A stretch of DNA of 62,724 bases, the filler included, from Dugesia japonica (lineage: Eukaryota), in assembly GCA_001938525.1 (NCBI GenBank). It is 5 parts of 5 records of this genome, joined end to end, with 100 filler letters (N's around TTAATTAATTAA, not from the genome) between each part and the next. Parts side by side here need not be neighbours in the genome. Positions count along the whole stretch, not along the records: positions 52,079 to 62,724 come from MQRL01613106.1; 4 more parts are not named here. The stretch is one strand, 5' to 3'. The position numbers and the translations under genes were made by a program. The notes under the pieces were generated by a model. That model did not search any database. It was not told the DNA's origin and saw nothing but the letters and a program-made list of their open reading frames with translations. This document shows, in pieces, positions 1-62,724 of the stretch. The first letter of the stretch is position 1. Each line of letters begins with the position of its first letter.

Positions 1-175
1 AAGATAGTATTTTGAAAGAGCTCGAAAAAAGATGATTTGTGCAATTATAAAAGAGATTATTTTGAAAAAGAGCTCAACAAAAGAGAAAAGATGATTTGTG
101 CAATTATAAAAGAGATTATTTAGAAAAAGAGCTCGACAAAAGAGAAAAGATGATTTGTGCAATTATAAAAGAGAC
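1..175. repeat. Tandem repeat, ~59-bp unit, ~3 copies
   Basis: Unit AAAGAGATTATTTTGAAAAAGAGCTC(A/G)ACAAAAGAGAAAAGATGATTTGTGCAATTATA recurs. Confidence 0.85.
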
Positions 176-689
176 GTTTAAAGGTAAAATCAGCTTTCGA
201 AGTAATTGAAGGATTGTACCCAACAATGATACAAAAAGAAAACAATGCAGTCACTTATTTGTTAGCCAATCAAATAAGCAAGTGTAGAGAGACTATTTTC
301 TACACTTAAGTTCATATCGAACGATCTGCGTTCTTCACGTAAAACTGATATTTTAGAAAATAATTCATTTTTAACAATGAATCAAGATTTGATTGATTTA
401 TAAATTATTGATTGTGTTACGCATTATTATTATAAATTAAATTTTGTATAATTAAAAATTTTCGCTTTATAATAAAACATTTCTAATAAAAATCAGAGTA
501 TCTCCATAGCCGGTACGATTGTGTATGCGTAGTGAGTGTTAAACAAAGATGTTTAACTCGTCTCGTTAACTAACGCTTGTCCATTGAAATAATCGATTTT
601 TATAGGCGAGAGTAGTATTTTTCAGGAACCGAGGTTTTCGATTTTGTTTTCTTTCGGTTTTTGATAATAAAAGATTGATTATAAAACTT

Positions 690-900
690 ATTCTACTTCC
701 TCATCAATTTATAATAGTGTTTGAGAAAAACGAAATCTGTAAGAGATTTATCACAGAATCTTGATCGAATTTATGTAGAAAAGCCACTTGAAACACTTAA
801 AACTCTCTCAACCTCAGTTGATGTTGGCTTGATAGACAGTAAGACTTCGAGTTATTTCGGCAAATGTTCTGTATGCTTGCTTTTGTATTCTTAACAAACT
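690..900 (-). mobile_element. hAT transposase C-terminal dimerization-domain remnant
   Basis: Minus-strand translation EVLLSIKPTSTEVERVLSVSSGFST*IRSRFCDKSLTDFVFLKHYY matches the hAT 'P.TS...ER.FS...RSRL' motif. Confidence 0.75.
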
Positions 901-1707
901 CTTGATGAATCCATTTAAATTCGCCTGTTGCTACTGACAAGTAGGAATCTCGTTAATATTTCAATTAAAGCTTCTTTCTAATTTTACAAGACTTGGAAAT
1001 CCAGCCAGTTAAAAAGTGCAAGTTTTGTTTGGTATCGGAAAAGTGCAAATCAATATCAACGAGGTTTGGAACCAGATTTCTTTTAAACTCGGCACGCACT
1101 TCTAGTTATACAGCACACTTTAGCACACTCCAGTGGATATCATAACATAATCTTTTATGAAAAAACTCTTGAATCTTCTCNNNNNNNNNNNNNNNNNNNN
1201 NNNNNNNNNNNNNNNNNNNNNNNNNNNNNNNNNNNNNNNNNNNNNNNNNNNNNNNNNNNNNNNNNNNNNNNNNNNNNNNNNNNNNNNNNNNNNNNNNNNN
1301 NNNNNNACAACAACAAGAACAAAATGAAAAAGAAATAAGTGAACAAATCGAAGTTATTGAGTGTGTTGTTCAGTATTTTCGATCGAAAAATAATCAATAT
1401 GATTTGATAACTGAATTGGTTACAAAACTCTGAAGATTTCACGATTTTATTTCCGACATTTTATCTGTGCTTCTGAACAACAATTATCGATTTAATTTGT
1501 ATAATTTGCTGCCAAATCAAATGAAAAATAATTTACTCAAGATTAAATCGACACAAAACGATAAAAACTTTGAAGTGAGGAAACAACAGAGAACGAGACT
1601 AAGTGTAACCATGGTTATTTATTGTAAATAAATTATAGATCTACGAAAGAAGTTGATATAGAACTTCATAAATATTTAATGTTTGATTTTGCAGTTATAA
1701 AGAAATC

Positions 1708-2232
1708 ATTAATAATTTCAGCCAATAGAAAGTGATTAAAACATTAGGAACCAACTAGATCTCTACACAATTCACAACAGCAAGTAGAAACATGAAGAAT
1801 TACTAATTAGACAAGATAATCCTAAATTCAATGGAATTCATTATTAATTAAATAATTTAATTAAAATTTTAAAGAAAATAAAAATTAACCAATTAAAATT
1901 CAGCTTCGATAAAAAAATTTTTTTTTGTTGTTTTTGATAAGAATTTTAATTTTCGACTTTTTCTTCATCAGGAATTGACTTTTTTGATTAATTCAATATT
2001 TATTCTAACAATAGAAATATTATTTTGAATTAATTTATTTTACTGAATTTTAATTGGTTAATTTATATGTTTTTTAATTTTAATTTTTATAAATTAAAAC
2101 ATTGATTTTAAGATTATCTTGTCTTGAATAATTAGTAATTCTTCATATTTCTACTTGTTTGTTGTGAATTGTGTAAAAATTCAGTCTGTTCCTAATATTT
2201 ACATCACTTTCTATTAGCTGAAATTATTAATT
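1708..2232. repeat. Inverted-repeat (foldback) element with a central Penelope-type terminus
   Basis: ~1708-1895 is the approximate reverse complement of ~2050-2232 (e.g. AATAATTTCAGCCAATAGAAAGTGAT / ATCACTTTCTATTAGCTGAAATTATT). The centre carries a hammerhead-like motif. Confidence 0.8.
1941..1978 (-). ncRNA. Degenerate minimal hammerhead ribozyme
   Basis: Minus strand reads CAATTC CTGATGA A GAAAAAGTC GAAA AT TA AAATTC. Core boxes are intact but helices I and II are mutated relative to the copy at 25513. Confidence 0.55.
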
Positions 2233-2362
2233 ATCTCCCTGTGATGATTTTTTATCAATAAACATTTTGCAATTTTGTAATTAAGAATATTAATATTAAA
2301 ATGCGAATAATAAATTAGATATTTTATACAATCATATAATAATTATGATGAATAATATTTAC

Positions 2363-2994
2363 TTTTTCGGTACTAATTTAAATCTCATTTCAGCTAATTT
2401 TGGATCTTCTTTCAACAACAACATAGCGACAGGAGAATATAAAACACAATGAAATTCAAAATCCGATCCTACTGGTGGATTTCTTGTGAAATTTCTTTCA
2501 TCTGCTGAAACAGAGAGAATTTTAAGTTTCAGATTTTGCTCATCCGTTTCACTGTAATTTAATGCGTCTATCCATGGGAGACATATTTCATTGGTTTTCT
2601 TTTCAAGAGATCTTTTTTCATTTTTAAATTTATTTTGTTCATTAGAAAAATTAGTAATAATATTTCCTCTTTCAATCATATGCATGTTGTTCACATTTTG
2701 ACGCAAACTTTTAGCAGTAGTACTTACTTGTTTTGCTGCAATTGAAGTTGCGGCTTTACCAGCTTCCAATAAATAACCTTTTATATTAATTTACTCATTT
2801 TTATGAAATTAATACTTTTACTAACTTCCCCATTCTGAAGCTTTGTCCGTAACAGAAGTGTTGGAAAGAATTTCATCATGTTCTTTCTCTTCGGCATTAC
2901 TATCATTAACTTCTACACTAATTTCTGGATCCTTTTGTTCAGAAGGATTATTCTCCTTAGATAAATAAGACCAAATTTTAAGATTAGACAACAT
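2363..2994 (-). CDS. SYAP1: Synapse-associated protein 1 / Sap47-like BSD-domain protein, 5' exons (2994-2826 and 2777-2363)
   Basis: LPW...ILSVSADERNFTRNPPVGSDFEF...SPVAMLLLKEDPKLAEMRFKLVPKK closely follows SYAP1. A 48-nt GT-AG intron (2825-2778) joins the exons in frame, and a donor GT follows at 2362. The remaining BSD exons were not found in the window. Confidence 0.88.
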
Positions 2995-3639
2995 AATGCT
3001 AATTAATTAATTATTATTATTAATAATAATATTTACAAATTTAAAATTATACTCAAAAATAAAATTCTATGATATTATTAAAACGAAATTTGGAATTATT
3101 TTAAATAATTAAGAATTGATACTTTAAATTATAAAAGTATTCGTTTTGTTTATTTTACATTTCATCTTGATTTAATATAAATTAAAGTACAGTATTACTA
3201 ATATATTTATTTTAAAAGCTGAAATTATTAAAGTAGACTTCAAACGAACAATAAATTCATTTATTATTTCATTTTATTTAATATCATTGCTCAGAAATAA
3301 AACAATTCTATAGACCAGTAATCGAAAAACTAAAACCCGCGGGCTACGTGCGGTCCATCAGAGTTTTCTATGCAGTTCGCATATACGCACACGTTGAGAT
3401 CTTTGCTAGATCTAAAATTTGCTTGATAAAATATTCGTTTCTTTTTAAAATTAAACTTTTTGAATATAATTCAAATATAGATATATAAATAGACTTAACA
3501 TAAATTTTAAATATTTGCAATTAATTATTAATGTCCATATATTATTAATTTTCAATAAATCAAAACTGGCCGGGTATTTATTTTGAAATAATTTTTTTAT
3601 ATCAATTTTTAAGCGAATATATTATATATATATATAATA

Positions 3640-5470
3640 TAGTCTTCTTCTGCTTTGCTGCGTTCATTGTAAATTCCATTTCTGGTAAAAGATTTGCCCA
3701 ATCTGTTGTCTTTCTTTACTGAAGGGTTGTATTAATCAAATCTCGAATTGTCCTGAACTGTCTCTCAATTTGTCCGTTTGCTTTATGATGATATGAACTC
3801 GAAAAGCAAAGTTTAATATCTAGCTTCAGTGCAAACTCTCTTATAACTCTGGATTCAAAAGCTTTTTCACAATCTAATCTTATCTCTCTTGGACATCAAA
3901 ATATCAGTATCAACCTTTCAAAAATAGCTTTTCCTATTGTTTCCTCGTCTTGTCTAGGCAATGGTATAAGAACTAGATATTTATTGTATGGTCGATTATT
4001 CTAAGAATGTATTTTTTCCGTCCACTTGTTTCCCGCATTGGCTCACATATGTCTGTGAATATAACTTCAAACAAATTGGTAGTTTCTAATCCCTTTATCT
4101 TCTCTTTAGTTGCTATTGTCACTACTTTGGTCTTCTGACCAATTTCACAACTACGAACTATCTTCTGGTTTTTACTGCACAAATTCTTTGCAATATATTT
4201 GTTTCTCATATATTCGTACACTTTTTCAACTCCTGCACGACATAATAATTTATGTATTTCTTCTATTGTTTCACGTAGGTTGTCATAGTCATACAACCTC
4301 ACACATACCTCACATCTTGGTCTAGATAACATATCTGCATTACTATGTTGAATTCCTTTTCTATATATCAAAACCATGTCTAAATTGCTCAGATAATTAA
4401 TCCATGTCTGGAATTGTGATGTAATTGGTTTCTTTGTTGTAATCATGAAAGTTAGAGCTTTGTGATCTGTTCTAAGAGTAAATCTTCTGTTGGGTATTCG
4501 AACTCAACAAAAGATTTTATGGTTCGTTAATAATAAATAAGTTATTCACAATTTGGGTGTTTAATATATGTATGTAATACGATATTATATAGTTGCAATA
4601 TTTTACAGAAAATTATANNNNNNNNNNNNNNNNNNNNNNNNNNNNNNNNNNNNNNNNNNNNNNNNNNNNNNNNNNNNNNNNNNNNNNGATGTATAAAACA
4701 ATATTCGTACAGTATTCCTTACAGACTATAACGCTAATATTAATTATGTGAACGACTGCCGCCCTTAGAGCTTGGAGTGTTCAATAATTTGAAGTCTGTT
4801 TTTACAATAAAACAGATTAGTATTTATACTAATCTAACACAAGTANNNNNNNNNNNNNNNNNNNNNNNNNNNNNNNNNNNNNNNNNNNNNNNNNNNNNNN
4901 NNNNNNNNNNNNNATTCATTTAAACATTTTTACAAAAATAATTATTTGAAACTAAAACTTTTACCCATTAACTTTACAATAAAAATCCAATAAATTCCAT
5001 GAATTATAAAAATAAAATAAATAAAATGTTCAATTCAAATAGGTCAGATAGATAAAACAATCAAATAATAAATAAGTCCAATTGATTTGAATTGAATCTA
5101 CTTGGGATTTGAACTTGACAGATTGATTTCTATTAGCTCTGCTTTGGGATTCTGCCTGATATACGTTGAGTATGCATGTTGTGTTATATTCTGCATGGTT
5201 GTGTATGTGTGTTATGTATGCCTGTAAACTCAACACTTCTACTGTACAAGTAATGTTTGAAATGAATACAGAAATAATAAACAGCCAATAAATCCTTTCG
5301 TATAATGCGGTATCCTTTTTCATGACTTGTCATTGAGTGTAATCCATTTCTCTGTTTATGCCCGGAAAACACAATATTGGTGCAGTCATTAGAGATTTTT
5401 TCAGACCCTCAAAAGTATCGTTTATTTCATCTGTCCATTCTAATTTCTTCTTGCTTGGTCCGCTACACAA
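3640..5470 (-). mobile_element. Ty3/Gypsy pol remnant (RNase H + integrase), interrupted by a solo LTR
   Basis: LLAVYYFCIHFKHYLYS|RRFTLRTDHKALTF...YRKGIQHSNADMLSRP, zinc-finger remnant, DIC.P...KKYIL.IIDH and YHHKANGQIERQFRTIR. Confidence 0.9.
4488..5235. mobile_element. Solo LTR with 4-bp target-site duplication
   Basis: Ends are TGTTG...CAACA, flanked by CTTC at 4484-4487 and 5236-5239. Removing it restores the Gypsy RNase H frame. Confidence 0.85.
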
Positions 5471-5753
5471 CTACTCTAATATCAACTGCACATCAATAAC
5501 ATTATTTGATCATTTGATTATAACATTATTTGATTATTTGATCTTGTATGATGGGTGATCTGTTATTATCAACCCTATTTGATCATGTAAATTAGTTGCA
5601 TTATTATCATCTCTTTTCATTTTTACTGTATTATTTTATTATTAATTTTCAAACTATGGCAATTTTAGACAGTGTTTTGGATTATTTTTTTACTTAACCT
5701 TTTATTTTATTTATAAAAATTGTAGTAATCAAAATCTATGTAAAAAATCTCAT

Positions 5754-6250
5754 TGTTTGATGAGTTTTGAGAACTCGGATTATCAACATCAAAATTCAAT
5801 TCCATAAAATTTATTTCAAATACAAACTATTCTTAACATTATTTGTTTATTTAAACAAATAAATATCCTATGTTTTTATTGGTGATCATTTTTCAAAATT
5901 GAAAACAGTAATTTATTTATTTAAATTTAATTTAATTTTTTCAAAACATTTTATTTATTTTTTAAAAATTTCAGATATATTTCCGTTTACTCAAAAGTTT
6001 TAATTTATTATTAAAAAAAATATTTGTTATTTAAATTCTTCATAAATAATTTAAATCTTTCTTATAAGCAAAAGATTTAAAAAATATGATCAACAATCAC
6101 ACAACAATTTTAACTCGCTTTTCTAAACACACTTACACCCCCCTTTCAAAGAAATTTTTCGATCTTCTCTACGTTTCTTTCGAGACTTTTTCATTTGTAT
6201 CTTCCAGGATGTAACGTCTGTCGCGAACCTATTCTTTGATCTTATATAGT
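5754..6250 (-). mobile_element. Gypsy 3' end: integrase tail, polypurine tract and LTR (LTR 5754-6137)
   Basis: Minus strand shows ERNVEKIEKF, then AAAGGGGGG, then TGTAAG...CA. The same LTR recurs at 44173-44581 and partly near 62560-62605. Confidence 0.8.
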
Positions 6251-6949
6251 TCTTCAAAACGTGAGTATATTCTTTAGGTCAGTAGATATTACTGAGATCT
6301 GTTTTTAAATTATATAGGAGCAGGTGGCTTGAAGACGTTATCCCAAAAATTTGGATTTATTTTTAATCTTTTATTAAAATCAATTTCTAATTTTCTTTAT
6401 AGTTAATAAAAGTTTATTAAAAACAAACGTGTTTTCTAAATTGATATTTTTATTTACTATATTGTTATTGTTATTTATTATATAAATAAATAAATAAGGT
6501 TATACTTACACGCCTATTAATTAATTTGGAGTCAGATAATTTCTTGTTAGGTACCTATACCCACTAGGATCTAACAGTAATGTTGAGATGAAACACCAAG
6601 TGAGGGAAGCAAATCAAGAAGGGACCCCAAGACGAGGATAAAAGAAGAAAATAATACCGGAAAACTCATAACAAGGACTATACAGTAATTAATAATGATT
6701 TCAAAATAATTAGAAAGAAATAATAATTGCAATAAATCCAATTAGAAATATGTACTAAGAAATTTTGAGATTCGAGTTAGAATAATGGTTACAGACGTGG
6801 TTTTTAAGAAATTAACAAATGAAGAAATTGCGAGACCATTTATTCTAAAGGATTTCAGAGGAAAAAAACTATGTGGATCCTTTGCCCTTGACTCATTCAT
6901 GTCTGCCAGAGAATTTTCAACGAATTTAGAAATATTGGTTCCATATCAG

Positions 6950-7730
6950 ATAGAAAGAATATTTCACATATTCTCAGAGTTGCAGTGATGTACGCGTATG
7001 GTATGGTTTGGCATAATAGTAAAAGAAGTAATTTAATAGCCTACACATTAAAACTCTCGCTTATAATCAATAAATCTATTCTTAGAGGTGATTTAGGAAC
7101 TTTTACCTGGATCTTTATTCATAAAGCATGCACAAACAAACTCCTAATAATTACTCGTCCATTCAACATTAATTTTGACAAAATGAAATGAAGACGTTAT
7201 TCAATAGCAAGGAATCCATGTGTCATGTTCTTCAGCATTTCACCCCTAACATGTCGCTTATTAAAGAAAGACATGATAAGTGTTTAAACATAATTGTTGA
7301 TCGTATCTCATCTCCTGATTTTATTGTAGATGTAGACAAAACTTTCTCTTTTGCTCCTGGTTCTTTAGAATGCGTAGATCTTGTAATTACTAATTTTGAA
7401 AATCAAACTATCTATTTAGTTGACATTAAATGTCCCATTGACTTTATAGATAATTTCAAGACGGCTGATTAAAATAACCTACAAAAATAAAATGATTTAA
7501 AGGAAACAATTAAAAAAATTAAATCAGGATTAAAGTTACATTGCTGACTTTTTTATGGTTCATTGGGTACAGTAATTCCATCTACAAAAAATGTTCTTTC
7601 TGAAATTGGTATCTTAAAAAATAAAGTATCAAGCATTTTGACAAAATACGCAATATCAAACATAGAAAATTCGGGAAAAATTTGGAATTTTTATTTGACG
7701 AGGAAATATTTAAACTTCTTGAGAAGTCAT
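6950..7730 (+). mobile_element. Non-LTR retrotransposon remnant with restriction-like endonuclease (R2/NeSL-type)
   Basis: FIHKACTNKL...ESMCHVLQH...IKERHDKCL...VDLVI...IYLVDIKCPID corresponds to the CCHC/RHD/PD-(D/E)xK motifs of RLE retrotransposons. Confidence 0.8.
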
Positions 7731-7949
7731 GAAACCAGCAAGTGATTAGTAAACTTCAATATTATAATCAACGTTCAAAACGAAGACATTATGAGCACCA
7801 AATGAATTCAATAAATTTTAAATCTTCAGGAAATAGAAATCAATCTGAAAAATTAACTGCATATAACGATCGAAATAAAAACTTTTTACAATCGAGCAAT
7901 AATCAGAATTTTTCTCATCAAGCTATTAGACCAATGAAGAGGATTGCAA

Positions 7950-9380
7950 TGAAATTCTACTAGCACATCCACGTGATAAAACTTTACAACAAAATGCTTG
8001 CTTTTGTTGTGGTAATATGAGTCAGAGATATGCTATCGAGACCAGGTTAGGAGCCATGTGTTCTATATCAGACGATACATAAGGATGCAATGAAAGGAAA
8101 GATAAAAATTAGAATAATGAATGAAATTTCAGAAGATTTCGAGGTAAAGCTAAAAAAACGAAACAGAAAAAGGTAAAACAAACACAAAAATTTGTATTGT
8201 AGAAGTGCAAATGAAAGATAAGATTCAAGAGATAGATAAGTTATTGTGTCGCGCGGGTGTGGAAGAGACACAAGAATATATGAAGAAAAGTTTGCAAGAC
8301 TACATTTGAGACAACGGATTCTGGAAGTTGTGCGTAGCTGTGAAATCTGTCAGAGAACTTAAGCGGAGACCTTGTCTACGAAAGAACTAACAATGAAATT
8401 GGAGACGTTTAGTTGTTTCGACATAGTGCATGTAGACATTTGTGGACCATGGAGAGAGACAAAAGGCAGAAAGAAATATATACTGGCAATGATTGATCAG
8501 TATAGTAAGTATATAGTAGTGGTAGCATTATCACTTCAAGATAAAGAAGTAGTTATAGAGTTAACTTTTTAAGAATTAAATCTTGTGATTTGGATGCCCC
8601 AAAAAGTTGCGATCACATTGCGGGAAGGTATTTGAATGAAAGGTGGTGACAGAATTTGCAGAGAAATTTGATATCGGATTACAAACATCAAGCCCGTATC
8701 ATCATAATACAAACGGACAGATTGAGAGACAGTTTTTTACTATACGACTGCTACAATGAAAGAAAGAGGGAAACAGACTGGGCAGATATTCTACCAGAAA
8801 TAGAATTCGCAATAAACGCAAGGAAACAAAAGACTACACAAATGAGCCCTGCACAATTAGTATTTCGAAGACATATTAGTAGAGAAAGATGGTATTAGAA
8901 TAAGGGTATCGGTGATATTAAAGAGAGGAGACAAATTCAAACAAAAAGACAGTTCAAAATAAGTGATCAGGTTTTAGTCAAAGCAGAAGTCAGAGATAAG
9001 AATCCGGACAGATTTGTAGGACCATATCAAGTCATCGGGAAGGTTCGTGAGAGAAGATATGTTCTTGAAGCAGAGAACGGCAAGAGGATCGAGAGAAATA
9101 TAGAAAAATTAAAAACATTCTTAAATGAGGGAGATATAAGTGAAACTTTTAAAAATGTTTTAAAAGGAGAATTTTTTACATTGTTTTAATATTTGAGATT
9201 TATAAAGTTGTTTGGCAAAAATTTGTATTTTGAGATATTTTTTATATTTTTATAAAGTTTTTTCATTGTAATTTATTTGTAATTTAAGTGTTGCTTTATT
9301 TTTTAATCAAGTTGTAAATTATTTGTAATCAATAATAATATTTATTTATAATATATTTTAATCAAAAGATTTTTGATCCT
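7950..9380 (+). mobile_element. Gypsy integrase remnant with PPT and probable LTR
   Basis: FDIVHVDICGPW...KYILAMIDQYSKY; SPYHHNTNGQIER; WADILPEIEFAIN; FVGPYQV; ends ERNIEKLK followed by AAATGAGGGAGA. Confidence 0.85.
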
Positions 9381-9539
9381 TGTTTTCAGTAATTCTTTTG
9401 TAATGGATACAAAAGAAGAAAATATTATTAATGAGGTGCGTATTCCTCTCAAATTAGATTAATAAATGTGATAGAAAAGAGAAAGATGAGATGAATTATG
9501 AAGAATTTAAAATGTTTCAGAAGTTAGATGGACGACAAT

Positions 9540-10640
9540 GGAGTATTATGAATTGTAATGGCTGTAATATTGAAATGTTGTGAGATTTTGGAGCATCAAT
9601 AACAGTGATGAGTGAAGAAAATTGGATCCAAATTGGTGCACCTAGTATAATAAAGTCAGAAGTTAAATTGTCAGGAATTTTTTCTTCAAAGCTTGAATCA
9701 AGTCTTGGTAAGATATTTATACAAATTGTATGGAAATAAAACCTTTGATGAAAGACATTTTGGATGTTAAACGTATTTCTCCTGGTTTTATTAGTAGAAT
9801 CGATTTGATGGAATTATGTGTAGTATTCTTGGCATAAGTAAAATTGATTGATTCTTCTGAAATAAATACAACATATACATATTGTGATCATGTTAAGACG
9901 GCATTAAACTATGTTGCTCATAGAACTCCATTTATTGAAAACCTTATTAAAAAATATGGAACAACTTTTATGGCATCCAAATTTGATTTAGAAATCACTA
10001 CATTGATTAAGCACCATGTTAACACAAAAGGACTTCCGATTTCTCAAAATCCAAGAAGACAACCAATGCATTTAGAAAATAAAGTTTAATAATTTTAGAA
10101 TAAAAAATTATAAGATCACGGAGTTCTCCTTTAGTACCAAAGAAAGATGATGCAATCCGAATGTGTTTGGATTTTTGACGATTGAATGAAGTAACTGAAA
10201 AATATCTTTTCCAATGTCTGATATAAACACGCTTTTGGATAACTTAAATGGATCAACTATTTTTTCATCTATAGACTTAGGACAAACTTATTATCAATTT
10301 GTGTTAGACGAAGATTCACAAATGAAAACAACTTTTAGTACAAAAATTGGGCAATTCTGCTTTAACCGGTTGCCCTTCGGTTTATGTATAACGTTGGCAA
10401 CTTTGCAGAGTTTAATGAATTTGATTTTTAAAAGGAATACTGTATAAAGGTGTAATTGTTTATTTAGATGATATTTTAGTTTATGTAAGAACTGTCGATG
10501 AACATAATCAAAGATTAGAAAAAGCATTTGAATTAATTAAAGCATCAAAATTCAAAGTTAATCCAGTAAAGTGTGTATTTGGAACTGATAAATTGAATTT
10601 TTTGGGACACACAATTAGTCAAAAAGGAATTCTTAACTAA
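9540..10640 (+). mobile_element. Gypsy protease and reverse transcriptase remnant
   Basis: DFGASITV (protease), IFSSIDLGQTYYQ, RLPFGL and VYLDDILV (~10458-10481); many stops and frameshifts. Confidence 0.9.
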
Positions 10641-10780
10641 ACACCATGATGGTAAAGGGAATAAATCTAAAAATTGATTTATAAACAGTTTAAATGAAAA
10701 TTTATCTTATGACAAAAATATTGAAGAGTTATAAAAATTCATTAAAAATAAAAGCTTATATCAAAATTGTTTTTTAGATT

Positions 10781-10859
10781 GATTCGATATTTTGACTTTG
10801 TCTTCGTCAGGAATTGACATTTTAAATTCGTGACGAAGACAAAGTCGATATATTGAATC
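10781..10859. ncRNA. Hairpin made of two inverted, mutated minimal hammerhead motifs
   Basis: Minus strand: CAATTC CTGACGA A GAC AAA GTC AAAA TA TC GAATC. Plus strand: AATTC GTGACGA A GAC AAA GTC GATA TA TT GAATC. The arms are near-perfect reverse complements. Confidence 0.6.
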
Positions 10860-10865
10860 GGTGAC

Positions 10866-11016
10866 CAGACAATTCGACACATGACGATTCGACACATGAC
10901 AAATCGAAACATAGACAAATCGACACAGACAAATCGACACAAAGACAAATCGACAAACAGAAAAATCGACACATAGACAAATCGACACAAAGACAATTCG
11001 AACCATAGACAAATCA
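10866..11016. repeat. 14-16 bp tandem repeat (AGACAAATCGACAC), probably a transposon subterminal array
   Basis: About 10 near-identical units following GGTGACC. Confidence 0.85.
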
Positions 11017-11089
11017 ACAAATTTTTAATAATTTATAAATTTTTAATGTTTTTTATTATTTTTAATAATTTTTACTGGCAATTATAATA

Positions 11090-12192
11090 AATCATTTGGT
11101 ATAATTTTTATTAATGAATTATTTATGTATCATTTTTAATCGTGAATTTTTTTGGTATAATTTTTAATCATGAATTTTTTTGGTATATATTTCAATCATG
11201 AATTTTTTTGGTATAATTTTTCCTAATGAATTATTTTGGTATAATTTTTAATCGTGAATTGTTTTGGTATAAATTTTAATCGTGAATTTTCTTGGTATAA
11301 TTTTTAATCATGAATATTTTTAGTATAATTTTTGAATTTTCTACAGTAAGAATTATTTGTATTTAAATTTTCAAAAACATACCCTCTCATAACTAATTCA
11401 ACAATATGATGCTAGAGCAGGCTTCCCTCATACCCCAATTTAACCATTACTATTTTTAGGGGGAATTATTTCCACGGGGAAATTATTGCATGAACCCTAA
11501 TTTTTCATAATGAATTTGTTTGGTATAACTTTTATTATAATGTTTGGTATTTTTTTTAATAATCGACAGTAATAATTTTATAATATTTGCAAGAGATAGT
11601 TTCAAGCGTTGTGCAGGGATATCAAGGGGAACAGGATAAGCCGAAATATTGGAGAAGATTAGCCAACTTGCAGTAGTAACACGTTAAGATAAAGCAGTGA
11701 TTACTGTATAATATAATTCAAAGAATAAAAATTTTTCTCGTAGTGTCAAATCTTCAAATCATTTACATTTTTTAGGTCAAATGTTGATTTTTAAGTGTAT
11801 TTTATATTTTACTTATATTATTATATCAGTTATTTTATCTTACATGTAATTTGACAAATTTATAAAATACATGTGTGTTAATCTTATTGAAATAAAAAAG
11901 ATTATTTATAAATAAAATTATTTTAACAAATGTCAATCTGAATTAAAATAAAAATACATTATTAAAAATTATATCAAAATATTTCACCTTGGAAGTAATT
12001 TCCCCTTGGCAATAATTTCATCCTGGAAATAGTAATGGTTAAATTGGGGTATGAGGGAAGCCTACTCTAGCATCATATTGTTGAATTAGCTATGAGAGGG
12101 TATGTTTTTTAAAATTTAAATATAAATAATTCTTACTGTAGAAAATTGAAAAATTATACTAAAAGAATTCATTATTAAAATTTTACCAAAAA
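11090..12192. repeat. ~30-bp tandem repeats (11090-11330) plus a ~200-bp inverted repeat pair (~11290-11490 / ~11990-12192)
   Basis: TTTGGTATAATTTTTAATC(A/G)TGAA units; GCTAGAGCAGGCTTCCCTCATACCCCAATT is inverted to AATTGGGGTATGAGGGAAGCCTACTCTAGC. Confidence 0.8.
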
Positions 12193-12655
12193 ACGATCAA
12201 TAGTTAAGTCCAACAATTATTCTCGCAATAATTGCAATTGTAAAAGAGTTATAAAAACTTAATAATCGCCAATGACTGTAATTTTTAACTAATCTCTCTA
12301 TTGATAATCTTTATTATGAAATAATAACTATTTTGACGATTGCTATTATTAAATAATCGCTACTTTATGATAATTTCTATAAAGTAGTCGCTGTTTATAG
12401 ATACAATTAGAAACTCCGGAAAATCAAATTCTAATCGCCTGTAAACTCAAACAATCCGTGATTGAATATTCTCATTTCTTTTAAAAATTCATCAACATAA
12501 TCGATTCAGGATTTCATAAAATTAAATAATTTTGCCATTTGAAATAATCGCTATTTTGTGATCGCCATTATAAGCGTAAACCCGTCTTCACAGGTTCCTA
12601 AATGAAAATATTAAATAATAAAAATAAATAAATACAATTACTTGAAACGGATATA

Positions 12656-13891
12656 CAGGATGTTCAGTATAAAAGTTGACTCGAAATTACTTTTGGAAAA
12701 CATCAAACAAAAGGTTTATTACAAAGTTTATTACAAAAAAAAATGGTTAAATAGGTTAAAGTGATTCATTTTGTGACGTCTTATGTGACTTGTTGCAGAA
12801 TCCTGTTGAAACCAACAATTATTTTTCTCATAATCGTTTAGTTGAGCATAAAATTGATCGATGATGCCACAGTAGCGCTCTGAATTTATTGTTTCATGAA
12901 AGAAAATGGGGCCTATGATTCTCGTACGGCTANNNNNNNNNNATACACCAATTTTTAAAGGGTGCAATGGAGATTCGATATACTGGTGTGGATTTTCTGT
13001 ACTCCATATTCTAAAATCCTGAGAATTAATGTATCCAGAAAGGTGCAGCCAAGCTTCGTCAGTAAAAAAGATCGTATCCAGCTGGTTATTTTNNNNNNNN
13101 NNNNNNNNNNNNNNNNNNNNNNNNNNNNNNNNNNNNNNNNNNGTTATTTTCCACATTGGCTTTGAACCATTGGCAGTATCGAATTCGCTTGGCATGATCA
13201 GTGGGAATTAACTCATTAAGAAAAAATATTTTGTAAGGATGCATGTGAAGTCTGTTACTGACAACTTTGTAACAGCTCCCAACAGATAGTCCAGTTTCCA
13301 GGGACAATCGCCTGATGGATTTCTTTGGACTGTGCAACATTNNNNNNNNNNNNNNNNNNNNNNNNNNNNNNNNNNNNNNNNNNNNNNNNNNACTTGGTCT
13401 ACGATTGTGCTTCTGATTGATCACCGACCCAGTAGTCCTAAACTTATCAATCAGTTTACGTATGGTTTCTTTAGATGGAACTTGTGCAGTAGGAAACTGA
13501 TCAGCGAGATCCAATGAGCATGCATCGTAAGAATAAATCCATCTTTCATTTAAAATCTTCCAGAACGAAAATAGCTTTCGTCTACAAAGCTGCGTTGTGT
13601 TGTGGTAAGAACCATTATTCAACGGCAAAATCAGTTAATTGTCTAAAATTTACTANNNNNNNNNNNNNNNNNNNNNNNNNNNNNNNNNNNNNNNNNNNNN
13701 NNNNNTATTGACTATTTATTTGACTTTATTTTAATAAATATCACTAAATGTAATCCATTAAACATAAATAAGTATGCACTTATTAAACTTGATTAGTATT
13801 AAACATGATTTGTATTCACAAACTTACAACTACCAATTGAAACTTACAATGACATTAAAAATTTCGAGTCAACTTTTATACTGAACATTGG
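12656..13891 (-). mobile_element. Tc1/mariner-superfamily element (DUF4817-type HTH), internally deleted
   Basis: ~33-bp TIRs CAGGATGTTCAGTATAAAAGTTGACTCGAAATT with TA on both flanks. Transposase motifs PSKETIRKLIDKFRTTGSV, FTDEAWLHLSGYINSQ and WFQQDSATSH; the third catalytic acidic residue is missing. Confidence 0.92.
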
Positions 13892-16451
13892 TATTATTGG
13901 TATCTTGAAAGATTTCATTTGAATTCCATGAAATTCCGAAATCGATAGTAATCTACATGACATCGTCTTTCGTGAAAGTAATCGTTTGTTGCATATTAAA
14001 TTAATGAAAATTTATTTAATGTTTTTGCTTATATACTCGGTGTTTATACGTCTTTAATGTATAGTTTGTATTTATTTAGTGTATTGGTTGAAATTTAAGT
14101 TACTTTTGATTACTATCGTGTTTTGATTAGTATTTTTTTGTTTAAACATTATAATTGCAAAATAAGTGTAATGCAAATGCAATGAAACTGCAAGCTAAAC
14201 AAAGCATTTCCATGTTTCTGATTTGTTGAATTTAATTGGTAAGGTTGCGTAATATCAAATTTGTTTATAAAGTAATTCATTTTCCCCATTTAAATACGAT
14301 TTCAAAATGATTTTAAAAAATGGTGAAGAAATAACTGAACGTGATTAGGATTTATTTTTTTGTTTTTTATTATGGTTATCATTTACCTTTAGATCTTGCA
14401 AAGAGGATAGGAAGTGAAATGTTCCCCAAATGTGAAAGAAAATCAAAACTGTTGGAAGAAGACAAATATTAGAATTACTTTTTAAAATCAGAATACATCG
14501 ATAATGAAGATGTGGTATACTTTTTTCAATTTGAATTCGAATTGGCAACCATAAATGGAGATGATCCGTACCCATACACTCTAATGAAGAAAATTATTTA
14601 TCAGGAATTCCTGTGATTTTAATTTGTCGTTATATAAATTGAAATTTGTTATTAAATAAATATTAGTTTAAACAAAATTTTTCTTTTTTTAGTAGTGTAT
14701 CAAAAATATTTTGAAAAATAAATTTCATCTACTGTTTGTGTTCGGTGACTAAATTGTGTCATTGCAAACAACTTTTCGATATTAGTCCTTTAGTTAATGT
14801 ATAAGTTGTTTTTCAATTCTTTATAAAATTGTAGAAGAGTAAAATTAAACAAATTAAAGATGGTGGCTGTGTACTCTTTTTAAAATTAAAAACCTTTTAT
14901 AATTAAGTTTTATATACCATGCTGCATGTATATTTGCATGTCGTTCAAATTCAAGTTAGGCAAGATTTCATGTTTCTACTTGAATATGCATTCAAGAAAC
15001 CATATTCTTTTGTTACCATTTTTCATAGTTCATAAGAAATTCCTATCTAACGTTTTAATTTTCTATGCAACCATAAATTTTCATTGAAATTGGTAGTCAT
15101 TAGGAGGGTGGTTTCATGCTGACATTCTTTTTGCACCGAACTGAAGCTTTTTTTCGACACAAGTACTTTAGGTAATGTATAGGTAGTTTTTAATTTTAGA
15201 TTGAATAGTAAAAATTTCAAAACGATATCGTTCAAAATGGCGCACATTTTAAATTTAAATCTTTAATAATTTTTTATCACCCTAGCCGACTAAACCTTTT
15301 AAATGTATATCATTATGCCGCTTATTATTGGGCGTTTAATGGTATCAAATTTGATTTTAAAACAATGTAAATTGCGCACAGGAGAATCCAAAAACTGCGC
15401 AAAGGTAATAAAAACGGAAAGGTAATCAACTTTTTTATTACATAATCGATTATTTAATAAAGGAATTAAATTTTTAAATGCAATTTTAATGCGAAAGGTA
15501 ACAATTTAAGCTAAAAGTTCCTGAGACGTTCCTATGTTACTTTTTATTTTCTATCTAACCTGATATTTTCATCGAGATCGGTTGTCACCAAGGGGGTTGG
15601 TGTCATGCTGACATATCTGACTGCTAATGGTTTTTGAAAATGATTTTTTATAATAATAACCTGGTGACTGTTTCAGCGGATTCCTCTTTTGTGGGAAATG
15701 AGTCTGCCCACCTTGTAAAGTAATAATTTCGTTTTAGTTACGGTATTTTCTTTGTTACATATATTGCTCAAGCTTTACACCATTGTTTCACTTCCTCTTG
15801 AAGATATTTCAATACTTTTGAATTATTCAAGATACTGTTTTTTATATTTGAAAGATAATTAGATATGCGATTATCAAAAAGATTCTTAGATAGTACAAAT
15901 CTGTTACATTGTGAAATATATGTATCCGCAGGATTGGAATTTATTTTATTAGAGAATTTAAAATTTGCTGGGTAGGTTAATTTTACTTGTACAGTTAGGT
16001 TTCAAATTTGAAAGTTTTTCTCATTGGAATATGTTCAAAATTTATCTTATATAAATCGGGTTTCTTTCTTAAAATTAACTTTTGTTTGTTCTAAATTTTA
16101 ACTTTTTTTTCAAAATAATATTTTTCGGTGTATCAGAATATAATCGCGGATGTTGAACTAAGTTCATTGCTTCGGGTTCAGTAATAATTGACTAATATTG
16201 ATTCGACTATGATTTAGTGTGCATTTGTTATGTTTTAGATTTAATGAGTATTTTACGCAACAAAATAAAATTTTGTATTAATTTTCAATCGATATTCACA
16301 AAATAAATTTCAAATTAATTTTACAAAAAAATAATTTATTCAAATTTATTTTCACAAATTCAAACAAATATTTATNNNNNNNNNNNNNNNNNNNNNNNNN
16401 NNNNNNNNNNNNNNNNNNNNNNNNNNNNNNNNNNNNNNNNNNNNNNNNNNN

Positions 16452-16846
16452 ATTTCTTTTGGTTTTTTTATTAGATGGAACTGAATTGAATTATTTCTTT
16501 CTGTCGTTGGTTTATTCAATCTTGGATAATCTGGATAATCATCATATTTTATTGTTTTACTTGTATAAATCCCTCCATTCATCTGATTGATTATATCAAT
16601 TGTGATGTCATGCTTGAATGGCCAAAATAAATCTTTATCGAATTCTCCCCTCACCAAATGAAAATAAACACCAGCATAATCGTATTCGCCACCGATCCAC
16701 ACACTCAAACATATTTTATATCCATTATCATGTGAATAAAATGATTCACTGAAAATATATGTTTCTCGTTTTTGTTGAGATAAATTTTCAATTTTCCATT
16801 CAAATTTGCCAAAATTCATTTTTTCTTTTATCTCGATTATTTTCAT
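16452..16846 (-). CDS. TRAF-family MATH domain (partial, bounded by gaps)
   Basis: GKFEWKIENL...IFSESFYSHDNGYKICL...GVYFHLVRGEFDKDLFWPFKHDITIDIINQ is a canonical TRAF-C/MATH sequence. Confidence 0.88.
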
Positions 16847-16858
16847 TTGTAAATTATT

Positions 16859-16958
16859 NNNNNNNNNNNNNNNNNNNNNNNNNNNNNNNNNNNNNNNNNN
16901 NNTTAATTAATTAANNNNNNNNNNNNNNNNNNNNNNNNNNNNNNNNNNNNNNNNNNNN
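16859..16958. other. Artificial contig-joining linker (also centred at 25619-25630, 37637-37648 and 52023-52034)
   Basis: 44 N + TTAATTAATTAA (stops in all six frames) + 44 N = 100 nt, repeated four times. Confidence 0.95.
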
Positions 16959-17242
16959 TTATTATTATAATTAAAGGGAAAATTCATGAAAATGTGTATA
17001 ATAAATCGTACATTTTAAAAGAAGTAACTTTTAATAATAGTTATTATTATAATGTCATAAAAATATCAAAAATGATAGTTTAGTGCGTTTCCGTAATCTT
17101 CCCATTAACTAAACGCAGAATGGTAATTGATATCTAATAAATTTACGGAATAGAATTGAAGANNNNNNNNNNNNNNNNNNGAGAATTGGATACCAGTGCT
17201 GCCAATTTTGAAATATTAACTGAATGATATTGACGTTTAGGT

Positions 17243-19460
17243 CAGTGGCCTTCAACCTTTTTTAGCCTAACGCCCACTTTTGCTATATTTTCATCTATAA
17301 ATAAGTCTACCGCCAACCTAAACTTTACAAAACAAATTAAAATTCAAATATTGTTTTCTAAAAATACAGAATGCTACATGACTGATACAATAGTGTTAGA
17401 TATTTTAGAGTCAATGAGAGTTAATGAGGCGCTTAAATGCCAAAGACTTAATGTCTGGTTTCAAGTGGATGAAAACTAGTTTCAAATCACTTTTTTTAGC
17501 AATATGCAGATTGCTTCTTTGATTGCTTAGAAGATTAGTTACGGCACTGAATCTACACTCGATGACGCAAGATGTGGGAAATGCGAGAAATATGAGCAAT
17601 TTATTTTTTTCCAAAAGTTTGGATTGAAAGCTGATTTTCTTTGCCCTTCCAAATTTTGGTATGTCTACCTTTGATGTAAAAGACATGTACAACGTCATAA
17701 TTTTGCAATTTCAACAATTCTTCTTGAACTGCATTTTAAAATCCAGAAAATTTGCCTTTAATGGGTCAATCATCCATGTAGGTATTTACAACTCAATCAA
17801 ATCGCAAAAGCGCGCCGACATGTCAGTTTCCGAGGATTTTAGATGCTTTCCAAATTTTTCAATTTTATTAGTATTGATTTCTTCACTCACTGGCAACAGT
17901 ATTGAAAATTGATAAAATTCTCGCCCAAGTAAATTTTTCGGTACAATGCCCTCCTCTGAAATGATGTAACACTCGTCTTCTTAAAATCAATTAAGGTCAC
18001 AAGGTGTTCTTGAAGTTTTAAATTGATATCATTAAGCTTTTAAAATATTCCTGCAATGCAGAAGGCATCTTTCTTTGCAGCTTTTAATTCGTCCCAAAAG
18101 TTTATGTCACCATTTGAGTCAAATGATAGTAGTATACTTGTTTATAGCACGAATAATAGCTTCCAATGAAGAGTGCAGATTCTCACTTAGCTGCTACAAC
18201 ACAATAAATGGTAAATATGCTAAGAATTTCCGATAGCGGCAAACCACCACATGTGCACCATCAGTTGCGCAGGCAACAATGTTTTTAAAGGAAACATGTT
18301 TCACATCAAGAAATGTATTTCACATGCGCCATAAACAAAGCTTCATTACAAAGTAAGGTAAACACATTTATTGGCAATGAAACTTTAGTGGCTCGCAAGA
18401 TTGCAACTAGTTTCCTTNNNNNNNNNNNNNNNNNNNNNNNNNNNNNNNNNNNNNNNNNNNNNNNNNNATATCTACTGCCATTTTATTAATACGTCTTTAA
18501 ACATATGTGTCACTTAATGGTAAAGCTTTGAGCACCTTGGTTGAATCCTGGTGAATCACAGTTCTAATAATTTCTTTAATTGCTGATAAGATTAGTTTAC
18601 CTCACTTTGATATGAGTTTAAAAACATGATAGGATGCAAGTAGTCCATCAACTACTTTTGAATTACTTTTCNNAAATATTGTGGTAGTTGTTTGTCGTTT
18701 CTTGAATTGCTTATGTAGAATTTTAAATAATCCAATGGCTTATCATTTTTGTCTGAGTGCATCGAATTTAAATGTGCTTAATGGCGTTATAATTAAGAGC
18801 TTTAAAAAATCCATATGATTCTTCTTTGATGACATATTATTATTCAATCTTGATGACAATCCAATGAATAGTCCAATGAATACTGCCGACAACGCTTCTT
18901 CTTTGATGATATATTCTTATTCAATCTTNATGATAATCCAATGCAAATTAATCTATTTGTAAAGTATTTAAGTCAACAAGCAAGAACTATTCCTACATGT
19001 AGTGTGCTGTTGATACACGTGTTGCTGATAAAAGCAAAAGAAAAACTGTGCAAACTTTAAAATATGAGTTGCACTATCTACCAATTGCAAAATGAGTAAG
19101 TGAATGACTACTCTAGAACGCTGTATTGTAAGTTGTCTTAAATTAAAGTGAGTATGTGTTACCTGGATTATTAGTAATAGAACCTTTACAAGTGCGTGTG
19201 CATATACATATAGCACATGCTATTTACAGATGGGTACATATACTAGGACAACGCAGCTAAGTTGACTGGTTGTTGAATTTGGTGCTTTTTTATGTAAGTG
19301 AGTGTTTGTATGCAAGTACATATGTTAGTTACTAGTTACAGCTGGGTATAGGCTACAGATAAATTGTCAAAACGCTAATGCCCACATATACATAGAGCGC
19401 CTACACACTGCCAACTTTTTTCTAGCGCCCACTAAATATTTTCAAACGCCCACTAGTTAT
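17243..19460 (-). mobile_element. hAT (Buster/Charlie-like) transposon, degenerate
   Basis: Terminus CAGTGGCCTTCAACC preceded by GTTTAGGT (NNNTANNN). Transposase remnants: KKRCRQYS, CATDGA and AFPTSCVIECRFSAVTNLLSNQRSNL...LKPDIKSL. The far end is eroded. Confidence 0.85.
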
Positions 19461-20572
19461 TAAATTCTTTACATGGATATTTTATTCAATTACAATAAAA
19501 TTCTTAGCCATTATACGAAAAATAAAACAGAACAGCAAAATTATAATCTAACATATACAAATTAAACTCATGTTATAAATATAAAATTCAGCACAAAAAA
19601 AATTCCAACTCATGAATTAAAATTATAACCACTAATTAAAAATTGAAACATGTGAAATTAATTAAAATTATGATTAGCCACATTATTATAAATTATTAAT
19701 TTATTAAGTTTTAAAAATAATCAACCATTGTGAATTCTAAAATCAATGACAATTCAGATGGTATACCAATAATAATCATCTGAAAGGATACAATTAATAA
19801 CCATCAGAGAAGAAACCAATATTCTTTTGAGAGGTTAATAATAATACTCATTTGAGAGGTTACTTACATCCCTCGGTGAGAATATTGTTAGTGAGAAAAT
19901 CAATACATAAATTTAATTCATTGATTTAATTTGCTACGTTTTACTTAGTTATGAATTAAATAATTAAATTTAGGATGATTGATTAAATAATTAAATTTAA
20001 CTGATTACAATTTTAATGTTAGGAATTTTAATTTTTTCATATGAAAATTTAAAACTTTATGTGTTGACTTTGAATTTCAATGATCCTGGGAATGGACAGC
20101 NNNNNNNNNNGGAGAGCAATTAATATTAAGTATAAATCTTTTTCGGTTTATCCTATCAGACGTAAGTTTTGGCAGTTTTAGGTGATGATATTCTTAATCA
20201 TTATTAAATTATCCGTCAATTGATATATTATTCAATACATTTGAGATATTTTATATTTTTCATAATAATCAAATTTGAAACTATCAAAACAAAATTTCAA
20301 CCAACTTGAGTAAATCCTTTCATCATCACCAGTCAGTTTCGACAAAATTTGATCATTTTGAGCAATTATTTGATCAAGATCAACTAAATTCGACCATTTA
20401 TTGATGATACAAAATGCATGTCATGACTAACATTTAAACTCATACCTACAACAGGGGAGACCACTTACCGATTAAAAGCCTTTGCCTTAAATTAAAATAT
20501 GAACTGTTATTTAACTTATGTATTATTAGTCTTCGAAATAATATATAATTAAAGCACAAAAAATTCCCAAAT

Positions 20573-20669
20573 ATATATAGCTTTTGAAGAATCGGTTATG
20601 AAATAATGTCTGAGCACTAAAACCATACACACATTCAAACAGTCAATCACACATTCACTTATTATCACA
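20573..20669 (-). mobile_element. LTR-like repeat fragment just upstream of the LicD-family gene
   Basis: Matches 47368-47465, which lies next to a Gypsy PPT, and starts TGTGATAAT on the minus strand. Confidence 0.6.
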
Positions 20670-20715
20670 TTACTCATTTAGGATTTATAGAAAACTGCAA
20701 TTCTTTATTTCCTCT

Positions 20716-21647
20716 ATGTCAGCCTCAAAATTCAAAAAGAAAATTTTCGTTTATACAATTTCGATTTCAGCAATTGTCTTATTATTTAATTTATACCAAT
20801 CAATTAAGTTGCAACATTTAAAATTTGTTTACAAAGAGCATTTCAATGAGATTATGACTACTTTACAAAAACTGAAAACCCGTGATTTGTTAATGGTTTT
20901 CAAAAGACAACTAGAGCTGTATAATATAACATATTTATTATATGCCGGTTCACTACTTGGTGTACATCGACATCATGGGATAATCCCATGGGATGATGAT
21001 ATTGGTATATTACTTTATTCCTTTCGTTTTTTCATTTACTTTATTTAGACATGCTAGTAGATGGATCGAAGAAAGAGTTACTAAAAACAGCACTTACTGT
21101 TGACAACATATATTTCATATCTTTCTATGACGGTGATGAAACATGGAAATGGAAGTTCTATAATAGATTCGGAGAAGGATATCCGAACAAATCATTTCAT
21201 TATCCATACATCGATATGTTTTTCTATAAACCCTTTAATGATGTCGCATTCAAAGTGGAAATGACAAATAATTCTTTACTAAAGAAGAACTTATTTCCGT
21301 TGGTTTATAGAAGTTTTGAAGGATTTTCTTTACCGACTCCTTGTAATACCGAAGAAATTTTATATGAAGAATTCGGCGATGTAGATATTTGTGTCAGTCC
21401 GTCGTGGAATCATGTAAAAGAGGATCACATGCCAGAACGTCAAGGAATTTCCGCCAGTTGTCATTTATTAAAACGGTATCTACCGTTTACGGAAAGATTT
21501 ACTGAAATTATTGATGATAAATTTTACATTAAAGAAACACTTTTTATTAATAACAAGAATCTTCAAACCGTTGAATATTTTCGACCAATACTTTGTTCGG
21601 GACAAAATTCGTATTTTAACTCCAATCTTACTATCAAGCGTTTGTAA
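20716..21647 (+). CDS. LicD/fukutin-family phosphotransferase, 2 exons (20716-21004, 21049-21647), 295 aa
   Basis: N-terminal hydrophobic anchor. [26 protein letters not shown] is completed by splicing the 44-nt GT-AG intron 21005-21048. Also YPYIDMFFY, LFPL..RSFEG..LPTP and L...FG. Confidence 0.92.
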
Positions 21648-22599
21648 ATGTTTTCCGAGATTTTTTAAAATAAAAAGTAAAAACTTGAATTCTTTCGTAA
21701 GTTAAAAAGGTAAATTTGTTTTTAACTAGTAGTTGTTGTTAGAAAATCTTCAATTGATAATTTACTTTCCAAATTACAACTAATAATTTTAGAAATTATT
21801 TATTTCTTTATTAAAACCATTGCGTATCATTAAATCGTTGAATATCGAAAAAGCTATAGAATATTTTATACACCATTAATTAATGTACAAGTTTTAGTCA
21901 AAGAATGAAGACACGGCAGTATATTAAATTTTTTAACAATCAAACTGATTATTTGGTATCTAGAAAAATGAAGGAACATAGAAAGCAGAAGAGTAAGCAC
22001 ATGAGCAAACGAGTAGAAGGCAGAGAAGGAAGCAGAGGGGTGGACAGATAATGAAAAATGTATATTTTATGGAAAAGATACATGGCAACCCTTAATTATG
22101 CAATCGTTTTATAAATTATTAAATGATTTTCTGAATATTCTGTATCGTTTTCGATACTCAACGGTTTTAGGATACTCAATGGTTTTCTAAGTATTCTATA
22201 NNNNNNNNNNNNNNNNTATGGCTTTATGAGTTGTATACGGTTGTATTTGATAAACTATTTTCATTGGATAAGATAGGTTTAACTGATTTATTTTAGAGTT
22301 TCATAAAGAAATATGGCAAAGGAATACAAACTTGATTAACCCATCGAACAATTCCATTACTCATTTTTATATATAGCAAATTCTGATAAATAAATGTTAT
22401 TATCTTCAAAATACAATCAAATATTTAAGTAAATTAATTAATTTTCATTAAAATCCCAAAACGCTTAGAAAAAAACCAGGACAAAAATACCATAACAATC
22501 ATAATATGTTTCCGAGCCCCACTACTACGGGGAGGGGGAGTCCCTTCCAAAATGTTCCCATTTTAAAGTGGCGCCACGAGCTACTATCTATCAACTGAG

Positions 22600-23357
22600 T
22601 TACAGATTACTTTTCTGGACACTATAATCGAAAGGAAACCTGGTGAAATATTAACTACATAATAATATATGAAACCATTTCACAGTGGACATATATTACC
22701 TTGGAGTAGTAATAAAACCATCAGTCAAAAAATTGGTATAATTAAAGTTGAAAAAATTCGAGCTGAGAGACTATCTTCAAATGAAGAAATGAAATTGATT
22801 TCTCTCAAGTTGATAAAAAATAAATTTTTAAATAATGGCTACCCAAATAAAATTATATCGAAATATTTACCTTTGAATACAAAACAAAATAAAGTCAAAT
22901 TTAAAACCAACACAGTTATTAACTTACCTTTTATCAATGAAAAATGTAGACAAATCATGAAGAATATAATGAAAATTGCTAAACTCAAAAAAATCCAAGA
23001 ATTATTTTCAAAACGCAAGCACCTTTGGGCATCAAATTACAGAAACCAAGACAAAAAATTTGTGTTTTTTAATGCATTTGTGATGTAGAAATATATGCAA
23101 TAAGAAAAATGTCACTTATAAAATAACATGGACCATTTGTCAAGAAACATATACAGATAAAACAAGCAGAACCATCCGAACAAGAATTAAGAAACATTTG
23201 AAACAAAAAGAAAGTGAAGTATTCAAACACTTTCAACACAAACATAAAATTTCACCAGAACAACATCACATAACATAGAAAACACAAGGAACAGGCTACA
23301 TTTCTACAATGCATAGAAAAAAACACGAAGAATTATTATTAAAAGAAAACAATCGTA
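22600..23357 (+). mobile_element. Penelope-like element 3' fragment (RT thumb + GIY-YIG endonuclease)
   Basis: FLD...KPFHSGHILPWSSN...RAERLSS...FLNNGYP, followed by VTYKITWTICQETYTDKTSRTIRTRIKKH (degenerate GIY-YIG). Confidence 0.88.
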
Positions 23358-24300
23358 AGTAGAGCGAAAGTGGCAGTCAAAAACTGCATACATTTTGTAA
23401 GCCCCCACCCCACCAGATTAGTGATATAATGAAACATGATCCTAATGCGCTTAGTTGGGAATTTAAAAATTGCATCATAAATTGCATCATTAGGTAACTA
23501 TTACGTTGCGGTTTTTAAATTTCCCAATGATTTAAATGGGAAAACATTTTGCACACAAATTATGTCATCAGATTAATTTCATCGGTGAAATTTTATATAA
23601 TAGGATTAGCCTTTATTAAATTTTTCTAATGTATTTAGTTGAGAAATTTTTTTAGGCTTTTTAGGGTGGCAAGTGTTCTTGTATTTCCCTGTGTATTTAG
23701 TTGGGATAAATTTTAGGATTTTTTAAGTGGTAAGGTTTTTTTATTTCCATGTGGTTTTAGTTGGGAAATTTTTAGGCTTTTTAGTTGGGAATTTATTTGA
23801 TGAGGTCAAATGAGGTCAATTTTTTGATTGGTTTTAAGTGTTTTTTGTTCAAAGTTTCCTCGGTAAGGTCAAATAATGTCAATTTTTGGTTGATTCAGTT
23901 GAATATAGTCGCATATTTTCTCGGGAAGGGTTAATTTAGTTCAGGTTTGCGTGATTTGGTCAATTTTTGGTTGGTTAGGTCAATTATTTCCTCGGGATTG
24001 GTCAGTTTAGGTCAATTTTTGGTTTGTTCAGATTTCCACGGGATTGCTCAGTTTGAGTAATTTTTGGGTGAATTGGTCGAATTGCTTTTCCGGATTGGTA
24101 AGTTTTAGATGATTTGGTCAAATATGTCCTCAGGTTGGTCAGTTTGGGTAATTTTTGGATAATCTGGTCAATTCTTTACTCGGTTTAGGTAATATTGGTC
24201 AGATTTAGGAGAATTTGAATGATAATTTTCTTGGACTAGCCAGTTTAGTTTGAATTTTAGGAAATTCATGATAAAAGTCAAATTTGTTCAAATTTTCAAG
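23358..24300 (+). mobile_element. Copy of the non-autonomous TIR element family seen at 41226-42681
   Basis: Shares GATTAGTGAT.TAATGAAACAT, TTGCACACAAATTATG.CAT and the TTTCCTCGG...GGTCAATTTTT subrepeats with 41226-42000. Confidence 0.75.
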
Positions 24301-25512
24301 TTTTTAAAATTTTTTTATAGGAATCCGTGCTTACCGTTCATGTTGTTTAAATGACATGAAAATTTAAAATTTTTTAAATGAAAGTTTTATGGGAATCTGA
24401 GACCTCCCAAATCTTCGAAAAAATATGTTCTATATCTCAGATGTCATAGATTTTTATACACAACTGCTGAGAATTTTATGGCAATCATTTTACACAAATA
24501 AAAATATTTCCAAAATACTTTCCTTCTTAAATAGGTTAAGAAGGTGTTTTTTCGACAGAGAACTTTCCGCTGATTCTATTCTTTGATTATAAAATTTTGA
24601 AATGGTAATCCTAAATTTCCAAAGTATAATACTCTAGAAAATAAATGAAGTTTTATGGTGAAAAAACTCAAATTATGAACTTATACTCAATTTTCTCTGC
24701 ACACATTACTCGCATAGTTTCAAATTTAGTATTATTTTACTCAGTAGAAAAATTGACTGTACAAATTTAAGCTATCGTCTCGAGACAAATGCTTCCTGAT
24801 TAATATGTAAAACCGTCTTCCCGGAGTTGGTAACATTTTTCAAAAATATCAAAAGCAACACCAAAATTTATAACAAAACCATCTATTTGATATAGAATCT
24901 TTCGCTGATCAAGAGTAACATGGTTAAAAATCCCCAAACTTTATAGATAAAAAATTATATTGAAAAAACAAGTACTTAATTTAGGATTCCCCGAGGAACA
25001 TAAAATATGATAATTTATTTGATACGTCAATTTTTGTTAATTTTTTGGTAAAATTTGGACGATAATTATCTCTTCATTGATCTTTTCTCTCACTTCTTGG
25101 TTGCCTCACTGTTCCCTATCATTTAGTCCTCAGACCTCTGATCACTAGCGTGCAGTCATTAGAGCTCTGAATGCTGTGCACTGATCATGAAATATCAATG
25201 GTTTTCTCAGTCTTTTCTATCATTTACTGGCTTTTGTTTACTTCTATTTGATAGTATTCACCAGAAGTAAATGTACTGCTTAATTAATATTTAATTATTT
25301 AACCTGTTCTTTATTTTTATTTGTAATTTCGCAATTAAAATATAACCGTGTATTTTTAATAAATTGTTCTATTTTTATCGTAAAAATCTCATTAAAATTT
25401 TATTTATAATACGAATTTTTATTGAGATTGAATCAATGAAATTATTTAAAACTATTTATTGAAAATATTGCAAATAATATTGATTGAATAAATTAAAAAA
25501 AAATTAAAAAGT

Positions 25513-25549
25513 CAATTCCTGACGAAGACAAGGTCGAAATATCGAATTG
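25513..25549 (+). ncRNA. Minimal type I hammerhead ribozyme (Penelope-associated type)
   Basis: CAATTC-CTGACGA-A-GAC/AAG/GTC-GAAA-TA-TC-GAATTG. It has a 6-bp helix I, a 3-bp helix II, both conserved core boxes, a UC cleavage site after 25543, and palindromic ATAT in place of helix III. Confidence 0.8.
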
Positions 25550-25674
25550 TTATCCAATATCAATAAATTAAACCNNNNNNNNNNNNNNNNNNNNNNNNNN
25601 NNNNNNNNNNNNNNNNNNTTAATTAATTAANNNNNNNNNNNNNNNNNNNNNNNNNNNNNNNNNNNNNNNNNNNN

Positions 25675-25721
<47 letters not shown>

Positions 25722-26626
25722 TTCATTAAAATAAAAGCTTCAATCAAATTATTTTTGTTTTTGATAGTATTTACTATATTGCACTAAAAAGTAAAATATA
25801 TAGAAAATTGTACAGAAAATTTAATGATAAATAAAATTTTAAAACATCAAGTGTTATGATTAAAATTAAAAGTCTGAAAATGACTTCTTTGCTAACTTTT
25901 TAAAATCATAATAGCCATAAAATTTAGTTAAAAAAATGACTACAGTAAATAAAATCTTTAAATGTGAAAAAGAATTTGGTAACAGAAAATTGTTAAATCG
26001 ACAAAAAATGTAGATGTTATATATTAATGTATTATTCTTCGTTTTAATGATAATAAATGAATTTTTTAAATTATCCAGACGATAAACTTAATTTTAAGTT
26101 TTTTTTGCATAGTAAACTAAGAACAAATTTCATCAACTTTCATCAAGTTAATAATTACGAAATATTAACATATTAACTGTTTATTCGTTTTATGAAATAC
26201 CTGATAGTTTAAGTGTCATTGTTCAGTTCAAAAAAAGTATTCCGAACCACCAGTTTGATATTTAAAACGACCAGATAAATTTGAAGTTGTACTCAATACT
26301 ATTTTTGTTATATTTAATACGATTTATTATATCGGGTTGAATGCATTTTGTGACGTGCAAAATTTATTGCTCTGAATAGATTTTTTTACGTGTAATCATA
26401 TATTCCGGGAACCAGTTTTATCTTTTCGCAATTACAAAAATTGTTCTGTTGAATTTTCAGAAAGCTATTGATAAGATAAAGCTCAAATAAATGGTTAATT
26501 ATGATCTGAATTGATTTCTACCTCGAATAAAAACGTAGTATTTACTATAACAAAAATGTTATAATATTTAATTTAGGTTTGATGATAGAAAATTTAAATA
26601 TAAAGGAAGGAACTGACAAGACTGAC

Positions 26627-29316
26627 CTGATTCACAATATTTCACATTTAAATATTCATTCTTCAAGGAATTTTCTAATAAAGAATTCTTCCGATAATAA
26701 ATTATGTATTTTGTAATTAAACCATTTGGGTAAAGTGGAGGTTTCCAAAATAATCGAATTTCATCCGGAGCTTGAGAAACCGCCTCGACTATTTGAGGTG
26801 GTGTTGGCACTGTAATTCGTTTATGCTAAAATTGAAAACTTTAAATTTGGAATTACTTTTAGTTAAGGTTGTAAATGACACGCGATTACTGATTGCCGCT
26901 GAACCTTGTGTAATAAAACGATATTCTAAATAGGCTTGGTAGCTAGTTGCAGGTTTCAAGTCAGAGAGTGAGCACACAAATTCCGCATCATTATCTTGCG
27001 GCCATAAAGATGTCGATTCTATTTTTTCACCAGTTTTATTGTTTTTACATTGAGCTTCAATAACTGACCACCTAGATATGAATATATATTCTGATTCTAA
27101 TTTCATACAAATATCGATTTAAATTATTTTTAATTATATCTTCAAAACTTAGAATAAAAACCCTAATATGCCCAAAATTTTGAAATTAAAATAACATATC
27201 ACAAAACTGATAATACAATATTTCCAATTAATTTATATAGTATTCCATATGCTCGTGCGATTCAGTAACATTTGGAAATATTTTAAAATTATAATAAAAC
27301 TATAAATTATTAATAAATTTTAATAAAATTATAAAACAGATGATAACAACTAATTTAAAATAATTAACATAATTTTCAACTAAACGATTTTATATTGAAA
27401 CAAAATAACTTTAATGATCAGATTAATACAGCAATATTAAAGATACTCATTTTTACAATGACAAATCTAATGATCTTGCATGAATATTGGAAAATAGCTT
27501 GTCTTATTATTTAAAAAAGTGAACGATTTTTAAAGAACATGTATTAGTAATTTTAAAAAACAATGGGGTGAATTAACAAAAAGTTATTTGGTTTGATATA
27601 AATCCTGGAATGGAAAAAAGTAAAGACTCAAATTTCAGCCAATGAAGAACCTAATCTTCCTGTAGATAAATGTAAATTTTGTATCATAGTAATATATAGT
27701 AATATAATAATGTAGTATCTATAGTCATGGGATAGATTGCGATTTATACTTTTATTCATATTTCAATTATTACTTATTCTTTTGATAACTGCGAATTAAA
27801 CATTATATATAATTAAAGTTTCTGCAGTAGAATATATATTGAATAAACATTAAACTGAGCCCGTTACCAAGACACTATGAACGAAAAACATACATCTGAA
27901 GCAGTGATATCACCAGTGTTTATAGCCGGTGTAGTCTAATAATACTCTATTTTATAAATGGTGTGTGCAAAAATATCGCATCCTCTCACTAGAAGGAAGA
28001 AATATGTAAAGGAATATTAAAAAATTTCCGTAGATAAAACTTTTAAACTAACATGTAAATTTTATCGCTTTTTAAGTGAGCGACTTAAATATTTAATTTT
28101 TATTGCTCCAAAAAAACAGTCACTATCAACTATTTACGTAAACAAGCTTGAACGTTAAAGAATTAAAAAATTTTCACTTATTAAAAATTTCTATTTCCTG
28201 AGATTTCTCGAGAAAACATTCATTTCTCGATTTCTGGAGACTTTTAAAAACCATATTCTCGAGATTCTGAAATCTTTCATTTTTATGATTGAAATATTCT
28301 AACATTATCGAATTGATAGTTTATATTTTATAAAATTGTTTGAAATTTAAAAATTTATTTAAAAACATCGAGAATAATTAAATTGATAAGTTCTAGCATT
28401 ATATTTTGTTTTTTCTAAAATTTATTAATACCAATGGTATTTATTTTTTAAAAAAACAAAGAAAATCGATTTCAAATCAAAGCAAAATACTAACTGTGTA
28501 GATTAATTACAATTGAAATAGATAAGAATTACATAATTTATGTCTAGAGATCGATAAATATTTCCTATTACAAATTTTATTCATCATCTCATGTAATGAG
28601 TTTAAAACGGATCACATTTAACTGTTGCCACAATAGTTAGATAGTTATGATAGCCACACCCCCCCCCCGACAGTGAAATTTTGTCCAGTTAACCGGTTAA
28701 ATCTTTTAATGGCTCCTCTTTTGCTTTTTGAATGTATTCAGTACTCTTGTTCAAATCTTCCATTTCTTAGCCTCTTCATGTGATATTTGACATTGTACAC
28801 ATCACATCTTGGTCCAGATATCATATCTGCATAACCATGTTGAATTCCTACTCTATATTTTAATATCATGTCTAGACTATTAAAATAATTAATTAATGTG
28901 ACATGGTGGGTTTTTTCGTTGTCATCATGAAAGTAATAAATTTTCATTAGATTTTAAAAATTTTTTATTATAGCCATTTAATAATTGCTTAAAAATTTGT
29001 TTTAATAATATAAACTGGTCAATCTCATATTTTTAATTTTGTCTGATGAAATATATTACAATTAAGATTTATTTTAAATTGCCTCATTTATTTTCAATTA
29101 AAATTTAATAAATATATCAATTATAAAATACTAGAACTAACATAACAGATGAACAACCAGCATCAGATGAATCACCATTTTGCATATTATTTGATATTGA
29201 TCTATAATATATGAGACCACTCAATACTTGATACGAAGTTCGTACATTCTTCCAAGAAAGAATAACATCTTGAGAATCGATTTCAGTAACCGACAAATTC
29301 AGTTTAACAAAATTAC
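26627..29316 (-). CDS. Insulin-receptor-like protein, FnIII-1/FnIII-2 exons (29316-29142, 27071-26857, 26809-26627)
   Basis: VILSWK...GLIYYR...DAGCSS..WSV; LKPATSYQAYL; PTPP...IRLFWKPPLYPNGLITKYIIYY...KYC follow the InR ectodomain. Splice phases are compatible. L domains and kinase were not seen. Confidence 0.75.
28740..28900 (-). mobile_element. Small Gypsy pol fragment
   Basis: INYFNSLDMILKYRVGIQHGYADMISGPRCDV is homologous to 4310-4410. Confidence 0.75.
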
Positions 29317-29879
29317 CTAACAATGACTTTAAATTAATAAAACAAGCTGTTATTTTAATTTTTCCATCTAAAATCTACTCTAATAATATTCACTCTCAAT
29401 TTCACACCATCTACTTTTATCAAATTTCTTTCAAAAAAATTGATAATTTTAAAAAATTATTATACAAGATTTATTAGATAATTTTCACTCAGGATTTTTA
29501 CAAAAATGGGCAAATGTTAAATCTTATGTGATTAAAAATATCATTAATTGGATGGTTAGACAACTTTAAAAAGTGCGTATTTTTCTATATGCAATTTATT
29601 ACGTCATGTGCAAAAACTCGTATTTTTATACAAAAATTAAAGTATAATTTTATTTAAAAAAAATTAAACTTTATCAATTCAATATTGATAACTTAGATAA
29701 TATTGAACTTTCTGTTGGATGGCCTTTTTCTACCTGTCTGGTAGTAGCATTATTAATGAATGGTTTTGTCATTTAGAAGGTTAAGAATATTCGAAACTCT
29801 AAGGTTTCTTTGGGAGGAACTGATTCAAGTTACTTTTCAAAACCTACAAGCAAGAATGATTCTTATTACGTCAACTATC

Positions 29880-30680
29880 TTGAAGCTATCTAAATATATG
29901 ATAGTCGGATATATCTGATTAGTACGGTGGATGGACTAAAACTTCTCAGCCCAGTTGTAAAAACAGTTTATGTTGGGTAGCCAAAGACGCGTGTGATCTA
30001 GCATTGTCTTGATGAAACACAATACCGGTTTCTACGTTCAAGCCACTTTTGGCTGATTGCTTCCTTTAAATAACTTAGTTGTGAACAGTATTTTTCCGAA
30101 TTAATAGTTTGGTTTTTAGTCAAAGGCTCATAATAAATTATTCCATTGAAATTCCGCCAAATACAAAGCATCGCCGTCCTTGAATATAGACTGGTTTTAG
30201 CTACTATGGAAAATCTCCTGGCTTAACATTATTATATTCTAACCATTTTTCAGCCCTGGTTACCATGCATAGATCGATTTTGTTACTCTTTAATAGAGAT
30301 TAGCAAGTATAAATTATGTCCTGTAAATTTTTCGGCGTTAATTGAAGCGGCAACCCAGCATCGCATTTAGTAGCCATTTTAAGTTGATGTAAACGTTTCG
30401 GTACTGGTGAATAGTTAATATCAAATATTTTTCCAATATATTCGATTTTTCTATGTCGATCACTCTAAATAAGCGCCAATATGTCATCGTTATCGGTCTC
30501 AAGATGTCGTCCGGAACGTGGTGAATAAGTAAGATTAAAATATTTCTTGTGAAAATTTCTGAATCTCTTAAGACACGTGAAATCATAAATACCACTTTCA
30601 CCGTACACAAAGCATATCTTCTAATGGGTCTGAAGTATTTTTGTACTTCTGGAAATAAACAAAACCTGATAAGATTAAAT
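29880..30680 (-). mobile_element. mariner transposase remnant
   Basis: CMVTRAEKW, MLCIWRNFNGIIYYE...TINSEKYCSQL and a decayed HPPY region. Confidence 0.75.
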
Positions 30681-31019
30681 TGCTCTTTTCTATATTTTAT
30701 TTTAAATGTTACCAAATTTGAAAAATTTAGTTTTTTTTGAAATAATTTTCTTACAGTTGGTTCATTTAAATAATATTAAAAATTTACATGTACCAACGTT
30801 TAATACTTTACTAATTTCAATTAAATAAAATTTGTAAAAGGTGCGAATTAATATACATGGTTTTGANAAGTCTCTCTCTTATTTAATTCGTCAAGTACTC
30901 ACATAAAACAAAAAGCAGTCAAAAATAAAAACATTTGTTATATAATTTATTTATTAAAGATTTTAGGGATCATAGGATTTCCCATCAGTTTAAACACATT
31001 GCACAGAAAACGTTGAAAG

Positions 31020-31330
31020 GCCAACACGACATTTATTAGGAAATTGGTAGGTTATTTTAGAACATTTATTTGAGATGAATTCCATTAGTTGCTCATTATT
31101 TCATGGTTTCGCTTGTAAACTTCATTTTTCCGGTAACCCCAAAAGAAAAAAAAATCAGGAGAAGCAAAGTCTGTGGATCGCACAGGCTATACAAAAATAC
31201 CACCCCATCTAATCCAGTGTGATGGAAAATTTTCATTAAGAAATTTTCGAACATCTATCACGTAATGCACGTTTTATTGAAATTAAGTTTTCTGTAACAG
31301 TTTTTTTTCGTTTAAGTAACGAAACTACAG
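31020..31330 (-). mobile_element. Tc1/mariner transposase C-terminal remnant
   Basis: WI.WG...RSTDFASPDFFFFWGYRKNEVYK resembles WPPRSPDL.PLDFFLWGYLK..VY. Confidence 0.6.
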
Positions 31331-33313
31331 ATTCTTTCTTTATTTTTTACTAGCTTAATTCCCTACGAACTTGGATACATGATTGATATCGAGCCATCGG
31401 CAAAACAATTTCCGTCCTTTCTATAATTGTTAGCATTTTGAAATTTTGGATTTTCGAATATTAAAATGAATGGCAATTTAATATACTTATACTAAATAAA
31501 ATAAATGTTTCAACTATCTAAACCTTTTTATTTTGGGAATATTATGCAAAATAAATTAAGAAAAGACTAAGGTTTCTGGTTCTGATATATCCGAACCTCA
31601 AAACCGCAGTTTTCTGTTAATAAAACGAAATCGTCATAAAAAACCGCGATTTTCGGTTTTATTTAAAAATATTTAAGAAAAGAAAAGCTCCTGTACGGGA
31701 AGAAAATAATCATCCACACCTATAAAGGATTAAAATTTGTTCATCATTGTCCGATTTTTCACTCATATACTTACTTAACCCTTTACTTAGGCCGCATGAA
31801 CTTTTATAACATCATTTTATGTGTGGTTTTACAATATTTCAAAAAAAATTCAAACCTAATTGTAAAGAAAGTGAATGAGAATTTTTTATTTATAATGTAG
31901 AAAAACGTTGTTGTTTAAATATTGCAGATATTACGGAGAATTTTGAATTAAGCGTTATAACGAAAGAATAAAATAAACATTTTTATCGAGTCGTATTTAG
32001 TCAATTGTATTTAATTTTATTATAAATTTTTATTATTAACATTTTTTTAATTTTTTTAAAATTGAAATAACTGTCTATTTTCTTATTCATTAAGTAATAT
32101 TTTAAATTTTTTCTTCAAAAAATGTCTGAAAGAAGTAGAGTATGTAAATATTTCAACAAATTAATAAGTGACTAAAAAGCAGAATACATGAAATTGCCAA
32201 TGTTAGAGAGTCTACAGGAGCGATGCAAAATCATTTGTTAAAGATTGATAACTTATCAAACAACCAGTACATCAGTCATACTTTACAAATTTATTAAAGT
32301 TACACATCCATTTGAGAAGCGCGTTTATATACAATTGATTTTCATATAGTATTATGCTCTAAATATAACAAAAAAAAAAGTACTACGTAATACAATTTCA
32401 AATTGTATTCAGAACAAATTCTGAATTATTATAAAATTCTAAAAAACAATAAATCATAAATTATAAAAACTAATAATTGCAAATTAAACCAAAGTAATCA
32501 ATATTGTAAATTCCTAAAATTGTTAATCGGTGTTCCAATAGCCATATTTAAGATTCGCTATTAATGATAATTTTTCACAACATACCAATAAAAATAAGAA
32601 ATTGTATATAATATAAATAAAAAAACTAATAATATATATATCTAAAAACGGTCTTCAATATAATTTTAAACATTAACACCCTGAAACTGACAAGCATGCA
32701 TGCACTTTTGCAAATTAGCTTTTATTAAGAAAAACGTATGTACATCAAATGCACTTAAAATTCTGAATTTGCAACCCTGTTACCTCGAAAAAGTTCATAA
32801 CAAAAGGTTAAAAGCGTGCGGAGACAAAGTGCGCGATATTAATAATGTAAATTTTGATAAATCCTGTTACTTCGAAATTAAATATTATTTATAAGCTTCT
32901 TAAATTTTTAGAATAAAGTCTTTTATTGAAAGTAAGCTAAAAATAGGAAACCACAACTTTATAAATTCATTTTATCTATTTTTCCAAAATCTTTTAGGAG
33001 CACTGAAAATCTTAAATGGTAAAAAATAAACGGCGGTTTCGAAATTTTTCTTTTAATGACTTTTTCAATAAAATTTTGTTTTATTATTCTCCAGTAAACC
33101 ATTTTTTTGATGGGTTTTTTCTGTTTCAAGTTAATTATTGAAATTTTTTTTCTGGCATTCATTGAAAAAAAAACGAACAAACAGGTCAGAATAATTTTTT
33201 TGAGTTCAAAAAAGATAATAAAGTTGAGCAAAACGTTCGAAATATCGATTGTATATTTGGAAAAGAACCACAAACAAATGTTTGTTTTGAAAATTTAGAA
33301 ATGGAGATGAAGG

Positions 33314-33767
33314 CAGTGGTGCAGGAAAGGTGGGGGAATGGTGGAGGTCCGCTCTGGTTGGCTCTTTTGTTTCCATTAATCAAGGAAGCGAGATTAATTA
33401 CCCAGATAAATTTTATTCCGATATACCGGTTTCATAATTATTTAAAAATATTCCCCTCTAATTTTATTTCTAACAATAAAAAAGGCACCGAATTAAATCA
33501 TTTTTCCACATGTTGTTTTAATGCTTTTCAACAATAACCGAGAAGAAATTTCATTTTATTTTAAATGTTATATTTACTTTAGTTTTTTTATTTTAAGATT
33601 TTTGTATTTTATCACTAAAATAACTAAATACATTTTAATAAAATATTTTTAAAAAGAAAAAAATTATAGTTTTGACGTTTTTATATATAAATAATATATA
33701 TTAAATTGAGAGGGTATTCAAATTTTAGGGACCTCTCCAGGTGGCATATACCTTCTCTACGCCACTG
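33314..33767. mobile_element. hAT-type MITE
   Basis: Imperfect TIRs CAGTGGTGCAGGAAAGG / CCTTCTCTACGCCACTG; the TSD is only partly matching. Confidence 0.55.
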
Positions 33768-34433
33768 AACGAATGTCTTGAAGATGAAGATGAAGAGAAT
33801 AAAAAATCAAAGGGGGTAAAATGTACATATTAATTAGTATTATTATTTATGTAAATTCAAATAATTTTTCTTTTCAGTAAATATTTTACTCTTTAAAAAT
33901 ATATAAAACAAAACACAGAATTACTCAAGAATATCTATATTATTAAGCATATCAAACATAGAAAAATTATGATAAATTGACTATTTTATTTAATTATCGA
34001 AATTTATGTTAAATATTTTAAAAATTTAAAATTAAAAATATTTTCTAAACTAATAAATATTTTAAAGCAATTAAATTTAGAATATTTCAACAAAAACCAT
34101 AAATCTATATTTGTTATTATTTATTATTTTGTGTTTTCGAACATTTTTTTGATAACTTTTCAGTTGCTTTTTCGTGAACAATTGCATTTAAAAAATGATA
34201 TAAAATTATATTATTTAGTTATTAAAATTGTAATTATTTTTCTATTTCAACCATTGATTAAATTCTAAATTTTAATTAAATAAATAAAATTAATTTTCGG
34301 ATTTGAAAATTTTGACAAAATAAACTTATGGCTTTGTCAGAGAACAATTTTTCAATAATAAATAGTTTTCAAAAATTCAAATATTAAATATATTATTTCG
34401 ATATGCTTTCGATTTTATTTTCATACCTGAAAT

Positions 34434-34820
34434 CATCGCTCCGCAAACGGTGTGCCTTGAGGCGATACAAGTGTGCCGAGGTCAAATAAAAAAATTCTAA
34501 CTTAACAATTTTTCAAAGGTCCTTTCTTAGAAAGAAAATAACGGGAATACGTGTAATAAAGAGAACACCTGTAATAAAACAATCTTAATAAAATATATTG
34601 AAGAATCCGAATATAAAACTTTTGTGTTACATTGAAACAAGCGCAAATATCACATTAATCAGTCATTGTTCTCTAATAATTGAAGATATTTCATAAAAGA
34701 AAATATAGTCTGGTTTTCTCTATGCTTACTTAATACAAATTATTATGTATATACGTTTAATTTTTTATGTGTCGCAGAATACTGGGGGGAACTTTGGTGT
34801 AAAAAGGCAGCGAAGTACTG
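34434..34820. mobile_element. hAT-type MITE, with an inverted second copy at ~36520-36800
   Basis: 34500-34800 is the reverse complement of 36560-36800 (e.g. ACATTGAAACAAGC, TCAGTCATTGTTCT). Confidence 0.65.
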
Positions 34821-35787
34821 CCTTAAATTATTTTGATTTAACACATTAAAGCATCAAGAAAATGTTGATAATTTAGAAAAGGAAAATATAGTAAAGTATG
34901 TATATTAGTTAAATTGAGAACTTCACAATTATTCATGATTTTTTATTCAAAATCACAATTGTTTTATTTAAGTTGAAAAAATGAAAGAATAATCTATCAT
35001 ATTTAAACAAATAATCCATATCTGAGAATTATAAATTTTATTTAAAAATATCGATTTTTTAAAAAAAACATACACATTCGATATTTTCTAAAAAATATGC
35101 ATTTCAATAATTCTTCAAAAATAATCTTATAATTTTTGAAAACATTTTTCAAAATAATTTTTAATATTTAAAAAATCGGTAATATATTTCCTACTATAAA
35201 TATTTCTAAAAAAAATATTCCTATTATAATTTGAAAAATATTTTCATTCAAAATAATTTTTAATATAATACAATACAAACCATTTAATATAATATAACAA
35301 TTATTTAAATTAAATTACATTTTCAAAAAACTTTCGAAAAAAATGTCTTCTATTTCAAAAATATTGAATTTACTTTTTTAATATGAAATATAATTTTTAA
35401 AAATATTTTGAAAATAATTTTAATATAATAGATTATAATATATCCAAAATTATTTAAATTAAATTAAAAAATTCTCCCATATATACATCATCTATGAATT
35501 ATTCTTACAATGTATATAGTAGAGAGATAAACCGGCACCCCTAATGAGAATTTTTTTTTTCCCAGCTGATTCTTTTTCATGAAAATTCGACTCAAATCAA
35601 AAATTATTCATACATTGCCTAAAAAAATATTATACAAAAATCGGTCCTTTTCAATATAAATGGTAGGTCAGTCATCGAACACTTTATTAATAATAGTTAT
35701 AATTATATTTATAAATTATAATAATACTTAAAACATTTTTGCTATCATTCAATTCGGTGCTAAAAACTGCTTATGTATTGTTTAAAG

Positions 35788-36511
35788 CAGTGATCGGCAA
35801 ACTTTTTAGCCAAAGAGCCAAATATGGACATTGTAACAATTTTAAAAAAATTGGGAGCCAAATCAGCTTGTTTAGTAAATTTTATTACATAAAATAAGTA
35901 TTACACTAAATAAAACTAAATTTCACATTTAATAATATCTATTAATGTGCTAGCATCTCCTTTGAAAGTTTGACTAAGTCAGGTTTGTATGTCGTTGTTT
36001 TGAATTTTAGGCATGATTCCAAGTTCTCATCAATAAGACGACTTCTCAGTTTACTATTGATAACGTTTATGCTTGGAAAAGATTTTTCGCATATATAAGT
36101 AGAACCGAAAATGGAAAGAACAGCTGATCGTAAGAGTCAGGAATACTATTCCAAGCGTTGAAAATGATCATGTCTTCCTTCTCAAGGTCATTCAAAGCAG
36201 ACCACTTGTGTTTTGAACTAAGATCTGATTTTTTCTTCTCCAATATTTCCAATTCAACAGCAAAAACGTTCGAATTTAGAGCGCCATATNTCCTTGTTTT
36301 TTAAATCCAGCAATTGTATTTCAAAGCTACCAATGTCAATTCCAAGCGTAGAAAATTCTAATTCGGTTATCGTAGAATTAAGAGATGTAATTTTTTGCGT
36401 GTTTTTTTAAATGAAAAATTATTGCGCCTTCCGTAAATATTTGTTTCAGAGCCGATCTTAAGGAACCAAAGAGCCACATGCGGCTCTGGAGCCGCACTTT
36501 GCCGACAACTG
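35788..36511 (-). mobile_element. Non-autonomous hAT (SPIN/GTF2IRD2-like) element
   Basis: TIRs CAGTGATCGGCAAA / TTTGCCGACAACTG and 8-bp TSD GTTTAAAG/GTCTAAAG. Internal FGSTYICEKSFPS...KLRSRLIDENLESCLK...YKPDL. Confidence 0.88.
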
Positions 36512-37399
36512 GTCTAAAGCAATGCTCCGCAACCTTTTCTCGCCTATGACACGCCAAAGTTTCCCCAAAATTCTGCGGCACATCAAAAACTAAACTATAT
36601 AGATAATAATTTGAAACATAAAATGTCTTTAATTATTATAGAACAATGACTGATATCTGAGCTTGTTTCAATGTACACAAAAGTTTTATATTCGAATTTT
36701 TCAATATATTTTATTAAAAGATTCTTTTATTACTAGTATTCTCTTTATTGCACTAATTCACGTTATTTTGTTTCTAGGAAAGGATCTTTGAAAAATTATT
36801 ACTGCCCTAAAAGATTACTATTGACATATGCTTCTTTATCAAGATAAAGAGTGTGTAGCATTAAGCTACTCCGGGTGAGAAGGACTTTTTGTTAAAGTGC
36901 TTCAGAATTTGACTTTTCAAAAATTTGTGTTTCGACTTTTATTTTTTAATTTAGTGTTATGTGATTTTTTTGATGAAAGTTTTTCATATGACTATTTACA
37001 AAAACAAATAATAATTAATAACACATGCAAAGAAATATTTATTAAAATTCAGTTATGCTATCTGCAATTTCAATACGTTCTTCAATTGCCTATGTGCAAG
37101 GCAGTGTTAAGAAATTCGGAGCCCGTGGAATACTAAAAATAATGCGCCCCTCTTCGTAAGAAAATTCACAGAATAGCAAACGGGAGTGGGGTGTCCGGCA
37201 AAGTTATAAAAAAGTGTCAGAACTAGAAAAAATCGATTTTTTACCTATAAACAGAAACATAAACACAAAATTGAAATAAAGAAAATTAAAAAACCTTTAA
37301 GAACAAAAACAAAGCTCAATGCAAACGAGAAACAAAAGTAATTTATATATTTATTTTCCTAGCTTTGTCTTTAGTAAACTGATCAATAATATTCCTCGT

Positions 37400-37490
37400 A
37401 TTTAACCTATCATATAAATCTCTCTCAATTGATAAAATACTTAAATCATTGAATTTGCTCTGTCCCAAAGAAGATCGTAGGTTTAGAGTA
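37400..37490 (-). mobile_element. hAT dimerization-domain scrap
   Basis: LRSSLGQSKFNDLSILSIERDL. Confidence 0.6.
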
Positions 37491-37692
37491 TCATAAATTA
37501 TTGTAATATCGTTTGTCATTCCAGCATATTTGAATATAAAAATCAGTTAAATATTTTAAGAAATCGTTTTAATTTTTAAAAATACGAGAAAANNNNNNNN
37601 NNNNNNNNNNNNNNNNNNNNNNNNNNNNNNNNNNNNTTAATTAATTAANNNNNNNNNNNNNNNNNNNNNNNNNNNNNNNNNNNNNNNNNNNN

Positions 37693-37760
<68 letters not shown>

Positions 37761-39461
37761 GATAAGGAAATGTAATGTGTTAATAGTTGAAGTTATAATA
37801 ATAATAATAGTAGTAGTAATTATAAAAATGGGGTACCAGCTACATTTCGCATACGCCATGTCAAAAAGTGATGGGTTACCAACTACGTTACCCATATGCC
37901 AAGTACCAAAGGTGGTTAGGAATAAACTAGATTAGACATAGAAAAAACCGATAAAAGTGGTGAATTATGAATATGAATTTGGTATTTCTGTCTGGTATTT
38001 TGATTATTTCGATAATTTTTTTTATAAATTAAATTATGTTTATTATAAAATGGCTACAAACACAATTTACGAGTGTAAGAAATGTAATAAAAGATTTACA
38101 AATAAGAAATATTTAAAAAGACAAGCAATTTTGTTTAAATAAAAAAGAAGACTGTGTTTGTAATATATGAAATAGAAAATTTAAAGCATTGTCTGGCTTA
38201 AAAAGTCATCGAAAAGGTAAAAAAATTAATAAAGATTTAAATGTAGAGAGAGAATATATATATACATATCCACTATTTTGGTCTATTTTGTCAGATTTTC
38301 TCATATTTTACCGCATTTTACCATATATTCTTTATATTTATGTATTAAGTTTCAAACGATCATAGTAACTCATGGTTTATTGTATTAAATAAAGGATTGC
38401 ATCCATTAAAATTTGAGTTTAATATATGTTTCAACATGAGAAATATGAGTTTTATCTTGTGAAATATATATATTCCTTTTCGTTCCTTGCTTATTGACAT
38501 CACTGCTTGCTCTTTGGTTTTGTGGGTTTCATTTTCTTTTAAATATTAAATTATCAATAAATAAATTTATGGTCTCATCAATAAGAATATAAAAACTACT
38601 GGTTTTATCATTGATATTTATTGATATTTGCCACACTTAGACTAACACAGGAACGAGCAAATAATACTTATTCGATTCTTTCTTATTCAAACTACGTTTC
38701 GCTTCATTCTCAATAAGTTTCGTTTTTTTGCATTGTTAGAAAAATGATAAGTAAGGAAAAGAGAGAGAAGAATCAAATTTACTGAAACTCGTGAGATTCA
38801 ATCTGAAATTTTATAGTAGTCAATAAAGATTTTATGAAATTTCACAGATGTCGATAAATATTGTCTGAAATTTCACAGTAGCCGGTAACACACTCAAACA
38901 ACCTTCACCCAAAAATTATACCATCAAAATCAACCCAAATACCCAGAATAAAAACAATACCTCCAAAAAAATATTTCCCGCCAAATTTTTTAAATTCAAA
39001 AAAAATTAAAACCAAATTTAAAATTCCTCAAAAATACTCCATGGATTTAAACAACATCAATTGTTTTTTCAAATTTAATCCGTTCAAAAATCTGATTGGC
39101 TCGAAATTCTTAAATCAATAAATTCACGATAACATAATGCATAGTTTTTCAGATCAGTTACATATTTCCGCTAGGGGCAGATGATCTGATGCGCTCACAT
39201 CTACCTACTTTTAATGAAAGATAAAAAAATATACAATTGATTCAAAAGATTTATTCATCCTGAAAACCTATATAATAAAAATTTTAAATCGATAACATGA
39301 TTTAAATCAATAAATAAACAATAAATGAAAACGGGTAAAAGAATCTCAAATTACAAATTATGTTTTACTATAAAAATGTACCAAATAATATAAAATAATT
39401 TTATGAAATTAATTTCGAATTTGAAATAGAAAACATTTGATTTCATCAAAAAACNNNNNNA

Positions 39462-41074
39462 CCTGTTTTACAGTATTTGCCAATGTATTTTGAAGGTCCA
39501 CAATCACAATAAAACTGTCCACGCCAAAGATCAATACAATGACCATTATTTGAACACGAAGCTGAGTTACAAACCGGTTTGCAATAAGGAAGAATCATTT
39601 CTCCAACATGATATCCAGATGTCGCAAGTTTTAATTGGACATGTTTAATTGTGAAAAACATCACACATCCCAATAAATTGGTATAATAAATTCTCAATGC
39701 CGCAATATTTTGAAATTTTTGTGTATTCTTAGAAGATGGCGTGTTTCCGATCCATATAAAAACTTCAGAACTTCTTTTAGAGTTGTTAAAAATTGGTATA
39801 GGCAAATAAAATGATTCTAATTATTGTATTAAACTTATAAATAAATAAATAANNNNNNNNNNNNNNNNNNNNNNNNNNNNNNNNNNNNNNNNNNNNNNNN
39901 NNNNNNNNNNNNNNNNNNNNTATAAAAAATTTACCACGAAACATATCCAAGTATATTGATTGTAGAGGTTTCTGAGGTTTATCATAGTTAAAAGTTTCAT
40001 ATTTACCATTAGAATGTATTTTTAATTCATTCTCGTCAAAGTGAAATGTCATATTGAATTCATTTTCATTCTTAGTGATGTCTATTTAAATTAATAATTA
40101 TATTAATTAATTAATATATATTGATAAAATTTATAAATTTGAGTCTTGATATAAATTTCATTTTTACCATTTTATTCACATAATTATTCACATATTGTCA
40201 CCTTAATATAGACAACTCCATTGAAAATAGACTCTCTAATGTGTTTTATTAGCCAATTAATCATAAACTTCTAACATAAAAATTTATTCAATTATTAAAA
40301 TTCTAACCATTTATTCAAAAACCTATTATTAACCTTTTAAATTAATTAATTAATCAATTCTCAAAATTTATGAAGTTTTAAAATTAATCAAATAGTTTAT
40401 TTACCACCAATGAAAAGCGAGACCAGTAGAGTGAGAAAATAAGGAAAGAGTGAACACATGTGAAGAGCGGGAACACCATTGATAACTAAAGATGATTTTA
40501 CAATTGACTGAAGACTAGCACACAATGGGCAGAGTTTGGATAACTGAATAACAGTTCACGGTTAGCAGAGCAATGATAGAAAAGACCAATGAAAAGTAAA
40601 TTATCCCCTAAAGGANNNNNNNNNNNNNNNNNNNNNNNNNNNNNNNNNNNNNNNNNNNNNNNNNNNNNNNNTAATTTTAACAGTAATACTGTTTGGAATC
40701 ATCCATTATTTAATATTACTAGAAAACTAGTTACATGAAGTATAAGATAGTTTTTGTAAACAGATTAAAATTTTTTGTATTTTAAAGCTGAATCTATTAA
40801 AATCAGATGTATTTGGATTTGTAATAGTAAAACAGCATCTCTGTAGTTAAGAACTACATTTATTTCTTAAGTTTTTACTTCGTCTTTTATGTTTACTCAC
40901 TCTTTTATTAATTTAAATATATCTTTTACTTTTCTATTTTTCCTGATTTGATTTTATTTTTAATCCTTTTGTCGTTACAACAATTCATTATTAGTTCTTT
41001 TGTTAAGTCATCTTTGTTACATTTATGAGCCATTAACTTCTCTACCATTTTTTCTATCATTGAATCGCCATTAC

Positions 41075-41123
<49 letters not shown>

Positions 41124-43010
41124 TAATGTTATTTTCTTTTATTGAAAAATAACGAATATAAAATAAAATATTATCCTTTGTAAGATGAACTATTTAATTT
41201 ATTAATTAAATTTTTTAAATGTGTGAGTAGATAAATAGTGGCGGACTAGAACAGCACACATTCAGTACCCCCACGCAGGATTAGTGATGTAATGAAACAT
41301 AATCCTTATGTATTTAGTTGGGAATTTAAAAATAACATCATATTCAGTAATATTATGTTTTTAATTTCCCGGTGTATTTAGTTGGAAAAAATTTTGCACA
41401 CAAATTATGCCATGAGATTAATTTAATCGGTGAAATTTTATGTAATAGGATTAACTGTTTTTAATTTTCACAATGTAGTTAGCTGTGAAAATTTTTTAGG
41501 CTTTTTAATTGACAAGTGTTTTAGTATTTCCCTGCGTATTTAGTTGGAAAAGTTTTTTAGGCATTTTAAGCGTTAGTATATTTTAGGCTTTTTCATTGGA
41601 AATTTATTCGGTGAGGTAGAATGAGATCAATTTTTGATTGATTTTAGAAGGTTTTATAATGAATATTCTCGGTGAGGTCGAATAAGGTCAATGGGTTGGT
41701 TTAGGTGAATTTGGTAGAATATTTCCTTGGAAATAAAAAATTTAGATAATTTCATGACGATTTGGTCAATTTTTAGTTAGTTGAGTTGAATTTGACTCAT
41801 TTTTGAACGATTCAGTTAATTATTTCCTCGGGATCAGTTTGGGTACTTTTTCGACGATTAGGTTAAAACTTTCCTCGTGAATGGAAAATTTGGGCGATTC
41901 TATTGAATCTTTCATCTGTATTGGTTAATTTTTGAGTGATTTGGTTGAATTCTTTCTCTTGAATGGTCAATTTTGGTTGAATTTTAAGGAAATTCGTGGT
42001 AAAAGTCGAAAAATCTCAAATTTTGATTTTTGGTGCTTAATTTTCTCTGTGTACATAACTCGTATTAATTCAAATTTGGTGTCATTAAACACAGGAGAAA
42101 AAATTGACTTTACAAAGTTAAAATCTCTTCTCGACAAAAATGCTTCATAACGAAGATATACAGCTCGTATTTGGTAACTTTTTTCAAAAATTTTAAAAAA
42201 ATCGAAAGTTTAACAAGCTTTAGAAAATTTCTTCCTGTCATTTTTTAGTCATCACTTTATTCTTAGTATGTTTCTTTGTTTTAAGTTAGAGAAATGGACA
42301 AGAGTGAGAATGATTGGAGTGATAGTATTATCAAATTTTCTTGAAGTCATGAAATTTAATCTGAAATTTATATGACCTTTTTTCGAATCGATAAAAATTG
42401 ACACAATCTTTTTTATCATCGTTGAAAAATGACACAAACTATTTTAATTTTCGAAATTCATGTGTAAAAAATGGGAAAATATTTCAAAATTTTACTAGAA
42501 CTTTTTTGAAATCATTGAAAAACGACAGGAGCTTTGTTAAAAGTGTTTAAAATTCGACCTCACTGAATAAATATCCAACGAAGAAGCCTAAAAATTTTCA
42601 CAACAAAATTTACATCGTTACATCACTAATCCTAGGGGGTACTGAATGTGTGCTGTTCCAGTCTACCACTATCTACCTACTTGTTAAAAATATTACAATT
42701 AAAATACTGAAAAAGATTAAGAAATCATGTAAAACTACAAACTTAAATCCAATATTTCCATCTCATATTCACACGTCGAATTTATTTCAAAATTATAGTA
42801 ACTAATTTTAAGCATATCTTCACTGAGTTCAACCCATAGTGTTCGGTAACTATTATCTATTGCATAAAATAACAATCCCTGATATTTATTCACATAAATT
42901 TGTAAACCAAGTCCTTCTTCGAGGAAAAAACCTTCCTTTTCAATTTCCAAACTTCCTTGCCAAAATGAATTTGAAATTTCTGAAGAAATTGGAGAAAAAC
43001 TAATTGATTC
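39462..43010 (-). CDS. Neurexin/CASPR-like laminin-G + EGF exons (~43010-42740, ~40081-39934, ~39800-39462)
   Basis: GLLFYAID...LWVELSEDML (LamG), then LLGCV...VCNSASCSNNGHCIDLWRGQFYCDCGPSKYIGKYC (neurexin-type EGF). Exon boundaries are approximate. Confidence 0.7.
41226..42681. mobile_element. Non-autonomous DNA transposon with ~70-bp TIRs
   Basis: AGTAGATAAATAGTGGCGGACTAGAACAGCACACATTCAGTACCCCC...GGATTAGTGATGTAA is inverted at 42615-42681. Confidence 0.85.
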
Positions 43011-43139
43011 ATCTATTTGCTGAGCTAAAACAAAATAAGTCAAATTTTTAAAACTTCATTAAAAATAATTTAAAACGTTTCATTATTATTATAAAATTTT
43101 CATATTTGTATTCTTTAATTTTATTGGATTTGTCAATAT

Positions 43140-45081
43140 TTTAATTTGAATAATTTAATAGTAATTGTATCTCCAATCAGATCTAGTGCTACTCTTTCTG
43201 CAACTAAGAAAGTAACCTCTTTGCAAACTTCATCAACTGTCACTTTAGTTCCAACTTTCCCAACAATTTCAAGTTTGCACACCAGAAACATTCATCGCTC
43301 ATATCTAAATGCAGATCTCATAATTTATTCAAACAACTCAAACTCAATATTTTAATTCTAAAAGACATTTAACTTTATTTCCCTGAATTTATACCGTACA
43401 ACTTGGTCTGCCTTACAATTTATTGTACGAAATATTTATTTTCTATTCTGCTACAATTGTTTCAAACCATTCTACTTTTCTATCATCCACAAACTTTTCC
43501 CTTTTTTTGTATACTTTTTAAATAACTTTCCCGATATCATTCCACTTTTCGACCCTTTGATGATAATCACACACTTAATTTAATAATGGATGGCTCCAAC
43601 CAACTCCTCTACTGATAGAGCCCTGCCTTTCGGAATCACTTTCATATATTTATATCCTTATATTCATCGTTTGTATTGACTTCTTCATCTGCAATCACGT
43701 GAATTCGATTATATCAATTTCTTAGACCTCCATTATTCACAAATTTCTCAGTTGTTCTTTTCATTTTCAAATTTATGTAACACTCTTCTATCCTATGCCC
43801 ACCATTTCCACATCTTTTACACGTTATCACTTTACATAATCTTCTAACGTGGTTGACCTTTCCACAAACAAAACATTTTGTTGGTTTTTTAATTTGGGCA
43901 AACTCGACTTTAATGTTCTTTTTTGTGACAAGTCCAACATTTTACTACTTTCTTTGTTGGACAATTTGCTTTAGTATGATCAATCTTATGGCATAACCAA
44001 CATTCAATATTTCGTTTCTTGATTCTACATGTCTACTCACTTTATAATTTACAGGTTTCTGATAATTTCGACTTGTAACTCTCGCGTAACTTCTAAATGC
44101 ATCAACTTGATCTGTTTTTCTCTACTCGATGTACTAACACCATTATTTTTTCAATTTCTTCCATATTCTTTCTGTGAGATGAGTTTTGAGAACTCGGATT
44201 ATCATCATCAAAATTCAACTCCATAAAATTTATTTCAAAATAAAAACTATAACATCATTATTTGTTTAATCAAACAAATTAAAACCTCATGCTCTGATTG
44301 AAAACTATTTTCTAATAGATTTAAAATTTCAGATTCATTCAAAAATAATTTGAACATTTTTAAAAAAATAATTATTTTTGCAAAATTTTAATTCTCATTC
44401 AAACACTTTAATATTTTTAAAACAAAATTTCAATTGCAAAATTTTAGATCAAACTTCCATTCCAAATAATTATTTTAACTTTTTAAATAATTTGTGATTT
44501 TTAATTTTTATTAAAAAGATTTAAAAAAAACAGATTCCAATCCAAGCACACAAATTTAAACTCGCTGCATAACCACTCACACCGTCGTTTCCGCAAATCA
44601 CTTCTTCTAACTTTTTTTGTTATCTGAACAATAAACTAGCATCTTTGCTACAATTTTTTCCTATGTAAAATCTTTATTTTTAAATAATCTTTCCACTAAA
44701 TCCACATTTTTTAAATAACTTGAATCTCTTCATTTCCACGTCTGCCATTAATCCAATTTTGAGTCTTTGATAATATATTTCTCTTTCTCCAATGCCAAAC
44801 GCTAACGAGCCTGAAAACCTTCACATTTTTAACGTCTTAGCATATTTTTCCAACAAATCTAACAAACAAGATACTAATCTATCCTCTTGTTTCATATGGG
44901 CAATGTTCTTAGTCTCAAAATATAATTCACACCGCTTGATGAAATTCTCAATATGATTTCCTCTGCAAAACACATTCGGCAATAAGCTATCTGTAATAGA
45001 ATCGGTATTTACCGCTGCCACTATGTTAGGTAATTCTTCAATTGGTAATTGGTTTTCAAAATCACGACTATTTTTAGACAT
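43140..45081 (-). mobile_element. Gypsy gag(-protease) remnant
   Basis: PNVF.RGNHIENFIKRCELYF (gag N-terminus) and tandem zinc knuckles KCFVCGKVNHVRRLC / TCKRCGNGGHRIEEC. Confidence 0.8.
44173..44581 (-). mobile_element. Solo LTR of the 5754-6137 family, inside gag
   Basis: TG...CA ends and shared GAGTTTTGAGAACTCGGATTATCA...AACTCGCT; no clear TSD. Confidence 0.75.
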
Positions 45082-47367
45082 AATTTATTTCAATTCACAC
45101 AGCTATATCAATGATATAATTATATGAGAATAGAACCATAAAAATATTTATCTACAATTTAATCGATTTATATTGGCTGAATTAATTAATAATTTATGAT
45201 TATTTCCTTATTTTGTCGAAAATTTCAAATTAAATTTTTCAGAACGATTTTACTTTTTAATTAAAGGATTCACATGTATTTATTGATAAAAATAAATGCC
45301 CTATCAGCTATTATGTAACAATACATATAAAAACTACAAGGATATTATAAGTTTTACACCCAATTCTTCAATACATGATTCGTTTCTAATAAATTTTAAA
45401 TTTATTGAATTCAATGATTTTAATTCTAATATTACAAGATTTTAAATACCCAGAAATATTATTCCTATTACTCTCTTATTATGGTCTTTCAATTGTGCAC
45501 TAATATGGAAAATTTCTTGAATGCGTGTAGCATCACTATAATCACATCCATTCATAAAGCTGGACAAAATTATAATATATGAAGTTATTTGAAATTTGTT
45601 TTTAAATATTAATATTTATAAAAAAAATTAAAATATACTTTCAACGTTAATTGAAAAAGAAATTTTCCGTTACTGATATTTAATGTAAATGTTAATTACC
45701 GTTGATCTAAAAATACTGATCGAGCTATCAAAATAAATGTCTTAAATAAATGTTGGAAATCTAGATGGATCAATTCACATTGAAAGACCTGAGATTGTGA
45801 TTGATATTTTAAGTGACTTATTTGAAAGATATAAATAACATAAAGCTATTCAAGAGATCACGAAAAATGATTTCATATGTCTTATTAATTTGTGGTTCTT
45901 TTCAGATTCATGTTCATGTATTACCTTTAAATAATTAAAGCCGCTTAGATTTTAACAAACAACCTTTCTTAAATAATCGATATCTTAATAAAGGATTTTA
46001 TTATAGTCAATTATTTTAAAATGAGAATTGTTGATTATGACAATCTGAACTTTTAATTATATCATTTATATCCCTTAAAAAAATTTTTGACGCTAGGTTA
46101 TTTTGGAAACCCCACTTCAATTTGTCAGCAACTGTCATAATTCTTCAAACCACCTCGATCAAATTTTGTTGAGATAATTAATGGACGACACCATTGTTAA
46201 CATTATTTCTTTAATACTAAATTCGTGCTTGTTATTTATTCAACTACTATGATCAAAATTTTCAAGTATAATAAAATAATCCCAATTACACGTTTAGTAT
46301 CACCATAGAGTTCTAAAATTTTGTGAGAATCTTCTCATTTCATAAATAATTAAATGAATAATGGAGAAAAATCTTCATAAAATTAAATATATTTTCTTTT
46401 CAAAATAATTTTACAAAATATTCAAATTAATTGATTAATTTTAAATATTTTATATACAAATGAATTCAATCTAAATAACTATTAAGTGTACATAAATACG
46501 TTCAAACATTTTATACTAAAACTCTTTTAATTTAAATATATAAAGTATAAATTACCTGTAATAAGGTTAAACATCCAAAATACTGTTAAAAATTTTATTT
46601 CCATTAACATTTTAAGTAAATTCACAATAATATTCAAACTTTCTAAATTTAGATGCAATTGGTTTAATCTGATTGGTTTAACAAACAAGCAAATAAAAAT
46701 GATAAGATAAAAATTCATAACAGTTCCCCTTTAAATTCTATTATCTTAACTAACTGTGAAAAGCCGCTAATAAAAACTGAATAATAATTACTGTTTAAAG
46801 TTTGAAAAATTTAAAAAGATTTTATTTTCGAAACTATCTGTTATTAAATAAAAAAATATTAGACCTATTATAAACGTAATATTTTTTAGTGATTCTGAAT
46901 TTTTTTTTGTTTAGTCTAAAGGTTCAGAAATATTTTTCTGAAATCAGTAATTGTCTTTACAAATCTGAAACACAAGTTTTAAATCCTAATAAAAATAACA
47001 CTCGAAATAATAACGCTAAATATTTATGACTCGTGTTCTTGGAAACCAATTCAAAGCTTTCAATGATTATACAATTTTATTGTATGATATTGCAATATAG
47101 TTACCATCGTAACCAACGCCAAATACAAATGACAAATAGTATGTAAGAAAATGATTGATTTTTAATGATTAATATAAATGTTCCTGAAATTTCCAAAAAA
47201 AAGGTTAAAATAGATCTGCAAATCATCAGTTTTACATCTAATCGAATCTCAAATCAATTCAGAACTAGATATTCGATTTTTTTAATTGAATCTTGAATCG
47301 CTAGTTAGGCTTCGACAACGAATTAAGCTTAAAATATATTCTTAAACACTAAATGACACTATAACAA

Positions 47368-48250
47368 ATATACATAGCTTTTGAGGAATCAGTTATGTAA
47401 TAATATCTTAGCACTAAAATCATACACATTCAAATAGTCAATCACAAATTCACCTATTATCACATACATATATCAATTTACTTATATAAAGGTCAGTATG
47501 AAAATATTATATTATTCTTAGTTATATCTCACATACCCCCATTTAAAACTTCTATCATGTATTTTCTCTATGATTATTTTTATTTCATATCGGTTTTCAT
47601 TTTTATGTGGACTTTCTCTTTTAATTAAAACTTCTTCACCAATATTAAATTTTCTAATTGTATTATTCTTTTCAAAATTTTTGGAATTTTCGTTGTTATT
47701 TAAATTGTTTATTATTCGTTTACGCTTTAGATTTCATTCATTTACATTTTTTTATCATTCCTAACAATCCATTCTTTGTGTAAATTTTCCCCAGAAATTA
47801 TTTCAGCTGGAGAGACATTCGTCGTTCTCTGATTTGAGGTGTTCAACATAAATTATATTTCAGCTCAGGCATGCCTTTTCTTATCCTGAATTGTATCTCG
47901 TATAGTTCGAAATCCTCTTTCAATTATTCCATTACTACTTTTATAATATAGACTAAAGTATTTGATTTCACAATTAAATTCCTCAGCTAATTGTTGGAAT
48001 AGATTTGATTCAAATGATTTTCACGGTCCGTATGTATTATTCTCGGTGCACCATATTTCAAAATTCAATTATTTTTTAATATTTTAACAGTGATTTTTTC
48101 ATCTTAATGTGAAACTGCATTGAGAGATATAAATCTAATGAATTTATAAATTATAGCTAAAATGTATTGTTTTCCATTTAAAGGTTTCTTTAAAGAACCA
48201 CAAAAATCAATATGAATGATTTCAAAGATGTCATTATCAGACTAATAATT
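47368..48250 (-). mobile_element. Gypsy integrase 3' end + PPT + LTR fragments
   Basis: IIHIDFCGSL...KQYILAII, SNGIIEKRI and SPAEII; AAATGGGGGTA followed by TGTGAG at ~47528-47543. Confidence 0.8.
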
Positions 48251-48299
48251 TTTTCTTTTNTTTGACAAATTTTGAGCAATTCCGTATCGGTCACACGCA

Positions 48300-50400
48300 G
48301 TGATAAGTCATGAGAAAGGATATTGTACTACGCAAAAAGAATTACTCGCAATTTAATACTTTTGTATTCATTTCAAACATTACTTATATAGGAAGAAATT
48401 TATCCTTGGAACAGTCCATAAAGCTATCATTTTTATGGTAAATACAAAGAAACTGATCACATCACAGTTTCAGACCTAAATTTATTATGTGAGCAGTTTA
48501 GATATAAAATTTAATTATAGAAAAGGATCCCTTCATACAAATGCAAATATGTTTTCAAGAAGTAAATGCGATTTACGTGCACAGTGTCTTATGTCACATG
48601 AAAATCACAAGAGTGGGAAATTAAAAATAAGGATGCTAAATACAGTAGATATCCAAGAGAAGCAAGACAATTTTGGAGAAAATGATGAAGGAAAGTGAAT
48701 ATCTGATGATAAAATAGAAGAGGTAAGAATGAGGATACACCATCTATTATGTAATGCTGGAGCAAAAAAGTAGCAGCGAATAAGATGCATAAATATAGCG
48801 CAAAATATTGGTGGAGCAAAGTACAATAAGTTGCCCGAAGCTTTATAAAATGCCATAAAGTTAAAGGGTTGTCAACAACAACGAAGAAAGAAACAAAAAT
48901 GACACAACCAGCCGACATTTTTGAGTTGTTATTTATAGATATTCGGTATAATAAATGAATGCTATACGTATGTAGCCTTGATAGCAAAGAGCGTGTGATA
49001 GATTGCATGCTTCACGAAAATTTATTGGAAGCATATATGAAAAAATTGAAGAAAGCGGACGGATATCAAGAGATATTGCGATTAGCGTTTAAGAGCAAGA
49101 GAGATGTAATAAAATATTTACAGAATATTTTAAGCTATCAACGTGGTGTTGAAGAATCTGAGGTGTTTTTTAAAATGTGGAAGATTTCGTTGATAATATT
49201 TTAGCAAATGGAGAGCTAACAAAATGCTAATAATTTCTGCTGATAGTAAAAAATCAGAAAAAGAGATAATCATGCGGAAATTGAAGAAAGTAGAAGATAT
49301 AAAATAAACACTATCACTAGTTGAATAAATAGAAGATTAAGAACCTATTAACGTTGTCAGGAGTTATGCAGGATAACACGTGAAGAAGGTACCAGAAACA
49401 AAAGACGAAACATTGACAGAGTTACATTAAAAACAGAACCACAGTTTGGAATGTGCTAGAGTTATAGGCACACAAATAGAGAGTATCCAAAGAATTCTCA
49501 TGTAGAATGCTGGACTTGTCACAGAAAATGGCATTTAAGTAGAAATTATCCATACAAGAAACCACCAAAAGGTTTTGGGTGTGGTAAGATTGGTCATATC
49601 AGAAGGATGTGCACAGAAATTGTATGCAGTAGATGTAAAAGACCGGGTCACAGAGCGGAAGAATGTTATTAGAATTTTAATAAACCTAGAAGAGAGAAAA
49701 AACAATTTTAAAAGCGGATAACAAACAAAAGATTAGAGTCGGACCAAACCAATTCATGCCATTCGAGAAGAAGATGATGAACAGATTGAAGAGAGATTTT
49801 CTAATAGCATAATAGAAAATGTAGATCCAAGAAGAGAATACCCGAAAAGCAGGGCTCCATTTGTAAATGAGTTTGTCGGAGCCATTTATTAAATGAGAAG
49901 CTGTTTGATTATTTTCAGGAGTCCAAAAAATATGGATTGAGACGAGTAAAGTAAGAGAAAAAGTTTATAGATTCCTACAAAGAGAAAGTTTCAATGATGC
50001 AGAAGTTAACAAATCTGAAGTGATATGAACAATTGAAGAAAAACAGAACGAACAATTTTTGTAAGATAAAAATTAAGGAAAACTTAGCATTTCAGTGATG
50101 ATCAAGGATGAACAGTTTGATTGTTTGTTAGATACAGAAGAAAGAGTAAATGAAATGAGCATGAAATGATTTAGTAGACTCGGAGAAACAATGTTAGAAA
50201 AAAAGCACGGAAGTACTGCATTGCGCGAATAACAGCTCTTCCGAGACAATTGAAAAGATACTTGTGGAAATTGCAGTTTCAGAGTAGTGCAAGAAAGTGT
50301 CATTTATAATATTAAAGAAACTAATACCAGATCTAATTGTTTGAGTTTGGATTTCAGAATATTTTTCAATATCATCTTCATTGAAAATGCAGAGTAGACA
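48300..50400 (+). mobile_element. Rearranged Gypsy fragments (RNase H/integrase zinc finger, then gag with zinc knuckles)
   Basis: LDIKFNYRKGSLHTNANMFSR; ECWTCHRKWHLSRN..., CGKIGHIRRMC and CSRCKRPGHRAEEC. Confidence 0.8.
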
Positions 50401-50519
50401 TCAATAATCATCGATAAAACTTTGTTTGAACCATCGAGGCAAATATCGGAAGACAGACACAGACAGAATTTTTGAAAAAGCTAGATTGATGAATAGTAGG
50501 TGGATACTAGCGCATAAGA

Positions 50520-50700
50520 ACAACTGACTTTGAATTTTTGGCTGACTGACTGTTTTACTCATTTTGACTCCTGTTTTACTATTTTCCTTTAAATATTTTG
50601 ACTCCCGTCCACTTTTGACTGCTGTTTTACTATTTCTGACTGCTGTTTTACTATTTTGACTGCCGTCCACTTTTGACTGTTGTTTTACTATTTTTGACTG
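50520..50700. repeat. ~14/21-bp tandem repeat (GACTGCTGTTTTACTATTTT)
   Basis: Repeated TTTTGACT(G/C) units. Confidence 0.75.
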
Positions 50701-50719
50701 GGTTCGCATTTCCCACACT

Positions 50720-51350
50720 GTTTCTTTACATAACCACAATCATTTTCCTGATAAAAATTGCATCAACATTTACTACATGGTCTTGGTTGTGTGTCTAGTC
50801 GTTGTGTTGCTGGTTCATGTTCTTGATGTAATTTGATAGCTTCTTCTAACGTTTGAGGTTTTCGATTCTTGATGAATGGTTATAATTGTTTATGCCAGAT
50901 TCCCTCGATGTAAGGATTGATGCATTCACTATCCTTTTCGGCAGAAAAATGTTCCGTCGGAAGAAGTTGTCTAAACTTGATGGCATAAAGCATTAGTTTT
51001 TCTCCTTCTTATTTGCAGTATATTACTTCTCTTAATGCTTGTTAGAATTCTCTAGGGATTTAAAAAAAATTTCGAAGTAATTGTTCTATCTCCTTCCATG
51101 ATTTGAACGATTCTCCCGTAGCCCGTATCTGTTGTCTATAGAGAATTATTGCAGTTTCTTCCAGGTGGAGTGGTATCATATTGATTTTGTTCTATACTCC
51201 CCACTCAAAAGCTTTGGCATGCTCTTCATAGGTTAGAAGAAACTCATTTATTTCTTCGGGATTACCTTTAAAGATTCACCGCGATAACGTTCTAATGATT
51301 TTCTTTACATATTCCGTTATTTATCCATACTTGATTTCTAAATTAGACAT
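50720..51350 (-). mobile_element. LTR-retrotransposon gag capsid-like remnant
   Basis: FKGNPEEINEFLLTYEEHAKAFEWG...IPLHLEETA...SWKEIEQLL; FIKNRKPQTLEEAIKL. Confidence 0.65.
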
Positions 51351-52517
51351 AATTACACACTAATTTACTTGGATAATATCAATTGGTACACCGATTTTCG
51401 AATCGATTGTGCTTGCTCCATCGAACTGTTGATACCCGAAACACATTATTACCCCGCTAACCATTTAACCAATTTTTTTAAAAGTCAGTTTCATCTCTTT
51501 ACTCACCCTCGGTTTGTTTAAATTCGATGTTCCTGTCGAACTCTTTATTAGGGCTGCTTATTAACATCTATTCGTTTTCTGCTGATACCCGATTCATAAC
51601 TAATTATCACTGGGTATTCATTTTAAAGTCGCATTTTAACCCTATGATGTCCTTTATTTTTATTTTCCAGTTACTGACTGATTTTGTAGTTTGATTTCAC
51701 TATCAATTTTGAACCTTGATTCCATAACCAATTTTATAACTTGATTTAATGCAGAATTTTATTTTTAATTTAATAATTGATTTATTACCTATTAGTAATC
51801 TGCTTATGAGATACAATCATGCAGTTGTAATTTACTTATGTAATATGCTTATGAGAAGTAATAACTTTTTGTAATTTGCACTTGAGATACAATAACTTAT
51901 TTGCAATTTACTTGTGAAATGTAATAACTTTTGTAGCTTGCTCATGAACTGTAGTGATCTTTGTATAATTTTCATGTCNNNNNNNNNNNNNNNNNNNNNN
52001 NNNNNNNNNNNNNNNNNNNNNNTTAATTAATTAANNNNNNNNNNNNNNNNNNNNNNNNNNNNNNNNNNNNNNNNNNNNAAGTTTTAAAGGAAGAAAAAAG
52101 AAATATTTATTTTATTTTTAATATTATTAACATATTATTACTTTTTAGTTATTTTTTTAGTTATTATTTTTTAGTTATTGCATCAAGTCACTAGCAAGTC
52201 ACAGGCAACACACCTATTGGTATAATTAAGGGATACTAATGGGTGTTGACTTTGACAGACTGATTTGGTGCTACCTTGCTCAAAATCATGGTGGTTCAAT
52301 GAATGTAGAGGATTTCAGGAAAATTGCAAGACAATACTTGATTGATAATAGGAATTTGTGATTTCTTTTTATTTTATAAGTGTTGGTTTTCTTTTGTAAA
52401 TAAATGTATTCAAATTTTATTTGTTTTGAACTTTTTTGAAATAAATAAATAAGAAAGTAAATAATTAACATACAGAAAATTAAATATAACAAAATATTAA
52501 ATAGTTCATAACCAATA

Positions 52518-52958
52518 AATTAATTTTTCTTCTTTTCAATGGTTTTCATTTTCCATATTATTCCTGTAAAAGTAATAAATTTTTAAAAAAATTTTATCTC
52601 TACATGGATCATTCATTTTGTGTCATCACCACTTGAGTTTTCGTCTCTTTCTTTGAAGTTGATAAAAACTGCTTCATTTATTTCAATATCCTTGCTTAGC
52701 TTTGAAAATAGAGCTTCAAGAATGTTCCTGTCTTTTTCGTTGATTCCAGATATTAATAAATTATACTTTGATCTTTTAATCATAACAGATTTCTAAAACA
52801 AAATTTAATTATAAAAAAAAGAAATAAAAAATTACTTTAAATTCGTAAATAATTGGATTCTTCAGGAAGTACATTTTGTGATGCTGGAAATCTGAAATTT
52901 TTCCTAGTTCCAAGCCAATTGTTGTCACATTTTCTTTATTGAGCATATTTTCTTGCTT
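52518..52958 (-). pseudogene. Unknown gene X, copy A (spliced; intron 52835-52793)
   Basis: KQENMLNKENVTTIGLELGKISDFQHHKMYFLKNPIIYEFK|KSVMIKRSKYNLLISGINEKDRNIL...VFINFK; homologous to copies at 54830-55264 and 59132-59330. Confidence 0.65.
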
Positions 52959-53043
52959 TTTCAATTGTAAAAGTGATTAATTTTACGAAAACCACTATTT
53001 ATATACTCGTCATGATACATACATGCTCATTATCTTCTAGTTT

Positions 53044-53115
53044 TTATTGGTTGTTATCGGTTTTATAGGAAATTATTGGTTGTTATCGGTTTTATAGGAA
53101 ATTATTGGCTGTTAT
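53044..53115. promoter_or_regulatory. 29-bp tandem CCAAT-box repeats in the divergent promoter between gene X copy A and gene Y
   Basis: ATTATTGGTTGTTATCGGTTTTATAGGAA x~2.5. On the minus strand a TATATAA follows at ~52999-53005, and the same layout occurs upstream of 59132. Confidence 0.55.
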
Positions 53116-53281
53116 TTTTAACGATTGGTCATTATTTCTTATAGGTGATATGATTCGTTATTTTTCTTTTTAATTGTTATGATTTGTTAACGGATTTATA
53201 TTAATAGGACTGGTTTTCAAGGAAATTTCATTCTTTTTTAAAATAAAATACCCATTTTTACAAATTTAAACGTTTTGAGAG

Positions 53282-53783
53282 ATGAAAATATGTATGCTGA
53301 ACAAAACAAAAACAAATATGGAAGATATCCGGACTAAAAAATTAGTTAATATTGACGAAGAACAAATAATAGAAGAAATATTAAAAGAAAACATCAATGA
53401 TGAAGAACAGAGGCCTAATCAAACTAAAATTGAAGTAACATGTGATTGTAAGAATCAGAAACCTGTTCAAGATATTTTAGAGTTGAAGGATCATTTTTAT
53501 GGTAATAAATTTGATTAATGTTAATTTATTTAATTTAATTTTTTAAGAACTAGTGACTGGAATAGTGAATGAACGTTTTCCAGCATTTATAGAAGAATGT
53601 ATTAATATGAATTCAGAACAATATTGGCATTATGTTTTAATAACAACAAGAATTGATATTGATGATCTGATAGATGATTTCATTTTGGAATTGGAATTAG
53701 AGTCGCCAACTAACAGAAACCAGACTCATTGTGAGATTCTAAAGGATTCCATACTTGCAGCAGCTGAAGAATATGAAAATTAG
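53282..53783 (+). CDS. Unknown acidic protein Y, 2 exons (intron 53502-53547), apparently intact
   Basis: A 46-nt GT-AG intron joins ...LKDHFY|ELVTGIVNERFP... in frame with no internal stops. Confidence 0.6.
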
Positions 53784-54149
53784 GTGTATTGTTTTATTAA
53801 TATATGTTATTTTAGAAAAAATAATTGTATTGTTTTATTAATAAATAATATTTTGAAAATTGTTTTAACATGGCTTGCATCGGAATAAGAACAGGAATAA
53901 TTAGAATCAAAATTGAAGTTAGATTCAAATAAAAACCAGAATAATTGGAATCGAAATTAAAAAAGTAAATTTACGATTAGTTCTTTTATTAATAAAATTT
54001 GACAATTAGTCTTGTTAAATATTTTTATATTTTTATTCTGTGTAATTGTAAATAAAATATTTTACATAACACACACCCCAAGTTTCGCTACACATTTTTA
54101 TGGTAACTCTCTTGGGATCTACGGAATTCCCTTCCAAAAAAATGCAATA

Positions 54150-54650
54150 GCCGAAATTAAAATAAATAATTAAATATAAAATAAATAGAACATTTATAGA
54201 AAATGATTTAATTAAGTCTTAACCAGCTTATTGCGCAAGATGTAACAAGCCAAATGAAGTTCACTATCGGTAAACCTTCTAAATTTGTTGAAAAAAGTTA
54301 GAAATATACAATTATATTCTTAAAATCCGGGAATTGTCGAATTATGGGATGCAAATAACCAATATAAATGGACAGATTACAATATGATATTAAAAACATT
54401 CGATTGCAATCATTGACAATTTTAATCAATTTGGGTGTGACAGTTAATATGTATAAATTAGTAAAAATAACAAATGTTTGTTTGAACCGGAAATATTTCC
54501 AACATTACGTTTTACAAAATATTATCCAACATGTGTAAATGTATTTGCAACAGGAAAAGTAGTGATATTTTGACTCAAGAATTTACATTTTTAGAGTTTT
54601 GTGGATAATATAATTTTTGATTTGTATAATTTATTTGATAACATTCAATA
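54150..54650 (+). pseudogene. Divergent compact TBP-like gene, copy 1 (disrupted)
   Basis: YTIIFLKSGNCRIMGCK...IRLQSLTILINLGVTVNMYKL...FEPEIFPTLRFTKYYPTCVNVFATGKVVIF parallels TBP repeats (ALIFSSGKMVCTGAK; YEPELFPGL...LIFVSGKVVLTG). Confidence 0.75.
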
Positions 54651-54829
54651 AGAATGCAATCCTATTTCAACAAGCCATGTAATTAGTTGATTTATACAAA
54701 TATGAACTTTATAAAGTAATTTTGTTGTATAAATATATTTTTTATTTTGTTTTTATTTAGTTTTTATTAAGAAATAAAAAATAACAAAATATATGTAATA
54801 AATTTTTATTAATAAACATATTTTAATCG

Positions 54830-55264
54830 ATTTTTTGAGCACATTTTATTCTCCACATTGGTCAAATAATAATGTCAAATTTTTTATATGGTTGCATTTT
54901 AATTCTAATCATCCATTTATGCGAATTGTGATATTCAATATCATATGTATTTTCAGGAACATCCTTTGAATTAATAAAAAATTTATCTTTTATATAATTG
55001 ACGAGTCAACTCTTTGAACGATTTGAGTTAATATCGTCAAATCATTGGAACATATTTCCTATTTAAGCATACTGTATGTTCATCTTTTCAACTTAACAGG
55101 TTCTTAAAACAAACTAATAAATAAATAATAGATAATATTACTTGAAACGTATATATTAGAGACTTTTTGAAGAAATTCATCTTATAATGATGATAATCCA
55201 CGAGTTTTCCACATTTGACATTAACAATTGAAGCATTATCCTTTGTTAAAATGATTTCTTTCAT
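54830..55264 (-). pseudogene. Unknown gene X, copy B
   Basis: MKEIILTKDNASIVNVKCGKLVDYHHYKMNFFKKSLIYTFQ|EPVKLKR*TYS...FFINSK; intron at the same position as in copy A. Confidence 0.6.
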
Positions 55265-55329
55265 TTTCAAGTAATGAAAATTTATTATAAGATTCAGATT
55301 ATATACCTTTAGGTGCGCAATGAAGCGGT

Positions 55330-56790
55330 TCGTATGAGAGCAACCAAATAACTACGAAATTCTCACAATACTTTGAATGTCCGTCAATCTGGATCAAGCA
55401 AGCTCAAGGATTTCCAGGATATCAAGAGAAGATTCTAAGTACCTCCATTTTTTCTCAAACTTACGGTCAGTGACAACTTTTCAGGAATTGTTTTATACAG
55501 AATCCGAAACATCATATACAAATTTTTGAGAAGTTATAATTAACAATGGCAAACTACTGACTTCAAATCATGTTGATAAAATGTTTCCCCTAGAACTTCT
55601 GGGATATCAAAGCTTGTCAGATCGTCTTTGACAACTACACAGACACTTCAAAGAGATAGAACCTAATTACAAAGATGCAGACAATAGCATACATTTAAGA
55701 GATAAGAGCGATGTCTCAAAATATCATGCCTCGTCTCGTCTCCAACAAAAACTGTTTTTTGACTGAACTAGGACAATTGGCTAACAGACATGCGCAAAAA
55801 TAAATTTTCACAAGTTGTTCACAGCATCTCGAGTCAAACAAATACAAGCAAAGAACAGCAACTACGGTATGAGATAAATTAACTTAAAATGGTGCATTCC
55901 AGGGTCAACGAAACAACAGATCTAACACGAGCTCTTTACGTATGACCAAAGATGAAATGGACGAGGCAATGTCACAGAAGTTAATGACGAAAAATGGCAC
56001 AACATACGCAATTTCCACTTGAACGTCTTCCAGAATTAGGATGGTTTAAAGTGATGCACATTGATATTTTCAAACCTCTACCTCAATGTAAAGGAAAGCA
56101 ATTCATTCTGACGATGATCGATCGTGAAACATCTTGACTTGAAGCCATACCAGTAAATGAGATAACAAAAAGCAATTGTAGATGCTGTCAAAAAGTTGGG
56201 ATCAGTAGATTTGGCCCACTGGAGTTCATAATTACTGATTAAAGAAGACAATTTATTTCAAATTAATTCAAAGAAATGTGCAAGAGATACGGAATCGATC
56301 ACCACAATACAACAGCATACCATCTACAATGTAACGGTAAAATTGGAAGACTGTGTGGAACCATAAAAACTGCTATTTGAACACTTAATACAACTGCAGA
56401 ACGGACAGGGTCTATTGACTTGCCTATAGTCATGCTTGTACTAGAAATTGCAACAATTACAGGTCAACGAACCTCACGAGTGCAACTCGTCTATGGTTCA
56501 TCAACTCACCTCCCAGGATACATTATTCCAACTACAGGTATGAAAATTGCCATTACGAAAGAAAATGTTCAGGGTGCAATTTAACCGGTGGACCAAATCT
56601 ACTCGAGATAAAAAAGCTACCTACTATAACAGAAAGAACCATATTCATTCTATCTGTTCTAAAATATTTCGAACAAGTATGGCTCCAAGAACCTAATCCA
56701 ACAAGCCTTCAATCCCCAAACGAAGGGTCATATCGTGTCATTTACAGGAGTACAAATTTAATAACATTTGAAATTGACATCGTATTCCGG
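55330..56790 (+). mobile_element. Gypsy RNase H/integrase remnant
   Basis: HIDIFKPLPQCKGKQFILTMIDR...LEAIPV; FGP...IITD..RQFISKLF; TTAYHLQCNGKI. Confidence 0.85.
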
Positions 56791-56821
56791 AGATCTTCAA
56801 ACTGCGTTTGGGGTTATTTAA

Positions 56822-58845
56822 CCCTTTTGCTCCTATTGGGACAATTCGTCCAGAAACTTTCATCATGATCTTACTTGGATGTTTTCAAAGCCATTTGCGG
56901 TGTTTCATTGTTCTATTTGAATTTAAAATATTTACTATTAGGATTTTTCTTATACTTCTGTCAATTTAATTTAAATCGTGGATGGTCTTTTGTTGTACAG
57001 TAAATTTACAAATTTTAAGTGTTTTTATAAAAATTAAAAAAACAACATAATATTTTATTTTNGGAGCATAAAAATAATCGATTTACATTATAAAAAGTAA
57101 GTATTAATAAAATTTGTAGAAGATATTCGTAGTTTTTACTTTTGGAATTAAATATCCCAACAGTATTTTATGGATTGGTTAATTGGGATATATGGTCCCA
57201 ATAGTATTTTATATTAATGTTTTTCTAATTTGTTTTTAAAAATAGAATGTCTACCAGAAATAGAAATGTCCTGGATCACGAAATAGAAGCACTTATGAAT
57301 GCTAGTAGCGATGATAATGATCCAGATTTTGCAGTTTTTTTAGACAGATACGGAATAATTGCCAAGTGATGTTGAAGAAGCAAATGAAAATATTGAAAAA
57401 ATAGTAAATCAATCTAACATTGATGAAGAAGATATTCAAATTGAACAAAACATCATACAACATGATATTTGGGTTGCTACGGCTGAAATCTTTCGTCCTC
57501 GTATGGAAATACAACCAGATATTCCGCCCAGTATAATTGCTGAACTAGATAGGTCAACAAGTGAGTTAGAAACTTTATTGAAAATCTTTCCTATAAGTTT
57601 ATTTATTCATATTGCCGATTGCACAAACAAACGGATTGATATATTAGAAGCAACAACCAAACAAAAATATACAAAAACTATCTACTCTGAAAAAATGATA
57701 GTTGTTGATGTTACGCTTATCATGTCCTATAATTGCTTGTCAAATCTGAGTTGTTACTGCTCTCTAAAAAAAGTAAAGGAAATGAACTCATCAAATTAGC
57801 CATATTGAGAGACCGGTACTCATTTCTAATGAGCAAGATGTACTTCGCTGTCCCACAAAAAACTTATTATATTGATGACTTGGTGTCATGCTTGAAAAAT
57901 AATTTTATAAATGTCAGAGAATATATTACTTTCCAAAGCATTAATGAAAGTAGGGTGAAATTGAAAGAAAGATCCAGCCTCAAACAATATCTTCCCCTAA
58001 AGCCGATAAAAATAGGTATTACAATTTGGGAACGTTGCGACCCACTAACCGGATATATATACGACTTAAATATTTATTGCGAAAAGGAAACTTCACATCA
58101 AGCTGGTACATAAGGTGAGCGAGTGGTCAATAAGTTTATTTCAACAGTAGCTAAGAGAAATGTATATTTCTGTTTTGATCGGTTTTTTACATCTGCAAAA
58201 CTAATAAATGAAATTCAATATCTGGCTGAAGGCACATGCATGAAAAACAAAATAAATATTTCGAAGTCTATTAAAAAAATTGAAGAGAAGTAAAAGGGTT
58301 GTGTTGAATAATCAATTTGGTACTTCTTGCATAGTATGGCAAGATACAAAAAAAAGTACTCTGTTTGTGTAATTGTCATTTCAAATTTCAACAACTCAAC
58401 ATAAGGCCAACGCAAGCAAAAAACTAGATATTACTTGCCCGGAAGCTATAAAATTTCATGAAAAATAAATGGGTTGTGTATATCTCTTTGATCAAATGGT
58501 ATCTTCTTATGATAGCAACAGAAAATCTAATAAGTGGTGGATGAAGATATTTTACAAATTGCTGCAATCAGCTTGCGTTAATTCTTGGATAAGTTTCAAA
58601 GAAATTTGTCATAAAGATAAATTACCTTACTTTGAATTCCTTTTAGAAGTGGCTGAAGATTTGATTGAAATTGGTTAAAAGAATGCACCCATAAAAAGGA
58701 TGCGAAGTTATGATCGTCTCTCAAAATCGGTGCAAAGTTTGGTAAATGTTGGTGATCATCTTTCTGTTGAATGTAAAGAAAGACTTAGATGTGTAAATAT
58801 ATAAATTTAGCTTAGTGTCATCAGCGGAAAGTCGGTGAGAAAGGG
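56822..58845 (+). mobile_element. piggyBac transposon, near full length, degenerate
   Basis: TTAA|CCCTTT...AAAGGG|TTAA termini. QSINESRVKLKERSSLKQYLPLKPIKIG.TIW.RCD.LTGY; FDRFFTS; MGCVYLFDQMVSSY...RKSNKWW.KIFY. Confidence 0.92.
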
Positions 58846-59131
58846 TTAATGACTTTTAATTATATTACATTTAAACAAATTCATTTTGTTTAAATAATAT
58901 AATTTAAAAGAAAATCAGAAATTTTAATTTTAGTAAATATTGCCATTTTGTCCTTTATTTATGGATTCAAAATTATACGAACTCAACAATATCAATTAAC
59001 ATAAATAGCAACCAATCATATCCTTTAAAACAGGTAACGTCCAATAGAAACTAACAAATATCGAGTATGTATGTATAGCAAAAGTATATAAGCAGTGGTT
59101 TTCGTAAAATTAATAACTTTTACAATTCAAA

Positions 59132-59330
59132 ATGCAAGAAAATATTTTCAATAAAGAAAATGTCGCAGCAATTACTTTGGAAAATTTATGACTTTAAAGT
59201 AATTTTTTACTTCTCTTTTTATAAATTTATATTTTCTTTTAGAGACCTGTTATGATAAAACGTTCCAAATATAGTTTTTTAGTATCAGGAATTAATGAAA
59301 AAGTTAGGAATATGCAATATATTATATATG
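59132..59330 (+). pseudogene. Unknown gene X, copy C (truncated)
   Basis: MQENIFNKENVAAITLE...DFK|RPVMIKRSKYSFLVSGINEKVRN; same intron position and upstream sequence as copy A. Confidence 0.65.
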
Positions 59331-59459
59331 CATAATAAAAAACCAGAACATAATATATTTAATTATTTGAAAATAAAATATCTAAATTTAAATTGATATT
59401 ATTTGTACTTGGGTTGTACTTGTATTGCATCTGTATTCCGAATTTTTTATATTTTTTCA

Positions 59460-60082
59460 ATCAAATTAAAACAATCTGACGTGATATTATCCATATTTCC
59501 TTGAAAATTCAAATTTCTAAGTCCAAGTATTACTAGTTTTCTTGTTGAGAACACATTTACACATAAGAGGGTCTTATTTTATCGATCTTTAAGCAGAGAA
59601 TAACTCTGGTTCAAACCAATAATGACCATCTTTTCTACTTTATCCAAATGAATTGAAACTTTTATATTTACGACAATTGTTGACGACTGTAATTGTATCA
59701 TAGGAGTTCAAATCATGTTTATTTAAAATAAAAGCATCAATTAAAATTTGTTTTGTTTTGGTTTTGGATAAAACTTCATTATCAAAAACCAAAAAAACAA
59801 TTTTTGATAGATGCTTTTATTTTAAATGAATTTTAAAAAACGATCAATTGTTACGTTCAACAATTATTCTCTCAATAATTGCAATTGTAAATCAAATCAT
59901 GTTGTTTCAGTGGTTTTTGACAACCAATTATTCTTCATTTATCTGATCTGAATAATATAATTGTAAACTTGTCACTTTTGACTTTAAATTGACATGGTTT
60001 GCCTATAGCAAAGGAAAGCTAATTTTCTTAGTTATTTCTTGCGTCACTTAACCTCTGTAATTAATATTGTTTATCATAATTA
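59460..60082 (-). pseudogene. Divergent compact TBP-like gene, copy 2 (disrupted by an insertion)
   Basis: INNINYRG...IGKPCQF...FTIILFRSDK*RIIGCQK...IQLQSSTIVVN...WFEPELFSA...CVNVFSTRKLVILGL. Confidence 0.75.
59720..59891. mobile_element. 172-bp hairpin insertion with a 12-bp TSD (Penelope-like terminus)
   Basis: Flanked by TCAAATCATGTT at 59708-59719 and 59892-59903. Internal inverted ATTTAAAATAAAAGCATC...GATGCTTTTATTTTAAAT. Confidence 0.8.
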
Positions 60083-60186
60083 ATGAATTAATGGGTGAAC
60101 ATTGGTGTTTTGATAGAATTAATTTAATTGATCTGTTAAAACAAATAGCAACAATGTACTAAATTATTAATAATTATAAAAAGAAG

Positions 60187-60790
60187 ATGGAAAAATTAAG
60201 AAATGATGTAGTATATCAAATGGTTGAACCTCGTGGTAGTGGGAAAACTTCATTTTTTGTAAATTATTGAAATCAAATTTATTCAAGTCAAACTTAAAAA
60301 CATATATATATTAGCATAGGGACGCAGATGAAGAAAATGGTCTGACTAAATCTTAATTTTGTAATATTAAAATGAAAATAATAAATGGTTTTGATAAATA
60401 TTGGAGCAAGAGATTGAAACCAGGTGATGTTATTGTTGTTGATGATTTGTTTATGAAGAAAAATATTTTAATAATTTTTTTTACAAAGATATCATGACAT
60501 TGTAATGTGACTGTGATATCTATTACTCAAAATCTATTTCAACAAGTAGATAGTTATAGAATTTAAATGTGCAATATTTGATTCTATTCAAAAATCAAAC
60601 TGTTGCCAATTTTCTAACAAAACAAACATATCGAAATAACAGACAATTTCTGATTGAATCATTTCAAGATGCAAAAAATATTCCCATGGATATTTATTTC
60701 TTGACTTTACACAACAATGTCCAGATGACTATAGAATGAGAACTGATATATTTAGTTCAAGTGGTATAACTGTGTATAAAGAAAATAGGT
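60187..60790 (+). pseudogene. Maverick/Polinton packaging ATPase (A32/FtsK-like), disrupted
   Basis: Walker A PRGSGKT, Walker B VIVVDDL, FTKIS.HCNVTVISITQNLF, LNVQYLILFKN and HGYLFLDFTQQCPDDYRMRTDIF. Confidence 0.88.
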
Positions 60791-61134
60791 TATTTTATGA
60801 ATATTATATAAGATGGCAAAATTTAAATAAATTGTAGTTGATCAAGTTACTAATGATGGTGTTGTTAAATAACAAAAAAGCCTGCTGTGAAGAAAAAAAG
60901 GAAACAATCGCATAAGAAACAATCACATGAGAAGCAATTTCTAAATAAAAAAAGCAATTGAATATGTTAAAAAAAACTTGCGAAAATAGCGGAAAGAAAC
61001 TGAAAATTATGAATGGAAAATGGATATCATTATAAAATATTCGCTGGTATGTATGTTTTATTGAAAAAGAAATGAAATTAAAAAGAAGTATTTCGTTTTT
61101 CACCGCCTTGATTAAATCATCAACATTTTCTAGA

Positions 61135-61355
61135 ATGAAAATTTTGCAATCATTTCAATCGTATGTTGCAGAGGATTTAATTGAGATTATTGTAAAACGA
61201 AAGTATTGAAAAAACAAAGAAACATTATTAACGCTTGTAAATGCAAAAAATAGGAAATTGATGAGACGAGTAGTAATGAATAATCGAGGAGGTGACTTTA
61301 TAGCAGCATTACTACCAATTGCATTAGCTACATTACGCTCAACTCATTTCAAATA
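61135..61355 (+). pseudogene. Polinton small basic core-like protein remnant
   Basis: RKLMRRVVMNNRGGDFIAALLPIALA resembles the GG-F-..LLP protease-cleavage-type motif of Polinton/adenovirus core proteins. Confidence 0.5.
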
Positions 61356-61499
61356 AACAATGGTCTTATAGCAACATTTGAATAAACAATGCGTGAATTA
61401 AAATCATTACCTAATTTTAACCTGAAATTATCATCGAATCGTTGTAATGGGAAAACTGAAGACAATATGGACGGATTTAAAAACCTGCTCGGTTTTTGA

Positions 61500-62220
61500 G
61501 GCGTAGAAAATTTCATGGAAGCAGCTCAAAAAACCTAAAAATGACGAAAAAATGGTTATTGGGTCAACTAGTGTACAGTTTAAACAGGCCAAAAGATTTC
61601 TAATAAGACCATATAAAATATATGGTATTGATGATTTATGGCAAATGGAATTAATAAGGATCACAAGTATATTTTTATATGTAAAGATGTATTTGGTAGT
61701 TTTCCAAGAGCTGTTCCAGTTAAATCAAAATCTGCTAATGATATGGAATCAAGAATCAAGTCAATCTTTAAAAATGAAAATCCAGATAATCTACAAACAG
61801 GTTTGGGTAAGGAATCTTACAATTTCAAAGTGAAACGACTTAATAATCATCTAAAAATAAACCATTATAGTGTATTCTCGCTGTACAAAGTTGAACATGT
61901 AGTGAAATTTAATCGTACATTGAGAGATGTTTTGAAAACATACTTTGAACATGTTGGTAATAAGACTTGAATAAATGTTTTACCGAAACTTATTTATAGT
62001 TACAATCATTCGAATCATAAGTTATTAAATAGAGCAAGACCGGATAAGTATAAACAATCAAATAAAGTTATGGTAATCACAAAAACATCCAAAAGCAAAT
62101 AGAAAACCAAAATATGAAGTTGATGATCATGTGAGATCCTCAAAAATATCAGCTTCCTTATTTATTAAGAATTACAGTAATAATTTGAGTGATGAAGTGT
62201 TTTAAATTACAAATATTAAC
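61500..62220 (+). pseudogene. Maverick/Polinton retroviral-like integrase, disrupted
   Basis: GIDDLWQM...KYIFICKDVF...AVPVKSKS...PDNLQTGLGKE.YN...KFNRTLR...INVLPKLIYSYNHS.H...PKYEVDDHVRSSK...LSDEVFKI. Confidence 0.9.
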
Positions 62221-62479
62221 AGTAGCACGATCGCGCCAACCGTTTGACTTTTGATTTGATTGATTATTGATTTTTGAAGTGATTAATAATTGATTTTTGA
62301 ACTTTTTGTTTTGTTTAGAGTGCAGGGGAGGGAAGAGAAAGGAATGGAGGTGTGGAACACAACATCATTCACTACTAAAATATTTAATTTTTACTTTTAA
62401 AAGTTTTTAAACTATATAAATATTTTTGTACAAAAAAATTTTAATTAACCGTTAACTACACATAATTTTCGTACCAAAA

Positions 62480-62605
62480 CTTAATTTAATTTATTTTAAT
62501 TCCTTGATTAATTTGTGACTTCCAATTATCAAAAAAGAAATTTTTAAAAAAAATAATTCCCAATCAAAGCACAAAAATTTCAACTCGCTTTAAAACCACT
62601 CACAC
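62480..62605 (-). mobile_element. LTR fragment of the 5754/44173 family
   Basis: CAATCAAAGCACAAAAATTTCAACTCGCTTTAAAACCACTCACA matches 44538-44581. Confidence 0.6.
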
Positions 62606-62724
62606 ACACATTTTCTTTTTTTTCTAAAAAAGAAATAATTAAATAATATATACGATTTCATTAAAATAAGATAAGGCTTCGATCAAAACAAAACAAAATT
62701 TATTTGTAAAAAAAGTTCAAATTT

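Follow-up and report, generated by a model that had tools for sequence, protein, structure and literature searches.

Decayed genes in the planarian window

The stretch of DNA analysed here (the window) comprises 62,724 nt of Dugesia japonica (assembly GCA_001938525.1), of which positions 52,079–62,724 come from record MQRL01613106.1. The two TBP-like reading frames noticed in its initial annotation are real, and both are decayed copies of a compact gene for a TBP-like protein of about 150 residues. Copy A (54,200–54,650, plus strand) was delimited by tblastn with the intact relatives P0001 and P0002, by Pfam and by a profile of the family. It extends over two frames with five in-frame stops (three in the first, two in the second): positions 54,230–54,472 align to an intact relative with 69% identity (E = 7e-34), the alignment resumes in another frame up to 54,648, and the first ~10 codons cannot be aligned to the relatives. 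The family profile matches copy A with E-values of 6e-19 and 2e-18; its C-terminal piece matches the Pfam TBP entry (PF00352) with E = 6.7e-4 and 19.9 bits, which is below the cut-off of 22.9. Copy B (59,450–60,077, minus strand) contains several frame changes and stops, and tblastn recovers it in pieces (60,077–60,009, 60,024–59,893 and 59,698–59,450, plus 59,618–59,565 in a further frame), P0011 and P0013 being its closest intact relatives. It is matched by the family profile (E = 2e-9 to 3e-8) and has no match of its own in Pfam. The FEPE motif is readable in both copies. The earlier reading of copy B as a TBP-like gene stands, but an insertion of about 195 bp that splits the gene (59,699–59,892, no strand assigned) had been missed; it is composed of an imperfect 113-bp palindrome (59,718–59,830, 84%) and of 63 bp that resemble the terminus of an inverted-repeat element (12,179–12,244, 89%). 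Likewise, the two copies had been described as frameshifted, and frame changes do occur in both, but so do stops: both are dead relics. Reads of both RNA and DNA accumulate at the edge of the insertion and continue there with unlike sequence. Of the reads on the copy B region, nearly all stem from other copies (in X10, only 5 of 2088 match at 99% or more).

Because the DNA identity between copies A and B is only 67–70%, and because unrelated debris lies between them, they are probably the relics of two separate insertions. This debris includes a decayed piggyBac-type transposase (57,250–58,800, plus strand; PF13843, E = 1e-13 and 2e-5), the outer limits of which were judged from the sequence, and, at 55,300–56,900 (plus strand), what a motif read by eye in the translation suggests to be gypsy-like integrase remains, their stop-free pieces having no match in Pfam.

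The neighbourhood described for copy B is also found. Its start lies 110 bp from position 60,187, the start of a decayed packaging ATPase of the A32/FtsK type (60,187–60,790, plus strand), and the two genes are arranged head-to-head, in agreement with the divergent pair about 100 bp apart reported before. A profile of the relatives' ATPases, which themselves match Pox_A32 (E = 5e-6), detects this relic at 60,246–60,786 in three frames, with E-values from 8e-20 to 6e-12. It is followed, as had been proposed, by a decayed gene for a basic core protein with a GG-x-F motif (61,027–61,335, plus strand; profile E = 2e-11 over 61,072–61,293; tblastn 37%, E = 4e-20) and by a decayed Polinton-type rve integrase (61,466–62,232, plus strand; profile E = 3e-41 over 61,466–62,229); the core protein of one relative gives a weak match to Adeno_PX (E = 0.005). 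Two further relics, and probably a third, belong to cluster c3, an unnamed gene frequently found beside the TBP gene in relatives. One lies tail-to-tail with copy A (54,829–54,987, minus strand; profile E = 3.7e-6) and a second upstream of it (52,619–52,907, minus strand; profile E = 2.4e-7, tblastn E = 2e-5). The third, truncated and probable, lies tail-to-tail with copy B (59,005–59,313, plus strand); it has no match of its own to the c3 profile and is recognized by 69% DNA identity, in inverted orientation, to 52,722–53,086. Clusters c3, c13, c15 and c21 have no Pfam match, and profile comparisons for them are weak, the best reaching 64% probability; our impression is that they resemble single-strand DNA-binding proteins. 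The Polinton setting of the window copies is upheld by the ATPase, core and integrase relics. Searches with Pfam and our profiles detected neither pPolB nor capsid nor protease remains in the window, the sequence of which stops 0.5 kb past the integrase, and no long inverted pair within it brackets the relics.

Intact relatives and their Polinton context

The compact TBP genes form a large family, the intact relatives of which are under purifying selection: dN/dS ranges from 0.055 to 0.26 in 13 non-overlapping pairs with dS below 0.95, while 14 more distant pairs, for which saturation is probable, give 0.13–1.08 at dS 0.96–1.45. The check proposed on intact copies supports a link to Polinton genes: the intact relatives sit among genes for ATPase, integrase, pPolB, adenain, PLA2X and capsid. 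Polinton hallmarks (ATPase, integrase, pPolB, adenain or PLA2X) are present in 45 of 80 relative loci and in 30 of the 36 loci of at least 3 kb. Counted over the same 80 loci, the A32/FtsK packaging ATPase occurs in 28, an integrase (rve and chromo matches in Pfam among relatives) in 19, adenain in 13, capsid in 12 and protein-primed PolB (PF03175, E = 3e-23) in 8; a sequence search of the PDB did not succeed in naming the relatives' capsid. Scans of IMG/VR with TBP, capsid and ATPase alignments yielded no relative; the scan with integrase yielded 38 loci, of which L086–L103 were annotated and L104–L123, which are weak matches, were left unannotated.

These relatives share pPolB, the rve-chromo integrase, the A32 ATPase, adenain, PLA2X and the double jelly-roll capsid with alpha adintoviruses and animal Polintons (Starrett et al. 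2021, PMC8502044). The initial annotation was not aware of TBP as a described Polinton gene, and it is indeed absent from the list of adintovirus genes in the accessible parts of that paper, but a 'TBP' label appears in the legend of its Fig. 5, a MELD-virus figure within the section on non-animal datasets; the available supplement text contains no mention of 'TBP'. This label is the only possible trace of a Polinton TBP in the literature searched, the scope of which stopped short of subscription papers, Repbase, figures and bioRxiv supplements. Neither TBP nor TATA-binding is mentioned in the accessible portions of PMC11161782, PMC12220804, PMC11071296, PMC11131425, 10.64898/2026.06.19.733378 and 10.64898/2026.10.13.758929, and the readable supplements of PMC7221094 give 0 matches to polinton, maverick or adinto.

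Two broken copies in what amounts to a transposon graveyard would suit ordinary processed pseudogenes of host TBP/TRF lying by chance amid transposon debris. We nevertheless regard this origin as having a negligible probability. The window copies are ~60% identical to the compact, Polinton-linked relatives, whereas the identity of P0001 to canonical TBPs is ~27%. Moreover, in a tree whose rows exclude the host's own TBP/TRF and TRF2 genes, the 12 canonical TBP rows fall on one side of a 100/100 branch (no root or origin being claimed), and the copies do not cluster with cellular TBP. Finally, the window and the relatives have the same TBP neighbours, namely ATPase, core, integrase and c3.

Fold and residue pattern of the compact TBP

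The structure check that had been proposed for the two copies was applied to an intact relative. The predicted model of intact P0001 (pLDDT 96.4) is a two-lobed saddle with the TBP fold, the matches listed by Foldseek at E ≤ 0.001 are all TBP, and the sequence matches PF00352 with E = 4e-15. With cellular TBP (PF00352; PDB 1ytb, 1cdw, 1mp9) the compact protein, hereafter mini-TBP, shares this saddle (Foldseek E = 2e-9, TM 0.70), three kinking phenylalanines, the YEPELF loop with both glutamates and the N-lobe asparagine; it differs in its length (~150 versus ~180 residues), in having only ~27% sequence identity, in a proline at F99 and in polar residues at V71, V122, V161 and L205 (yeast numbers, which we take to be Arabidopsis + 42). 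The length of ~150 residues and the short linker between repeats deduced earlier are true of the intact relatives, but the shortening reflects loss of the long N-lobe helix and not of the linker alone. Indeed, cellular TBP carries a long basic helix in the N-lobe, a surface for regulators, which mini-TBP lacks: in the P0001 model the first N-lobe helix is shortened, the long second one is absent, no helix of at least four residues lies between strands 45–51 and 65–77, and the yeast K138/K145 positions align to gaps in compact TBPs.

Among 113 aligned relatives, the TFIIB-binding glutamates are retained at E98 in all and at E96 in 108 (with Asp in five more). The DNA-kinking phenylalanines F41, F100 and F116 occur in 113/113 each, three of the canonical four thus being kept; the fourth, at the F99 position, is proline in 112. 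Changes on the DNA face are also nearly uniform (N6 in 110, P26 in 112, R47 in 112, S71 in 110, C112 and N114 in 113), C112 and N114 corresponding to yeast V203 and L205. Mutation of these two residues alters the TATA specificity of yeast TBP, according to the accessible text of PMC1636458. As judged from the alignment, such near-invariant changes agree better with selection towards a particular ligand than with a loss of function. Proline in place of a kinking phenylalanine and arginine in place of a DNA-face valine might also signify that duplex DNA is bound weakly or not at all. The loss of one kinking phenylalanine and the gain of polar and charged residues on the DNA face, together with a TFIIB loop that is the best-kept surface, might indicate a decoy that soaks up host TFIIB/Brf or occupies host TATA boxes and damps host transcription, with no activation of viral genes. 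We consider such a role improbable: the changed DNA-face residues are near-invariant over the 113 sequences, and it would leave the separate promoter class described below unexplained.

Promoter boxes and a proposed early-to-late switch

Two promoter classes are present in the relatives. The box TATAAAC precedes 40 of 90 virion and packaging genes (shuffle mean 1.33, maximum 5; reverse complement 0) and is carried by 28 of 35 loci; it precedes none of 61 TBP genes, 21 of which have a canonical TATAWAWR instead (shuffle mean 3.8). Downstream of canonical boxes, an initiator-like TCA[G/T/C]T is seen in 20 of 31 cases, compared with 1 of 65 for TATAAAC boxes. The position of many TATAAAC boxes within the coding sequence upstream may in itself preclude an initiator. 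Where the box falls within the last codons of the ATPase gene, TAT-AAA is used in 14 of 15 cases versus 36% elsewhere. The distribution is uneven, with 4/10 capsid genes, 3/25 c7/c19/adenain genes, 0/14 integrases and 12/24 genes of the non-structural-looking cluster c1, and these promoter counts are not independent because the loci are related. Exact TATAAAC is absent in front of the window's own ATPase and core relics. As a control, 12 Polinton contigs that gave no TBP hit were scored, and none of the 25 genes considered on them has the box (L088 and L096 nearly duplicate L087 and L092 and were omitted, as were L085, whose ATPase start is uncertain, the more distant elements L097–L103, and L081, which carries a TBP gene); these contigs are partial and mostly of a distant clade, so that shared ancestry by itself may account for the covariation of box and TBP. 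In the closer control contigs L082–L084, where no TBP is in view, the core gene is preceded by TATAA boxes of other non-canonical kinds.

The initial annotation had seen here a Polinton lineage encoding its own promoter-recognition factor or TBP mimic, which is supported by the TBP fold, the Polinton-linked relatives and the separation from cellular TBP. The reading we favour, and hold to be reasonably probable, is that the window copies are the dead remains of a gene through which a Polinton/Maverick encodes a compact protein with the TBP fold, likely a late-gene promoter factor using TATAAAC and host TFIIB. Early expression of mini-TBP would be driven by an ordinary TATA promoter; the protein would then recognize TATAAAC(A/G), the variant box before packaging and virion genes, and recruit host RNA polymerase II and host TFIIB, the latter presumably contacted through the kept glutamates. 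It would work without TAFs, and may escape regulators of the Mot1/TAF1 type since the basic N-lobe helix is gone. That a broad animal Polinton lineage runs such a one-protein early-to-late switch, with a TAF-free 150-residue TBP that has lost its regulator surface and whose re-specified DNA face reads TATAAAC together with host TFIIB, has in our estimation about an even chance of being true.

Adjacency to the packaging ATPase, usual for the TBP gene (same contig, 26 loci), and to the unnamed c3/c13 genes would also be consistent with a Polinton gene for DNA binding in replication or packaging, TATAAAC then being read by a host factor (TBP, a paralog or another) or by another viral protein. The box differs from a normal TATA box by one base, and L082–L084 carry variant boxes with no TBP in view. 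This alternative appears rather unlikely, though the least so of those weighed here: the two glutamates persist in 108 and in all 113 of the aligned sequences, although replication or packaging would presumably not call for them; TATAAAC is borne by 0/61 TBP genes; and in selection assays a yeast TBP variant and TFIIIB disfavour C in the 3' half of the TATA box (accessible text of PMC1636458).

Viral TBPs offer two comparisons for a late-gene factor. The model proposed here resembles that for the mimics KSHV ORF24 and EBV BcRF1 in its viral TBP fold, polar DNA face, variant TATA box and late genes; for the KSHV protein, such a polar face is described in the accessible text of PMC12529657. According to the same text, ORF24 has several domains, is part of a six-protein complex, contacts polymerase II itself, recognizes TATTWAA and is devoid of the TFIIB glutamates, whereas mini-TBP is a bare 150-residue core, with no additional polymerase-binding or C-terminal domain, that keeps them and is associated with TATAAAC. 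Large nucleocytoplasmic DNA viruses encode their own TBP-TFIIB pairs, with a diverged N-lobe for which evasion of host regulators has been proposed and with variable glutamates, ~40% conserved at C.L3.2 (accessible parts of PMC7221094); mini-TBP, likewise a viral-type TBP with a diverged N-lobe, keeps the glutamates. Such pairs, and the structural match of the P0001 model to viral TBPs, would be compatible with an element depending on a large helper DNA virus, into whose TFIIB-like factor and polymerase mini-TBP and TATAAAC would plug. We judge this very unlikely, as identity to viral TBPs is only 13–18% for the top eight, the glutamates are host-like and the promoter of the TBP gene combines a TATA box of host type with an initiator. 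No TFIIB match was obtained among the 60 relative-locus proteins scanned, from elements that are incomplete.

How the capsid genes of Polintons are timed, and whether a real viral cycle takes place in animals, is addressed in none of the papers searched. If the late-gene reading is true, mini-TBP would represent a third viral route to late transcription, next to the complex of herpesviruses and the TBP-TFIIB pair of giant viruses, as well as an altered-specificity TBP of natural origin. With a single small protein, a box of 7 bases and a single predicted partner from the host, such a dedicated TBP and its promoter class would give a direct handle on these questions, and would be a natural experiment on which TBP surfaces are dispensable and which residues re-tune TATA recognition. 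The value of the dead window copies is that they point to this compact TBP family.

Two degraded TBP-like genes in the window

Genomic DNA in the window is AT-rich and gapped, and carries exons of animal type together with many relics of transposons. Frame-wise translation makes the TBP repeat motifs quoted in the initial annotation visible in the region of both TBP-like copies. Used as a query with X at stops, the N-terminal half of copy A retrieved three intact proteins (3/3 candidates; 147–152 residues, 58–69% identity), which match the Pfam TBP family with E-values of 4e-15 to 1e-12. Mapping intact relatives back places copy A at 54230–54648 (plus strand; two frames, five stops) and copy B at 60077–59450 (minus strand; several frames and stops), the latter being split by an insertion of ~195 bp. 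The copies had been described as broken by frameshift; the frame changes are confirmed, but in-frame stops are present as well. Inverted-repeat (MITE-like) elements occur at 11288–12193 and 1702–2237, one end of the former being related to the copy B insertion. The two copies share 67–70% DNA identity and differ in their closest relatives (proteins P0002/P0007 for A, P0011/P0013 for B). Because piggyBac and gypsy-like debris separates them, they are probably relics of two separate insertions. Directly 5′ of copy A lie two small open acidic reading frames (53279–53515 and 53547–53780, plus strand), for which profile and tblastn comparison with the relatives' gene clusters gave no match. Host-type exons (BSD, TRAF/MATH, LicD, fn3, EGF) are found at 2362–2790, 16454–16858, 20614–21644, 26571–26825 and 39461–39820, surrounded by gypsy, mariner and other transposon relics.

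Polinton context and extent of the family

Copy B was reported to diverge from a packaging ATPase at ~100 bp; the two starts lie head-to-head, 110 bp apart. Profiles built from relatives' genes recover relics of the ATPase, core and integrase genes at 60246–62229, in agreement with the gene order first read there, as well as relics of c3, the usual TBP neighbour in relatives, adjoining the window copies; the profiles detected no pPolB, capsid or protease relics in the window. Pattern matching in metagenome contigs gave 368 matches; 181 of these proved to be relatives, and the best 80 were kept as loci. An A32 ATPase, integrase, pPolB, adenain or PLA2X gene is carried by 45 of the 80, and by 30 of the 36 contigs of at least 3 kb, the remaining six having accessory genes in common with hallmark-bearing contigs. 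Pfam assigns pPolB, rve-chromo integrase, Pox_A32, Peptidase_C5 and PLA2 to proteins of these loci, and a ~410-residue gene is a double jelly-roll capsid (Atlas look-alikes; profile match to a PF21738 protein). Intact TBP copies, whose linkage had been proposed as a check, sit on contigs with pPolB, integrase, ATPase, adenain or capsid. Where TBP and ATPase share a contig (26 loci, the genes overlapping in L062), the ATPase follows the TBP gene on the same strand in 23, diverges from it in 2, as for copy B, and lies upstream in 1. That the gene is real and belongs to a Polinton gene family is well supported. The initial annotation was not aware of TBP as a described Polinton gene; in the literature searched, the only published link to adintoviruses/Polintons encountered is a TBP label in the Fig. 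5 legend of PMC8502044.

The small unnamed genes c3, c13, c15 and c21, adjoining the TBP gene in many loci, resemble single-strand DNA-binding proteins by eye and have no library match. Accessory genes identified by Pfam comprise leucine-rich repeat, E2 ubiquitin-conjugating-like and RING finger proteins, and KilA-N together with zinc fingers (L029:1918–3327, L012:225–719, L047:1710–2168, L056:13315–13893, L080:606–1739).

A profile search yielded 501 family proteins among 1204 candidates, and 109 of the best 120 are 140–165 residues long. A search of 50% representatives returned 59 clusters with E≤1e-30; at E≤1e-10 there were 752, a set that takes in canonical TBPs. dN/dS ranges from 0.055 to 0.26 across the 13 non-overlapping pairs whose dS is <0.95, and from 0.13 to 1.08 in 14 more distant pairs. 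Clustering with cellular TBP had been named as a test: in a 61-row tree, a 100/100 branch keeps all 12 canonical TBPs to one side, and the closest relatives of the window copies nest within Polinton-linked sequences; host TBP pseudogenes are accordingly a most improbable explanation of the decayed copies. Host TBP/TRF, TRF2 and giant-virus TBPs lie outside this tree, and we therefore make no claim as to origin. Among contigs filed under the same species label, 17,173 match the copy B region, 532 of them at ≥99%, and the element family is therefore high-copy there; almost all RNA reads matching this region derive from other copies.

Anatomy of the compact TBP

The predicted model of the intact relative P0001 (pLDDT 96.4) matches TBP structures (E 2.4e-9, TM 0.70), as the fold check proposed at the outset had anticipated. 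Its C-lobe is complete (79/83 Arabidopsis TBP positions aligned), and its N-lobe is reduced (69/97), the long second helix being absent. Of the four kinking phenylalanines, three are invariant across 113 sequences and one is replaced by proline in 112 of them. The protein belongs to the TBP superfamily yet fails two features of canonical TBP. New near-invariant residues on the DNA face are N6, R47, M49, S71, T73, C112 and N114, mapped by alignment to Arabidopsis TBP; assuming an offset of 42, we take their yeast equivalents to be V71, V122, T124, N159, V161, V203 and L205. V203 and L205 are, according to PMC1636458, two of the three TBPm3 positions altering TATA specificity. Longer members of 165–190 residues (P0202, P0204, P0227, P0236, P0252, P0256, P0257; L077) retain more of the N-lobe; because they share the changed DNA-face residues, re-specification may predate N-lobe shrinkage, the tree being unrooted. 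The YEPELF-loop glutamates are kept in 108/113 and 113/113 sequences. According to PMC7221094, they contact TFIIB/Brf, and their conservation is only ~40% among the TBPs of large viruses, which encode a TFIIB themselves. Among partner surfaces, the loss in this set concerns the N-lobe helix and spares the TFIIB loop. A TFIIB decoy would also be conceivable with such a loop, if rather doubtful.

Promoter boxes and a proposed function

Positions 15–70 nt 5′ of the first ATG were scanned in the 80 loci after removal of near-copies. TATAAAC precedes 40/90 virion and packaging genes, against a mean of 1.33 and a maximum of 5 in shuffles and 0 for the reverse complement. By gene, the counts are ATPase 12/24, core 13/18, PLA2X 8/13, capsid 4/10, and only 3/25 among c7/c19/adenain genes. 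It also precedes 12/24 c1 genes, 0/14 integrases, 1/33 c3/c13/c15 genes and 0/61 TBP genes; of the 35 informative loci, 28 contain the box. TBP genes carry TATAWAWR in 21/61 cases (shuffle mean 3.8, max 10), and an initiator-like motif follows 20/31 canonical boxes versus 1/65 TATAAAC boxes. Where the box overlaps the last ATPase codons, TAT-AAA is used in 14/15 versus 36% of other Tyr-Lys pairs (nominal p 7e-6, the sequences being related), so that the constraint acts on DNA. The conserved C-termini 'YKQ' (ATPase) and 'SINK' (c19) appear to be by-products of the next gene's overlapping box, whose codons are used in 14/15 and 4/5, respectively. Exact TATAAAC was not found at the decayed window relics.

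From these observed patterns we infer binding, partner and timing, and lean towards a specific and testable mechanism: host TFIID would transcribe the mini-TBP gene early from a TATA-plus-initiator promoter, and the product would bind TATAAAC through its re-specified DNA face and recruit host TFIIB via the kept YEPELF loop, driving packaging and virion genes without TAFs. It would thereby work like the herpesvirus TBP mimics, whose DNA face is polar and which recognise TATTWAA at late genes (PMC12529657); being a bare core with the TFIIB glutamates kept, it is not one of them. Another factor might read TATAAAC, with mini-TBP serving replication or packaging, a less probable alternative; a link to a helper virus we regard as very unlikely. 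In 12 Polinton contigs fetched by ATPase/integrase and without a TBP match, TATAAAC precedes 0/25 matching genes and a canonical box 7/12 ATPases, a weak control as the contigs are partial and most are distant, and the three closer ones have different odd boxes. L081, retrieved through its ATPase, carries a TBP gene as well as TATAAAC. L081, L083 and L084 (genome_contigs) are Polinton contigs filed under bacterial MAGs, two of them in the bin of a tubeworm endosymbiont; eukaryotic contamination is the probable cause. Look-alike TBP clusters are similarly marked as archaeal in the ESM Atlas, from very few records. On the partial contigs L082, L083 and L084 no TBP gene was found, and non-canonical boxes (TATAACTA, TATAAGAC) stand in TATAAAC's place 5′ of the core gene (L082:2781, L083:5244, L084:967); private boxes may thus differ between Polinton clades.
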